Positions 1-38,262 of a DNA stretch of 38,262 bases are shown piece by piece. The translations under genes and the position numbers were made by a program. This DNA is from Candidatus Woesearchaeota archaeon (GTDB lineage Archaea; Nanobdellota; Nanobdellia; SCGC-AAA011-G17; PNOQ01), in assembly GCA_018652625.1 (NCBI GenBank), contig JABIBT010000028.1, positions 1-38,262 on the forward strand, in the 5' to 3' direction. Below the pieces are notes generated by a model. It was not told the DNA's origin. It ran no database searches and saw nothing but the letters and a program-made list of their open reading frames with translations. Within the stretch, counting starts at the first letter, position 1. The number at the start of each line of letters is the position of its first letter.

Positions 1-2
1 AA

Positions 3-347
3 AGCGGTTCTGTAGAGTATTCCAATGTTCTTAGGGTAGAAATTACGAATACTGTCTTTAAATCTAATGGAAGAATAAAAGAAACTTTTTTTACGTATAA
101 TACACCAGATTATTTAACCGATTCGCACCCTGCAATAAAATTTGAGAATGGGAGAGAATTGTTGATGGAGTTATCTCATGTTTTGAGAGAATATAGGAAA
201 GACTCAGGGATTTTGGATGCTAGGTTTGAGTTTATAAATGTTGGAGTAATTCATCCTACCTTAGTTGAAATTACTGAAAAGAAAAATATTTCTGAAGGAA
301 TGGCTAAGGAATTACAAACGATATTGGAAGAAAGATTGAGTTCTTAG
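3..347 (+). CDS. hypothetical protein, 5' end cut by window edge
   Basis: Frame 3 is open from nt 3 to the TAG at 345-347. The track ORF 159..347 is only the tail, starting at an internal TTG. No recognisable motif. Confidence 0.4.
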   Translation, partial: SGSVEYSNVLRVEITNTVFKSNGRIKETFFTYNTPDYLTDSHPAIKFENGRELLMELSHVLREYRKDSGILDARFEFINVGVIHPTLVEITEKKNISEGMAKELQTILEERLSS

Positions 348-348
348 T

Positions 349-1533
349 TTACTTTCCTAAAATTAATTCTATAATATCTAAATGTTTTAGTTGATGGTCT
401 TTTCCTATAGTTCTTTTTGTTTTTACGTCTATTGCTCTTATGAATTTCTTTCCAAAATCGGTGTGTAATCTAAATGCAAAATCTAATGCAGTTGTTCCTT
501 CTTTCATTAAAAAACAATCTGGAAGAACATTTCCATCTGAATCTTCTAATTTTGAAACTCCTCCTGGATGGATTGCAATTCTATTTAATGAGTCAAACAC
601 GGCAGTGTCTATTATTTTTTGTACTCCAGTAAAATTAAAACTAGAAAGAACATTATTTTTTATTAATTCTAAACCCTTAGTTTGTTCTTTAGTTAAGTCT
701 TTTTTTATTTCGAAATTGTTTTCTCCAGGAAGGTAATGAATTAGTTTATGTTTATGTGCTTCTTTTAATGCTAATTCTGATTCTGCTGAACAAGGAAAAA
801 TTATATGATTTGGAAATTCTTTTTTTAGTTGTTCATAGTTTTCTTCAGAACCAGGAATATCTATTTTATTTGCTGCTATAATCATTGGTTTTGTTTCTGC
901 TCTTAATTTTGAAGCAAGTTTAAACATTTCTTCTTCTGACCACGAAGTAGGATTTTCTGGTAGATCTTTTGCATATTTTTTAACCATATCTTCAGTTACT
1001 CTTAAACCAGATAACTGTTTTGCTAATGCTTTTGAAATTTCCAAATGTTCTTGTTGTACAGTTCTTGAGAATTTTTCCCATCCTTTTTTTAAGATTCTTA
1101 GATACCACATGTCTAATTCAAATTCTAAAAATCTTACGTCGTTACTTGGACTATAAGATAATGTTGGAACTGGTTCTCCTTTTTCGTTTGTTGAACCAGA
1201 AATATCAACTACATGAATTAATGCATCTGCTTGGTTTAAGTCATCTAAAAATTGTGAGCCCATTCCTTTTCCTTCATGTGCTCCCGGAACTAAACCGGCT
1301 ACATCTAACAATTCAACTGGAACAAATCTAAATTTATCTATTGTGAAACCTTCTCTTGGATTGGATGGTTTTCCATACTCTTGAGCGATATCTTTTATTT
1401 TTACGTGTCCTGCTCCCCGGTTTGGTTTTATTGTTGTGAATGGGTAATTAGCTATGTCTATATCTGCTAGAGTCATTGCTTTAAAGAAAGTTGATTTTCC
1501 TGATGATGGTTTTCCCACGATTCCAATTAACAT
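349..1533 (-). CDS. YchF/Obg-family translation-associated GTPase with C-terminal TGS-like domain
   Basis: N-terminal P-loop [15 protein letters not shown] (DxxG) and NKID (NKxD). The C-terminal segment [43 protein letters not shown] is TGS-like. Overall pattern resembles the archaeal MJ1332/PH0525-type GTPases as I recall them. Confidence 0.85.
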
Positions 1534-1554
1534 GTTTTTTTCAAATAGAAGTTT

Positions 1555-1562
1555 ATTTAAAT
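1555..1562. promoter_or_regulatory. palindromic TATA box ATTTAAAT shared by divergent genes
   Basis: The perfect palindrome ATTTAAAT is centred about 25 nt from both the minus-strand ATG (1533) and the plus-strand ATG (1583). Confidence 0.4.
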
Positions 1563-1582
1563 AACTTTGTTTTGGTATTTAT

Positions 1583-1924
1583 ATGAGAAGCATATTGCGT
1601 TCTAAAATCCATAAGGCTACTGTAACTGAAGCTGACTTAGGCTATGTAGGTAGTATAACCATTGATGAAGATTTAATTGATAAGGTTGGTTTTATGGACG
1701 GTGAAAAAGTTTTGGTAGTTGATAATACTAACGGTGCTAGGCTAGAAACTTATGTAATAGTTGGTGAGAGAGGTTCTGGAATAATATGTATGAATGGAGC
1801 AGCAGCACATCTGATAAAAAAAGGTGATGAAATCATCATCATGGGTTTTGAGTTGACTGATAAACCAATTAAATCTAAAAATATTTTAGTTGATGAAAAT
1901 AATAAATTTGTGAGATATTTATAA
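1583..1924 (+). CDS. panD: aspartate 1-decarboxylase (pyruvoyl-dependent, bacterial PanD type)
   Basis: [23 protein letters not shown]|SITID contains the Gly24-Ser25 self-cleavage site. The NGAAAH motif is present and the length (113 aa) is typical of PanD. Confidence 0.85.
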
Positions 1925-1964
1925 TAAAATCAAATTATTTTATGGATTTTACTTTAGTTAATTT

Positions 1965-1982
1965 TTTAAATAACTTTGTTTT
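1965..1982 (+). promoter_or_regulatory. TATA/promoter module TTTAAATAACTTTGTTTT (second copy)
   Basis: This 18-mer is identical to 1556..1573. In both copies it ends exactly 9 nt before an ATG (1583 and 1992). Confidence 0.45.
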
Positions 1983-1991
1983 CCCGTTCTT

Positions 1992-2486
1992 ATGTTTCCT
2001 TTTGAGCATTTAGTGGTGATTTGGATTGTTGCTTCTATAATCCAAAAAGTTAGTAAGATAAAAATCTCTAGATTGGGGTGGGCATTATTATTTTTTGGAG
2101 CCTTACTTCCGGATGTAGATTATTTGTTTGTTTGGATATCTAATAGTCCAATACATAGAACATTTACACATTCATTTGTATTTGTTATACTTGGATTTTT
2201 TGTAAGTTATTTTATTTTGAAACAGTATAAATTAGAAAAAGAATCTATATTTTTTTCTATAGGTATTTTTAGTCATGTAATTTTGGACATGTTTATTTTT
2301 CCTGGTTTAATGTTATTTTGGCCAATAGGAACTTTGTTTTCTTTTTATGGATTAACTAATTTATTTGTAATGCCCGTTGTTACGATTGGTACTTTACATC
2401 TTTATGTTAAGTGGCTTTTGTTTGATATTGTTTTGGGAGTTGTTTGGTTGAGTTATTTATATTTTAAGGGAAAAATTAATTTTTAG
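1992..2486 (+). CDS. membrane-bound metal-dependent hydrolase, YdjM/DUF457-like
   Basis: Multi-TM protein with LLPDVDYL, HRTFTHS and SHVILDM..PGLMLFWP. These match the YdjM motifs LLPDIDH, HRGFTHS and SHILADM..LLWP. Confidence 0.7.
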   Translation: MFPFEHLVVIWIVASIIQKVSKIKISRLGWALLFFGALLPDVDYLFVWISNSPIHRTFTHSFVFVILGFFVSYFILKQYKLEKESIFFSIGIFSHVILDMFIFPGLMLFWPIGTLFSFYGLTNLFVMPVVTIGTLHLYVKWLLFDIVLGVVWLSYLYFKGKINF

Positions 2487-2524
2487 AAAGTTTTATATAT
2501 TAAATTTTAGTCTTTTTTTATTAA

Positions 2525-2634
2525 GAGCCCGTAGCTTAGCCTGGTGGAGCACCGGTCTTATATGACGGTTATTGATTTTGTCAATAGCTTGCTAGGAACA
2601 CCGGCGGTCGGGAGTTCAAATCTCCTCGGGCTCA
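2525..2634 (+). tRNA. tRNA-Ile(UAU) with a 36-nt intron at canonical position 37/38
   Basis: Hand fold: acceptor GAGCCCG/CGGGCTC, D arm GCTT..GAGC, anticodon stem CCGGT/ACCGG, loop CT-TAT-A, T arm GGGAG-TTCAAAT-CTCCT, discriminator A. Exons are 2525-2562 and 2599-2634. The helix CTTA/TAGG flanked by 3-nt bulges TAT and AAC gives a bulge-helix-bulge-like splice motif. Confidence 0.7.
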
Positions 2635-3272
2635 CTTTTATATTCTCCGTACTTTTTCCAGAATTCATATTTTGATTTTTTATAAGGATTGCTTGATCCT
2701 ATTTCACACATCCATTTTGTTACTTCCTTTTTCCCGTGTAACTTTATAGAATCCTTATAGTGACTTAGTATTGGGTTAAATCCCTTACCTCTTAATATTT
2801 TTAGAAGTTGGTTAATTAAATTTGTGTTGTGTGAAGATATTTCTATTATGGGATATGTTCTTTTGTCTCTTTTGTGATTGTTTTTTGTAAAATAAATCGA
2901 TCCGTCAGTATCAAATAACCCCCTTAATACATTGTTAATAAAACCTTTTTTTAGAAACTTGTTTGAGATTATCATTCCTTGTTTTTTTCCATAAGGAAAG
3001 TTTAACTGGTCATTTAAAAAAGCGGAGAATTTTTTATTTGAGAATGTAATAAATATTGCATTTTTGTTATTTCTGTAACCAATTGATATCTTTCTTTTTG
3101 TTATTCTTTCAATGAGATTTTGTAAGTATGTGTAATACTCTCTGTCATTTTGGCTGTGCCCATCTATTCTGATTATTTCTTTGTTTCTATTTTGTGAATA
3201 AAATTTGGATATGCATCCATCTCCTAGTAAGATTCCATAAAATTCTGCTAACTCTTTATTTATTTTAAACAT
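2616..3272 (-). CDS. free-standing double-motif LAGLIDADG homing endonuclease-like protein
   Basis: Two LAGLIDADG motifs are present: FYGILLGDGCI near the N-terminus and LRGLFDTDGSIYF mid-protein. It has its own TATA (TTTATAAA, 3291-3298) about 20 nt upstream of the ATG at 3272. The last 6 codons and the TGA stop are antisense to the tRNA 3' end. Confidence 0.8.
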   Translation of the reverse strand: MFKINKELAEFYGILLGDGCISKFYSQNRNKEIIRIDGHSQNDREYYTYLQNLIERITKRKISIGYRNNKNAIFITFSNKKFSAFLNDQLNFPYGKKQGMIISNKFLKKGFINNVLRGLFDTDGSIYFTKNNHKRDKRTYPIIEISSHNTNLINQLLKILRGKGFNPILSHYKDSIKLHGKKEVTKWMCEIGSSNPYKKSKYEFWKKYGEYKSEPEEI

Positions 3273-3366
3273 CTTTTAGATATGCTTTTTATGTTTATAA
3301 ATTCTGTCTGCGTGCGTGGCAAGATGGCAAGGAAGATTTTATAAAGAATATTTTTTAAGTTTAAGT

Positions 3367-3666
3367 ATGGTCCATTCAAATTTTGGTTTGAGACATTTTA
3401 GTAAAAGAAAGAAAAGAAGTTTTATTGATAAGTTAATTTATGTTTTTGCTATAGGTGGACCGTTGATGAACATCCCCCAATTATTAAAAATTTGGACCGA
3501 AAAAAATTCCTCTGGTGTTTCTGTAATTTCTTGGATTGGTTTTTCTCTGACAGCTTTAATTTGGTTAGTGTATGGTATTATTCATAAAGAGAAACCTATT
3601 ATAGTTGCTAATATTTTATACTTCGTTTTACAAGTCGGAGTTATTATTGGTGCTTTAGCCTATTAG
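3367..3666 (+). CDS. PQ-loop / SemiSWEET-like 3-TM membrane protein
   Basis: About 99 aa from the in-frame ATG at 3367, with a TATA (TTTTATAAA) about 27 nt upstream. It has three predicted TM helices and a PQ motif in TM1 (GGPLMNIPQLLKIW). The track start 3316 is a GTG with no promoter support. Confidence 0.6.
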   Translation: MVHSNFGLRHFSKRKKRSFIDKLIYVFAIGGPLMNIPQLLKIWTEKNSSGVSVISWIGFSLTALIWLVYGIIHKEKPIIVANILYFVLQVGVIIGALAY

Positions 3667-3705
3667 AGAAAGTTTTAAAAACTCTTGATTTTCTCAATTC
3701 ATTAT

Positions 3706-3780
3706 GCTCCTGTAGTGTAGTCCGGCCAAGCATATGTGGTTTTCGTCCACATGACCCGGGTTCAAATCCCGGCGGGAGCA
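3706..3780 (+). tRNA. tRNA-Glu(UUC)
   Basis: Acceptor GCTCCTG/CGGGAGC, anticodon stem TGTGG/CCACA with loop TT-TTC-GT, T arm CCGGG-TTCAAAT-CCCGG, discriminator A. Confidence 0.9.
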
Positions 3781-3806
3781 TACTTTTATTTTTAGAATAA
3801 GTTCTT

Positions 3807-4430
3807 TTAATTAAAATTTTTGTAATTTAGATTGAAACCATATATCTCTTTGAATTTTTTTTCAAATTGTTGTTTTGATTTTATTTCTTTGCTGACTTTG
3901 ATTAAATTTAGAAGTTTAGTTTTACCGTACTTTTTTGCTAAAAATTCTATTGCAAATCCAGATTCTTGATATAGGCCTGGGCCATATTTTTCATCACATT
4001 CTAGAAATTTGTTTAGTTTTTTTGGCTTTTTCTTTATTTTAGTTTGTCCAGATAGATATATAGCTATTCCTTCCCATAACCAATATGGTTTCTTTTTCTT
4101 TTTTGTTATGATTCTTGTAAATGTATGGACTAGTTCATGTTTTAGTAATGCGGAATACCTCTCTTTTATGTATTTACAGTTATGGCATTTTTCGCATTCT
4201 TTTTTATCTAACATATAGACATCTTTTCCATTTATCCAACCCACAACCCACTCTGGAACATTTTCTCCTCTGATATAATTTCTCATCTTTTTTGAAGGAA
4301 TAATGAATACATTTGGCCTATTTATTTTCCATTTTAATTTAAAAAATTTTTCTAGGTCTCTCATAGAATCTTCGTAAACTTTTTCTAGAAATTTGTTTTT
4401 TTTCTTGTCTATTTCTAATGAATAAATCAT
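3807..4430 (-). CDS. putative zinc metalloprotease, peptidase-MA-like
   Basis: HExxH motif (LLKHELVHTF) followed by WLWEGIAIYLSG, the pattern I associate with the MA-clan peptidase_MA_2 family. No signal peptide is evident. Confidence 0.55.
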   Translation of the reverse strand: MIYSLEIDKKKNKFLEKVYEDSMRDLEKFFKLKWKINRPNVFIIPSKKMRNYIRGENVPEWVVGWINGKDVYMLDKKECEKCHNCKYIKERYSALLKHELVHTFTRIITKKKKKPYWLWEGIAIYLSGQTKIKKKPKKLNKFLECDEKYGPGLYQESGFAIEFLAKKYGKTKLLNLIKVSKEIKSKQQFEKKFKEIYGFNLNYKNFN

Positions 4431-4508
4431 GAAATTGGGTTTAATTTATTAATATAATAATCTTTTGTTTTTAGAAAATTTTAAAAACAACCATTCCAAA
4501 TTTTAGTT

Positions 4509-4937
4509 ATGGAAAAACAAATTAAAAAAGAGGATAAAATTAAAAAAATTATTTCTGAGAAAAAAATTAAAGTTTCTCATAGATTTGTATCCGCGTTATC
4601 TTTAGTTAGCATTTTAGGATTTATTGGTATTGTGAGTTATGCCCTATTTAATTTTAATTTAAATAATTATGTTGAGGCTTTGTTAATGCTTACAATCGGT
4701 ACTGGTTTGATTTTGGAGGCAAATATTAATTCTTTGAAATCTATAAATGTCGAGGGACTTACTAAGAATAATTTTACACATTTAACTACTATGATCATAG
4801 GGGGCATTGCAGTTTTAGCAGGGATTTTTAGTTTTCCAGGGATAAGAATAGAAAACCCTTCTTTCTTGGCTGTTAAAGGAATCATCAGTATAATTGCCAT
4901 TATTTTTATTATAATTCAAACTTGGGTTATTGAATAA
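4509..4937 (+). CDS. hypothetical multi-TM membrane protein
   Basis: Lys-rich N-terminus followed by 4 hydrophobic segments. A TATA (TTTTAAAAA) lies about 30 nt upstream. Confidence 0.5.
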   Translation: MEKQIKKEDKIKKIISEKKIKVSHRFVSALSLVSILGFIGIVSYALFNFNLNNYVEALLMLTIGTGLILEANINSLKSINVEGLTKNNFTHLTTMIIGGIAVLAGIFSFPGIRIENPSFLAVKGIISIIAIIFIIIQTWVIE

Positions 4938-4984
4938 AGTTTAGAAAGATTTATAAAAAGTGATTAAGCATTCAAATTTACAAA

Positions 4985-5086
4985 ATGAAAAGAAGTAGCA
5001 ATCGTTGGAAGAAAAAAGGTCAAATGCGTTGGAAGTGGCAACGTAAAAAGATGAAGAAAGAGAAAAGAAAAAGAAAGGGCAAGTAA
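4985..5086 (+). CDS. rpl41e: probable ribosomal protein L41e (33 aa, below ORF-track cutoff)
   Basis: Translates to MKRSSNRWKKKGQMRWKWQRKKMKKEKRKRKGK. The core RWKWQRKKMKKEKRKRK resembles the L41e signature (KWRKKRMRRLKRKRRK). BRE/TATA AGAAAGATTTATAAAA lies about 30 nt upstream. Confidence 0.5.
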   Translation: MKRSSNRWKKKGQMRWKWQRKKMKKEKRKRKGK

Positions 5087-5121
5087 TTAGAATTCTATTT
5101 ACCACTTTTTCATCAGAAAAC

Positions 5122-5129
5122 TTTATAAA
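5122..5129 (+). promoter_or_regulatory. rRNA operon TATA box (TTTATAAA)
   Basis: This is the consensus TATA seen before most genes here. It lies about 90 nt upstream of the 16S processing helix. Confidence 0.5.
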
Positions 5130-5220
5130 GGAGATACCTTCTCATTTCAATACATTTCGTTGACGAAGAGTGTTTCTTCTGAGAAATTTTATGAGTACTT
5201 AATTAAAAATATTGAGTATG

Positions 5221-5250
5221 ATGTATGAACAAAGTCAAACTTAGTAGTGA
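5221..5250 (+). promoter_or_regulatory. 16S rRNA processing stem, 5' strand (pairs with 6765..6794)
   Basis: ATGTATGAACA (5221-5231) is the perfect complement of 6784-6794. ACTTAGTAGTGA (5239-5250) pairs with 6765-6776 (one G-U). The two helices are separated by 7-nt internal bulges, typical of an archaeal pre-rRNA helix. Confidence 0.7.
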
Positions 5251-5284
5251 AACTAAACCAATTTTAAATAAGGTATGCGATACA

Positions 5285-6754
5285 ATTCCCGTTGATCCTG
5301 CGGGAGGTTGCTGCTATTGGAATTCGAATTAGCCATGCAAGTCAGGGGGTTTTCGGACCACCGGCGAAAGGCTCAGTAACACGTCAATAATCTGCCCTTA
5401 GATTGGGGATAACTTCGGGAAACTGAAGCTAATACCCAATACGAGATAGATACTGGAAAGTTCTTTCTCTGAAACGTAAGGTCTAAGGATGAGTTGGCGG
5501 CTGATTAGGCTGTTGGTGAGGTAACGGCTCACCAAACCGATGATCAGTAGGGGAGATGAGAGTCTTAGCCCCGAGAAGGACACGGAGGTACTTGTCCTAG
5601 TCCTAAGGGACGCAGCAGGCACGGAACCTTTACAATGCACGAAAGTGTGATAAGGGAATTCCAAGTGCTCTATCAATGATAGGGCTTTTGTCGAGTGTAA
5701 GGAGCTCGTCGAATAAGTGGTGGGCAAGACTGGTGCCAGCCGCCGCGGTAACACCAGCGCCACAAGTGGCAACCATGTTTATTGGGTCTAAAGCGTCCGT
5801 AGCCGGTTTGATAAATTTCTTGTGAAATTGTTCAGCTTAACTGAACAGCGTGCAAGAAAGACTGTCGAACTTGAGACCGGGAGGAGACAAAGGTATTCCA
5901 GGGGGAACGGTAAAATGTAATAATCCTTGGAGGACCACCAATGGCGAAGGCATTTGTCTAGAACGGTTCTGACGGTCAGGGACGAAAGCTAGGGGAGCAA
6001 AACGGATTAGATACCCGAGTAGTCCTAGCTGTAAACGCTGCGAGCTAGGTGGTGCGTATTCTTCGGGAATATGCAACGCCCTAACGAAGGTGTTAAGCTC
6101 GCCACCTGGGAAGTATAGTCGCAAGGCCGAAACTTAAAGGAATTGGCGGGGGCTCGCTACAAGGGGTGCGGCGTGCGGTTTAATCTAATTACACACAGAG
6201 AATCTCACCAGCAGCGACGGCAGGATGAAGGTCAGATTGAAGGTTTTACCTGACAAGCCGAGAGGTGTTGCATGGCCGTCGTCAGTTCGTGCCGTAAGGT
6301 GTTGCGTTAAGTCGTATAACGAACAAGACCCATGCCTACATTTGCCATCGTCTTCTATGGAAGGAACGAGCACAATGTAGGAACTGCCTTGGAAACGAGG
6401 AGGAAGGTGTGGGCAACGATAGGTCTGTATGACCCGAATCTGCTGGGCTACACGCGCGCAACAATGGTAGAGACAATGGGATACAACTCCGAAAGGAGAA
6501 GTTAAGCCTCTAAACTCTATCTTAGTCTAGATTGAGGTTTGTAATTCAGCCTCATGACAATGGAATCCCTAGTAATCGGGTGTCAACAGCGCCCGGTGAA
6601 CACGTCCACGAGCCTTGCACACACTGCCCGTCATCCCAACCGAGCAGGGCTTTGGTGAGGTTTATTTTTTTGAATGAATCGAATCTAAGTTCAGTGAGGT
6701 GGGGCAAGTCGTCACAAGGTATCCGTAGGGGAACCTGCGGATGGATCACCTCCT
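5285..6754 (+). rRNA. rrs: 16S rRNA, archaeal, about 1470 nt, no intron
   Basis: 5' end is ATTCCCGTTGATCCTGCGGGAGG. The GTGCCAGCCGCCGCGGTAA motif is present. 3' end is GGATCACCTCCT (anti-SD CCUCC). Confidence 0.95.
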
Positions 6755-6800
6755 ATATTATTTTTCATTACTAAGTGCTTAGATGTTCATACATTATTTT

Positions 6801-6871
6801 GGGCCCATAGTCTAGTGGTAGAACAGGGCGTTTGCAACGCCCAGGCCCGGGTTCGATTCCCGGTGGGTCCA
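6801..6871 (+). tRNA. tRNA-Ala(UGC) in the 16S-23S spacer
   Basis: Acceptor GGGCCCA/TGGGTCC includes the G3:U70 alanine identity pair. Anticodon loop is TT-TGC-AA and the T arm is CCGGG-TTCGATT-CCCGG. Confidence 0.95.
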
Positions 6872-6943
6872 TAACTCAATGCAACTCGATATCCAAAAGA
6901 TGCGGGTGAAGAACTTATTAGTATATCATATTCATAAGTTGTG

Positions 6944-6962
6944 CATAGGCAAAACATACTTG
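6944..6962 (+). promoter_or_regulatory. 23S rRNA processing stem, 5' strand (pairs with 9867..9885)
   Basis: CATAGGCAAAACATACTTG is the perfect 19-nt reverse complement of 9867-9885. Confidence 0.8.
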
Positions 6963-9866
<2,904 letters not shown>

Positions 9867-9996
9867 CAAGTATGTTTTGCCTATGTTTTACTTATTTCTT
9901 TTTAGTAAAACTTTTTAGAATTAGTGAGAGCTATGTTAAATAGTTAGATTTATAAATTGAGATATTTTATCGAAATAATATTAATTGATAATAAAA

Positions 9997-10386
9997 ATGG
10001 ATTCAATATTTATGGAGTTGGGAGTCAGGGGCAATCTGATTTTTGCTGAGATTGCTGCGAGATTTGGTGACTCTAGAACTATGGTGACTGTGCTTGAAGA
10101 AGCAACCATGCAGAGATTGAATATAGCAAAAGATGAACCTGAGATGGATAAACTAACACGAGGGGCCGGTTTAGCTTTTTATAATCTTGCAAAAACACTT
10201 GATGGAGTAGGAGAGAATTTTCATAGAGAGGCTGCTAAATTAAGTTTGGATTATTCTTTACAACATTATGATGATTTAGGAGTAAAGATTACAGTTAGTG
10301 GTGGAACTTTAGATGATTTGAATGATTATGTCAGAAATCCAAATTCAAAGATTTCACTTGAAAATATTGAGTTGAAAATAAATTAA
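9997..10386 (+). CDS. hypothetical protein (orphan, GC-elevated by eye)
   Basis: Long ORF with a TATA (ATTTATAAA) about 45 nt upstream. The ATG at 9997 is preferred over the TTG at 9985. No recognisable motif. Confidence 0.45.
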   Translation: MDSIFMELGVRGNLIFAEIAARFGDSRTMVTVLEEATMQRLNIAKDEPEMDKLTRGAGLAFYNLAKTLDGVGENFHREAAKLSLDYSLQHYDDLGVKITVSGGTLDDLNDYVRNPNSKISLENIELKIN

Positions 10387-10441
10387 TTTTTTCCATAATT
10401 AATCCTAAATATTTATTTTTTAAGATTCATCAATAGGTTTA

Positions 10442-10467
10442 TTTTACCGAAATGTTGTTCGGTAAAA
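10442..10467. other. perfect 10-bp hairpin TTTTACCGAA-ATGTTG-TTCGGTAAAA
   Basis: Inverted repeat 10442-10451 / 10458-10467 with a 6-nt loop. It lies downstream of a T-run and 55 nt after the stop of the preceding ORF. Confidence 0.3.
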
Positions 10468-10523
10468 CTTGAACTTCTAAGCAAATAGTTAAATTTATAA
10501 AGCATATTCTGGAGTATATATGT

Positions 10524-10824
10524 GTAGGTAAGTGCCTGACTAACCTTTGAGGAGGAAAGTCCACACACAAATATCGGTCGCTTAATTTAAGTCGAGGAAA
10601 CTCGAGGCAACCGCTCAGAAATGGCACGTCCTTACATTGTTTAATAATGAGGCTTGCGAAGTTTCTTGGCAACAAGAGATGAGTTAACCAGCTGAATAGA
10701 TGTAAGGGAACGATGAGACAGCGGAGCACGACTTTGTGCAAGTTTTTGAAACGCTTAGTCGAATGTCAGGATACATTGTCCATTTAAGTGGAATGTTAAC
10801 AGAATGTGGCTTACACTTACCTAC
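10524..10824 (+). ncRNA. rnpB: RNase P RNA (archaeal), about 300 nt
   Basis: CR-I signature GAGGAAAGTCC at 10552-10562 and CR-V-like AACAGAATGTGGCTTAC at 10798-10814. The terminal P1 helix pairs GTAGGTAAGTG (10524-10534) with CACTTACCTAC (10814-10824). A TATA lies about 30 nt upstream, a T-run follows, and the region is a local GC island. Confidence 0.85.
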
Positions 10825-10889
10825 TTTTTATTTTTCATAAAGTTTTTATAGCAGCTAGGTTCTCTATTTTTATAATGGAGGTTATGTAA

Positions 10890-11129
10890 ATGACAGAAAA
10901 AATTGATTTAGTGAAACTTTTGGAAGGAGCAGAGGACGTATCAACTGTTTTTTCTTGGATAGAAAAAAAGGGATTTGATGTTCAGCAGGAACCTAATTTG
11001 AATGGGGCTAGGCCGATCTTAAAAGTGGCTGCCGAATATGCAATTTTAGGAGATAATAGGGTTTCTTTGGAAGGGCAAGTAATTCATGTTTATCAATCTG
11101 GAATGAACTATGTTCCTAAAAAAAGATAA
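10890..11129 (+). CDS. hypothetical protein (79 aa)
   Basis: ORF preceded by a Shine-Dalgarno GGAGGT 8 nt upstream of the ATG. No recognisable motif. Confidence 0.45.
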   Translation: MTEKIDLVKLLEGAEDVSTVFSWIEKKGFDVQQEPNLNGARPILKVAAEYAILGDNRVSLEGQVIHVYQSGMNYVPKKR

Positions 11130-11163
11130 GCTTTATAAATAATCTATTTTTATTTCTATTACT

Positions 11164-11334
11164 ATGGCACAAGATAAAGTTCAACTACCTTCTGGAATGG
11201 GAGGATTAGTAAGATACTACGATGAATATAAAAGTAAGCTAGAATTTAAACCTGGTACTATTATTTTATTTATCGTATTGACAATTTTGATTGAGATTCT
11301 TTTGCATATTTATGGCGGGAGTTGGTTTGGTTAA
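11164..11334 (+). CDS. secG: preprotein translocase Sec61-beta/SecG (56 aa, below ORF-track cutoff)
   Basis: Translates to MAQDKVQLPSGMGGLVRYYDEYKSKLEFKPGTIILFIVLTILIEILLHIYGGSWFG. It has the GLVRYYDE motif plus a single C-terminal TM helix, as in archaeal Sec-beta. Confidence 0.7.
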   Translation: MAQDKVQLPSGMGGLVRYYDEYKSKLEFKPGTIILFIVLTILIEILLHIYGGSWFG

Positions 11335-11335
11335 A

Positions 11336-11656
11336 ATGATCCCTGGAATGAATCCTAAAAAGATGCAGAAAATGATGAACCAGATGGGGATGAAACAAGA
11401 AGAGATTCCTGCTTCTGAAGTTATTATTAAAGGACCAAAGGAAATTATAATTAAAAATCCTCATGTTCTTAAAGTTAATATGATGGGTCAAGAAACTTAT
11501 CAAATAACTGGGGAAGCTTCTGAAGGTTCAGGTATTTCTAAGGACGATGTTTTGACTGTTTCTACTCAAGCTGCAGTTAGTGAAGAAGATGCCCAGAAGG
11601 CTCTTGAGGAAAGTGATGGCGATTTAGCTGAAGCAATTATGAAATTGCAGAAATAG
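11336..11656 (+). CDS. nac: nascent polypeptide-associated complex protein (NAC) with C-terminal UBA domain
   Basis: MIPGMNPKKMQKMMNQMGMK..., NAC domain (EVIIKGPKEIIIKNPHVLKVNMMGQETYQITGE) and UBA-like EEDAQKALEESDGDLAEAIMKL. The ATG at 11336 is preferred; the track start 11291 overlaps secG. Confidence 0.85.
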   Translation: MIPGMNPKKMQKMMNQMGMKQEEIPASEVIIKGPKEIIIKNPHVLKVNMMGQETYQITGEASEGSGISKDDVLTVSTQAAVSEEDAQKALEESDGDLAEAIMKLQK

Positions 11657-11690
11657 TTTTCTTTAAATATATTAATTTACTACCTCTTTT

Positions 11691-12161
11691 GTGGAAGATT
11701 TACAATTTAAGTTTAAGGATGCGGTAGATTCTTTGAAAAGGTCTAGTCATATGTTGCATGTTACTTATCCATTAGTCAAGGATCCAAGACTATTTATTGG
11801 AATTATGATAAATTTAGATAAATCTTTGAAGTCAGGATTAGACTCTTTATTATATTATGAAAGAATGTATAAAAAAATAAACCCGTATCCAGATGATTTT
11901 ATTTCGAAATTAGAAGTTTTTAGGAAAATAATTGGGGTAAGATATAACTTTGACAAAGATTTACCACAGTTTATTCTAAAAATAGATCAAATAATGAAAA
12001 ATAGAAAAAAAGCTCCAGTTGAATTTGCAAAAAATGGGAACTTTGTAATCTGTGATGTCGACTATAGAACCAAGATTTTAAAGCCGGAGGAGATAAAAGA
12101 ATACCTTTCTAAGGCAAAGGTTTTTATATTACAGCTGCATAATATTATGACAGGAAGTTAA
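11691..12161 (+). CDS. hypothetical helical protein, paralog 1 of a tandem pair
   Basis: GTG start about 25 nt after the TATA CTTTAAATATA. It shares N-terminal A..LKRS.H...V and C-terminal EF...EY..K.K.F patterns with the next gene. Confidence 0.5.
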   Translation: MEDLQFKFKDAVDSLKRSSHMLHVTYPLVKDPRLFIGIMINLDKSLKSGLDSLLYYERMYKKINPYPDDFISKLEVFRKIIGVRYNFDKDLPQFILKIDQIMKNRKKAPVEFAKNGNFVICDVDYRTKILKPEEIKEYLSKAKVFILQLHNIMTGS

Positions 12162-12169
12162 ATGAATAT

Positions 12170-12607
12170 ATGGAATTAATAGACAACGCTAAAGAAGAAT
12201 TGAAGCGATCTGATCATCTGATTTATGTGAGTTTAAAATACACAAGAACTTGTGACATAATCATGAATACTATTTTAAGAATGATTGAATCTTTTGATTT
12301 TTTGAATTTGGCATTATTAGAACACTTAAAAGAGAAAAAGAAAATCCCAGAAATACCGAGTAGTGCGTTAAATCGGGCAGAACTATTGAATGAGTTGGAT
12401 AAAAAATATAAGAGTTTTATGAAACTCTACATGCTGATGAATAAAATTAAAAGTGCTGAATTTGATAGAAGAGAAGAATACAGAAAACATGTTACTATGA
12501 TAGTGCATTTAGATAGGAAGGAATTGGAAATTACTGTCCCCGTCTTACAAGAATATTTTGAAAAGACTAAAGAATTTGTTACGTTTGTGGAGGAGGAGAT
12601 TTCATGA
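12170..12607 (+). CDS. hypothetical helical protein, paralog 2, overlapping minD start
   Basis: Similar size and motif order to 11691..12161. Its stop overlaps the minD ATG (ATGA), and the GGAGGAGG SD for minD lies inside its 3' end. Confidence 0.5.
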   Translation: MELIDNAKEELKRSDHLIYVSLKYTRTCDIIMNTILRMIESFDFLNLALLEHLKEKKKIPEIPSSALNRAELLNELDKKYKSFMKLYMLMNKIKSAEFDRREEYRKHVTMIVHLDRKELEITVPVLQEYFEKTKEFVTFVEEEIS

Positions 12608-13356
12608 CTGTAAAAGTTGGAATTTTATCTGGAAAAGGCGGCGTTGGAAAAACTAGCACTGCTGTAAATATGGCTGCTGCTATGTCTTATTTTGGAAGAG
12701 ATGTAGTAGTTATAGATGGAAATTTAAGTACTCCTAATTTGGGTTTACATTTGGGAGTTCCAGTTGTTCCCATTACCTTACATGATGTTTTGAAAGGTAA
12801 AAATTCTATTTTAGATAGCGTGTATTTGCATCATACTGGTTTGAAAATTGTTCCTGCCGGTTTATCCCTAGATGATCTTCGTAATGTTTCTCCAGAGAAA
12901 TTAAAAAATGTTTTGCCTTCTCTGGATGGTTTAACTGATATTGTTATTATTGATGGCTCAGCTGGTTTAGGAAGAGAGTCTTTAGCAGTTATGCAGGCTG
13001 TTGACGAATTGATTGTTGTAACAAATCCTGAATTACCTGCTGTTACGGATGCTCTGAAAACTATTCGTCTTGCTGAGGAAATGGGGAAAAAAGTTAGAGG
13101 CATTATTTTAGCAAAGACTGGAGAGAATCATGATATTCCTTTAGAAAATATTGAAAGTTTATTGGAGAAACCAATTTTAGGGATTATTCCTAGTGACAAA
13201 TCTATTCGTGAAAGTTTAATTCGTCGTGAGCCTGTTGTTTTTTCTCATCCTAGAAGTAAATCTGCTGTAGCTTATAAAAAAGTTGTTGCTGATTTAGTTG
13301 GTATTGAGTATAGTGAGAAAGTTGAAGGATTTTTTAGTAGAATTTTTAGAAGGTAA
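12604..13356 (+). CDS. minD: MinD/ParA-family P-loop ATPase (archaeal MinD-like)
   Basis: Deviant Walker A SGKGGVGKTS. Typical MinD order follows: VVVIDGN..., IIDGSAGLG, ELIVVTNPELPAVTDALK. Confidence 0.85.
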   Translation: MTVKVGILSGKGGVGKTSTAVNMAAAMSYFGRDVVVIDGNLSTPNLGLHLGVPVVPITLHDVLKGKNSILDSVYLHHTGLKIVPAGLSLDDLRNVSPEKLKNVLPSLDGLTDIVIIDGSAGLGRESLAVMQAVDELIVVTNPELPAVTDALKTIRLAEEMGKKVRGIILAKTGENHDIPLENIESLLEKPILGIIPSDKSIRESLIRREPVVFSHPRSKSAVAYKKVVADLVGIEYSEKVEGFFSRIFRR

Positions 13357-13357
13357 A

Positions 13358-13858
13358 TTAATTTCTTTTATGTTTTATTCTGTAGTCTTCTTCTGCTTTT
13401 CTTTCTGCTCTTGTTATTATACTGTCTGCTGCTTCGTTTGATATTTCCCAGAAAAAATCTGTAAGTTCTTTTAATCTTTCTCTAGATTTTTCGAATTCTG
13501 GAGATCCCTCTCTAAATGTATTTCCATTTTCTTTGTATGACTTTAAAGTATAAGTTCTTGTTTCTAAGGAACCTCTTTTTGTAATTCTTTCTTCAATATA
13601 ATCTTCATCGTGATCCATAAAAAGTCCAGTCCAACCGTGATAATCAAAAAATTCAAAATCTGTGTTTTTCCATTTTTGTTTAAGTGTTATTTTTCTATCG
13701 TCTTTCCGATAATTAGGGTGCCTATCTATATTTTCTACTTTTATTCTTCCATGGGATGTCCAGTCATCATATCTTGTATCTAAAGTTGTTCTCCATGGTA
13801 CAAAATTTGCGAAAGCTAGAATTGTTGCTCCTGCGATAAGATAGTGTTTAAATTTCAT
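13358..13858 (-). CDS. hypothetical secreted or anchored protein
   Basis: N-terminal hydrophobic segment MKFKHYLIAGATILAFANFVPW followed by a charged, Trp/Asp-rich sequence. No recognisable motif. Confidence 0.45.
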   Translation of the reverse strand: MKFKHYLIAGATILAFANFVPWRTTLDTRYDDWTSHGRIKVENIDRHPNYRKDDRKITLKQKWKNTDFEFFDYHGWTGLFMDHDEDYIEERITKRGSLETRTYTLKSYKENGNTFREGSPEFEKSRERLKELTDFFWEISNEAADSIITRAERKAEEDYRIKHKRN

Positions 13859-13915
13859 ATTTTTGTGATAATCCTAAAATTTATAAATGCTCTTATTTAC
13901 ATCATTTTTACTTAT

Positions 13916-13988
13916 GGCGGTGGTAGTATAGTGGTTATTACATACGGTTGTGGTCCGTAAAACCCGGGTTCAATTCCCGGCTACCGCA
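13916..13988 (+). tRNA. tRNA-His(GUG) copy 1: encoded G-1, discriminator A73, no CCA
   Basis: Acceptor GCGGTGG/CTACCGC, anticodon stem TACGG/CCGTA with loop TT-GTG-GT, T arm CCGGG-TTCAATT-CCCGG. A G at 13916 precedes position 1. A TATA (ATTTATAAA) lies about 30 nt upstream. Confidence 0.75.
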
Positions 13989-14151
13989 TTCGAAACCTTT
14001 AAATATATGTACTGGAGTATATACTTTAAGATGGAACAAATATTTAATGAGGATAAGGCACAATTAGGTGCTGGTTGTATTCATTGTTTGTAGTTCGGAG
14101 TCTATTTTTTCTAATTTGAATTTTAATGTTTTAGAGAGTTCTATATTTTAT

Positions 14152-14226
14152 GACGGTGTTAGTTTAACGGTAGAACGTAGGATTGTGGATCCTATAGTCC
14201 GAGTTCGATTCTCGGGCGCCGTCCCA
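14152..14226 (+). tRNA. tRNA-His(GUG) copy 2: G-1:C73 pair and genomically encoded CCA
   Basis: G-1 at 14152 and acceptor ACGGTGT/GCGCCGT (two G-U pairs). D stem GTTT/GAAC with A14, G18, G19 and A21. Anticodon stem TAGGA/TCCTA with loop TT-GTG-GA, T arm CCGAG-TTCGATT-CTCGG. C73 at 14223 is followed by CCA at 14224-14226. Confidence 0.8.
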
Positions 14227-14270
14227 TATTTACAAAAGTTATTTAAATCAAAAAATCGGAGGTTAATACA

Positions 14271-15413
14271 ATGGAAACTGTAAAAGGTTTTAAGGAATTT
14301 TATGGCGAGGAAGCTATTAAGAGGAAAAGAGTAAAAGAGATATTAGTTAAGTATTTTACACTTTATGGGTATGAACCTGCTGAAACTCCAATAGTAGAGT
14401 ATGAAGAATTTGTTAAGGGGGATAATGTTAATGATGAAGCCGTCTCAGATATTTTTAAATTACAAGATAGGGGCAAAAGAAAATTAGCTTTGAGGTATGA
14501 AGCTACGTTTCAATTAAAAAGACTGAGTAAGAATAAAAAATTGCCATTTAAAAGATTTCAAATTGGAGAAGTTTTTAGGGATGAGCCGATTTCTGCTAAT
14601 AGGTTTAGACAATTTACTCAGTGTGATGTTGATGTTGTTGGATCTTCTATTAGAGATGAAGCTGAAATTTTGGCTTTGACATTTTTTGTTCTAAAAGAAT
14701 TGAAGATTGATGCAGTAATTAATATTAATAATAGGAAGTTATTGAATGAAATTTTAGATAAAGAGAAAGTTAAAGAAAAAGAAGAAGTAATTAGGGAAAT
14801 TGATAAATTAGATAAACTTCCTGAATCTGAAGTTAAGAAAAATTTAAAGAAGTACAAGGCTGAAAAAGTTTTAAGTATTTTTAAGAAAGATAGTTTTGAA
14901 GAGTATGAGAGCTATAAAGAAATTAAAGAGTTATTGAAATATTGCAAATTTTATGGAATTAAAGTTAATTTTTTACCTTCTTTGGCTAGAGGATTAAGTT
15001 ACTATAATGGTACCGTTTTTGAGATTAAAACTACAAAGATGAAGGAAACTGTTTGTGCAGGGGGTTCTTATTTAGTTAATAGACTTCAGAGTACTGGAAT
15101 TGCTTTTGGTTTGGAGAGGTTATGTGCTTTGTCTAAAGTTGATTTGAGTGAGAAAAATGTTTTAGCTATTGCTTTGGTTGATAATAAAGAAGTTGTTAAG
15201 ACTGTTCAGAGCCTGAGAGACGAAGGGATAATTTGTTCTTTACTCTTTGGGAAACCAAGTAAGGCTATGCAATATGCAAACAGTAAAGGAATTAATTATG
15301 TTTTGTTTATTGGAGAAAAAGAGTTGAAAAGTAAGAAATTTAAGTTGAAAGATATGAAAACTGGAAAAGAAAACAATTTAAATTTTGATAGTTTAATAAA
15401 AAAATTAAAATAA
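14271..15413 (+). CDS. hisS: histidyl-tRNA synthetase (class II)
   Basis: Motif-2-like FQIGEVFRDEPISANRFRQFTQCDVDVVG and LRYEATFQ. The C-terminal anticodon-binding-like region has LLFGKPSKAMQYANSKGINYVLFIGEKE. SD GGAGGT lies 8 nt upstream. Confidence 0.85.
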   Translation: METVKGFKEFYGEEAIKRKRVKEILVKYFTLYGYEPAETPIVEYEEFVKGDNVNDEAVSDIFKLQDRGKRKLALRYEATFQLKRLSKNKKLPFKRFQIGEVFRDEPISANRFRQFTQCDVDVVGSSIRDEAEILALTFFVLKELKIDAVININNRKLLNEILDKEKVKEKEEVIREIDKLDKLPESEVKKNLKKYKAEKVLSIFKKDSFEEYESYKEIKELLKYCKFYGIKVNFLPSLARGLSYYNGTVFEIKTTKMKETVCAGGSYLVNRLQSTGIAFGLERLCALSKVDLSEKNVLAIALVDNKEVVKTVQSLRDEGIICSLLFGKPSKAMQYANSKGINYVLFIGEKELKSKKFKLKDMKTGKENNLNFDSLIKKLK

Positions 15414-15415
15414 AA

Positions 15416-15670
15416 TTATTTTGTTGTTCCTAATTTTGATAGGCCTTCTAATAATATGAATATTCCTAAAATTAGAATTATTACAAAATAAGCGATGATC
15501 ATTCCAGGAATTATTGCGAAAATGGAATTCAAAGATTCACTTACTCCATCAATTGGGATATCTACCGAATCTAATTTAATTAGTGTCTTAGATAAAAATA
15601 TTGCTACCGCGGATATTAAAGTAATAAAAAAACCAAGAATAGTTTCTACCCAACCAATTATTTTTTTCAT
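15416..15670 (-). CDS. hypothetical small membrane protein
   Basis: Two hydrophobic helices. The start overlaps the upstream gene's stop by 4 nt. Confidence 0.4.
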   Translation of the reverse strand: MKKIIGWVETILGFFITLISAVAIFLSKTLIKLDSVDIPIDGVSESLNSIFAIIPGMIIAYFVIILILGIFILLEGLSKLGTTK

Positions 15671-15855
15671 TTTTTGCTCCCTTTCTTTTTAATAAAGTAA
15701 TAAAATAATGCTCCAATTATAAAAGTTAGAGCTATGAATAATATCCACAAACTAGAATGATGTCTTTTTTTATGTTCTATTATGATTGCATCAGTTAACA
15801 TCCATAGCCAAAAAGGAATTCCAATGATAAATACTATTCCCAAAATTGTATTCAT
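15667..15855 (-). CDS. small membrane protein, PLD-nuclease-N-terminal (PLDc_N)-like
   Basis: FWLWMLTDAI...LWILFIALTFIIGALFYYFIKKK resembles the two-helix PLDc_N domain pattern. It overlaps the scpA stop by 4 nt. Confidence 0.45.
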   Translation of the reverse strand: MNTILGIVFIIGIPFWLWMLTDAIIIEHKKRHHSSLWILFIALTFIIGALFYYFIKKKGSKK

Positions 15856-16559
15856 TTTAATGTTATGTCTATCTCCTCAAATGGTTTTTCTTGTTGCATA
15901 TCTATTTTTTTTTGATTGTCAAGATGTAATAATGGAATGAAAGTGTAAATTACATCTTCTCTTTCTTTTGATGGTAATATTTGACTAAATGTAACTTTGT
16001 CTTTCTTTTTTAAAAAGCTTCTTATTTTTTCGTATATTTCTATGATTTTATTGCCTAAATCTATCTTTTTATCTGGAACTTTAAGATTTTCTGGAATACT
16101 TTCATAATCCATTCTTTTTACTTTCCTTCTTTGTTCTACTTCTAGAGCTCTTTCTAAAGCAAAAACTAAGTCGTTAATAGAAACTTTTCTCTTTCTAGCT
16201 TGAGGTGTTTTTATTGTTAATTTTGGATTTATTAGCCTTTCTTGAGTCTCTTGAATGAAATCTTCTGGATTTTCTAATTCATCAGGTTCATATAGTAAGC
16301 TATCAAATGCTGCTATATTTTCAGATAATAATTTGTCTGATTTTATTTTTAATAATAATGATGCTGCTAAAATTACTTTTCCAGACATTGAGAAGTTTGT
16401 TTCTTGAAGTTTTTTTACTATTCCTATATATTTTTGAGTTAGAATAGATATATCTATATCCCAAGGATTCATTTTTTCTGTTTTTATTAAATCTAATAAG
16501 ATTGTTTGCCAAGTAATTTCATCCTCTTTTAATAACATGTCTAAAATCTGATCTTGCAT
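15852..16559 (-). CDS. scpA: segregation and condensation protein A (kleisin ScpA)
   Basis: The N-terminal pattern ...LLDLIKTEKMNPWDIDISILTQKYIGIVKKLQE....GKVILAASLLLKIKS is typical of ScpA. The size also fits. Confidence 0.75.
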   Translation of the reverse strand: MQDQILDMLLKEDEITWQTILLDLIKTEKMNPWDIDISILTQKYIGIVKKLQETNFSMSGKVILAASLLLKIKSDKLLSENIAAFDSLLYEPDELENPEDFIQETQERLINPKLTIKTPQARKRKVSINDLVFALERALEVEQRRKVKRMDYESIPENLKVPDKKIDLGNKIIEIYEKIRSFLKKKDKVTFSQILPSKEREDVIYTFIPLLHLDNQKKIDMQQEKPFEEIDITLK

Positions 16560-16593
16560 AGAATTAAATTCTTTGTTAGTTATTTAAAGTTTG

Positions 16594-16714
16594 TGATTAT
16601 AAACCCTGGCAGGACACCCAAGAAACTCGGGCCCAAGGGATTAACCTTAGTTAAGTCCTGCTGGGGAAAAAGAGGTGATATAATTATGGTAGTAAATAAC
16701 TCCTTTATAAGTGT
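16594..16714 (+). ncRNA. structured GC-rich RNA candidate, possibly a divergent 5S rRNA
   Basis: A sharp GC island in AT-rich spacer. A 12-bp stem pairs CCCTGGCAGGAC (16604-16615) with GTCCTGCTGGGG (16655-16666). It encloses ACACCC, AAACTCGG and GTTAAG in the same order as the 5S helix II/III region. An ATGGTAGTA loop-E-like element follows, AT-rich ends TTATAAA/TTTATAA can pair, a TATA-like element lies upstream and a T-run downstream. Spacing of the motifs differs from canonical 5S, so identity is uncertain. Confidence 0.35.
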
Positions 16715-16750
16715 TTCTATTTTTGCTACTTTAGAATAGTTACAGGAAAA

Positions 16751-16942
16751 TTAAGCCTTTTTTACTTTAAATTCTACATATCCACATTTTCCACAATGTA
16801 ATCTATCTGGATGTTCTGCTAAGAATACGCCTGCTCCGCATTTTGGGCAACTTGGTCTTCTAATTACCTTATCGCCTTCTATTTTATACTTTAAGTATTT
16901 TTTACTCGGCTGCTTGTTCTTCGGTTTTGGTTTCTTTGACAT
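16751..16942 (-). CDS. rps27ae: ribosomal protein S27ae (eS31)
   Basis: Zinc-ribbon [24 protein letters not shown] with a Lys-rich N-terminus. Confidence 0.9.
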
Positions 16943-17273
16943 CTTCTTTTGGTTCCTTTTTCACTTCTTCAACAGGTTTTTCCTCTTTAGGCTTTTCTGC
17001 TGGAGTTTCTTCTTTTTTAGGTTCTATATACTTCTCTAATTTTTTTAATTCTTCAAGATTATCATACGCGAATGCAGAAATTGTTGAAGATCCTTCTCCA
17101 AACTTTGTAATTATGTTTTTTATTATAATTAATTCTTCTTTTGTTTTTAATTCCTTAGAAAGTTCTTTTTTTATTTCTTTATTTGTAGGAGTTGGTTTTT
17201 GTATATGTGGATATTCGATTAGAAGTTCTGTTCTATCTATTAATTTTGATTTATTTTTTTCTAGGATTTTCAT
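16902..17273 (-). CDS. rps24e: ribosomal protein S24e with a Lys/Glu/Pro-rich C-terminal extension
   Basis: S24e core ([17 protein letters not shown]...[15 protein letters not shown]...[23 protein letters not shown]). The tail of roughly 40 aa, [38 protein letters not shown], runs 41 nt into rps27ae. Confidence 0.85.
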
Positions 17274-17275
17274 TT

Positions 17276-17458
17276 TTATATTTTAATCGCGTATTCTCCC
17301 TTTATTTTTATTCCTATTTTCTTTGCGATCTCTGATTTTTCTGCGTTTAAAACAATTATTTTTCCTTTTAAAGATTCTGAAAATTGATTTCCTTGACATA
17401 ATGGACATTTGTTTCCTTCTACAAGTATTTTACATGTTTTGCATGCTTTTTTAGCCAT
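17276..17458 (-). CDS. spt4: transcription elongation factor Spt4 (RNAP subunit E'')
   Basis: 60 aa with zinc ribbon CKTC...CPLC and the C-terminal pattern GKIIVLNAEKSEIAKKIGIKIKGEYAIKI. Confidence 0.85.
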   Translation of the reverse strand: MAKKACKTCKILVEGNKCPLCQGNQFSESLKGKIIVLNAEKSEIAKKIGIKIKGEYAIKI

Positions 17459-18011
17459 TCTTTTTCTCCTTAGATTTTTTTAGTTCTTCTTCTATCCATT
17501 TTAGATTTCCTAATAATGGTTGTCTCATTGTTAAACCTATTTTTGGATTGTTTACTTCTTTGTATGAAACGGCAATTATTCTTGCTCTGCATGTATCTCC
17601 CGCTTTTAAAACCTTTTTTGATTCTTTTCCTGTTAGTACATTTTCTTTACTAAATGAAACATAATCGTCCATTGTTTGTGAAACATGAATCATTCCATCT
17701 ATTGGCCCCATGTCTAAAAATGCTCCAAAATCTGTTATTTCTGAGATTTTCCCTATAACTATTTCTTGTAATTCTGGAATAAATGTAAATATTGTAAATG
17801 TTGTTTCGTAGTGGGCTGCTCCATCTCCAGGAATTATTATTCCTTCTCCGATATTGTCCACTTCTTTAATTCCTATTACAAAGCCCAAATCTTCTGAGAC
17901 ATAACCTTCAAATTTTTCATTTAAACTTTTCAATACAGATTCCATTACATCTTCTTTGAAAGAGTTCGGACTTACACGTATATATTCTTTAATCTTTAAT
18001 TCGTAAAACAT
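17451..18011 (-). CDS. rpoE: DNA-directed RNA polymerase subunit E' (Rpo7) with S1 domain
   Basis: MFYELKIKEYIRVSP... N-terminal domain and S1 fold (GKISEITDFGAFLDMGPIDGMIHVSQ). The ATG at 18011 has a TATA (TTTATAAA, 18040-18047) about 30 nt upstream. The track start 18032 is a TTG. Confidence 0.85.
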   Translation of the reverse strand: MFYELKIKEYIRVSPNSFKEDVMESVLKSLNEKFEGYVSEDLGFVIGIKEVDNIGEGIIIPGDGAAHYETTFTIFTFIPELQEIVIGKISEITDFGAFLDMGPIDGMIHVSQTMDDYVSFSKENVLTGKESKKVLKAGDTCRARIIAVSYKEVNNPKIGLTMRQPLLGNLKWIEEELKKSKEKKNG

Positions 18012-18056
18012 TTTGTTAGTTTTTTGGGGCAAAGTTTGGTTTATAAATGTTTCTTT

Positions 18057-18386
18057 TCAGAAGGAAATGTACTTCTTTTGTCTTACTGTTATTACTTTAA
18101 TCTGCTTTTCTTTTAATCTTCTCTTTAATTTTTTATCTTGAGTCGCTATTATATCTCCTTTTGTAGCTTTTTCTAGAATTAGATCGTCTACTATTTTGTC
18201 TTTTTTTGTCTTTATTATTTTAAATTTTTTTAATTCTATTAGTTTTAAAGCGGCCCTTGCATTTGATGTTGGTTTGTTTAACTCATCTATAGTTTTATCT
18301 ATTATTGAAGGATTTACTAGTTCAGCTATATCTATTTTGTATTTTATCACGTTTATTAGGAAATCTGTATCTAGTATTGTTTTCAT
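18057..18386 (-). CDS. PIN-domain protein, Fcf1/Utp24-like
   Basis: Acidic PIN residues in ILDTDFLIN and ATQDKKL. It occupies the conserved archaeal position directly upstream of rpoE'-spt4-rps24e-rps27ae. Confidence 0.6.
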   Translation of the reverse strand: MKTILDTDFLINVIKYKIDIAELVNPSIIDKTIDELNKPTSNARAALKLIELKKFKIIKTKKDKIVDDLILEKATKGDIIATQDKKLKRRLKEKQIKVITVRQKKYISF

Positions 18387-18463
18387 AATTTGATTCTTAT
18401 TTTATTGTTTAAAAAACTAATTATTTTAGAAATTATTATATATCCTTACAGTTTGTCATTTTT

Positions 18464-18784
18464 ATGGGAAAAAGAAAAGCTAGAAGTGTTGAGGAAATTC
18501 TTTCTACACGATCAAAAGAATTAAGAGGAAATAAATATGCCTTTAGAGAGTTAGTGAATGAAGTTACTTGTGTTGAAAAAATAATGTCAACTATCTCCTT
18601 GTCCATTGAAGATCTTATTGTATTAAAAGAATGGGCTAGAGAGTATGGAATTTTTATAAGAGAACATAAATCTGGACACGGAGATACCGGTGGTTGCAAT
18701 TATAGGGCACCCCACATACATATAGATATAACTGGTAGGGCTTTACATAATAAAGTGCATTATCTTGTAGATGTTACTACTTAG
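18464..18784 (+). CDS. hypothetical protein (106 aa, orphan)
   Basis: Leaderless-type promoter, Lys/Arg-rich N-terminus and a His-rich C-terminal segment YGIFIREHKSGHGDTGGCNYRAPHIHIDITG. This is faintly reminiscent of the GI.I....H.PPH.H pattern of DUF4160-type small proteins (recalled from memory only). Confidence 0.45.
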   Translation: MGKRKARSVEEILSTRSKELRGNKYAFRELVNEVTCVEKIMSTISLSIEDLIVLKEWAREYGIFIREHKSGHGDTGGCNYRAPHIHIDITGRALHNKVHYLVDVTT

Positions 18785-18833
18785 TTTTAGTTACAATAGA
18801 AAGATTTATATATGCAAAAAATATAGTTTATTT

Positions 18834-19130
18834 ATGGCAAAACTTAATCAAGACGAGGTTAGAATATGTGATATTGCTGGCAGGCTTCCAGGAGCCAAGG
18901 CAAGATTGGCAACTCCTCAAGAGGACCATGGATTTCAAAAAGCGGATGTTGTTGTAGATCTAGATGGAATTACACATTACCTTCAAGTGTCGCGTATGCC
19001 TAAGTCGGTTAAGGAAAGAGATAGATTGGCTAGGAGAGGAACGCATCCAATAAACACCCATAAATATCATAATATGCCCCTTTCAGATCAAGAAATTTAT
19101 CAAAAGCTTGAAGAAATAATTGATGTCTAA
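18834..19130 (+). CDS. hypothetical protein (98 aa, orphan)
   Basis: It has its own BRE/TATA AGAAAGATTTATATA about 25 nt upstream of the ATG at 18834. The segment KADVVVDLDGITHYLQVSR is vaguely like a nuclease-fold D...(E/Q)xK core. The track start 18771 lies upstream of the promoter. Confidence 0.45.
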   Translation: MAKLNQDEVRICDIAGRLPGAKARLATPQEDHGFQKADVVVDLDGITHYLQVSRMPKSVKERDRLARRGTHPINTHKYHNMPLSDQEIYQKLEEIIDV

Positions 19131-19268
19131 TGTTTGAAATATAATTTATTTATAAGTAATTTTCTAAAAATTGAATTTTGTTAGTAGGGGGCCTGAAAGT
19201 GCCAAATTCTAGCAGAAACATTTATAAACTAGAGAGTGTTTTTCTTATTACTTTTAGAGGAATTTTAA

Positions 19269-21164
<1,896 letters not shown>

Positions 21165-21165
21165 G

Positions 21166-21630
21166 ATGATGCGTGGTTTAATTAATCCGGAAAATGCAGA
21201 ACTTGTAATATATCATCCAGAATTACATGCAATAAAAAAAACTTGGCCACTGGAAGGAGTTTTATTTAGAGTTGAAACTCTTGAGTCAGTTGGTGAAGGG
21301 TTATTTAGATATGGTTTGAGATTGACTAACTCTTCTTTAAATAATTTGAGTAATTTGGAGAGAAGATTTTATGATCCTCTTAGTAGGAATATGGATTTTT
21401 TATCTGTTGCTACAGAATTAGCATATAGAAAACATAGAGTTTTGCCTTTTAATATTATTGAGCCAGATATTAAAGAAGGTTTTGATAGATTTGTTGAAAA
21501 TACTTCATTACATATGGATTCAAATGCATTAAAGTCATTATCCTTTAATAGGCGAGTTTTTACATTATCTAAATATCTTGAGATGGCTATCAATTCTAAA
21601 GTTGCTAAAGAAATGGGGTTGAAAAGATGA
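21166..21630 (+). CDS. hypothetical protein inserted between gyrB and gyrA
   Basis: 154-aa ORF starting 1 nt after the gyrB stop and overlapping the next gene by ATGA. No recognisable motif. Confidence 0.5.
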   Translation: MMRGLINPENAELVIYHPELHAIKKTWPLEGVLFRVETLESVGEGLFRYGLRLTNSSLNNLSNLERRFYDPLSRNMDFLSVATELAYRKHRVLPFNIIEPDIKEGFDRFVENTSLHMDSNALKSLSFNRRVFTLSKYLEMAINSKVAKEMGLKR

Positions 21631-22175
21631 TTAAGGCAATTGTATTTGATCTTGCTGGAGTAATTTATACTATGGGATTCTCTTTTCACAAAGAGTTTGA
21701 AGTAATAAGGGGGTATTGGAATAAAGCAAAAGTTGGAGAGATTAGTAATGATGATTTTTTGAAATTAGGTTCTGAAAAATTTAATTCGAGTGTTGAAAAT
21801 TTTGTTAATTTCTTTTGGGATAATAATGAACTTATTCCTGGAATGCAAGAATTAATTATTAAGTTGGGTGAAAAATATAAAATAGGTTTTTTGGCAAATT
21901 TAGTTGAAGAAGTTTATAAAGTTGATATTGATTTATGGGATTTTGAATCTTTTGGAGAGAGTGTTATGAGTTTTAGAGAAAAAGTTAAGAAGCCGGATGT
22001 AGAGGCTATTGAATTGATTATTAATAAGTTGGGTGTTGAGAAAGAGGAGATTATTTATGTGGATGATAAACCTGAAACTATTGAAAAATATTCTGAATAT
22101 GGTGTTAAATGTGTGAAATTTGATAGTAAAAAACAGTTAATTGAAGATTTGAAAAAACTTGGAGTTGAATTATGA
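21627..22175 (+). CDS. HAD-superfamily hydrolase (subfamily IA-like)
   Basis: Motif [11 protein letters not shown], motif III KKPD and motif IV YVDDKPE. ATGA overlaps on both sides. Confidence 0.7.
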
Positions 22176-24553
22176 CAGATAAAGTTCAACAAAGGCTAAT
22201 TGAAGAAGAAATGAAAGAAGCATACATAGATTATGCTATGTCTGTTATTGTTTCTAGAGCTTTGCCAAATGTTTGTGATGGTTTGAAGCCAGTTCATAGA
22301 AGAATTTTGTATGCTATGAAAGACATGGGGATGTTCCATAATAAACCGTTTAAAAAATGTGCAAGAATTGTTGGAGAGGTTTTAGGTAAGTACCATCCAC
22401 ATGGAGATGTTGCTGTTTATGATTCATTAGTTAGAATGGCTCAAGAGTTTAGTTTAAGATATCCTTTGATTAATGGACATGGAAACTTTGGTAGTATCGA
22501 TGGAGATAGAGCAGCTGCTATGAGGTATACTGAGGCAAGATTACAAAGACTTGCTTCTGAAATGTTAGAGGATATTGATAAGGATACTGTGGATTTTGTT
22601 GATAATTTTGATGCTTCATTGAAAGAGCCAACTGTTTTGCCTTCTAAATTGCCAAATCTTTTGATAAATGGGTCTACAGGTATTGCTGTTGGCATGGCCA
22701 CAAATATACCTCCTCATAATCTTTCTGAGGTTTTAGATGCATGTATTGCATTTGTTGATAATCAAGAAGTTTCTGTTCAAGAATTAATGAAATATGTTAA
22801 AGGTCCTGATTTTCCTACCGGTGGAATTATTTTAGGTAAGCAAGGAATTATGCAAGCCCATACAAAAGGAAAAGGATCCGTAAAAGTTAGATCTAAGGTT
22901 GATATTGAAGATAATAAATTGATAATTACTGAGATTCCTTATCAGGTAAACAAGACTACATTAATTGAAGGAATTGTTAATTTAGTAAAAACAAAAAGGG
23001 TAGAAGGAATTTCAGATATTAGAGATGAGTCGGATAGGGATGGGATGAGAGTTGTTATTATTTTGAAAAAAGGAGTAAATGCAGAATTAATTTTAAATCA
23101 GTTATATAAAAATTCTCAATTGCAAACTAGTTTCGGGATGAATATGATTGCTTTAGTGAATAATCAACCTAAAACTCTAAATTTACTTGAGATGATTAAA
23201 TATTTTGTTTTACATAGAAAAGATATTGTAATTAAAAGAACCAAATTTGATTTAAAGAAAGCCGAGAAAAGAGCACATATTTTAGAAGGTTTGAAGATTG
23301 CTTTGGAAAATATTGATGAAGTTGTTAGAATTATAAAATCTAGTAAGGATGTTGAAAATGCTAGAAGATTATTAATTGCTAAGTTTTCCTTATCTTTAGA
23401 GCAGAGTCAAGCAATTTTAGATATGAGATTGCATAGGTTGACTTCATTAGAAACTAAGAAATTAAATGATGAATTAAAAGAATTAGTTAAATTAATCAAA
23501 GAATTAAGAGAGATTCTTGGAGATGAAAGAAAAGTTTATTCTATAATAAAAGAGGAATTTAAAGAATTAAAGAAAAAATATGGTGATGAAAGAAGAACCG
23601 AGTTATTAGATGTTGAAGAAGAGATTGAAGACGAGGATTTGATTAAAAAAGAAAATGTGGTAGTTACTGTTACTCATGATGGTTATGTTAATAGATTGCC
23701 AGTTAAAACATATAGGCAGCAAGGGCGTGGTGGAACAGGTATAAAGGCAACTGGAACTAAGGAAGAAGACTTTGTTGAGAATATATTTACTACAAGTACA
23801 CATGATTACTTATTATTTTTTAGTAATTTGGGAAGAGTTTATTGGAATAAGGCTTATGCTATTCCATCTAGTTCTAGATATGCTAAAGGAATGAATTTGA
23901 TTAATTTACTTAGATTGAGAGAGGGTGAGAGAATTAGGACAATTATTCCAGTTTCATCTTTTGAGGAAGGATATTTGAATATTATAACTAAGAAAGGATT
24001 GATTAAGAAAACTGCTTTGAAAGAGTATGGTAGACCTAGAAAGGGGGGAATTGTTGCTGTTAATCTTAAGCAAGGAGATAATTTAGTTGAGGTCATTTTA
24101 ACAAAAGATGGTGAAGAATTAGTTGTTGCAACTGCTAGTGGTCGTGCTATTAGATTTAAGGATTCATTAATTAGGCCGGTTGGTAGAAATTCTATGGGTG
24201 TTCGTGCTATTAAATTAAGAAAAGATAAAGTTATTGGCGTAGATATTGCCAGAGATAGTTTATTAACAATTACTGAAAATGGATTTGGTAAGAGGACCAA
24301 TATTAAGGAGTATAGTACTATTGGACGTGGAGGTTTAGGAGTTATTAATATCAAAACTTCTGAAAGAAATGGTAAAGTTATTGGTGTTAAATCAGTTAAA
24401 TCTGAAGATGATTTGATGTTGGTTACTAAGAAAGGAACTTTGATTCGTGTTAGTGCTAAGAACATTTCTAAGATTGGGCGTAATACACAAGGTGTTAGAA
24501 TTATGAAGTTAAAAGATGGAGATAAAGTTATTTCTGTGGCTAGAGTTTTTTAG
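22172..24553 (+). CDS. gyrA: DNA gyrase subunit A
   Basis: [19 protein letters not shown] and [10 protein letters not shown] (catalytic Tyr). The C-terminal region has beta-pinwheel repeats. Confidence 0.95.
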
Positions 24554-24587
24554 TTAAGTTTTTAAGTTAGTACAGGGTTTCTTTTTT

Positions 24588-24797
24588 ATGGATGTTGAAG
24601 ATGGAAATATAATTGGCTGTGGTAAAAGCTTAAAGGAAATAGTTAGGGGAAATCCTGAAGTTGTTCTTAGAGAACTTTTTGATGGACTGAATCAACTTCG
24701 AGATTATTTAGATAATGGTGGAGTTTTTTTCCCAAGTAATCATGAGAAATATATGTCTGAAATTTTTGGTAAGGGGGGAGAAAAAAATGGATCCTAA
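24588..24797 (+). CDS. hypothetical protein (69 aa)
   Basis: ORF with a TATA-like element about 25 nt upstream. It overlaps the next ORF's frame, and its end contains T7, G6 and A7 runs. Confidence 0.4.
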   Translation: MDVEDGNIIGCGKSLKEIVRGNPEVVLRELFDGLNQLRDYLDNGGVFFPSNHEKYMSEIFGKGGEKNGS

Positions 24798-25119
24798 ATT
24801 TTTTTCAGAAGTCATTCCTGTCAGAATTTTTAAAGAAATCAGGTCTACTGAAGGTCAAGCAGATTTTTCTTTTTGGGATTGTAAGCTTGTTGGAGAAGAG
24901 GTTGAGGAATATTTCTCGAATCCTCGCTTTGGAGGATTTCCTGAAACGATAAATGAACTCTATGGGGCGATGATCGAGTTCTTGGGTATGTACAGAGAAG
25001 TTACTGGAAAACCAGATGCGAAATATGATGTTAGGAATACAGATGGCCCGATTACACAAACAATTAGAAGATCAATGCGTCCAGGAGAAGCTAGATCATT
25101 AACAGATAAATTAGGTTAG
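24787..25119 (+). CDS. hypothetical protein (110 aa)
   Basis: The ATG at 24787 is preceded by GGGGGGAG at SD distance. The frame is open back to 24715 (track start). No recognisable motif. Confidence 0.45.
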   Translation: MDPKFFSEVIPVRIFKEIRSTEGQADFSFWDCKLVGEEVEEYFSNPRFGGFPETINELYGAMIEFLGMYREVTGKPDAKYDVRNTDGPITQTIRRSMRPGEARSLTDKLG

Positions 25120-25135
25120 TAAACAAATAATATTT

Positions 25136-26359
25136 CTAAATAATTTCACCATAACCAATTAATCTCCAACGTGCACCTACCATTCTAGAAAGTGTAACTC
25201 TGTCTTCTTTGAAGGCACATACTGGTTTTTTTAGTTTAAGTTTTATATGGTCTTTTTTTAATTCAGTTACTGTTCCAACTGTTGCTGTTGAATTAACATT
25301 AAGCATTAAAATTTCGCTCAATTTTATAGGTTCAACTACTAATTCGTCTTTTGAACCAACTACCCTTTCTAATAAAGTTTGTTTTAAAGTAAACTCTTCT
25401 AAAGTTTCTGGCATTTTTCCATGCAAACCAATAACGTTTCCGACTAAAGAATCTGCTTTTACTATTGAAGGATCTAATTTAGTTTGAATTCCTGCTGAGC
25501 CACCCGGAGAAATTTCTTTTACTTCCTGATTTCCAGTTATTAAAGATTCGATTTGAGTTTTTACAGGTTCCCAGACAACTTTTTTATTCTTTTCTTTTCT
25601 TATTCCTGGTTTTATTTCTACTAAATCTCCTTTTTTTAGAACTCCAGTTTGCATTGCCCCTCCAAGAACTCCGCCTTTTAGATTTTTAATTATTGTTCCA
25701 GGTTTATTTATGTCAAATGATCTTGCAACTAAAAATAGTGGATCCTTTTTTGTGTCTCTTTCAGGAGTTGGAAATGTTTCTTGTATTGTTTTTATTAAAA
25801 CATCAATGTTAATATTATGTTGGGCAGATATTGGAATTATTGGAGCGTTTTCTGCTATTGTTCCCTTTAAGAATTCTTTTATTTCTTTATAGTTTTCTAA
25901 AACTTTTTCCTTTTCTACTAAATCTATTTTATTTTGTACAATTATGATATTTTTTATTCCAGCTATTTCTAATGCCATCAGATGTTCTTTTGTTTGTGGT
26001 TGTGGGCATTCTTCAGTTGCAGAAACCATTAGTAATGCTGCGTCCATAATTGCTGCTCCAGAGAGCATAGTTGCCATTAGTGTTTCATGACCTGGCGCAT
26101 CTATGAATGAAATTTTTCTTAGTGGAATATATTTAGGTTTTTTTTCTACGGTGTAGCATTCTGGATCTTTTTTATCTGGATCTTTGTAGAATGTAGTATC
26201 TGCGTACCCAAGTCTAATTGTGATACCTCTCTTTAGCTCTTCCGAGTGTACATCTGTCCATTTACCTGAAAGTGCTTGTGTTAGAGTGGTCTTTCCATGA
26301 TCAACATGACCGACTAATCCTATACTTAATTCTGGTTGTAATTCTTCTTTTTTAGACAT
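25136..26359 (-). CDS. eif2g: translation initiation factor aIF2 gamma subunit
   Basis: [26 protein letters not shown] and NKID, with EF-Tu-like domains II/III. Confidence 0.9.
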
Positions 26360-26398
26360 AAGAATTTGATTTTTATGGTGATTTATAAATGTAACTAA

Positions 26399-26734
26399 TT
26401 ATTTTTTCTTCTTTTTTCTATATAGATTCCCAGTCATGTATTTCTTCGTTTTTCTTTTTCCTTCTTCTACAAAGGTATTATGTTCTAAACTAGCACGTGC
26501 TAGATATAAATCTCTTGATTCTAATCCTTTTGATAATCTTGTTAACATTGGCCCTTCTCTACTCTTTGTTGGAAAGTTGAAAGGTTTATCCAAACTACTT
26601 ACATATATTGTTAGAAATTGTTTTTTTGTCTTTTTATCTTTTGTTTGTTCTATTTCAACAAAACCTAATGGGTCTACATCTGACCTTTCTATTATATCTT
26701 CTATGCCTCCAGAAGTAATATAAACATTTGACAT
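26399..26734 (-). CDS. hypothetical basic protein (111 aa)
   Basis: ORF between eif2g and rps6e in the same orientation. It has a poly-Lys C-terminus and no recognisable motif. Confidence 0.45.
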   Translation of the reverse strand: MSNVYITSGGIEDIIERSDVDPLGFVEIEQTKDKKTKKQFLTIYVSSLDKPFNFPTKSREGPMLTRLSKGLESRDLYLARASLEHNTFVEEGKRKTKKYMTGNLYRKKKKK

Positions 26735-26764
26735 AAAAAAAGGATTTAAAAGAAATATATAAAT

Positions 26765-27247
26765 TTATTCTTCTTTAGGTTTTTCTTCAACCTTTTTTTC
26801 TTCAGGTTTAGGTTCTTCTTTTACTTCTTCAACAGGTTTTTCTTCTGTTTTAGGAGCTTCTTCTGTCTTTTCAGGTTCTTTTTCTAATCCTAATAATTTT
26901 GGAAGAGTGTCTTTTCCATATTTTTCAACTTTTAAGTTAACCTGAGAAACATTTTCATCTACTGTATTTCCGTGCATTGTTTTTCTTTGTTTCATTCCTT
27001 TTACTTTATTTTTTACTCCAACGCCAGAAACAACCAAAGGACGTTTTCTTCCAATCCCTGGAACGTCTGATCTCATTGGAAAACCTTGTTTATCGGATCC
27101 CCCGGTTATTGTGAATTCATAGCCTTTAAAGCCAAATTCATCACCAGAGACTTTTTCTCCGATTTTTTTATTCATGAATATGTCTGATTCTACTTCTTTC
27201 TTATATGATTTTTTTGCTTTTACATCATTTATTGTTAGTTTAAACAT
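26765..27247 (-). CDS. rps6e: ribosomal protein S6e with a Lys/Glu/Pro-rich C-terminal extension
   Basis: S6e core (GYEFTITGGSDKQGFPMRSDVPGIGRKRPL) plus the tail [39 protein letters not shown]. Confidence 0.9.
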   Translation of the reverse strand: MFKLTINDVKAKKSYKKEVESDIFMNKKIGEKVSGDEFGFKGYEFTITGGSDKQGFPMRSDVPGIGRKRPLVVSGVGVKNKVKGMKQRKTMHGNTVDENVSQVNLKVEKYGKDTLPKLLGLEKEPEKTEEAPKTEEKPVEEVKEEPKPEEKKVEEKPKEE

Positions 27248-27250
27248 TTT

Positions 27251-28966
27251 TTACATTCCCCACGTTGGATTAACATTTCTTTTGATTTTAGCTATTTCCT
27301 TTAACAATTGCACCTCAGATTCATTTAAATACTTTTTCATTAGTTTTTTAAGCTTTTTGAAATCTTCTTGAGGTATATTTGAATATAATACATCATTTTC
27401 TTTTATTTGTCTTCCACAGGTTACATTGGGTAAAGATATAGCTACTTCCTTGCCCTGCTTTGCTTCAGATACAGTTTCCTTGTTATCTTGTATTTCTTTT
27501 AGTTCTGTTAATTTCTTTCCTTCTGAAGTCATTAATGGGGTTCCTGCTCTTGCTGTTCCGATTAACACATCAACTCCCACTATTGCAGGATTTAATTGTC
27601 TAAACATACAGCCGGGCATAATCTTTAATTTGAATGGTTTTACTAAATTTTCAAATTCTTTTGATTCTAATTCTTTTGATTTTTTTTCTTTGTATTCAAC
27701 AATATCATCTACTATTTTATAAACAACTTCGTTTGTTATTATTCTTACGTCTTTAGATTCTTCTAGAATTTTTACATTAAACCCGACTACTATTTGGTTT
27801 AAAGGATCTTCATTTGATGATGCTTCAGCAATATCTGTTTTTGTTATGTTTCCGATTGCTGCTTTTTTTATTTTTACCTCTTTGTCTTTTAGTAAAGAAA
27901 CTAGTGCTTCTAAAGAACCTAAAGTGTCTGCTTTTGCTATGATTCCTTCATTGTCAGTATCTATTGTTACTTCATCTATTTCTTGTTGTAGTTCTTTGAT
28001 TATCTCATTTTCTTTTTTATTTGCAACTCTTATTGGCATTCCTGGAATTGCTTCATCTAAATCTGGAGCAGAGATTTTTATTCCTGCAGATGCGTGAACT
28101 TCTTTTTGTTCTTTTAATTTTGATTTCTCGTACTTGAATAGACATTTTACTTTTGTTTTTATTGGCTCGTTTAAAGTCCCTATTAAAATGGTGTCATTTT
28201 GTTTTATTTTTCCATCATAAATTACAACATCTAATGTTTTTCCTATTCCTTTTTCTTCTGTAACTTCTAGAATTGTTCCTTTTGCAGGTTTTTCTAAATC
28301 TGTTTCTAGTGATTGTTCTAAGAATTTTTGAGCTAGGCCGGAAACTACCATTAGTAACTCCGGAAGGCCATCTTTTGTTTTTGCAGAGCACGGAATAATA
28401 GCTACTTGTTTTGTGTGGTCTTTTACTCTGTCAAATCTTTCTGATTGTAATCCTTGTTCGTGTAGTGTTTGAACTATTTTGTATAATTTTGTTTCAATGT
28501 CTGCCAATACAAATTCTTGTTGCTCTTTAATATTTTGTAGAATTGGTTTTTTATTTGAATTAAATCCTCCCACTCTATCTATTTTGTTTGCTGCTATGAC
28601 AAAAGGAGTTTTTGAGTTTTTTAAAATTTCAATTGCTTCTAGAGTTTGAGGTTTTGCTCCTTCGTTTATATCTATAACTAGAATTGCTATATCTGCTATG
28701 TTCCCTCCTCTTTTTCTTAAAGTTGTGAAAGCTTCGTGACCGGGTGAGTCTATAAATAAAATTCCTGGAATTGTTAGGTTTATGTTTTTTAGTAAATCAC
28801 CACAGGTTTCTTGTATTTTGTTTAATTCTATAGAATGTGCTGTGATATTTTGAGTAATTCCACCAGCCTCTTTGTCTGCTACGGAAGTATTTCTAATAGA
28901 ATCTAAAATACTTGTTTTTCCGTGGTCTACGTGTGCTAGTAAGACACATATTGGTTGCCTTATCAT
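27251..28966 (-). CDS. infB: translation initiation factor aIF5B (IF-2 homolog)
   Basis: AHVDHGKTSILD, DSPGHEAF and NKID. Size and domain order are typical of aIF5B. Confidence 0.9.
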   Translation of the reverse strand: MIRQPICVLLAHVDHGKTSILDSIRNTSVADKEAGGITQNITAHSIELNKIQETCGDLLKNINLTIPGILFIDSPGHEAFTTLRKRGGNIADIAILVIDINEGAKPQTLEAIEILKNSKTPFVIAANKIDRVGGFNSNKKPILQNIKEQQEFVLADIETKLYKIVQTLHEQGLQSERFDRVKDHTKQVAIIPCSAKTKDGLPELLMVVSGLAQKFLEQSLETDLEKPAKGTILEVTEEKGIGKTLDVVIYDGKIKQNDTILIGTLNEPIKTKVKCLFKYEKSKLKEQKEVHASAGIKISAPDLDEAIPGMPIRVANKKENEIIKELQQEIDEVTIDTDNEGIIAKADTLGSLEALVSLLKDKEVKIKKAAIGNITKTDIAEASSNEDPLNQIVVGFNVKILEESKDVRIITNEVVYKIVDDIVEYKEKKSKELESKEFENLVKPFKLKIMPGCMFRQLNPAIVGVDVLIGTARAGTPLMTSEGKKLTELKEIQDNKETVSEAKQGKEVAISLPNVTCGRQIKENDVLYSNIPQEDFKKLKKLMKKYLNESEVQLLKEIAKIKRNVNPTWGM

Positions 28967-29062
28967 CTTATTATTTAGGCTAAATAAGTGTTTTAAAAAG
29001 GTTTCTGATGTAACTATTTAATTATATAAATATTTAATAATCTCCTTTAGATATAATTTTTT

Positions 29063-29503
29063 ATGGAAGTGATAAAAGAATTTTTGTCAACTGTTTTTGT
29101 TGTAGATAAAAACAAGATTTTGATGACTTGGAATAAGAAAGTTAGAAGTTGGATTCCTGTTGGCGGTCATATAGAACCAAATGAATTGCCTTGTGATTCA
29201 GTTATAAGAGAAGCAAAAGAAGAATCTGGTCTGGATATAGAATTAGTTTCTCCATGGGATAAATCTAAGTCTGGAAATTTGATTCAACCCATACATGTAC
29301 ATCTAGATCATATAAAGGAAGATCATAAGCATATAAATTTAATATATTTTGGAATTGTTAAAGGTGGTGACCTTTTAGAAGAAAGTGATGAACAAACGCC
29401 CTTGAAATGGTTTTCTCAAGAAGAAATAGAAAAAGAGGAATTGTTTCCTAATGTTAAAGAATGGGCCCTAGAAGCATTAAATAAATTAGGAAATAAATAT
29501 TAA
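29063..29503 (+). CDS. NUDIX hydrolase
   Basis: Complete Nudix box GGHIEPNELPCDSVIREAKEESGL (Gx5Ex7REUxEExGU). Confidence 0.8.
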   Translation: MEVIKEFLSTVFVVDKNKILMTWNKKVRSWIPVGGHIEPNELPCDSVIREAKEESGLDIELVSPWDKSKSGNLIQPIHVHLDHIKEDHKHINLIYFGIVKGGDLLEESDEQTPLKWFSQEEIEKEELFPNVKEWALEALNKLGNKY

Positions 29504-29979
29504 AAAGTGTGTTCTTCATGTGAAATTTTGTAATCATGCAATTCATCTATTGAAAACCACATAGCAACTTCATCTTTTGCTTCTTCAAGATTTCCAGAAG
29601 CATGAATCAAATTTTTTGATGCTTCCCCTTTTGAATTTGCATATTCTAAAGAAGCGTGAGCATAATCCCCACGAATTGTTCCTACTTCTGCAGTTTTTGG
29701 TTCTGTTGATCCTACAATCTTTCTTACAACTTCTACTGCCGATACGCCTTCAATTACCATGGCTACTACTGGGCCAGATGTAATGAAGTTTTCTAATCCT
29801 TTGTAAAAATCTTTGTCTATATTTCCTGCATAATGTTTTTTTGAAAAGTCAGAATCTATTTTGGTCATTTTTAGTCCAACAATTTTCATACCTCTTTGCT
29901 CAAATCTTCTTATTATTTCTCCGATTAAGCTTCTTTTCACACCATCGGGTTTAACCAGAACTAATGTTTGTTGTATCAT
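29500..29979 (-). CDS. ndk: nucleoside diphosphate kinase
   Basis: [10 protein letters not shown]...GEIIRRFE...GPVVAMV...GTIRGD...NLIHAS (active-site His). Confidence 0.9.
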
Positions 29980-30143
29980 TTTTCACCCTTTGTCCATTTG
30001 AACTTTATTGGTTTTCTTTTTAATTTTAAAGCATTCTTTTCACATTTCATAGAACAAAAGTTAAGAATTTTTCCAGTTTTATATACATATATCTTTCCTG
30101 TACCTTTTTCTATTTCTTTTGAACAAAACGAACATTTAGCCAT
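29976..30143 (-). CDS. rpl24e: ribosomal protein L24e (55 aa, below ORF-track cutoff)
   Basis: Translates to [55 protein letters not shown], with the L24e zinc-ribbon pattern C.FC...G.G......G....FCS.KC. The stop overlaps the ndk ATG (ATGA). Confidence 0.8.
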
Positions 30144-30145
30144 CT

Positions 30146-30412
30146 TTATTTACCTTTTGAACCGATTCTTCTAGCTTCTATTTCGGTTTCTCTGAGCATT
30201 AACAAGTCTCCTGGTTTAATTGGACCTTTTACATTTCTTCTTAATATTTTATTTTGGTCTCTACCTGACAGTACCTTGCATCTAACCTGAGTAATTTCTC
30301 CTTTCATTCCAGTTCTTCCAACTATCTCTTCAACGCTTGCTTCTACTGCTTCCTTGAAAAGTTTAGTAACTTCCTTTTTTTTGGGATCTTTCTTGTCTCT
30401 AGTTGGTTTCAT
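30146..30412 (-). CDS. rps28e: ribosomal protein S28e
   Basis: [19 protein letters not shown]...[27 protein letters not shown]. Confidence 0.9.
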
Positions 30413-30702
30413 TTTTTGCCTTCTTGAATTACTGCTACTGCAGATGTTGATACTTGAAGTCCTGCTGCTGCACCTAACTCTTCTTTTGAGTCTACTTCAA
30501 CGAAAGGAATACTTTTCTCTTCGCATAAAGGTTTAAGATGCATTATAATTTCTTGAGGAGAAATATCTTTAGCAACTGCAACTAGTTTTGCTACGCCTCT
30601 TTCAACAGATTTTGTAACCTCGTTTGTACCTTTTTTAATTTTACCAGTTTTCTTGGCAAGTTCTATACTTTCATATGCTTTTTCTTGTGTTATTTCAGCC
30701 AT
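30409..30702 (-). CDS. rpl7ae: ribosomal protein L7Ae (K-turn binding), compact 97-aa form
   Basis: [55 protein letters not shown]. Confidence 0.9.
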
Positions 30703-30763
30703 TCTAACCCTCCTATCATTAGGTCAATTAGTTTTTGAGAAGGTGTTTTGTTTATAAATCTTT

Positions 30764-30982
30764 TTATTGGTATGTTCTTGTTGAATCTTGGTAAGTTATT
30801 TGGTTATCTATTTCTGTTTGTTGAGAAATAGTTAAATTTTCTAAAATTTCTGTTTGTGAACATCCTTGTGAGAATAATTCAAACGTTGCTAAAACAGTTA
30901 GAAATGTCAATCCTCCCCCAAGAAAGACCATATTCAATTTGTTTCTGAATATGAAATCGGGTTTTGCTTCGTATTTTTTCAT
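30764..30982 (-). CDS. hypothetical small anchored or secreted protein
   Basis: One hydrophobic segment (MVFLGGGLTFLTVLATFELF) then a Gln/Thr-rich tail. Weak call. Confidence 0.3.
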   Translation of the reverse strand: MKKYEAKPDFIFRNKLNMVFLGGGLTFLTVLATFELFSQGCSQTEILENLTISQQTEIDNQITYQDSTRTYQ

Positions 30983-31063
30983 TTGTTTTTATGGTTGATT
31001 GTTTTTAATAAAATTTAGTATTTACTGATAAGTTTTATAAAGTTTTAATTTAGTTTATTTTTA

Positions 31064-32680
31064 ATGAATAAATCTGATTTAAGGAGATATGTTTTGGATA
31101 ATGCTGTTTCTTATAAAGGAAAAGCTAATTTGAAAGCAGTTGTTGGCCATTTGATTGGGAAATTTCCAAACCTTAAAAAAGATATGAAAAAGTTCATGAA
31201 AGAATTGAACAAACTTGTTGATGAAATTAATTCTTTGTCTTTTGAAGAACAGAAGGAAAAATTAGAAAAGCTAGGTAAAGTTGAGAAGATTAAAAAAGAA
31301 AGTGGTTTGTTTGATTTTTTAAAGATTAAAAAAGGTGATAAAGTTATTACTGCTTTTCCACCAGAACCAAGTAAATATTTGCATATTGGTCATGCTAAGT
31401 CTATTTTGTTGAATTATTTATTAGCTAAAGAGTATAAAGGAAAGTTTTATTTGAGATTTGAAGATACTAATCCTGAGTTAGTTGATAAAGAGTTTTATGA
31501 TATTATTTTGGAAGATATTAAATGGCTTGGAGTTAATCCAGATAAGGTCCAGTATGCTTCTGATTATATGGATTTGTTTTATGAACTTGGAGAAAAGCTG
31601 ATTAAGAAAGGCGAGGCTTATGTTTGTTTTTGTGATTCCGATAAAATAAAAGAGAATAGAAGAAAGAAATTAGAATGTGGGTGTAGGGGAAATAACGATT
31701 GGAAGAAATTTTTGAAAGCTAAAGAGAAAAGTTGTGTTATTAGATTGAATGGAGATATGAAACATAAAAATGCAGTTATGAGAGATCCAACTTTATTTAG
31801 AATTATTAATAAAATGCACCCGAGGGCAGGTAAAAAATATAGGGTCTGGCCCACTTATGAATTTCAAAATTCTGTTATGGATGGTTACTTTAAAATTAGG
31901 TATAGATTGAGAAGCAAAGAGTTTGAAGCTATGTCCGAATTACAGAAGTATTTGCAAAAATTATTGGGATTTAAAGTTACTAAAACTTATGAATTGGCTA
32001 GGTTTAATATGGAGGGCGTTTTAAGCTCTGGCCGCGTTATTAGAGAGAAAATTAAAGGTAAAGAACTGATTGGCTGGGATGATCCAAGATTGACAACTTT
32101 GGTTGCTTTACGTAAAAGAGGTTTTTTACCTGAAGCTATTAAAGATTTTGTTGTTAGTACTGGAATTTCTAAAAGTGAGAGTACTATGACTTGGGATGAT
32201 TTGATTATTAGAAATAAAAGACTTATTGATGGGGTTGCCAATAGATATTTTTTCATTTCTAATCCTAAGAAAATTAAAATAGTTGGTTTTTCAGAGAAAA
32301 ATATTTCTGTTCCATTACATCCAGATCATGAGGGGAGAGGGGTTCGTAAGTTGAAAGTTTTGGATGAGTTTTATGTTGCAGATAAGTTGGCTAAGGGCAA
32401 AAATTATAGATTTATGCATTTGTTTAATTTTAAAGATGGGGAGTTTATTTCTGAAGGTTTAGATAAAAGCCTTGAAGCTAAGCTGATACATTGGTTGCCA
32501 GTTTCTAAAGACTTGGTTAAAGTTAAAGTTTTGATGGATGATGGGAAGTTTGTTAATGGGGTTGCTGAGTCTGGTGTTAAGAAATTGAAAGTTGGAGATT
32601 TGGTGCAATTTGAAAGATTTGGTTTTTGTAGGTTAGATAAAAAAGGAAAAGAATTGGAGTTTATTTTTACGCACAGATGA
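31064..32680 (+). CDS. gltX: glutamyl-tRNA synthetase (archaeal type)
   Basis: HIGH motif (YLHIGHAKS). The N-terminal domain ...NAVSYKGKANLKAVVGHLIGKFPNLKKD... is as in other archaeal GluRS. A Cys cluster CFC...CGC is present. Confidence 0.9.
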   Translation: MNKSDLRRYVLDNAVSYKGKANLKAVVGHLIGKFPNLKKDMKKFMKELNKLVDEINSLSFEEQKEKLEKLGKVEKIKKESGLFDFLKIKKGDKVITAFPPEPSKYLHIGHAKSILLNYLLAKEYKGKFYLRFEDTNPELVDKEFYDIILEDIKWLGVNPDKVQYASDYMDLFYELGEKLIKKGEAYVCFCDSDKIKENRRKKLECGCRGNNDWKKFLKAKEKSCVIRLNGDMKHKNAVMRDPTLFRIINKMHPRAGKKYRVWPTYEFQNSVMDGYFKIRYRLRSKEFEAMSELQKYLQKLLGFKVTKTYELARFNMEGVLSSGRVIREKIKGKELIGWDDPRLTTLVALRKRGFLPEAIKDFVVSTGISKSESTMTWDDLIIRNKRLIDGVANRYFFISNPKKIKIVGFSEKNISVPLHPDHEGRGVRKLKVLDEFYVADKLAKGKNYRFMHLFNFKDGEFISEGLDKSLEAKLIHWLPVSKDLVKVKVLMDDGKFVNGVAESGVKKLKVGDLVQFERFGFCRLDKKGKELEFIFTHR

Positions 32681-33120
32681 GAAATTTTGATTTATTAAAT
32701 AGCAAGGAAATAAAGAAGTTAAATAAGCAGTTAAAGGAGCAATTTGGAAATGAATTTAATTTTAAAGAATATTTAGTTTTTAGAACACCGAGAGATAGAA
32801 TTTATATTATTAATAAAGAATTTGGAGAACATGACTTTTCTAAATTAAAAATAAATAATCTTGGTTTGTATTTTTTGAGTATTGTTAAGGATGGTTTAAG
32901 GTTGAGTATTGATGGTTCACAATTATTTAAAGCTAAAAAGAATATTTTGGAGTTGAATGAAAGAAATTTTAATAGGTGGATGGTGGGGTTTGATTTAAAT
33001 TTGGAGTTAGATAATGGTTATTTTTTAATTAAGTATGAAGGTGAGTTCTTGGGTTGTGGAAAGTCTACTGGAAATAAAGTTCTAAACTATGTTCCAAAGG
33101 CAAGAAGAGTGAAGTTTTAA
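32677..33120 (+). CDS. NIP7-like / PUA-domain RNA-binding protein
   Basis: Motif order parallels NIP7: MRNF..., DRIYIINKE, NLGLYF, then a C-terminal PUA-like GYFLIKYEGEFLGCGKSTGNKVLNYVPKARR. ATGA overlap with gltX. Confidence 0.5.
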   Translation: MRNFDLLNSKEIKKLNKQLKEQFGNEFNFKEYLVFRTPRDRIYIINKEFGEHDFSKLKINNLGLYFLSIVKDGLRLSIDGSQLFKAKKNILELNERNFNRWMVGFDLNLELDNGYFLIKYEGEFLGCGKSTGNKVLNYVPKARRVKF

Positions 33121-33602
33121 AACTTTATTTCTATTCCTGCAGAGCCTCTGCTTTTTGGAACTTTTTTTGGAGAATTTTCTGGGTAGGTTATAGATTCATA
33201 ATCTAATCTTACTCCAAATCTATCTGAGAGTTCGGCAGTGATTCCTAGCTTGACTGATGATGCACTAACTTCTCTACCTATCTCGTCGTGTATTTTAGCT
33301 AAACTTACTTTCTGTCTTAAACTTAACCAGTTTAATTTTTCTCTTAAATTTAGTCCAAGATATTGCGTGTTTGTCCCTTTGATTAGGGGAGTTCCTTCGA
33401 ATAATGTGCTAAAGGATAATCCTGCCCCTATATAATTGTTTAAAGATTTGTTTACCTCAATTCCTGCTTCATAGTGTCGGTTATTGTTATTTTCTGAGGC
33501 ATATCCTGAGTTTAAATGCACGTAAATACTTGAATTTGCCAAATTTGGTGCAATAAGTACCAAACTTCCTAAAATTACTTTTTTTAATATATTCCTTACC
33601 AT
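33117..33602 (-). CDS. secreted protein with bacterial OMP-like 8-strand beta-barrel pattern
   Basis: Start at ATG 33602, with a TATA at 33631-33638 on the minus strand. Signal-like N-terminus MVRNILKKVILGSLVLIAPNLANS. Eight amphipathic alternating segments follow: SIYVHLNSGYA, HYEAGIEVN, YIGAGLSFS, QYLGLNLRE, LSLRQKVSLA, VKLGITAEL, FGVRLDYES, SAGIEIKF. The C-terminal Phe and hydrophobic residues at -1/-3/-5 resemble the OMP beta-signal. Confidence 0.5.
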   Translation of the reverse strand: MVRNILKKVILGSLVLIAPNLANSSIYVHLNSGYASENNNNRHYEAGIEVNKSLNNYIGAGLSFSTLFEGTPLIKGTNTQYLGLNLREKLNWLSLRQKVSLAKIHDEIGREVSASSVKLGITAELSDRFGVRLDYESITYPENSPKKVPKSRGSAGIEIKF

Positions 33603-33669
33603 ATTTCTATTTATCTGAAGTATATTCTTGTTTATAAGTTTAACTATAATCACTACTTATTAGTAATTA

Positions 33670-34416
33670 TTAAAATAGATTTTTAAACCAATCTAGAACG
33701 TCTTGTAGAATTCCTGTTTTTTCCTCAGATAGTTGTTTTTTTTCTTTTATCATTTTGGTTCTTAGAGAATAAACTTTTTGATTTCCCTCTCCTTCTTTAC
33801 AATCTTTATCTAGATGGGCTAAACAGTCTGGGTCGCATTTTCCATCTTTCTGTCCATCACACCAACTATCTTCATTTCCACTTATACAGTCTTGTGGACA
33901 ATTTTTATAGTTTTCATGAATGTTTTTGTCACAAATCCCATCTGAGTTGCACTCGATTTTTATATATTTATTCTTTTCAGAGGTAGTTATTATACTCCTG
34001 CTACTTTTATCTAGTACTTTTATCTCTTCTAATTCAATTAGACTGTTTGTTGGAATAATCCTATATTTTATTTCAAATCCTATTTCTTTTTCTTCATCCG
34101 GTCCTAATGTGATTTCGTATTCAAGGTATGGCCAGCCTATACTCTCCGTTTCCAAATATTTTATTTCCCCCCCAGGGTAAGAGGTTAATGTTTCCCCCAT
34201 TCCATTATTTATTAGTCTCTGGATAATTACTGTTCTTTGTATGTCTTCGTTATTTTTTATTGTGAATTGAGTTAATTGTGGTTTTCTAACTTCATAAGAA
34301 ATTTCATTAATGTCTTTTGAATAACTTATTAATATTTCGTTTGTTTTTGTAGCTAGTACTACGCTCGATAATAATATGATTGTAATAACTCCCATTAATA
34401 TTATTGATATTTTCAT
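33670..34416 (-). CDS. signal/anchor protein with Cys-rich DGxCD...CPxDC module, coupled to the giant ORF
   Basis: The ATG at 34416 lies 1 nt after the giant ORF's TAA. N-terminus is MKISIILMGVITIILLSSVVLA, followed by a beta-rich middle. The Cys cluster ECNSDGICDKNIHENYKNCPQDCISGNEDSWCDGQKDGKCDPDCLAHLDKDC has 10 Cys. Confidence 0.55.
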   Translation of the reverse strand: MKISIILMGVITIILLSSVVLATKTNEILISYSKDINEISYEVRKPQLTQFTIKNNEDIQRTVIIQRLINNGMGETLTSYPGGEIKYLETESIGWPYLEYEITLGPDEEKEIGFEIKYRIIPTNSLIELEEIKVLDKSSRSIITTSEKNKYIKIECNSDGICDKNIHENYKNCPQDCISGNEDSWCDGQKDGKCDPDCLAHLDKDCKEGEGNQKVYSLRTKMIKEKKQLSEEKTGILQDVLDWFKNLF

Positions 34417-34417
34417 T

Positions 34418-37400
34418 TTAGGAACACTCCAGATAAGCACAGTTTTCATTGAAACATAAATTGGGTATTTCTCCAGTTAGTATTGGTTCATATGGATCAA
34501 AACATCTTATATCAAAGTATCCATAGTTTTCTATATCGTTTCCATTAATTTTTACTGATTTCCATTCGTTGTTTTCGTTGGGATCTAAATCTATTCCTAC
34601 TCCATAATTTATTTCTGGTTTGTTATTTCTTATTATATTATTTTCTATATAGGTATGTATGCCGTTTGTTTCTTCGCCAGTAATAGTTATTTGCGTATTT
34701 TCAAGATAATTTTCTCTTATATCCAGGGTATGGGGGAGGTAACCGGGATTTTCAAAATATATTTTTGTTGCTTCTGACTCTTTGTTATTATAAAATTCAT
34801 TTCTGTATATATTCCCTATTGTTTCGATTTCTCCAGTTATTGCATAATTGTTATTATAGAATTTATTTTCACGAATAAAAAAGTTTCTATTACTATATAC
34901 TTTTATTGCGTTTCCCCATTCAATGAAAGTTATTCCTTCTATTTGTGTGTATTCTTTGTTGTTTGTATTAATTCCAATTTTATTTTCGCAGTTATCTGCC
35001 ATACATTTTATCTCTGTATTTAATCCTTCTACTTTTATATTGTCTGCCATAAGTTTTATTCCTTCTTCTAGTTCATATATTCCTGGACAAAAAGTAGTAT
35101 CTTCGTAGATTTCCATTCCACTAAATGGAACGGTATGCCCACATTCTCCGTTGCAACCAAGTACATTTTCATATGCCCATTCATCCCAACTATCTCCTGA
35201 TCCCCAGCCTTCATAGAACTCCGCATTTTCGTTTCCAATTTCGAAGCCTATATCTAAGAAAAATGGAACCTCTCCTATGCCTGTACAGTATCCTGGGAAA
35301 CCCGCTATGCCAGTTTCAGAATTTAGTGGATCTTCCACCCTATTACCAAAGTCATAGATCACCCATTTACCGACTTGTTCATCCCAAATAAGGTTCCAGT
35401 TATGTATTCCTCCTTGTGAAGATAATACCTGGTGCCCCTCTTCTTCATTTGCAGGATAAAATCCTGTTTTTCTTAATAAGGCTACCGCTGCAAATGACCA
35501 GTCATTACATAATCCAGAGTGTATTGTTCCGAGGGTTTCTTTGGATGATCTTTCTCTTAATTTACATAAACCGGGCGTACCTGGTCCGGGGCAGCTAATG
35601 AGTTCCATGTTTTCATGATATTCTAACCCGGTTAGTGGATCAAAATATGGATTTGCGCAACCCCCAGTATCCCCATATATTCCTCCAGCTGTTTGGCACA
35701 TATCCTTTGCGAATCCTTTCATTGGATGATATGGGGGTAATGTATATCCCTCGCAACAGTATTCTGGCCAAAAGTAATTCCATAACCATAATTCATCTTC
35801 AAGATGATTTTTGGGACCCTCGAATAGTCCCAATCTCAAATTTTTTTCGATATAATTTCTTACACATTCTTTTTCTTTATAGTTAGGATTGGATTGGTAA
35901 ACGGATGTTCTTGCATACTCACATACTTTTGTATTTTTATTATTTATTACTCCATCATTTATGCAACAATCAAATGCATCATCTATTATATAGTCTTGAT
36001 AGGTAGCTTCATCATCGTCAAAATCGGATCTTACATTTATTAATCCACACGAATCTTTTTCTCCAGAATCTATAAGCCAATTATATAGTTTTACAGTATA
36101 CTCTCCGTCTTCATTGTTTTCACAATTTGTATCACCTGGTTCATAAGATGAGACGCATTGACAATTATAACATGTTTCTCCTTGTGAGCAATCGTTATCT
36201 GTTTCACATTCTTCTCCAATCTCAAATGATTCGTATTCTCCCTCATAGGAGGATTGACTTATTTCGTGATCACCACATACAAATCCAAGTAATTTATCAC
36301 AGTTTGTTCTGTCAAATTCAATATTTTCTACTTCTTCTATGTATGCATTATCACATATGATGTCATAATTAATCTGATCTACTATATTATTATATCCTAA
36401 AAAGTTTATATCATACCCGTTTATATATATTCCATTGTGGGCGTTATTTCTTATAATGTTATTTTTGAAGAAGATTTTTCCGGATTTGTATATGTTTATT
36501 GCGGACAATTGTTCGGCCAAGATTCCGTTATAATATGGCCCATCATTATTCCAATTTGGATTTATTTCTTCAATCTTGCTATTTTTTATACCAATTAACT
36601 CGCTGTTTCCTATAAATATTCCGGTTAGTGATTGTTTTACTTCCATATCATCTAGTGTAATGTTGTATGACTCTATAATTTCTATGCCTTTATCGTTATA
36701 TTGATACTCAATATTACATCCTTTTATTGCAATATTTTCTTTGTTATTTATTTTTATTGCTGGTTCTAGCCAAGGCCCTTCACCATCTCCTATAATCTTT
36801 GTGTTATCGCATTCCACTATTAAATTATCCTCTGCTATATTTAGCCACCACCCTTCTATTTCATATTCTCCTTCACAAAAATAAGTATTTTCTGTTATTA
36901 CCATGTTTGGTTCTGGTTCTATACAACAATCTTTATCATTGTAGAAGTTACATCCAATACCGCAGCAGCCGTTTTTGTATGAATAACTGCAATAGCAATC
37001 TGGGTCATTTCCTGAACAACCTTCGGGACAGTTTCCGTTACAACCATCTGATTCACAATCATCTTCACACATTTCATCGGATTGACATAAGTCTATATTT
37101 GTTTCTGGGTCCCACCAACAGCCATAATCATAAAAGTCGTCACAATACCACTCGTTCATGAAACATAAATTTGGATTATCTTCGTAGTAACATATTTCGC
37201 ATTCTCCTACTAGGCCTTCTCCTGCACAAAATCCCCATCCTGGTATATGTGTGCATGTATTTTCTATGCATTCTTTGTGTGCTTCTTGGCATTCACAGTT
37301 AGGATAGGTATTTTCTATAGAATTACAATTTGTGAGTTCTAGTATACAATCTTCATAGTCCAATTCACACAAGTCTGTTCCAGTGCATAGTATTTTTGCG

Positions 37401-37981
37401 TCTTGGCCATCCCAGAAATCTTGAGTGCATTCTCCCCCGTAATATGTACAGTCGTAGTTACATATTCCGTTGACACATTCATATCCCATTGCGCAATGGT
37501 TGTTACATTCTCCACAATGATTTTTGTCTGTAAGGGGGTCTATACATTCTCCGCTGCAATCAAACCAATCATCTGGGCAATTTAATTCACATATACCATC
37601 TATGCAAATCATATTTTCTCCGCAAGTCTGGCCTTCACAACCCTCCTGAGAGCAATCCTCGGAACAGCCGGTACATTCTTCATGAATGACACACCTTTTC
37701 AAACAACTTGGTGGAACATCTCCTAAACTATATTGAACATCTTTTGGAGGACTCAAGGGAATCTCTCCCCCTGCTCTAGATGGCCTTTCACCAGAAAAAA
37801 TATCTCCAGCACATTGTCTTCCTTGCTGCATTTCCCAATCTTCACATTCTCCAACACCACAAGCGCCATCGGCCCAAGGAGTACATTGTCCACAACCTCC
37901 AGATAGTTTTGGACTTTCCTCACAAGAATTAATAATAAAAACACTAAAAATTAATACTATAAGATAAATTTTATTCCCCAA
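34418..37981 (-). CDS. giant secreted Cys-rich protein: lipobox-like signal, Cys-knot region, beta-helix 1, transglutaminase-like core, beta-helix 2
   Basis: TTG start with SD AGGTGAT 4-5 nt upstream. Signal is MGNKIYLIVLIFSVFIINSC. By my hand count there are about 50 Cys in aa 20-356, including DPLTDKNHCGECNNHCAMGYECVNGIC. Parallel beta-helix-like Asn/Ile repeats occupy aa about 360-560 and about 955-1160. GLCNDWS...GGIHNWN...VIYDFG has Cys-35-His-17-Asp spacing. Confidence 0.8.
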   Translation of the reverse strand: MGNKIYLIVLIFSVFIINSCEESPKLSGGCGQCTPWADGACGVGECEDWEMQQGRQCAGDIFSGERPSRAGGEIPLSPPKDVQYSLGDVPPSCLKRCVIHEECTGCSEDCSQEGCEGQTCGENMICIDGICELNCPDDWFDCSGECIDPLTDKNHCGECNNHCAMGYECVNGICNYDCTYYGGECTQDFWDGQDAKILCTGTDLCELDYEDCILELTNCNSIENTYPNCECQEAHKECIENTCTHIPGWGFCAGEGLVGECEICYYEDNPNLCFMNEWYCDDFYDYGCWWDPETNIDLCQSDEMCEDDCESDGCNGNCPEGCSGNDPDCYCSYSYKNGCCGIGCNFYNDKDCCIEPEPNMVITENTYFCEGEYEIEGWWLNIAEDNLIVECDNTKIIGDGEGPWLEPAIKINNKENIAIKGCNIEYQYNDKGIEIIESYNITLDDMEVKQSLTGIFIGNSELIGIKNSKIEEINPNWNNDGPYYNGILAEQLSAINIYKSGKIFFKNNIIRNNAHNGIYINGYDINFLGYNNIVDQINYDIICDNAYIEEVENIEFDRTNCDKLLGFVCGDHEISQSSYEGEYESFEIGEECETDNDCSQGETCYNCQCVSSYEPGDTNCENNEDGEYTVKLYNWLIDSGEKDSCGLINVRSDFDDDEATYQDYIIDDAFDCCINDGVINNKNTKVCEYARTSVYQSNPNYKEKECVRNYIEKNLRLGLFEGPKNHLEDELWLWNYFWPEYCCEGYTLPPYHPMKGFAKDMCQTAGGIYGDTGGCANPYFDPLTGLEYHENMELISCPGPGTPGLCKLRERSSKETLGTIHSGLCNDWSFAAVALLRKTGFYPANEEEGHQVLSSQGGIHNWNLIWDEQVGKWVIYDFGNRVEDPLNSETGIAGFPGYCTGIGEVPFFLDIGFEIGNENAEFYEGWGSGDSWDEWAYENVLGCNGECGHTVPFSGMEIYEDTTFCPGIYELEEGIKLMADNIKVEGLNTEIKCMADNCENKIGINTNNKEYTQIEGITFIEWGNAIKVYSNRNFFIRENKFYNNNYAITGEIETIGNIYRNEFYNNKESEATKIYFENPGYLPHTLDIRENYLENTQITITGEETNGIHTYIENNIIRNNKPEINYGVGIDLDPNENNEWKSVKINGNDIENYGYFDIRCFDPYEPILTGEIPNLCFNENCAYLECS

Positions 37982-38088
37982 AATATCACCTAATTTTATT
38001 TGTGATTGGACATTTATTAAGCTTTTTATTCTTGAAGGTTGTTTTGGACTAAAGAAAACCTTTTAAATTTATTTTTTTCTTAATTCTT

Positions 38089-38262
38089 ATGGAAGACAAG
38101 TTAAAAGAAGCTGTTAAGGTCTATAATAAGATAGCGTCGATTTATTCTAAATATAATTATCACAAATTAATGCAATTTCAACTAACTAAGTTCAGTTCTT
38201 TATTGAAGGGTAAAAGAGTTTTAGATGCTGGTTGTGGTATTGGTAGAGATGTTGAATATTTG
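38089..38262 (+). CDS. class I SAM-dependent methyltransferase, 3' end cut by window edge
   Basis: MEDKLKEAVKVYNKIASIYSKY... followed by motif I VLDAGCGIGRD. The ORF is open to the window end. Confidence 0.6.
   Translation, partial: MEDKLKEAVKVYNKIASIYSKYNYHKLMQFQLTKFSSLLKGKRVLDAGCGIGRDVEYL

What the first reader, a model, noticed from the sequence alone, without database searches (positions are those of the whole stretch)
33117..37981. Three-gene cell-surface module: giant Cys-rich beta-helix/transglutaminase protein, Cys-rich anchored partner and OMP-like beta-barrel
Three same-strand genes all encode exported proteins. The 1187-aa protein and the 248-aa partner are translationally coupled (TAA-A-ATG), and the 161-aa barrel-like protein follows 64 nt later with its own TATA. 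The first two share the same kind of Cys motif: NCPEGC...DPDC in the giant and NCPQDC...CDPDC in the partner. Nothing else in the window has this character; the rest is information-processing housekeeping. For a small-genome, probably episymbiotic archaeon, a secreted adhesin/enzyme with an accessory partner and a membrane-inserting barrel is a plausible host-attachment or host-envelope-remodelling apparatus. I do not recognise this gene combination as a described system.
Basis: partly seen in the sequence, partly recalled or inferred. Interest (0 to 1): 0.8.

Follow-up and report, generated by a model that had tools for sequence, protein, structure and literature searches.

The report
Archaeal surface gene trio with OmpA-like barrel
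A marine Woesearchaeota archaeon carries three adjacent genes for exported proteins: a giant lipid-anchored cysteine-rich enzyme/adhesin, a small co-translated partner, and a protein predicted to fold like a bacterial outer-membrane beta-barrel, which is not expected in an archaeon.

Summary
Three minus-strand genes (1187, 248 and 161 aa) sit at 33117-37981, each with an N-terminal export signal.

- **Giant:** conserved TTG start with a strong Shine-Dalgarno, a lipobox (IINSC), 86 cysteines, two right-handed beta-helix domains, and a transglutaminase-like core with an invariant Cys825/His860/Asp877. hhalign gives 92.8% probability against a bona fide Transglut_core protein.
- **Partner:** translationally coupled to the giant. 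Its 8-Cys module is homologous to giant residues 299-352 (E 2e-4).
- **Third gene:** it has its own conserved TATA box. AlphaFold2 (pLDDT 76) models it as eight long amphipathic strands. The Foldseek hits listed (top 50) in PDB are all outer-membrane-type beta-barrels: bacterial OMPs such as OmpA, OprF, NspA, Ail and OmpX, plus de novo designed transmembrane barrels. All four orthologues end in a beta-signal-like G-h-x-h-[KRN]-F.

The trio recurs in two other Woesearchaeota lineages. Housekeeping neighbours there are 73-87% identical, so synteny is weak evidence. The trio itself is only 26-57% identical, so it evolves fast. No relatives were found outside this clade, and databases call all three proteins hypothetical.

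A role in host attachment is plausible but untested. Sequence homology of the barrel to OMP families is sub-threshold. A bacterial-type LspA lies 2 kb beyond the window.

The parts
34418..37981 (-). Giant gene, 1187 aa, 86 Cys (7.2%); predicted surface lipoprotein
   Evidence: ORF. Orthologues: P0007/L001 47% identity, P0008 53%, L012. Listed as 'hypothetical protein', Candidatus Woesearchaeota archaeon, MBT3691163.1.
37985..37991 (-). Shine-Dalgarno AGGTGAT, 3 nt upstream of the TTG start
   Evidence: AGGTGATA plus TTG is invariant in window, L001 and L012.
38055..38068 (.). Invariant ATTTAAAAGGTTTT in the divergent intergenic region between the methyltransferase gene (+, ATG 38089) and the giant; a TATA-like element, direction not resolved
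   Evidence: Alignment of three lineages. Promoter role is inferred.
37922..37981 (-). Signal peptide with lipobox (IINSC, Cys20)
   Evidence: Read from sequence. Orthologues have IISSC / VINSC / IISSC, and the paralogue P0009 has FVSSC. LspA is encoded about 2 kb away.
36917..37921 (-). Disulfide-rich stalk, residues 21-355 (57 Cys)
   Evidence: Cys counts. Sub-threshold Stig1 2e-4 and NCBIfam C_rich_MXAN6577 2.4e-8. It is the most conserved part of the protein.
36926..37087 (-). 8-Cys module of the giant (residues 299-352), homologous to the partner's module
   Evidence: BLASTP E 2e-4, 33% identity. Nearly invariant in window, P0007 and P0008. Absent from the L012 giant.
36302..36916 (-). 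Right-handed beta-helix domain 1 (residues ~356-560)
   Evidence: NosD hits in P0007 (1.7e-4, residues 389-550) and in L012 (4.9e-8, above cutoff) at the equivalent place. Its N-cap is homologous to that of helix 2, E 1e-5.
35132..36124 (-). Conserved Cys-containing region (residues ~620-950) holding the transglutaminase-like core (core about 35336-35560; Cys825 35507-35509, His860 35402-35404, Asp877 35351-35353)
   Evidence: Pfam Transglut_core sub-threshold in two orthologues at the same place: 0.028 and 0.11. C/H/D are invariant in three lineages. hhalign 92.8%, E 4e-7, against a bona fide Transglut_core protein with the triad aligned.
34421..35119 (-). Right-handed beta-helix domain 2 (residues ~955-1187)
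   Evidence: Pfam Beta_helix 4.2e-6, 26.9 bits against cutoff 25.9, residues 1003-1152.
33670..34416 (-). Partner gene, 248 aa. Layout: signal peptide (cleavage-like VLA|TK), beta-rich domain 30-155, 8-Cys module 156-206 (33799-33951), KEGEGNQ linker, amphipathic C-terminal tail ...LDWFKNLF (33673-33720)
   Evidence: ORF and junction. Orthologues are 39-50% identical with 8 invariant Cys. No Pfam, NCBIfam or PDB match.
33631..33637 (-). TATA box TTATAAA of the barrel gene, preceded by conserved ATAG..A.A
   Evidence: Invariant in four loci, about 30 nt upstream of the ATG.
33117..33602 (-). Barrel gene, 161 aa. Signal peptide residues 1-23, then eight strands at residues 24-35, 42-53, 58-69, 77-90, 93-105, 111-124, 129-139 and 151-160, ending ...GIEIKF
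   Evidence: AF2 pLDDT 75.8, pTM 0.68. Foldseek against PDB and BFVD returns OMP-type barrels. OMP_b-brl 0.002, OMP_myx_plus 0.04. Orthologue alignment.

Best explanation
This is a lineage-restricted, fast-evolving cluster of three exported cell-envelope proteins in a marine Woesearchaeota (DPANN) archaeon. It most likely forms one surface module for contact with, and enzymatic attack on, another cell's envelope.

What is shown by computation. Gene 1 encodes a lipobox protein. It has a ~335-residue disulfide-rich stalk, then a beta-helix (NosD/CASH-type) domain, a transglutaminase-like Cys-His-Asp domain, and a second beta-helix. Gene 2 is translationally coupled to gene 1. It encodes a secreted protein with a beta-rich domain, an 8-Cys module homologous to one in the giant, and a short amphipathic C-terminal tail. 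Gene 3 has its own conserved TATA box. It encodes a secreted 8-stranded barrel with the geometry, loop/turn pattern, aromatic rims and C-terminal Phe motif of small bacterial outer-membrane proteins (OmpA/OprF N-domain, OmpX, NspA).

What is inferred. The giant is lipid-anchored at Cys20 after cleavage by the LspA encoded 2 kb away, and projects from the cell. Its beta-helices bind or cut glycans, and the transglutaminase-like domain cleaves or cross-links peptide bonds in a target envelope. The partner associates with the giant. The barrel inserts into a lipid bilayer, either the target cell's or an unrecognised outer layer of the archaeon, as an anchor or docking point. Small 8-stranded barrels such as OmpA are known to fold into bilayers without BAM in vitro (my own knowledge, not tested here).
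For: Giant. TTG start with SD conserved. Beta_helix above the Pfam cutoff; NosD 4.9e-8 in L012. Transglutaminase core: sub-threshold Pfam hits at the same place in two orthologues, an invariant triad, and hhalign 92.8% with the triad aligned to a protein that scores Transglut_core 1.8e-21.

Partner. The giant and partner modules are homologous.

Barrel. AF2 gives 8 strands, pLDDT 75.8, pTM 0.68. The Foldseek PDB hits listed (top 50) are all outer-membrane-type barrels, bacterial or de novo designed, led by OmpA at 9e-6 and OprF with TM 0.68/0.81 and rmsd 2.8 A. The BFVD top hits are phage-encoded OMP barrels. OMP_b-brl and OMP_myx_plus are the top hits independently in two orthologues that are only 26% identical. 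The hydrophobic/polar alternation and the long-loop/short-turn pattern are conserved, and indels fall only in loops L2 and L4. All four orthologues end in F.

Cluster. The trio is kept in three lineages, with the coupling and the barrel promoter conserved. It diverges much faster than its neighbours: 26-57% against 73-87%. All three families are confined to this clade; the barrel has only 2 clusters among 1.8 billion representatives.

Context. LspA with intact Asp motifs lies nearby. Lipoproteins are predicted to be prevalent in DPANN (PMC12462473). Some Woesearchaeota carry peptidoglycan-degrading and lytic genes, read as attack on bacteria (PMC9723730).
Against: - There is no expression, localisation or interaction data.
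- Synteny comes only from close relatives that also keep the flanking genes, so it does not prove a functional link.
- The barrel has a separate promoter.
- Sequence membership of the barrel in OMP families is sub-threshold. The L001-clade orthologues give no Pfam hit. hhalign to E. coli OmpX and OmpA is insignificant. PDB sequence searches were empty.
- The AF2 model rests on 2 effective sequences, and only 2 of 5 models were confident.
- Archaea have no known outer membrane or BAM machinery, and I could not scan the rest of the genome.
- The Cys module shared by giant and partner is missing in the L012 giant.
- No host is known.
- Within the population the trio is invariant, so there is no sign of diversifying polymorphism.
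Confidence: 0.5

Rival explanations
1. The three genes are independent envelope proteins that happen to be neighbours in a compact, collinear genome. There is no joint apparatus. Giant and partner may work together, but the barrel is unrelated.
For: The flanking housekeeping genes are equally syntenic in all three lineages. The barrel gene has its own conserved promoter. A paralogous lipobox protein that shares the giant's N-terminal 100 residues (P0009, L009) has no partner-like or barrel-like neighbour.
Against: All three are orphan families confined to the same small clade, and all three are exported and fast-evolving. The block stays intact while the neighbourhood changes: an extra 196-aa gene between the PUA-domain gene and GluRS in L012, and different genes beyond GluRS in L001.
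Confidence: 0.25
2. The 161-aa protein is a soluble or S-layer-associated up-and-down beta-barrel (a lipocalin- or avidin-like binder) in the space outside the archaeal membrane. Its likeness to OMPs is convergent, coming from amphipathic beta-hairpins.
For: Archaea have no known outer membrane or BAM. Sequence similarity to OMP families is below every curated cutoff. hhalign to real OmpX and OmpA is insignificant. One-dimensional alternation alone cannot tell a hydrophobic core from a hydrophobic exterior.
Against: No soluble barrel appears in the 50 PDB hits listed, although streptavidin and lipocalins are abundant in PDB (my own knowledge). The strands are 10-14 residues long. The polar face is rich in Gly/Ser and paired charges, as in OmpA/OmpX interiors. 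Aromatic residues sit at both strand ends. Long loops alternate with 2-4-residue turns. The C-terminal G-h-x-h-[KRN]-F is conserved.
Confidence: 0.2
3. The giant is an extracellular polymer-degrading enzyme for nutrition, acting on glycans or proteins in marine particles, rather than a host-contact device. Partner and barrel would be accessory envelope proteins.
For: Beta-helix (pectate-lyase/NosD-like) domains are common in polysaccharide-active enzymes, and transglutaminase-like cores include peptidases (family knowledge).
Against: No catalytic glycoside hydrolase or lyase family was detected, only generic beta-helix models. The long disulfide-rich stalk, the lipid anchor, the rapid divergence and the domain shuffling (1, 2 or 3 beta-helices in the three lineages) look more like a cell-contact protein.
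Confidence: 0.2
4. The OMP-like gene is bacterial contamination or a chimeric assembly.
For: The predicted fold is typical of bacteria.
Against: The same arrangement is assembled independently in at least 24 contigs from ENA, JGI and Logan samples at 99.8% identity, contiguous with the archaeal rRNA operon and ribosomal genes. It is also present in two other Woesearchaeota lineages. GC3 is like that of the neighbours. The barrel's stop codon overlaps the convergent archaeal PUA-domain gene.
Confidence: 0.01

Closest known systems
Small 8-stranded bacterial outer-membrane beta-barrels (OmpA N-terminal domain, OprF N-domain, OmpX/Ail, NspA; Pfam OMP_b-brl PF13505, NCBIfam TIGR04565) and their phage-encoded counterparts
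   Same: Sec-type signal peptide. Eight long antiparallel amphipathic strands. Long odd loops and 2-4-residue even turns. Aromatic residues at the strand ends. Terminal Phe preceded by alternating hydrophobic residues. Best structural matches: TM 0.68/0.81 to OprF 4rlc, E 9e-6 to OmpA 1bxw.
   Different: It is encoded by an archaeon with no known outer membrane or BAM. HMM scores are below the curated cutoffs (18.8 and 16.1 against 28.7 bits). There is no significant profile match to E. coli OmpX or OmpA. It has no periplasmic OmpA_C domain. The family has only a handful of members, all in one Woesearchaeota clade.
Transglutaminase-like cysteine peptidase superfamily (Pfam Transglut_core PF01841; includes pseudomurein endoisopeptidases PeiP/PeiW)
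   Same: The motif G-x-C-x-D-W-[SA]-F...L-[LM]-R-K-T ... H-x-W-N-L-I ... [WY]-V-x-Y-D, with Cys, His and Asp aligned to a bona fide member (hhalign 92.8%).
   Different: Below the Pfam cutoff (15.1 and 13.2 against 23 bits). Embedded in a ~330-residue Cys-containing region with no other match. No detectable similarity to PeiP of phage psiM2 or to any PDB sequence. The substrate is unknown.
Right-handed parallel beta-helix / CASH-domain surface proteins (Pfam Beta_helix PF13229, NosD PF05048)
   Same: Two such domains with homologous N-caps (I.EDT.FC.G.YEL). Scores are above the cutoff.
   Different: Combined with a lipobox, a 57-Cys stalk and a transglutaminase-like core. The number of beta-helix domains varies from 1 to 3 among orthologues.
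Bacterial lipoprotein pathway (lipobox + signal peptidase II, LspA) and archaeal lipobox proteins (AliA/AliB pathway, PMC12462473)
   Same: Lipobox-type signal peptide on the giant. A Peptidase_A8 gene with both catalytic Asp motifs lies in the same genome neighbourhood.
   Different: PMC12462473 states that no archaeal Lsp or Lgt homologues had been identified. Here an LspA homologue is present in an archaeon. Lipidation itself, and Lgt or AliA, were not examined.
Giant multidomain surface proteins of DPANN episymbionts (for example the SPEARE proteins of Nanohaloarchaeota; recalled from memory, not checked here)
   Same: A very large, secreted, multidomain protein in a small-genome DPANN archaeon, proposed to mediate host contact.
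   Different: A different domain set (no protease or restriction-endonuclease domains were detected), extreme Cys content, a lipobox anchor, and linkage to an OMP-like barrel.

Membership tests
OMP_b-brl (PF13505) / small 8-stranded outer-membrane barrels | Profile HMM score at or above the curated cutoff | tested here: not met
   Window 18.8 bits (E 0.002) and L012 16.1 bits (E 0.013), against a cutoff of 28.7. The L001-clade orthologues give no hit. TIGR04565 scores 13.9 and 16.3 against 60.
OMP_b-brl (PF13505) / small 8-stranded outer-membrane barrels | Eight antiparallel membrane-length amphipathic strands forming a closed barrel | tested here: met
   AF2 gives 8 strands of 10-14 residues, pLDDT 75.8, pTM 0.68. 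Foldseek top hits are OmpA, OprF, NspA, Ail and OmpX. The model comes from a 3-row alignment, and only 2 of 5 models were confident.
OMP_b-brl (PF13505) / small 8-stranded outer-membrane barrels | C-terminal beta-signal: terminal aromatic residue with alternating hydrophobic residues | tested here: met
   The four orthologues end GIEIKF, GLAFKF, GLAFRF and SIGFNF. Caveat: C-terminal Phe is common in this AT-rich genome (the partner and the PUA-domain protein also end in F).
OMP_b-brl (PF13505) / small 8-stranded outer-membrane barrels | Long external loops alternating with short periplasmic turns | tested here: met
   Loops are 6, 5-15, 5 and 10-12 residues; turns are 4, 2 and 4. Indels occur only in L2 and L4.
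OMP_b-brl (PF13505) / small 8-stranded outer-membrane barrels | Resides in an outer membrane and is assembled by BAM/Omp85 | not testable with these tools
   The organism is an archaeon. The rest of the genome could not be scanned.
Transglut_core (PF01841) | Profile HMM score at or above the curated cutoff | tested here: not met
   15.1 bits (window subregion) and 13.2 bits (P0007), against a cutoff of 23. The L012 giant gives no hit.
Transglut_core (PF01841) | Cys-His-Asp triad in the canonical order and context | tested here: met
   C825, H860 and D877 are invariant in three lineages. They align to Cys, His and Asp of a protein scoring Transglut_core 1.8e-21, with hhalign probability 92.8% and E 4e-7. 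The template was picked from a weak tblastn hit, so there is some selection bias.
Right-handed beta-helix (PF13229 / PF05048) | Profile HMM score at or above the curated cutoff | tested here: met
   Beta_helix 26.9 against 25.9 in the window giant. NosD 33.1 against 23.6 in the L012 giant.
Lipoprotein (signal peptidase II substrate) | Lipobox [LVI][ASTVI][GAS]C at the end of a signal peptide | tested here: inconclusive
   The window has I-N-S-C (Asn at -2 is non-canonical). L001 and L012 have canonical I-S-S-C. No SignalP was run.
Lipoprotein (signal peptidase II substrate) | Signal peptidase II encoded in the genome | tested here: met
   Peptidase_A8 scores 3.7e-29, 102 bits against a cutoff of 25 (L012). 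The TIGR00077 lspA equivalog scores 67.4 bits, just below its 73.95-bit cutoff. The same-species copy at L002 3971-4363 keeps GNLIDR and FNVADS. It lies outside the window.
Lipoprotein (signal peptidase II substrate) | Lipid transferase (Lgt or archaeal AliA/AliB) present | not tested
   Only about 6 kb beyond the window was available.
STIG1 (PF04885) / MXAN_6577-like Cys-rich (NF041328) | Profile HMM score at or above the curated cutoff | tested here: not met
   Stig1 22.1 against 24.1 bits; NF041328 34 against 100 bits. This shows only a generic Cys-spacing resemblance.

The most novel reading that the evidence does not exclude
The 161-aa protein is a genuine membrane-inserting OmpA-type beta-barrel made by an archaeon, which to my knowledge would be the first of its kind. 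With the lipid-anchored beta-helix/transglutaminase-like giant, it would form an attachment device. The barrel would sit either in the outer membrane of a Gram-negative host or prey, using its conserved beta-signal-like C-terminus or spontaneous insertion, or in a so far unrecognised outer layer of these Woesearchaeota. The same genomes also carry a bacterial-type LspA.
Probability: 0.35. Interest if true: 0.85.

Novelty: new variant of a known kind. Interest (0 to 1): 0.62.

Why it matters
As far as I know, beta-barrel outer-membrane proteins are a hallmark of diderm bacteria and the organelles derived from them. An archaeal gene with this fold, conserved and under its own promoter, would raise two questions: how such a protein is assembled without BAM, and in whose membrane it works.

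DPANN archaea are thought to live attached to other cells, but the molecules of attachment are known for very few of them. This trio gives three concrete, clonable candidates. It also gives a testable link to bacterial-type lipoprotein processing (LspA) in an archaeon, which a recent survey reported as absent (PMC12462473). If the barrel targets a bacterial outer membrane, that would support the genomic suggestion that some Woesearchaeota exploit bacteria (PMC9723730).

Tried and rejected
- **Single-sequence AF2 of the barrel** failed (pLDDT 31).
- **PDB sequence searches** with profiles of the giant, barrel, partner and transglutaminase region gave nothing meaningful.
- **hhalign of the transglutaminase region against PeiP of phage psiM2** gave no similarity.
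- **tblastn of the transglutaminase region against phages** gave no match.
- **tblastn of the barrel against plasmids** gave only noise.
- **hhalign of the barrel alignment against real E. coli OmpX and OmpA-TM** gave 0.3% and 2.7% probability. Homology to these proteins is therefore not shown.
- **The metagenome scan with giant patterns** found nothing, and the GTDB scan found only the already known L001 contig.
- **Extending the genome beyond the window's left end** failed because the contigs end there. BamA/Omp85, Lgt and AliA/AliB could not be searched.
- **Literature searches** for OMP-like barrels, or for cysteine-rich or transglutaminase surface proteins, in DPANN or Woesearchaeota returned nothing relevant.
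- **Recent horizontal transfer** was rejected: GC3 matches the neighbours, and no close bacterial homologue exists among 1.8 billion representatives.
- **Hypervariability within the population** was rejected: there are 0-2 differences in the trio across six assemblies.
- **DNA repeats in the region** only mirror the beta-helix duplication.


Full report
**Setting**

The window is archaeal. It holds a 16S-tRNA(Ala)-23S operon and an archaeal RNase P RNA. It also holds archaeal ribosomal proteins and translation factors. G+C is about 30%. NCBI lists the giant protein as 'hypothetical protein, Candidatus Woesearchaeota archaeon' (MBT3691163.1 and MBT4630792.1). The closest genome in GTDB is also a Woesearchaeota MAG. 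The same sequence is assembled at 99.8% identity in at least 24 contigs from ENA, JGI and Logan samples. The locus is therefore not a chimera.

**Observation**

Three minus-strand genes are present as described: giant 34418..37981 (1187 aa), partner 33670..34416 (248 aa), and barrel-like 33117..33602 (161 aa).

- The giant starts at TTG, three bases after AGGTGAT. Both are invariant in three lineages.
- Giant and partner are joined by TAA-A-ATG. The junction is TAA-AA-ATG in L001. In L012 there is a 19-nt overlap with a GGAGG upstream.
It has an invariant TTATAAA about 30 nt before its ATG in four loci, which fits an archaeal promoter with a very short leader.
- The barrel's stop codon overlaps that of the convergent PUA-domain gene.

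**The giant**

- *Signal:* residues 1-20 form a signal peptide ending in a lipobox. The window has IINSC; orthologues have IISSC or VINSC.
- *Stalk:* residues 21-355 carry 57 of the 86 cysteines and are the most conserved part. They give only sub-threshold hits to the Cys-rich families STIG1 and MXAN_6577-like.
- *Beta-helices:* there are two right-handed beta-helix domains, at about 356-560 and 955-1187. Beta_helix scores above the Pfam cutoff. NosD scores 4.9e-8 in the L012 orthologue. The two N-caps are homologous, E 1e-5.
- *Transglutaminase-like core:* it lies in a conserved region (about 620-950) between the two helices.
  - Pfam Transglut_core hits two orthologues at the same place, but below the cutoff (0.028 and 0.11).
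  - Cys825, His860 and Asp877 are invariant in three lineages.
  - hhalign of the three-lineage alignment against a plasmid protein that is a bona fide Transglut_core member (1.8e-21) gives 92.8% probability, E 4e-7, with the triad aligned.
  - There is no similarity to the pseudomurein endoisopeptidase PeiP or to any PDB sequence.
- *Variable architecture:* L001 has three beta-helices. L012 has one, plus a different Cys-rich C-terminus.

**The partner**

All orthologues have a signal peptide with small residues at -3 and -1 (VLA, THA, FSA, AFA). After it come a beta-rich region, eight invariant cysteines, a KEGEGNQ linker, and a short amphipathic tail, W-[FL]-x-x-[LI]-F.

The 8-Cys module aligns with giant residues 299-352 at 33% identity, E 2e-4, Cys for Cys. 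The L012 giant lacks that module. 'Anchored' is not shown.

**The barrel**

- *Sequence searches:* they find almost nothing. There are only two clusters among 1.8 billion representatives.
- *Family hits:* the only ones are outer-membrane barrel models, all below their cutoffs. OMP_b-brl scores 0.002 and OMP_myx_plus 0.04 for the window protein. For the L012 orthologue, which is 26% identical, the scores are 0.013, 0.0076 and YaiO 0.059. The L001-clade proteins give no hit.
- *Structure model:* with a 3-row alignment, AF2 gives pLDDT 75.8 and pTM 0.68. The model has a signal-peptide helix and eight strands of 10-14 residues. Two of five models were confident.
- *Fold search:* the Foldseek hits listed (top 50) in PDB are all outer-membrane-type beta-barrels, either bacterial proteins or de novo designed transmembrane barrels. 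OmpA scores 9e-6 and OprF reaches TM 0.68/0.81 with rmsd 2.8 A; NspA, Ail, OmpX and OmpW follow. The viral library returns phage-encoded OMP barrels. No soluble barrel appears.
- *Conservation across four orthologues:* the hydrophobic/polar alternation is conserved (mean Kyte-Doolittle hydropathy +1.27 against -1.43). Odd loops are longer (6, 5-15, 5, 10-12 residues) than even turns (4, 2, 4). Indels fall only in L2 and L4. All four end in G-h-x-h-[KRN]-F.
- *Other sequence features:* aromatic residues cluster at the strand ends, and the polar face is rich in Gly/Ser and paired charges (read directly from the sequence against the strand map).
- *Against homology:* hhalign to real E. coli OmpX and OmpA-TM is insignificant, and PDB sequence searches are empty.
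- *Conclusion:* the fold-level likeness is well supported. Family membership, and homology as opposed to convergence, are not.

**Conservation and linkage**

The trio recurs in L001 (GCA_964481835.1; proteins of 1466 as annotated (about 1472 from the upstream TTG), 244 and 160 aa), in L011 (partner plus barrel), and in L012 (964, about 254 and 162 aa). The flanking genes are also conserved. Housekeeping proteins are 73-87% identical, against 44-57% for the giant, 39-50% for the partner and 26-31% for the barrel.

The stronger points are these:

- all three are orphan families restricted to the same clade;
- all three are exported;
- all three evolve several times faster than their neighbours;
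- the coupling and the barrel promoter are conserved;
- the block stays intact where the neighbourhood differs.

A paralogue sharing only the giant's first 100 residues (P0009) has no partner or barrel beside it. GC3 gives no sign of recent transfer. The trio is invariant within the population.

**Interpretation**

The anatomy fits a surface module. The giant would be a lipid-anchored stalked enzyme/adhesin, the partner an accessory protein, and the barrel a bilayer-inserting protein. The functional reading, contact with and remodelling of another cell's envelope, is an inference. It draws on three things:

- domain types;
- the prevalence of lipoproteins in DPANN (PMC12462473);
- published genomic hints that some Woesearchaeota attack bacteria (PMC9723730, also cited in PMC12352652).

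Where an OmpA-like barrel would reside in an archaeon is unexplained. I could not look for BamA, Lgt or AliA/AliB because the available contigs end at the window's edge. I found no paper describing OMP-type barrels in DPANN.

**Verdict**

The parts belong to known kinds of domain, but the combination, and above all an OMP-like barrel in an archaeon, is unusual and undescribed. Interest is moderate to high. It is limited by the purely computational evidence, the shallow alignment behind the structure model, and the very narrow taxonomic range.

Noticed in passing
L002 3971-4363 (same species, about 2.1 kb beyond the window's right end); L012 264-656; L001 7498-7890: A bacterial-type lipoprotein signal peptidase (LspA, Pfam Peptidase_A8 3.7e-29, above cutoff) is encoded in these Woesearchaeota. 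It is short (125-130 aa) but keeps both catalytic Asp motifs (GNLIDR, FNVADS). It lies close to the lipobox-bearing giant. A 2025 survey states that no archaeal Lsp homologue had been identified (PMC12462473).
   Followed up: partly
window 33673-33720 (partner C-terminus); L001 about 15090-15135; L009 4785-7367 and 8461-9171: Several secreted proteins of these archaea end in a short amphipathic tail, W-[FL]-x-x-[LI]-F (DWFKNLF, SWLSEIF, NFFRALF, EWLKNLFKF), after a low-complexity linker. This may be a lineage-specific C-terminal anchoring or sorting signal.
   Followed up: no
L009 4785-7367 (P0009) and L010: An 845-860-aa lipobox protein from another contig shares only the giant's first ~100 residues (57% identity: lipobox, CGQCTPW..., IPLSPP...SLGDVPPSC) and then diverges completely. 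This suggests a reusable N-terminal anchor/stalk cassette on different surface proteins.
   Followed up: partly
window 13917-13988 and 14153-14226: Two tRNA-His(GTG) genes lie directly upstream of the histidyl-tRNA synthetase gene (14271-15413).
   Followed up: no
window 2525-2634 and 2616-3272: Rfam finds a 110-nt tRNA (probably intron-containing; ARAGORN misses it). Its 3' end is overlapped by a 218-aa LAGLIDADG endonuclease ORF on the opposite strand.
   Followed up: no
window 27251-28966: Across six near-identical assemblies, almost all differences (5-17 per contig) fall in the aIF5B/IF-2 gene, while the surrounding genes are identical. In L007 the S6e gene also carries 12 differences.
   Followed up: no
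window 33071-33086 / 33116-33131: A 16-nt inverted repeat (94% complementary, 29-nt loop) spans the overlapping stop codons of the convergent PUA-domain and barrel genes. It may be a bidirectional terminator hairpin.
   Followed up: no
window 1583-1924, 3316-3666, 19269-24553: Bacterial-flavoured genes sit in the housekeeping part: pyruvoyl-type aspartate decarboxylase (PanD), a SemiSWEET-like half-transporter (MtN3_slv), and DNA gyrase GyrB and GyrA separated by two small ORFs (21166-21630 and 21627-22175).
   Followed up: no

What the first reader, a model, noticed from the sequence alone, without database searches (positions are those of the whole stretch)
33117..33602. Bacterial outer-membrane-protein-like 8-stranded beta-barrel with terminal Phe in an archaeal genome
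After a signal-like N-terminus the protein consists of eight segments of about 9-12 residues with alternating hydrophobic and polar residues, separated by short polar loops. It ends in ...SAGIEIKF, with hydrophobic residues at -1, -3 and -5 and a terminal Phe. That is the signature of OmpX/OmpA/OmpW-type barrels and of the BAM beta-signal. Archaea generally lack outer membranes and BAM machinery, so such a protein contiguous with clearly archaeal genes is unexpected. It could be a horizontal acquisition from bacteria, a barrel that self-inserts into another cell's membrane, or a soluble beta-sandwich that mimics the pattern.
Basis: partly seen in the sequence, partly recalled or inferred. Interest (0 to 1): 0.7.

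Follow-up and report, generated by a model that had tools for sequence, protein, structure and literature searches.

The report
OmpA-like beta-barrel gene in DPANN archaeon
A small marine Woesearchaeota-type archaeon carries a conserved, selected gene for an exported protein that is confidently predicted to fold like the 8-stranded outer-membrane barrels of Gram-negative bacteria (OmpA/OmpX), which is unexpected because archaea are not known to make such proteins or the machinery that inserts them.

Summary
The minus-strand ORF 33117-33602 encodes 161 aa: a Sec-type signal peptide, eight amphipathic beta-strands and the C-terminus SAGIEIKF.

The contig is archaeal (rRNA operon, archaeal RNase P) and not chimeric. 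The same gene order recurs in at least 24 independent contigs.

A 32%-identical orthologue sits at the same syntenic position in a Candidatus Woesearchaeota MAG. dN/dS is 0.064, like the neighbouring housekeeping genes.

AlphaFold2 on a 3-sequence alignment gives pLDDT 85.7 and an 8-strand meander. The Foldseek matches listed from PDB are bacterial or designed transmembrane barrels plus one LamB complex (OmpA, Ail, OmpX, NspA, OmpW, PagL); most named BFVD matches are phage outer-membrane proteins. No soluble barrel appears.

The C-terminal motif S-A-G-[IL]-x-[IF]-[KR]-F fits the beta-signal and is conserved.

By sequence this is a new, tiny family. Pfam OMP_b-brl scores below threshold, and no bacterial homologue was found among 1.84 billion representative proteins.

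The gene follows two secreted-protein genes: a 1187-aa lipobox-bearing, Cys-rich beta-helix protein and a 259-aa protein.

Which membrane receives the barrel is unresolved, as is whether any BAM-like factor exists.

Verdict: real and unusual, a new variant of a known fold in an unexpected domain.

The parts
33117..33602 (-). CDS of the 161-aa OMP-like barrel protein, including the stop codon
   Evidence: ORF listing and sequence. The start is supported by alignment to orthologues and by the 161-aa gene calls in other assemblies. dN/dS is 0.064 between orthologues.
33534..33602 (-). Sec-type signal peptide, residues 1-23 (MVRNILKKVILGSLVLIAPNLANS|S)
   Evidence: n/h/c regions read from the sequence. 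The orthologue has AIA|G at the aligned position. No signal-peptide predictor was available.
33498..33530 (-). beta-strand 1 (residues 25-35)
   Evidence: DSSP on the AF2 model, mature residues 2-12; peak in the beta-moment profile.
33444..33479 (-). beta-strand 2 (residues 42-53), starting with the invariant R-H-Y
33396..33431 (-). beta-strand 3 (residues 58-69)
33333..33374 (-). beta-strand 4 (residues 77-90)
33288..33326 (-). beta-strand 5 (residues 93-105), containing the invariant S-L-R-Q
33231..33272 (-). beta-strand 6 (residues 111-124)
33186..33218 (-). beta-strand 7 (residues 129-139)
33120..33152 (-). beta-strand 8 (residues 151-161). Its last eight residues, SAGIEIKF (33120-33143), form the beta-signal-like motif.
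   Evidence: S154, A155, G156 and F161 are invariant in all three family members. The pattern is polar-x-G-x-x-hydrophobic-x-F.
33631..33637 (-). TATA-like box TTATAAA, 28 nt upstream of the ATG; probably the gene's own archaeal promoter
   Evidence: Read from the sequence. The same heptamer lies 24 nt before the ATG of the orthologue in L002. This is inference; no archaeal promoter tool was available.
33112..33125 (.). Palindrome AAGTTTTAAAACTT holding the K-F-stop codons of both convergent genes (barrel gene and PUA-domain gene). It carries T4 on both strands.
   Evidence: The 4-nt tail-to-tail stop overlap is conserved in L002 with different codons.
33670..34449 (-). Upstream gene for a 259-aa protein with an N-terminal hydrophobic anchor or signal and a Cys-rich C-terminal part. 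It always precedes the barrel gene.
   Evidence: It is 50% identical to the syntenic 244-aa protein of L002. Distant homologues carry the BatD and DUF11 domains. It has no Pfam or PDB hit of its own.
34418..37981 (-). First gene of the cluster: a 1187-aa secreted protein with a lipobox-like N-terminus (...VFIINSC), Cys-rich modules, right-handed beta-helix repeats and a weak transglutaminase-like core
   Evidence: Pfam Beta_helix E 4.2e-6 and Stig1 2.1e-4. Transglut_core scores only E 0.061. It is 47% identical over 1228 columns to the syntenic 1466-aa protein of L002, which begins ...VFIISSC.

Best explanation
The gene encodes a lineage-specific, Sec-exported, integral-membrane beta-barrel of the OmpA/OmpX/NspA architecture: 8 antiparallel strands, simple meander, a polar Gly- and charge-rich lumen and a hydrophobic outer belt.

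Proposed mechanism:
1. The precursor is exported through the archaeal Sec system and its 23-residue signal peptide is removed.
2. The 138-residue mature chain closes into a barrel. Both termini and three tight turns lie on one side, and four longer loops (5-11 aa) lie on the other.
3. The barrel sits in a lipid layer outside the cytoplasmic membrane.
4. There it acts as a small, essentially non-conducting anchor or docking element. It belongs to a conserved three-gene cell-surface module that also contains the giant lipobox-bearing, Cys-rich beta-helix protein and the 259-aa protein.
5. Insertion is either spontaneous, as small 8-stranded OMPs manage in vitro, or uses a still unidentified factor that reads the conserved C-terminal S-A-G-h-x-h-[KR]-F strand.

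The receiving membrane is unresolved. My leaning is a membrane that is not the archaeon's own cytoplasmic membrane: either the envelope of a partner or host cell contacted by the adhesin-like module, or an unrecognised second membrane of the archaeon.

Shown here: a real gene under selection, archaeal context, conserved synteny, predicted fold, and motif conservation.

Inferred: signal-peptide cleavage, membrane embedding, the inside/outside assignment of the two strand faces, the functional link to the two upstream genes, and the route of insertion.
For: Archaeal contig with a uniform ~30% GC outside the rRNA genes.

Independent assemblies reproduce the locus.

Orthologues P0003 and P0004 (31-33% identity, depending on the alignment) occupy the same position: giant protein, then a ~250-aa protein, then the barrel gene, with the PUA-domain gene convergent and GluRS beyond it. 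This is in a Candidatus Woesearchaeota MAG and related contigs.

dN/dS is 0.064, against 0.068 and 0.046 for the flanking housekeeping genes.

Beta-periodicity gives z 2.8-3.7, and the ORF is the top outlier among all ORFs examined.

The AF2 model has pLDDT 85.7 and pTM 0.76. Four of the five models score at least 77. It has 8 strands of 10-14 residues.

Foldseek against PDB gives 42 hits at E<=1e-3. Forty-nine of the 50 listed are transmembrane barrels and one is a phage-lambda tail fibre complex with the barrel LamB; no avidin, lipocalin or FABP appears. Foldseek against BFVD returns mainly phage OMP barrels, with TM up to 0.78.

The only family-library hits are OMP barrel families: PF13505 at E 0.002 spanning residues 13-140 against profile positions 6-155 of 175, plus OmpW and TIGR04565.

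Face analysis: the polar face is the best conserved (41% identity) and is 21% Gly plus E, R and S. The hydrophobic face (30% identity) shows L/I/V/F swaps. Loops are 19% identical. Loops on one side are 6, 7, 5 and 11 aa; turns on the other side are 2-3 aa. This is the OMP pattern.

Residues that flank the tight turns (L54/I58, L90/L93, L125/F129) fall on the hydrophobic face, as hairpin pairing requires (read from the sequence with the strand limits).

The C-terminal motif is invariant and fits the beta-signal described in PMC7383365. The same review documents spontaneous folding of OmpA-type barrels into bilayers.

A signal peptidase II gene (Peptidase_A8, E 1e-28) lies ~2 kb upstream of the lipobox protein in both lineages.
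Against: No experiment exists, and model coordinates could not be inspected. Barrel closure and the outward orientation of the hydrophobic face are inferred from TM-scores and sequence parity.

The alignment behind the model has only 3 sequences, two of them 87% identical. The single-sequence model failed (pLDDT 31).

No family HMM passes its threshold. The orthologues hit nothing. The family profile finds no OMP among PDB sequences. hhalign against E. coli OmpX and OmpA gives probabilities below 1%.

Several conserved polar residues (K52, E88, Q97) fall on the nominally lipid-facing side.

No Omp85/BamA, POTRA, Skp/SurA or Lol gene appears in the ~45 kb that could be read, and the rest of the genome was out of reach.

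No outer membrane has been reported for Woesearchaeota in the papers searched.

An alternating pattern alone is equally compatible with a soluble barrel.
Confidence: 0.6

Rival explanations
1. A soluble, secreted 8-stranded up-and-down barrel (avidin- or calycin-like) whose hydrophobic face lines an internal pocket. It could, for example, bind or shuttle lipids or another hydrophobic ligand that a lipid-auxotrophic DPANN cell must scavenge.
For: The amphipathic alternation cannot by itself say which face is inside. There is a signal peptide but no demonstrated target membrane. DPANN archaea obtain lipids from hosts (PMC6349945). Conserved polar residues lie on the 'hydrophobic' face.
Against: None of the 50 listed Foldseek PDB hits is a soluble barrel, although avidins, lipocalins and FABPs are (from general knowledge, not checked here) abundant in PDB. 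Strands are 10-14 residues long with no helices. The polar face is 21% Gly and is the more conserved face, which is the opposite of what a solvent-exposed surface should show. The C-terminal beta-signal-like motif is invariant. The only HMM hits are membrane-barrel families.
Confidence: 0.17
2. A bacterial OMP gene present through contamination, chimeric assembly or recent horizontal transfer, with no function in the archaeon.
For: The fold is typical of bacteria. DPANN genomes hold many bacterial-type genes (PMC8204110), and this locus has LspA, PanD and gyrase.
Against: The contig is 99.96% identical to an independent assembly across both junctions. The same order occurs in at least 24 contigs from many samples. 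Synteny is conserved in a species whose housekeeping neighbours are only 73-80% identical. GC content matches the flanks. A TATA-like box is conserved upstream. dN/dS is 0.064. No bacterial, plasmid or phage homologue was found by phmmer over 1.84 billion representatives, by profile search over 5.8 billion clusters, or by tblastn.
Confidence: 0.03
3. A beta-rich subunit of an extracellular filament or sheath (a beta-sandwich with strand exchange), not a closed barrel. The AF2 barrel would then be an artefact of the amphipathic repeat pattern.
For: Archaeal surface filaments built of beta-rich, signal-peptide-bearing subunits exist (general knowledge). The alignment is very shallow, and one of the five AF2 models was poor (40.8).
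Against: Four of the five models agree at pLDDT 77-86. The model reaches TM 0.82 and rmsd 2.4 A against a closed designed barrel. The loop/turn asymmetry and terminal Phe motif are not features of known filament subunits. No pilin or assembly gene lies in the cluster.
Confidence: 0.06

Closest known systems
OmpA N-terminal transmembrane domain (PDB 1BXW, 1QJP; Pfam OmpA_membrane)
   Same: It is the best Foldseek match (E 3.4e-6; TMq 0.63-0.65). Both have 8 antiparallel strands in a simple meander, short turns on the side of the termini and longer loops on the other. In my reading both have a polar, charged lumen; for OmpA that rests on general knowledge.
   Different: No detectable sequence relationship: no Pfam hit and hhalign probability 0.5%. 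The archaeal protein is smaller (138 against ~171 residues), has much shorter loops, and has no C-terminal peptidoglycan-binding domain. It comes from an archaeon.
OmpX / Ail / Lom / PagC and NspA/Opa small barrels (PDB 1QJ9, 3QRA, 1P4T)
   Same: Same fold and size class (TMq 0.54-0.61). All have a signal peptide and a terminal Phe. A basic penultimate residue (KF or RF) is, from my own knowledge of neisserial OMPs, typical of that group. These proteins act as adhesins or anchors rather than channels.
   Different: No sequence similarity (hhalign 0.6%; no Ail_Lom or Opa Pfam hit). The protruding extracellular beta-sheet of OmpX and Ail is absent because the loops are only 5-11 aa.
Pfam OMP_b-brl (PF13505), OmpW (PF03922) and NCBIfam TIGR04565 generic OMP barrel families
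   Same: These are the only families that any library reports. The PF13505 match covers nearly the whole barrel.
   Different: All scores are below the curated cut-offs, and the two orthologues do not hit at all.
De novo designed 8-stranded transmembrane barrels (PDB 6X9Z, 6X1K)
   Same: These give the best geometric superposition (TMq 0.72, TMt 0.82, rmsd 2.4 A). Both are minimal barrels with short loops.
   Different: They are artificial proteins, so the similarity reflects idealised geometry and not ancestry.
Phage-encoded OMP barrels in BFVD
   Same: High structural similarity (TMq up to 0.78, E 3.5e-7). They show that small OMP genes travel on mobile genomes.
   Different: They belong to bacteriophages. 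No sequence match was found in the phage DNA collection or in PHROGs.
Bdellovibrio PopA and the radial-oligomer OMP superfamilies (PMC12228718)
   Same: PopA is a predator OMP reported to insert into the prey inner membrane. The paper notes a possible distant relative in DPANN Altiarchaeales and describes an unrelated 8-strand oligomeric superfamily. This is a precedent for an OMP used on another cell's membrane and for barrel-like proteins in DPANN.
   Different: PopA is a 16-stranded plugged barrel. No PopA entry appears among the listed Foldseek hits. Oligomerisation of the archaeal protein was not tested.

Membership tests
Pfam OMP_b-brl (PF13505) / membrane beta-barrel clan | HMM score at or above the curated gathering threshold | tested here: not met
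   18.8 bits against a 28.7 cut-off, E 0.002. The 178-aa form scores 19.5 bits. Orthologues P0003 and P0004 give no hit up to E 10.
Pfam OMP_b-brl (PF13505) / membrane beta-barrel clan | Closed antiparallel beta-barrel of 8 or more strands with nearest-neighbour meander topology | tested here: met
   AF2 gives pLDDT 85.7 and 8 strands. Foldseek TM is 0.82 to the closed 8-strand barrel 6X9Z, and the listed hits are transmembrane barrels, apart from one complex with LamB. This is prediction only.
Pfam OMP_b-brl (PF13505) / membrane beta-barrel clan | Cleavable N-terminal Sec signal peptide | tested here: met
   n/h/c regions and small residues at -3 and -1 occur in all three members. Read by eye; no SignalP was run.
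Pfam OMP_b-brl (PF13505) / membrane beta-barrel clan | C-terminal beta-signal: last strand with alternating hydrophobics and a terminal aromatic (polar-x-G-x-x-Hy-x-Hy/F) | tested here: met
   SAGIEIKF, SAGLAFKF and SAGLAFRF. S, A, G and F are invariant. Motif definition from PMC7383365 and general knowledge.
Pfam OMP_b-brl (PF13505) / membrane beta-barrel clan | Resides in an outer membrane and is assembled by an Omp85/BAM machine | not testable with these tools
   No Omp85 or POTRA gene lies in the ~45 kb readable.
OmpA_membrane / OmpX-Ail-Lom sequence families | Detectable sequence homology to family members | tested here: not met
   No Pfam hit at E<=10. hhalign of the family profile against E. 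coli OmpX and OmpA gives probabilities of 0.6% and 0.5%. Profile and single-sequence PDB searches find no OMP.
OmpW (PF03922) | HMM score at or above the gathering threshold over the full domain | tested here: not met
   13.5 bits against a 24 cut-off. The match covers only residues 49-91.
Soluble 8-stranded barrels (avidin, lipocalin/calycin) | Structural match to soluble up-and-down barrels; accessory helices in lipocalins | tested here: not met
   None appears among the 50 listed PDB matches. There is no helix in the model.

The most novel reading that the evidence does not exclude
This clade of Woesearchaeota makes a genuine transmembrane OMP-type beta-barrel. Two readings are open. (a) The cells have a second, outer membrane populated by beta-barrels; this would be the first archaeal outer-membrane beta-barrel protein and would imply an unknown assembly route. 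(b) The barrel is delivered, together with the giant adhesin-like lipoprotein, into the outer membrane of a Gram-negative bacterial host. Its conserved beta-signal might then even be read by the host's BAM. In this reading the barrel is a molecular grappling point for an archaeon-on-bacterium symbiosis.
Probability: 0.3. Interest if true: 0.9.

Novelty: new variant of a known kind. Interest (0 to 1): 0.7.

Why it matters
Transmembrane beta-barrels with a C-terminal beta-signal are regarded as a hallmark of the outer membranes of diderm bacteria, mitochondria and plastids. A conserved, purifying-selected example in an archaeal chromosome, with no bacterial sequence relative, raises two questions. 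How is such a protein inserted without a known BAM? Which membrane does it sit in?

It bears on three open issues:
- the envelope architecture of uncultivated DPANN archaea; diderm archaea exist in other lineages (PMC8871954);
- whether some Woesearchaeota have bacterial hosts, which PMC8204110 leaves open;
- whether the OMP fold can arise or persist outside Bacteria.

The protein is only 138 residues when mature. That makes it easy to express, refold and test, so the question can be addressed directly.

Tried and rejected
- Single-sequence AF2 was uninformative (pLDDT 31).
- Homologue searches found only three sequence types, all in one archaeal clade. These were word-indexed searches with a single sequence and with a profile, exhaustive phmmer over 1.84 billion representatives, a genome-contig scan and a metagenome-contig scan.
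- PDB sequence and profile searches gave no OMP, only a chance Lpp match at E 1.
- tblastn against plasmids and phages gave no match.
- PHROGs gave nothing meaningful.
- hhalign against E. coli OmpX and OmpA showed no relationship.
- A test for internal hairpin duplication found no convincing repeat. The best hairpin pair gave z 3.2, the others were below 2.4, and the two halves gave z 1.0.
- A search for a second OMP-like ORF in the window, L002 and L013 found none with a signal peptide.
- An attempt to read beyond the window start for envelope-biogenesis genes failed. One protein was not on record, and the other contigs end at the window start.
- PDB searches for the two upstream proteins gave no hit.
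- The transglutaminase-like core in the giant protein scores only E 0.061 and is treated as a lead, not a finding.
- Literature searches found no report of OMP barrels in Woesearchaeota.
- Chimera, contamination and a chance ORF were rejected for the reasons given under the rival explanations.
Full report
WHAT IS THERE

The finding corresponds to a minus-strand ORF at 33117..33602 (ATG start, 161 aa). A longer reading from a GTG at 33653 (178 aa) is what one public gene call uses (P0001).

The window is archaeal. It carries an archaeal SSU-tRNAAla-LSU rRNA operon and an archaeal RNase P RNA. It also encodes NAC, Rpb7/RpoE, S24e, S6e, L7Ae, aIF2-gamma and aIF5B. GC content is about 30% throughout, apart from the rRNA genes.

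IS IT AN ASSEMBLY ARTEFACT OR A CHANCE ORF?

It is neither.
- An independent ENA contig (L001) is 99.96% identical to window 32940-35646 and spans both junctions of the gene.
- The neighbouring 259-aa protein is found with the same gene order on at least 24 contigs of up to 150 kb from many samples.
- Exhaustive phmmer found one distant homologue (P0003, 32% identity, E 1.2e-6). A profile search added P0004.
- Both homologues sit at the same syntenic position in a different species, and the order is conserved: giant secreted protein, then a ~250-aa protein, then the 160-aa protein, then a convergent PUA-domain gene, then GluRS. One of these contigs is titled Candidatus Woesearchaeota archaeon.
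- The flanking PUA and GluRS proteins are 80% and 73% identical between the two lineages. The giant protein is 47% identical, the ~250-aa protein 50%, and the barrel protein 32%.
- Between the P0003 and P0004 genes dN/dS is 0.064, the same range as PUA (0.068) and GluRS (0.046).

So this is a real gene under purifying selection, vertically inherited in a small Woesearchaeota clade. It diverged strongly between the two sub-lineages.

The beta-amphipathic moment of the mature part exceeds shuffles by z = 3.5, 3.1 and 2.8 in the three members, and there is no alpha periodicity. Among all ORFs of at least 90 aa in the window and two related loci it is the top outlier. No second candidate has a signal peptide.

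The N-termini have the n/h/c layout of Sec signal peptides (MVRNILKK-VILGSLVLIA-PNLANS|S; MKYALR-LGTAILATTLWAA-SAIA|G), as read from the sequence.

The C-termini are SAGIEIKF, SAGLAFKF and SAGLAFRF, with S, A, G and F invariant. This fits the beta-signal pattern polar-x-G-x-x-hydrophobic-x-aromatic, with a terminal Phe and hydrophobic residues at -3 and -5 (motif as reviewed in PMC7383365).

FOLD

AlphaFold2 with the sequence alone failed (pLDDT 31). With the 3-sequence alignment of mature chains (A4) it gave pLDDT 85.7 and pTM 0.76, and four of the five models scored at least 77. The model has eight strands of 10-14 residues in strict up-and-down order.

Foldseek against PDB gave 42 hits at E<=1e-3. 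Forty-nine of the 50 listed are transmembrane beta-barrels and one is a phage-lambda tail fibre in complex with the barrel LamB:
- OmpA TM domain (1BXW, E 3.4e-6; 1QJP, TMq 0.65)
- Ail, OmpX, NspA, OmpW and PagL
- designed transmembrane barrels (6X9Z, TMq 0.72, TMt 0.82, rmsd 2.4 A)

No avidin, lipocalin or FABP appears. Against BFVD, most of the named hits are phage-encoded OMP barrels (TMq up to 0.78).

I could not inspect coordinates. Barrel closure is therefore inferred from the high TM-score to closed barrels.

WHICH FACE IS OUTSIDE?

I used the model's strand limits and residue parity.
- The hydrophobic face is L/I/F/V/A-rich. It is 30% identical between lineages and changes by conservative swaps.
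- The polar face is 21% Gly plus S, E and R, and is the best conserved at 41% identity.
- Loops are 19% identical.

A Gly-rich, charge-rich, conserved polar face is expected for the packed lumen of a small OMP. It is not expected for the solvent surface of a soluble barrel.

Connections on the side of the termini are 2-3 residues. Those on the opposite side are 6, 7, 5 and 11 residues, which is the OMP turn/loop rule. Residues flanking the tight turns (L54/I58, L90/L93, L125/F129) all fall on the hydrophobic face, as hairpin pairing requires.

Each strand offers 4-6 alternate hydrophobic positions, enough for a bilayer core. As a caveat, conserved K52, E88 and Q97 sit on the nominally lipid-facing side near the turn end.

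SEQUENCE-FAMILY MEMBERSHIP

The only library hits are OMP barrel families, and all are below threshold:
- PF13505 OMP_b-brl at E 0.002, 18.8 bits against a 28.7 cut-off, covering residues 13-140 against profile positions 6-155 of 175
- OmpW at E 0.071
- TIGR04565 at E 0.04

The orthologues hit nothing. The family profile finds no OMP among PDB sequences. hhalign against E. coli OmpX and OmpA gives probabilities below 1%. No plasmid, phage or PHROG relative exists.

The protein works like an OmpA/OmpX-type barrel by prediction. It cannot be filed as a member of any existing sequence family, so it is a new, very small family.

No bacterial homologue was found anywhere, so recent transfer from bacteria is unsupported. 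Ancient transfer with heavy divergence, or independent origin, cannot be told apart. No internal hairpin repeat was detectable.

CONTEXT

The gene is the last of three same-strand genes.

The first (34418-37981, 1187 aa) begins with a lipobox-like ...VFIINSC (...VFIISSC in the orthologue). It is Cys-rich, has right-handed beta-helix repeats (Pfam E 4.2e-6), and has a weak transglutaminase-like core (E 0.061; a lead only).

The second (33670-34449, 259 aa) has an N-terminal hydrophobic segment and a Cys-rich tail. Distant homologues carry the BatD and DUF11 domains.

A signal peptidase II gene (Peptidase_A8, E 1e-28) lies ~2 kb upstream of the lipobox protein in both lineages, just outside the window.

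A TTATAAA box lies 28 nt (window 33631-33637) and 24 nt (L002) before the barrel gene's ATG. This suggests an archaeal promoter of its own, by inference.

The gene ends tail-to-tail with the PUA-domain gene in a 4-nt stop overlap inside the palindrome AAGTTTTAAAACTT (33112-33125). The overlap is conserved in L002 with different codons. The terminal Phe is therefore not forced by the overlap.

MECHANISM

My best-supported reading has four steps:
1. Sec export.
2. Signal-peptide removal.
3. Folding of the 138-residue chain into a narrow, essentially closed 8-stranded barrel embedded in a lipid layer outside the cytoplasmic membrane.
4. Service as an anchor or docking element of the surface module formed with the two upstream proteins.

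Small 8-stranded OMPs fold into bilayers spontaneously in vitro (PMC7383365), so a BAM machine is not strictly required. The invariance of the C-terminal motif nevertheless suggests that something reads it.

Which membrane is involved cannot be decided here.
- Diderm archaea exist in other lineages, namely Ignicoccus, ARMAN and Ca. Altiarchaeum (PMC8871954).
- Woesearchaeota and Pacearchaeota carry giant murein-lytic surface proteins, and whether they have bacterial hosts is an open question (PMC8204110).
- A predator OMP reported to insert into the prey's inner membrane (PopA) is a precedent. The same paper notes a possible distant relative in Altiarchaeales (PMC12228718).
- No Omp85, POTRA or chaperone gene occurs in the ~45 kb I could read, and the rest of the genome was out of reach.

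RIVALS

- A soluble avidin- or lipocalin-like barrel, perhaps lipid-binding, is the serious alternative (about 0.17).
- A filament or sandwich subunit is unlikely (about 0.06).
- Contamination, chimera or a recent non-functional transfer is essentially excluded (about 0.03).

VERDICT

This is a new sequence family with a known bacterial fold in an unexpected domain of life. It is conserved, under selection and tied to a surface-protein cluster. It is easy to test experimentally.

Noticed in passing
window 2525-2634 (+) and 2616-3272 (-): Rfam reports a 110-nt tRNA that ARAGORN does not call. The sequence reads as a tRNA with a ~37-nt insert after the anticodon loop (CTTATA..., possibly Ile-UAU). 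Its 3' end overlaps the 3' end of a free-standing LAGLIDADG endonuclease ORF on the other strand.
   Followed up: partly
window 13917-13988, 14153-14226 and 14271-15413: Two tandem tRNA-His(GTG) genes lie directly upstream of the histidyl-tRNA synthetase gene. They are identical at only 49 of 75 aligned columns.
   Followed up: partly
L013 3971-4363; L002 2299-2691 (about 6 kb beyond the window's end): A bacterial-type lipoprotein signal peptidase II (Peptidase_A8, E 1e-28) is conserved ~2 kb upstream of the 1187-aa protein, whose N-terminus carries a lipobox-like ...INSC / ...ISSC. This hints at bacterial-style lipoprotein processing in this DPANN lineage.
   Followed up: partly
window 33112-33125: The perfect palindrome AAGTTTTAAAACTT encodes K-F-stop for both convergent genes (the PUA-domain protein and the barrel protein). 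It carries T4 on both strands and may be a bidirectional archaeal terminator. The 4-nt stop overlap is conserved in L002 with other codons.
   Followed up: partly
window 33653-33669 (-); L002 9937-9953: A conserved intergenic motif, TAATTACTAA(T/A)(A/T)AGTAG, follows the stop of the 259-aa gene in both lineages, although the flanking proteins are only 32-50% identical.
   Followed up: no
window 33117-33602 against L002 10001-10483 and L009 248-730: The evolutionary rate is uneven. The barrel protein is 32% identical between lineages whose housekeeping neighbours are 73-80% identical. Within the L002/L009 lineage, however, it is 87% identical with dN/dS 0.064. This suggests an episode of fast divergence followed by constraint.
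   Followed up: partly
window 1583-1924; 19269-24553: The window carries bacterial-type genes: pyruvoyl aspartate decarboxylase PanD, and DNA gyrase B and A separated by two small ORFs (a 154-aa protein of unknown function and a HAD hydrolase).
   Followed up: no
window 34418-37981 (residues ~816-880 of the protein): A Cys...His...Asp stretch (LCNDWSFAA...GGIHNWN...YDFGN) resembles a transglutaminase-like protease core. It scores only E 0.061 against Pfam Transglut_core.
   Followed up: partly
window 1-400 and 5285-9873: Contigs from other assemblies of the same organism end at the window start (L017 and L018). By my coordinate estimate, not a direct check, one contig (L013) also ends at the rRNA operon. 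These look like recurrent assembly break points.
   Followed up: no
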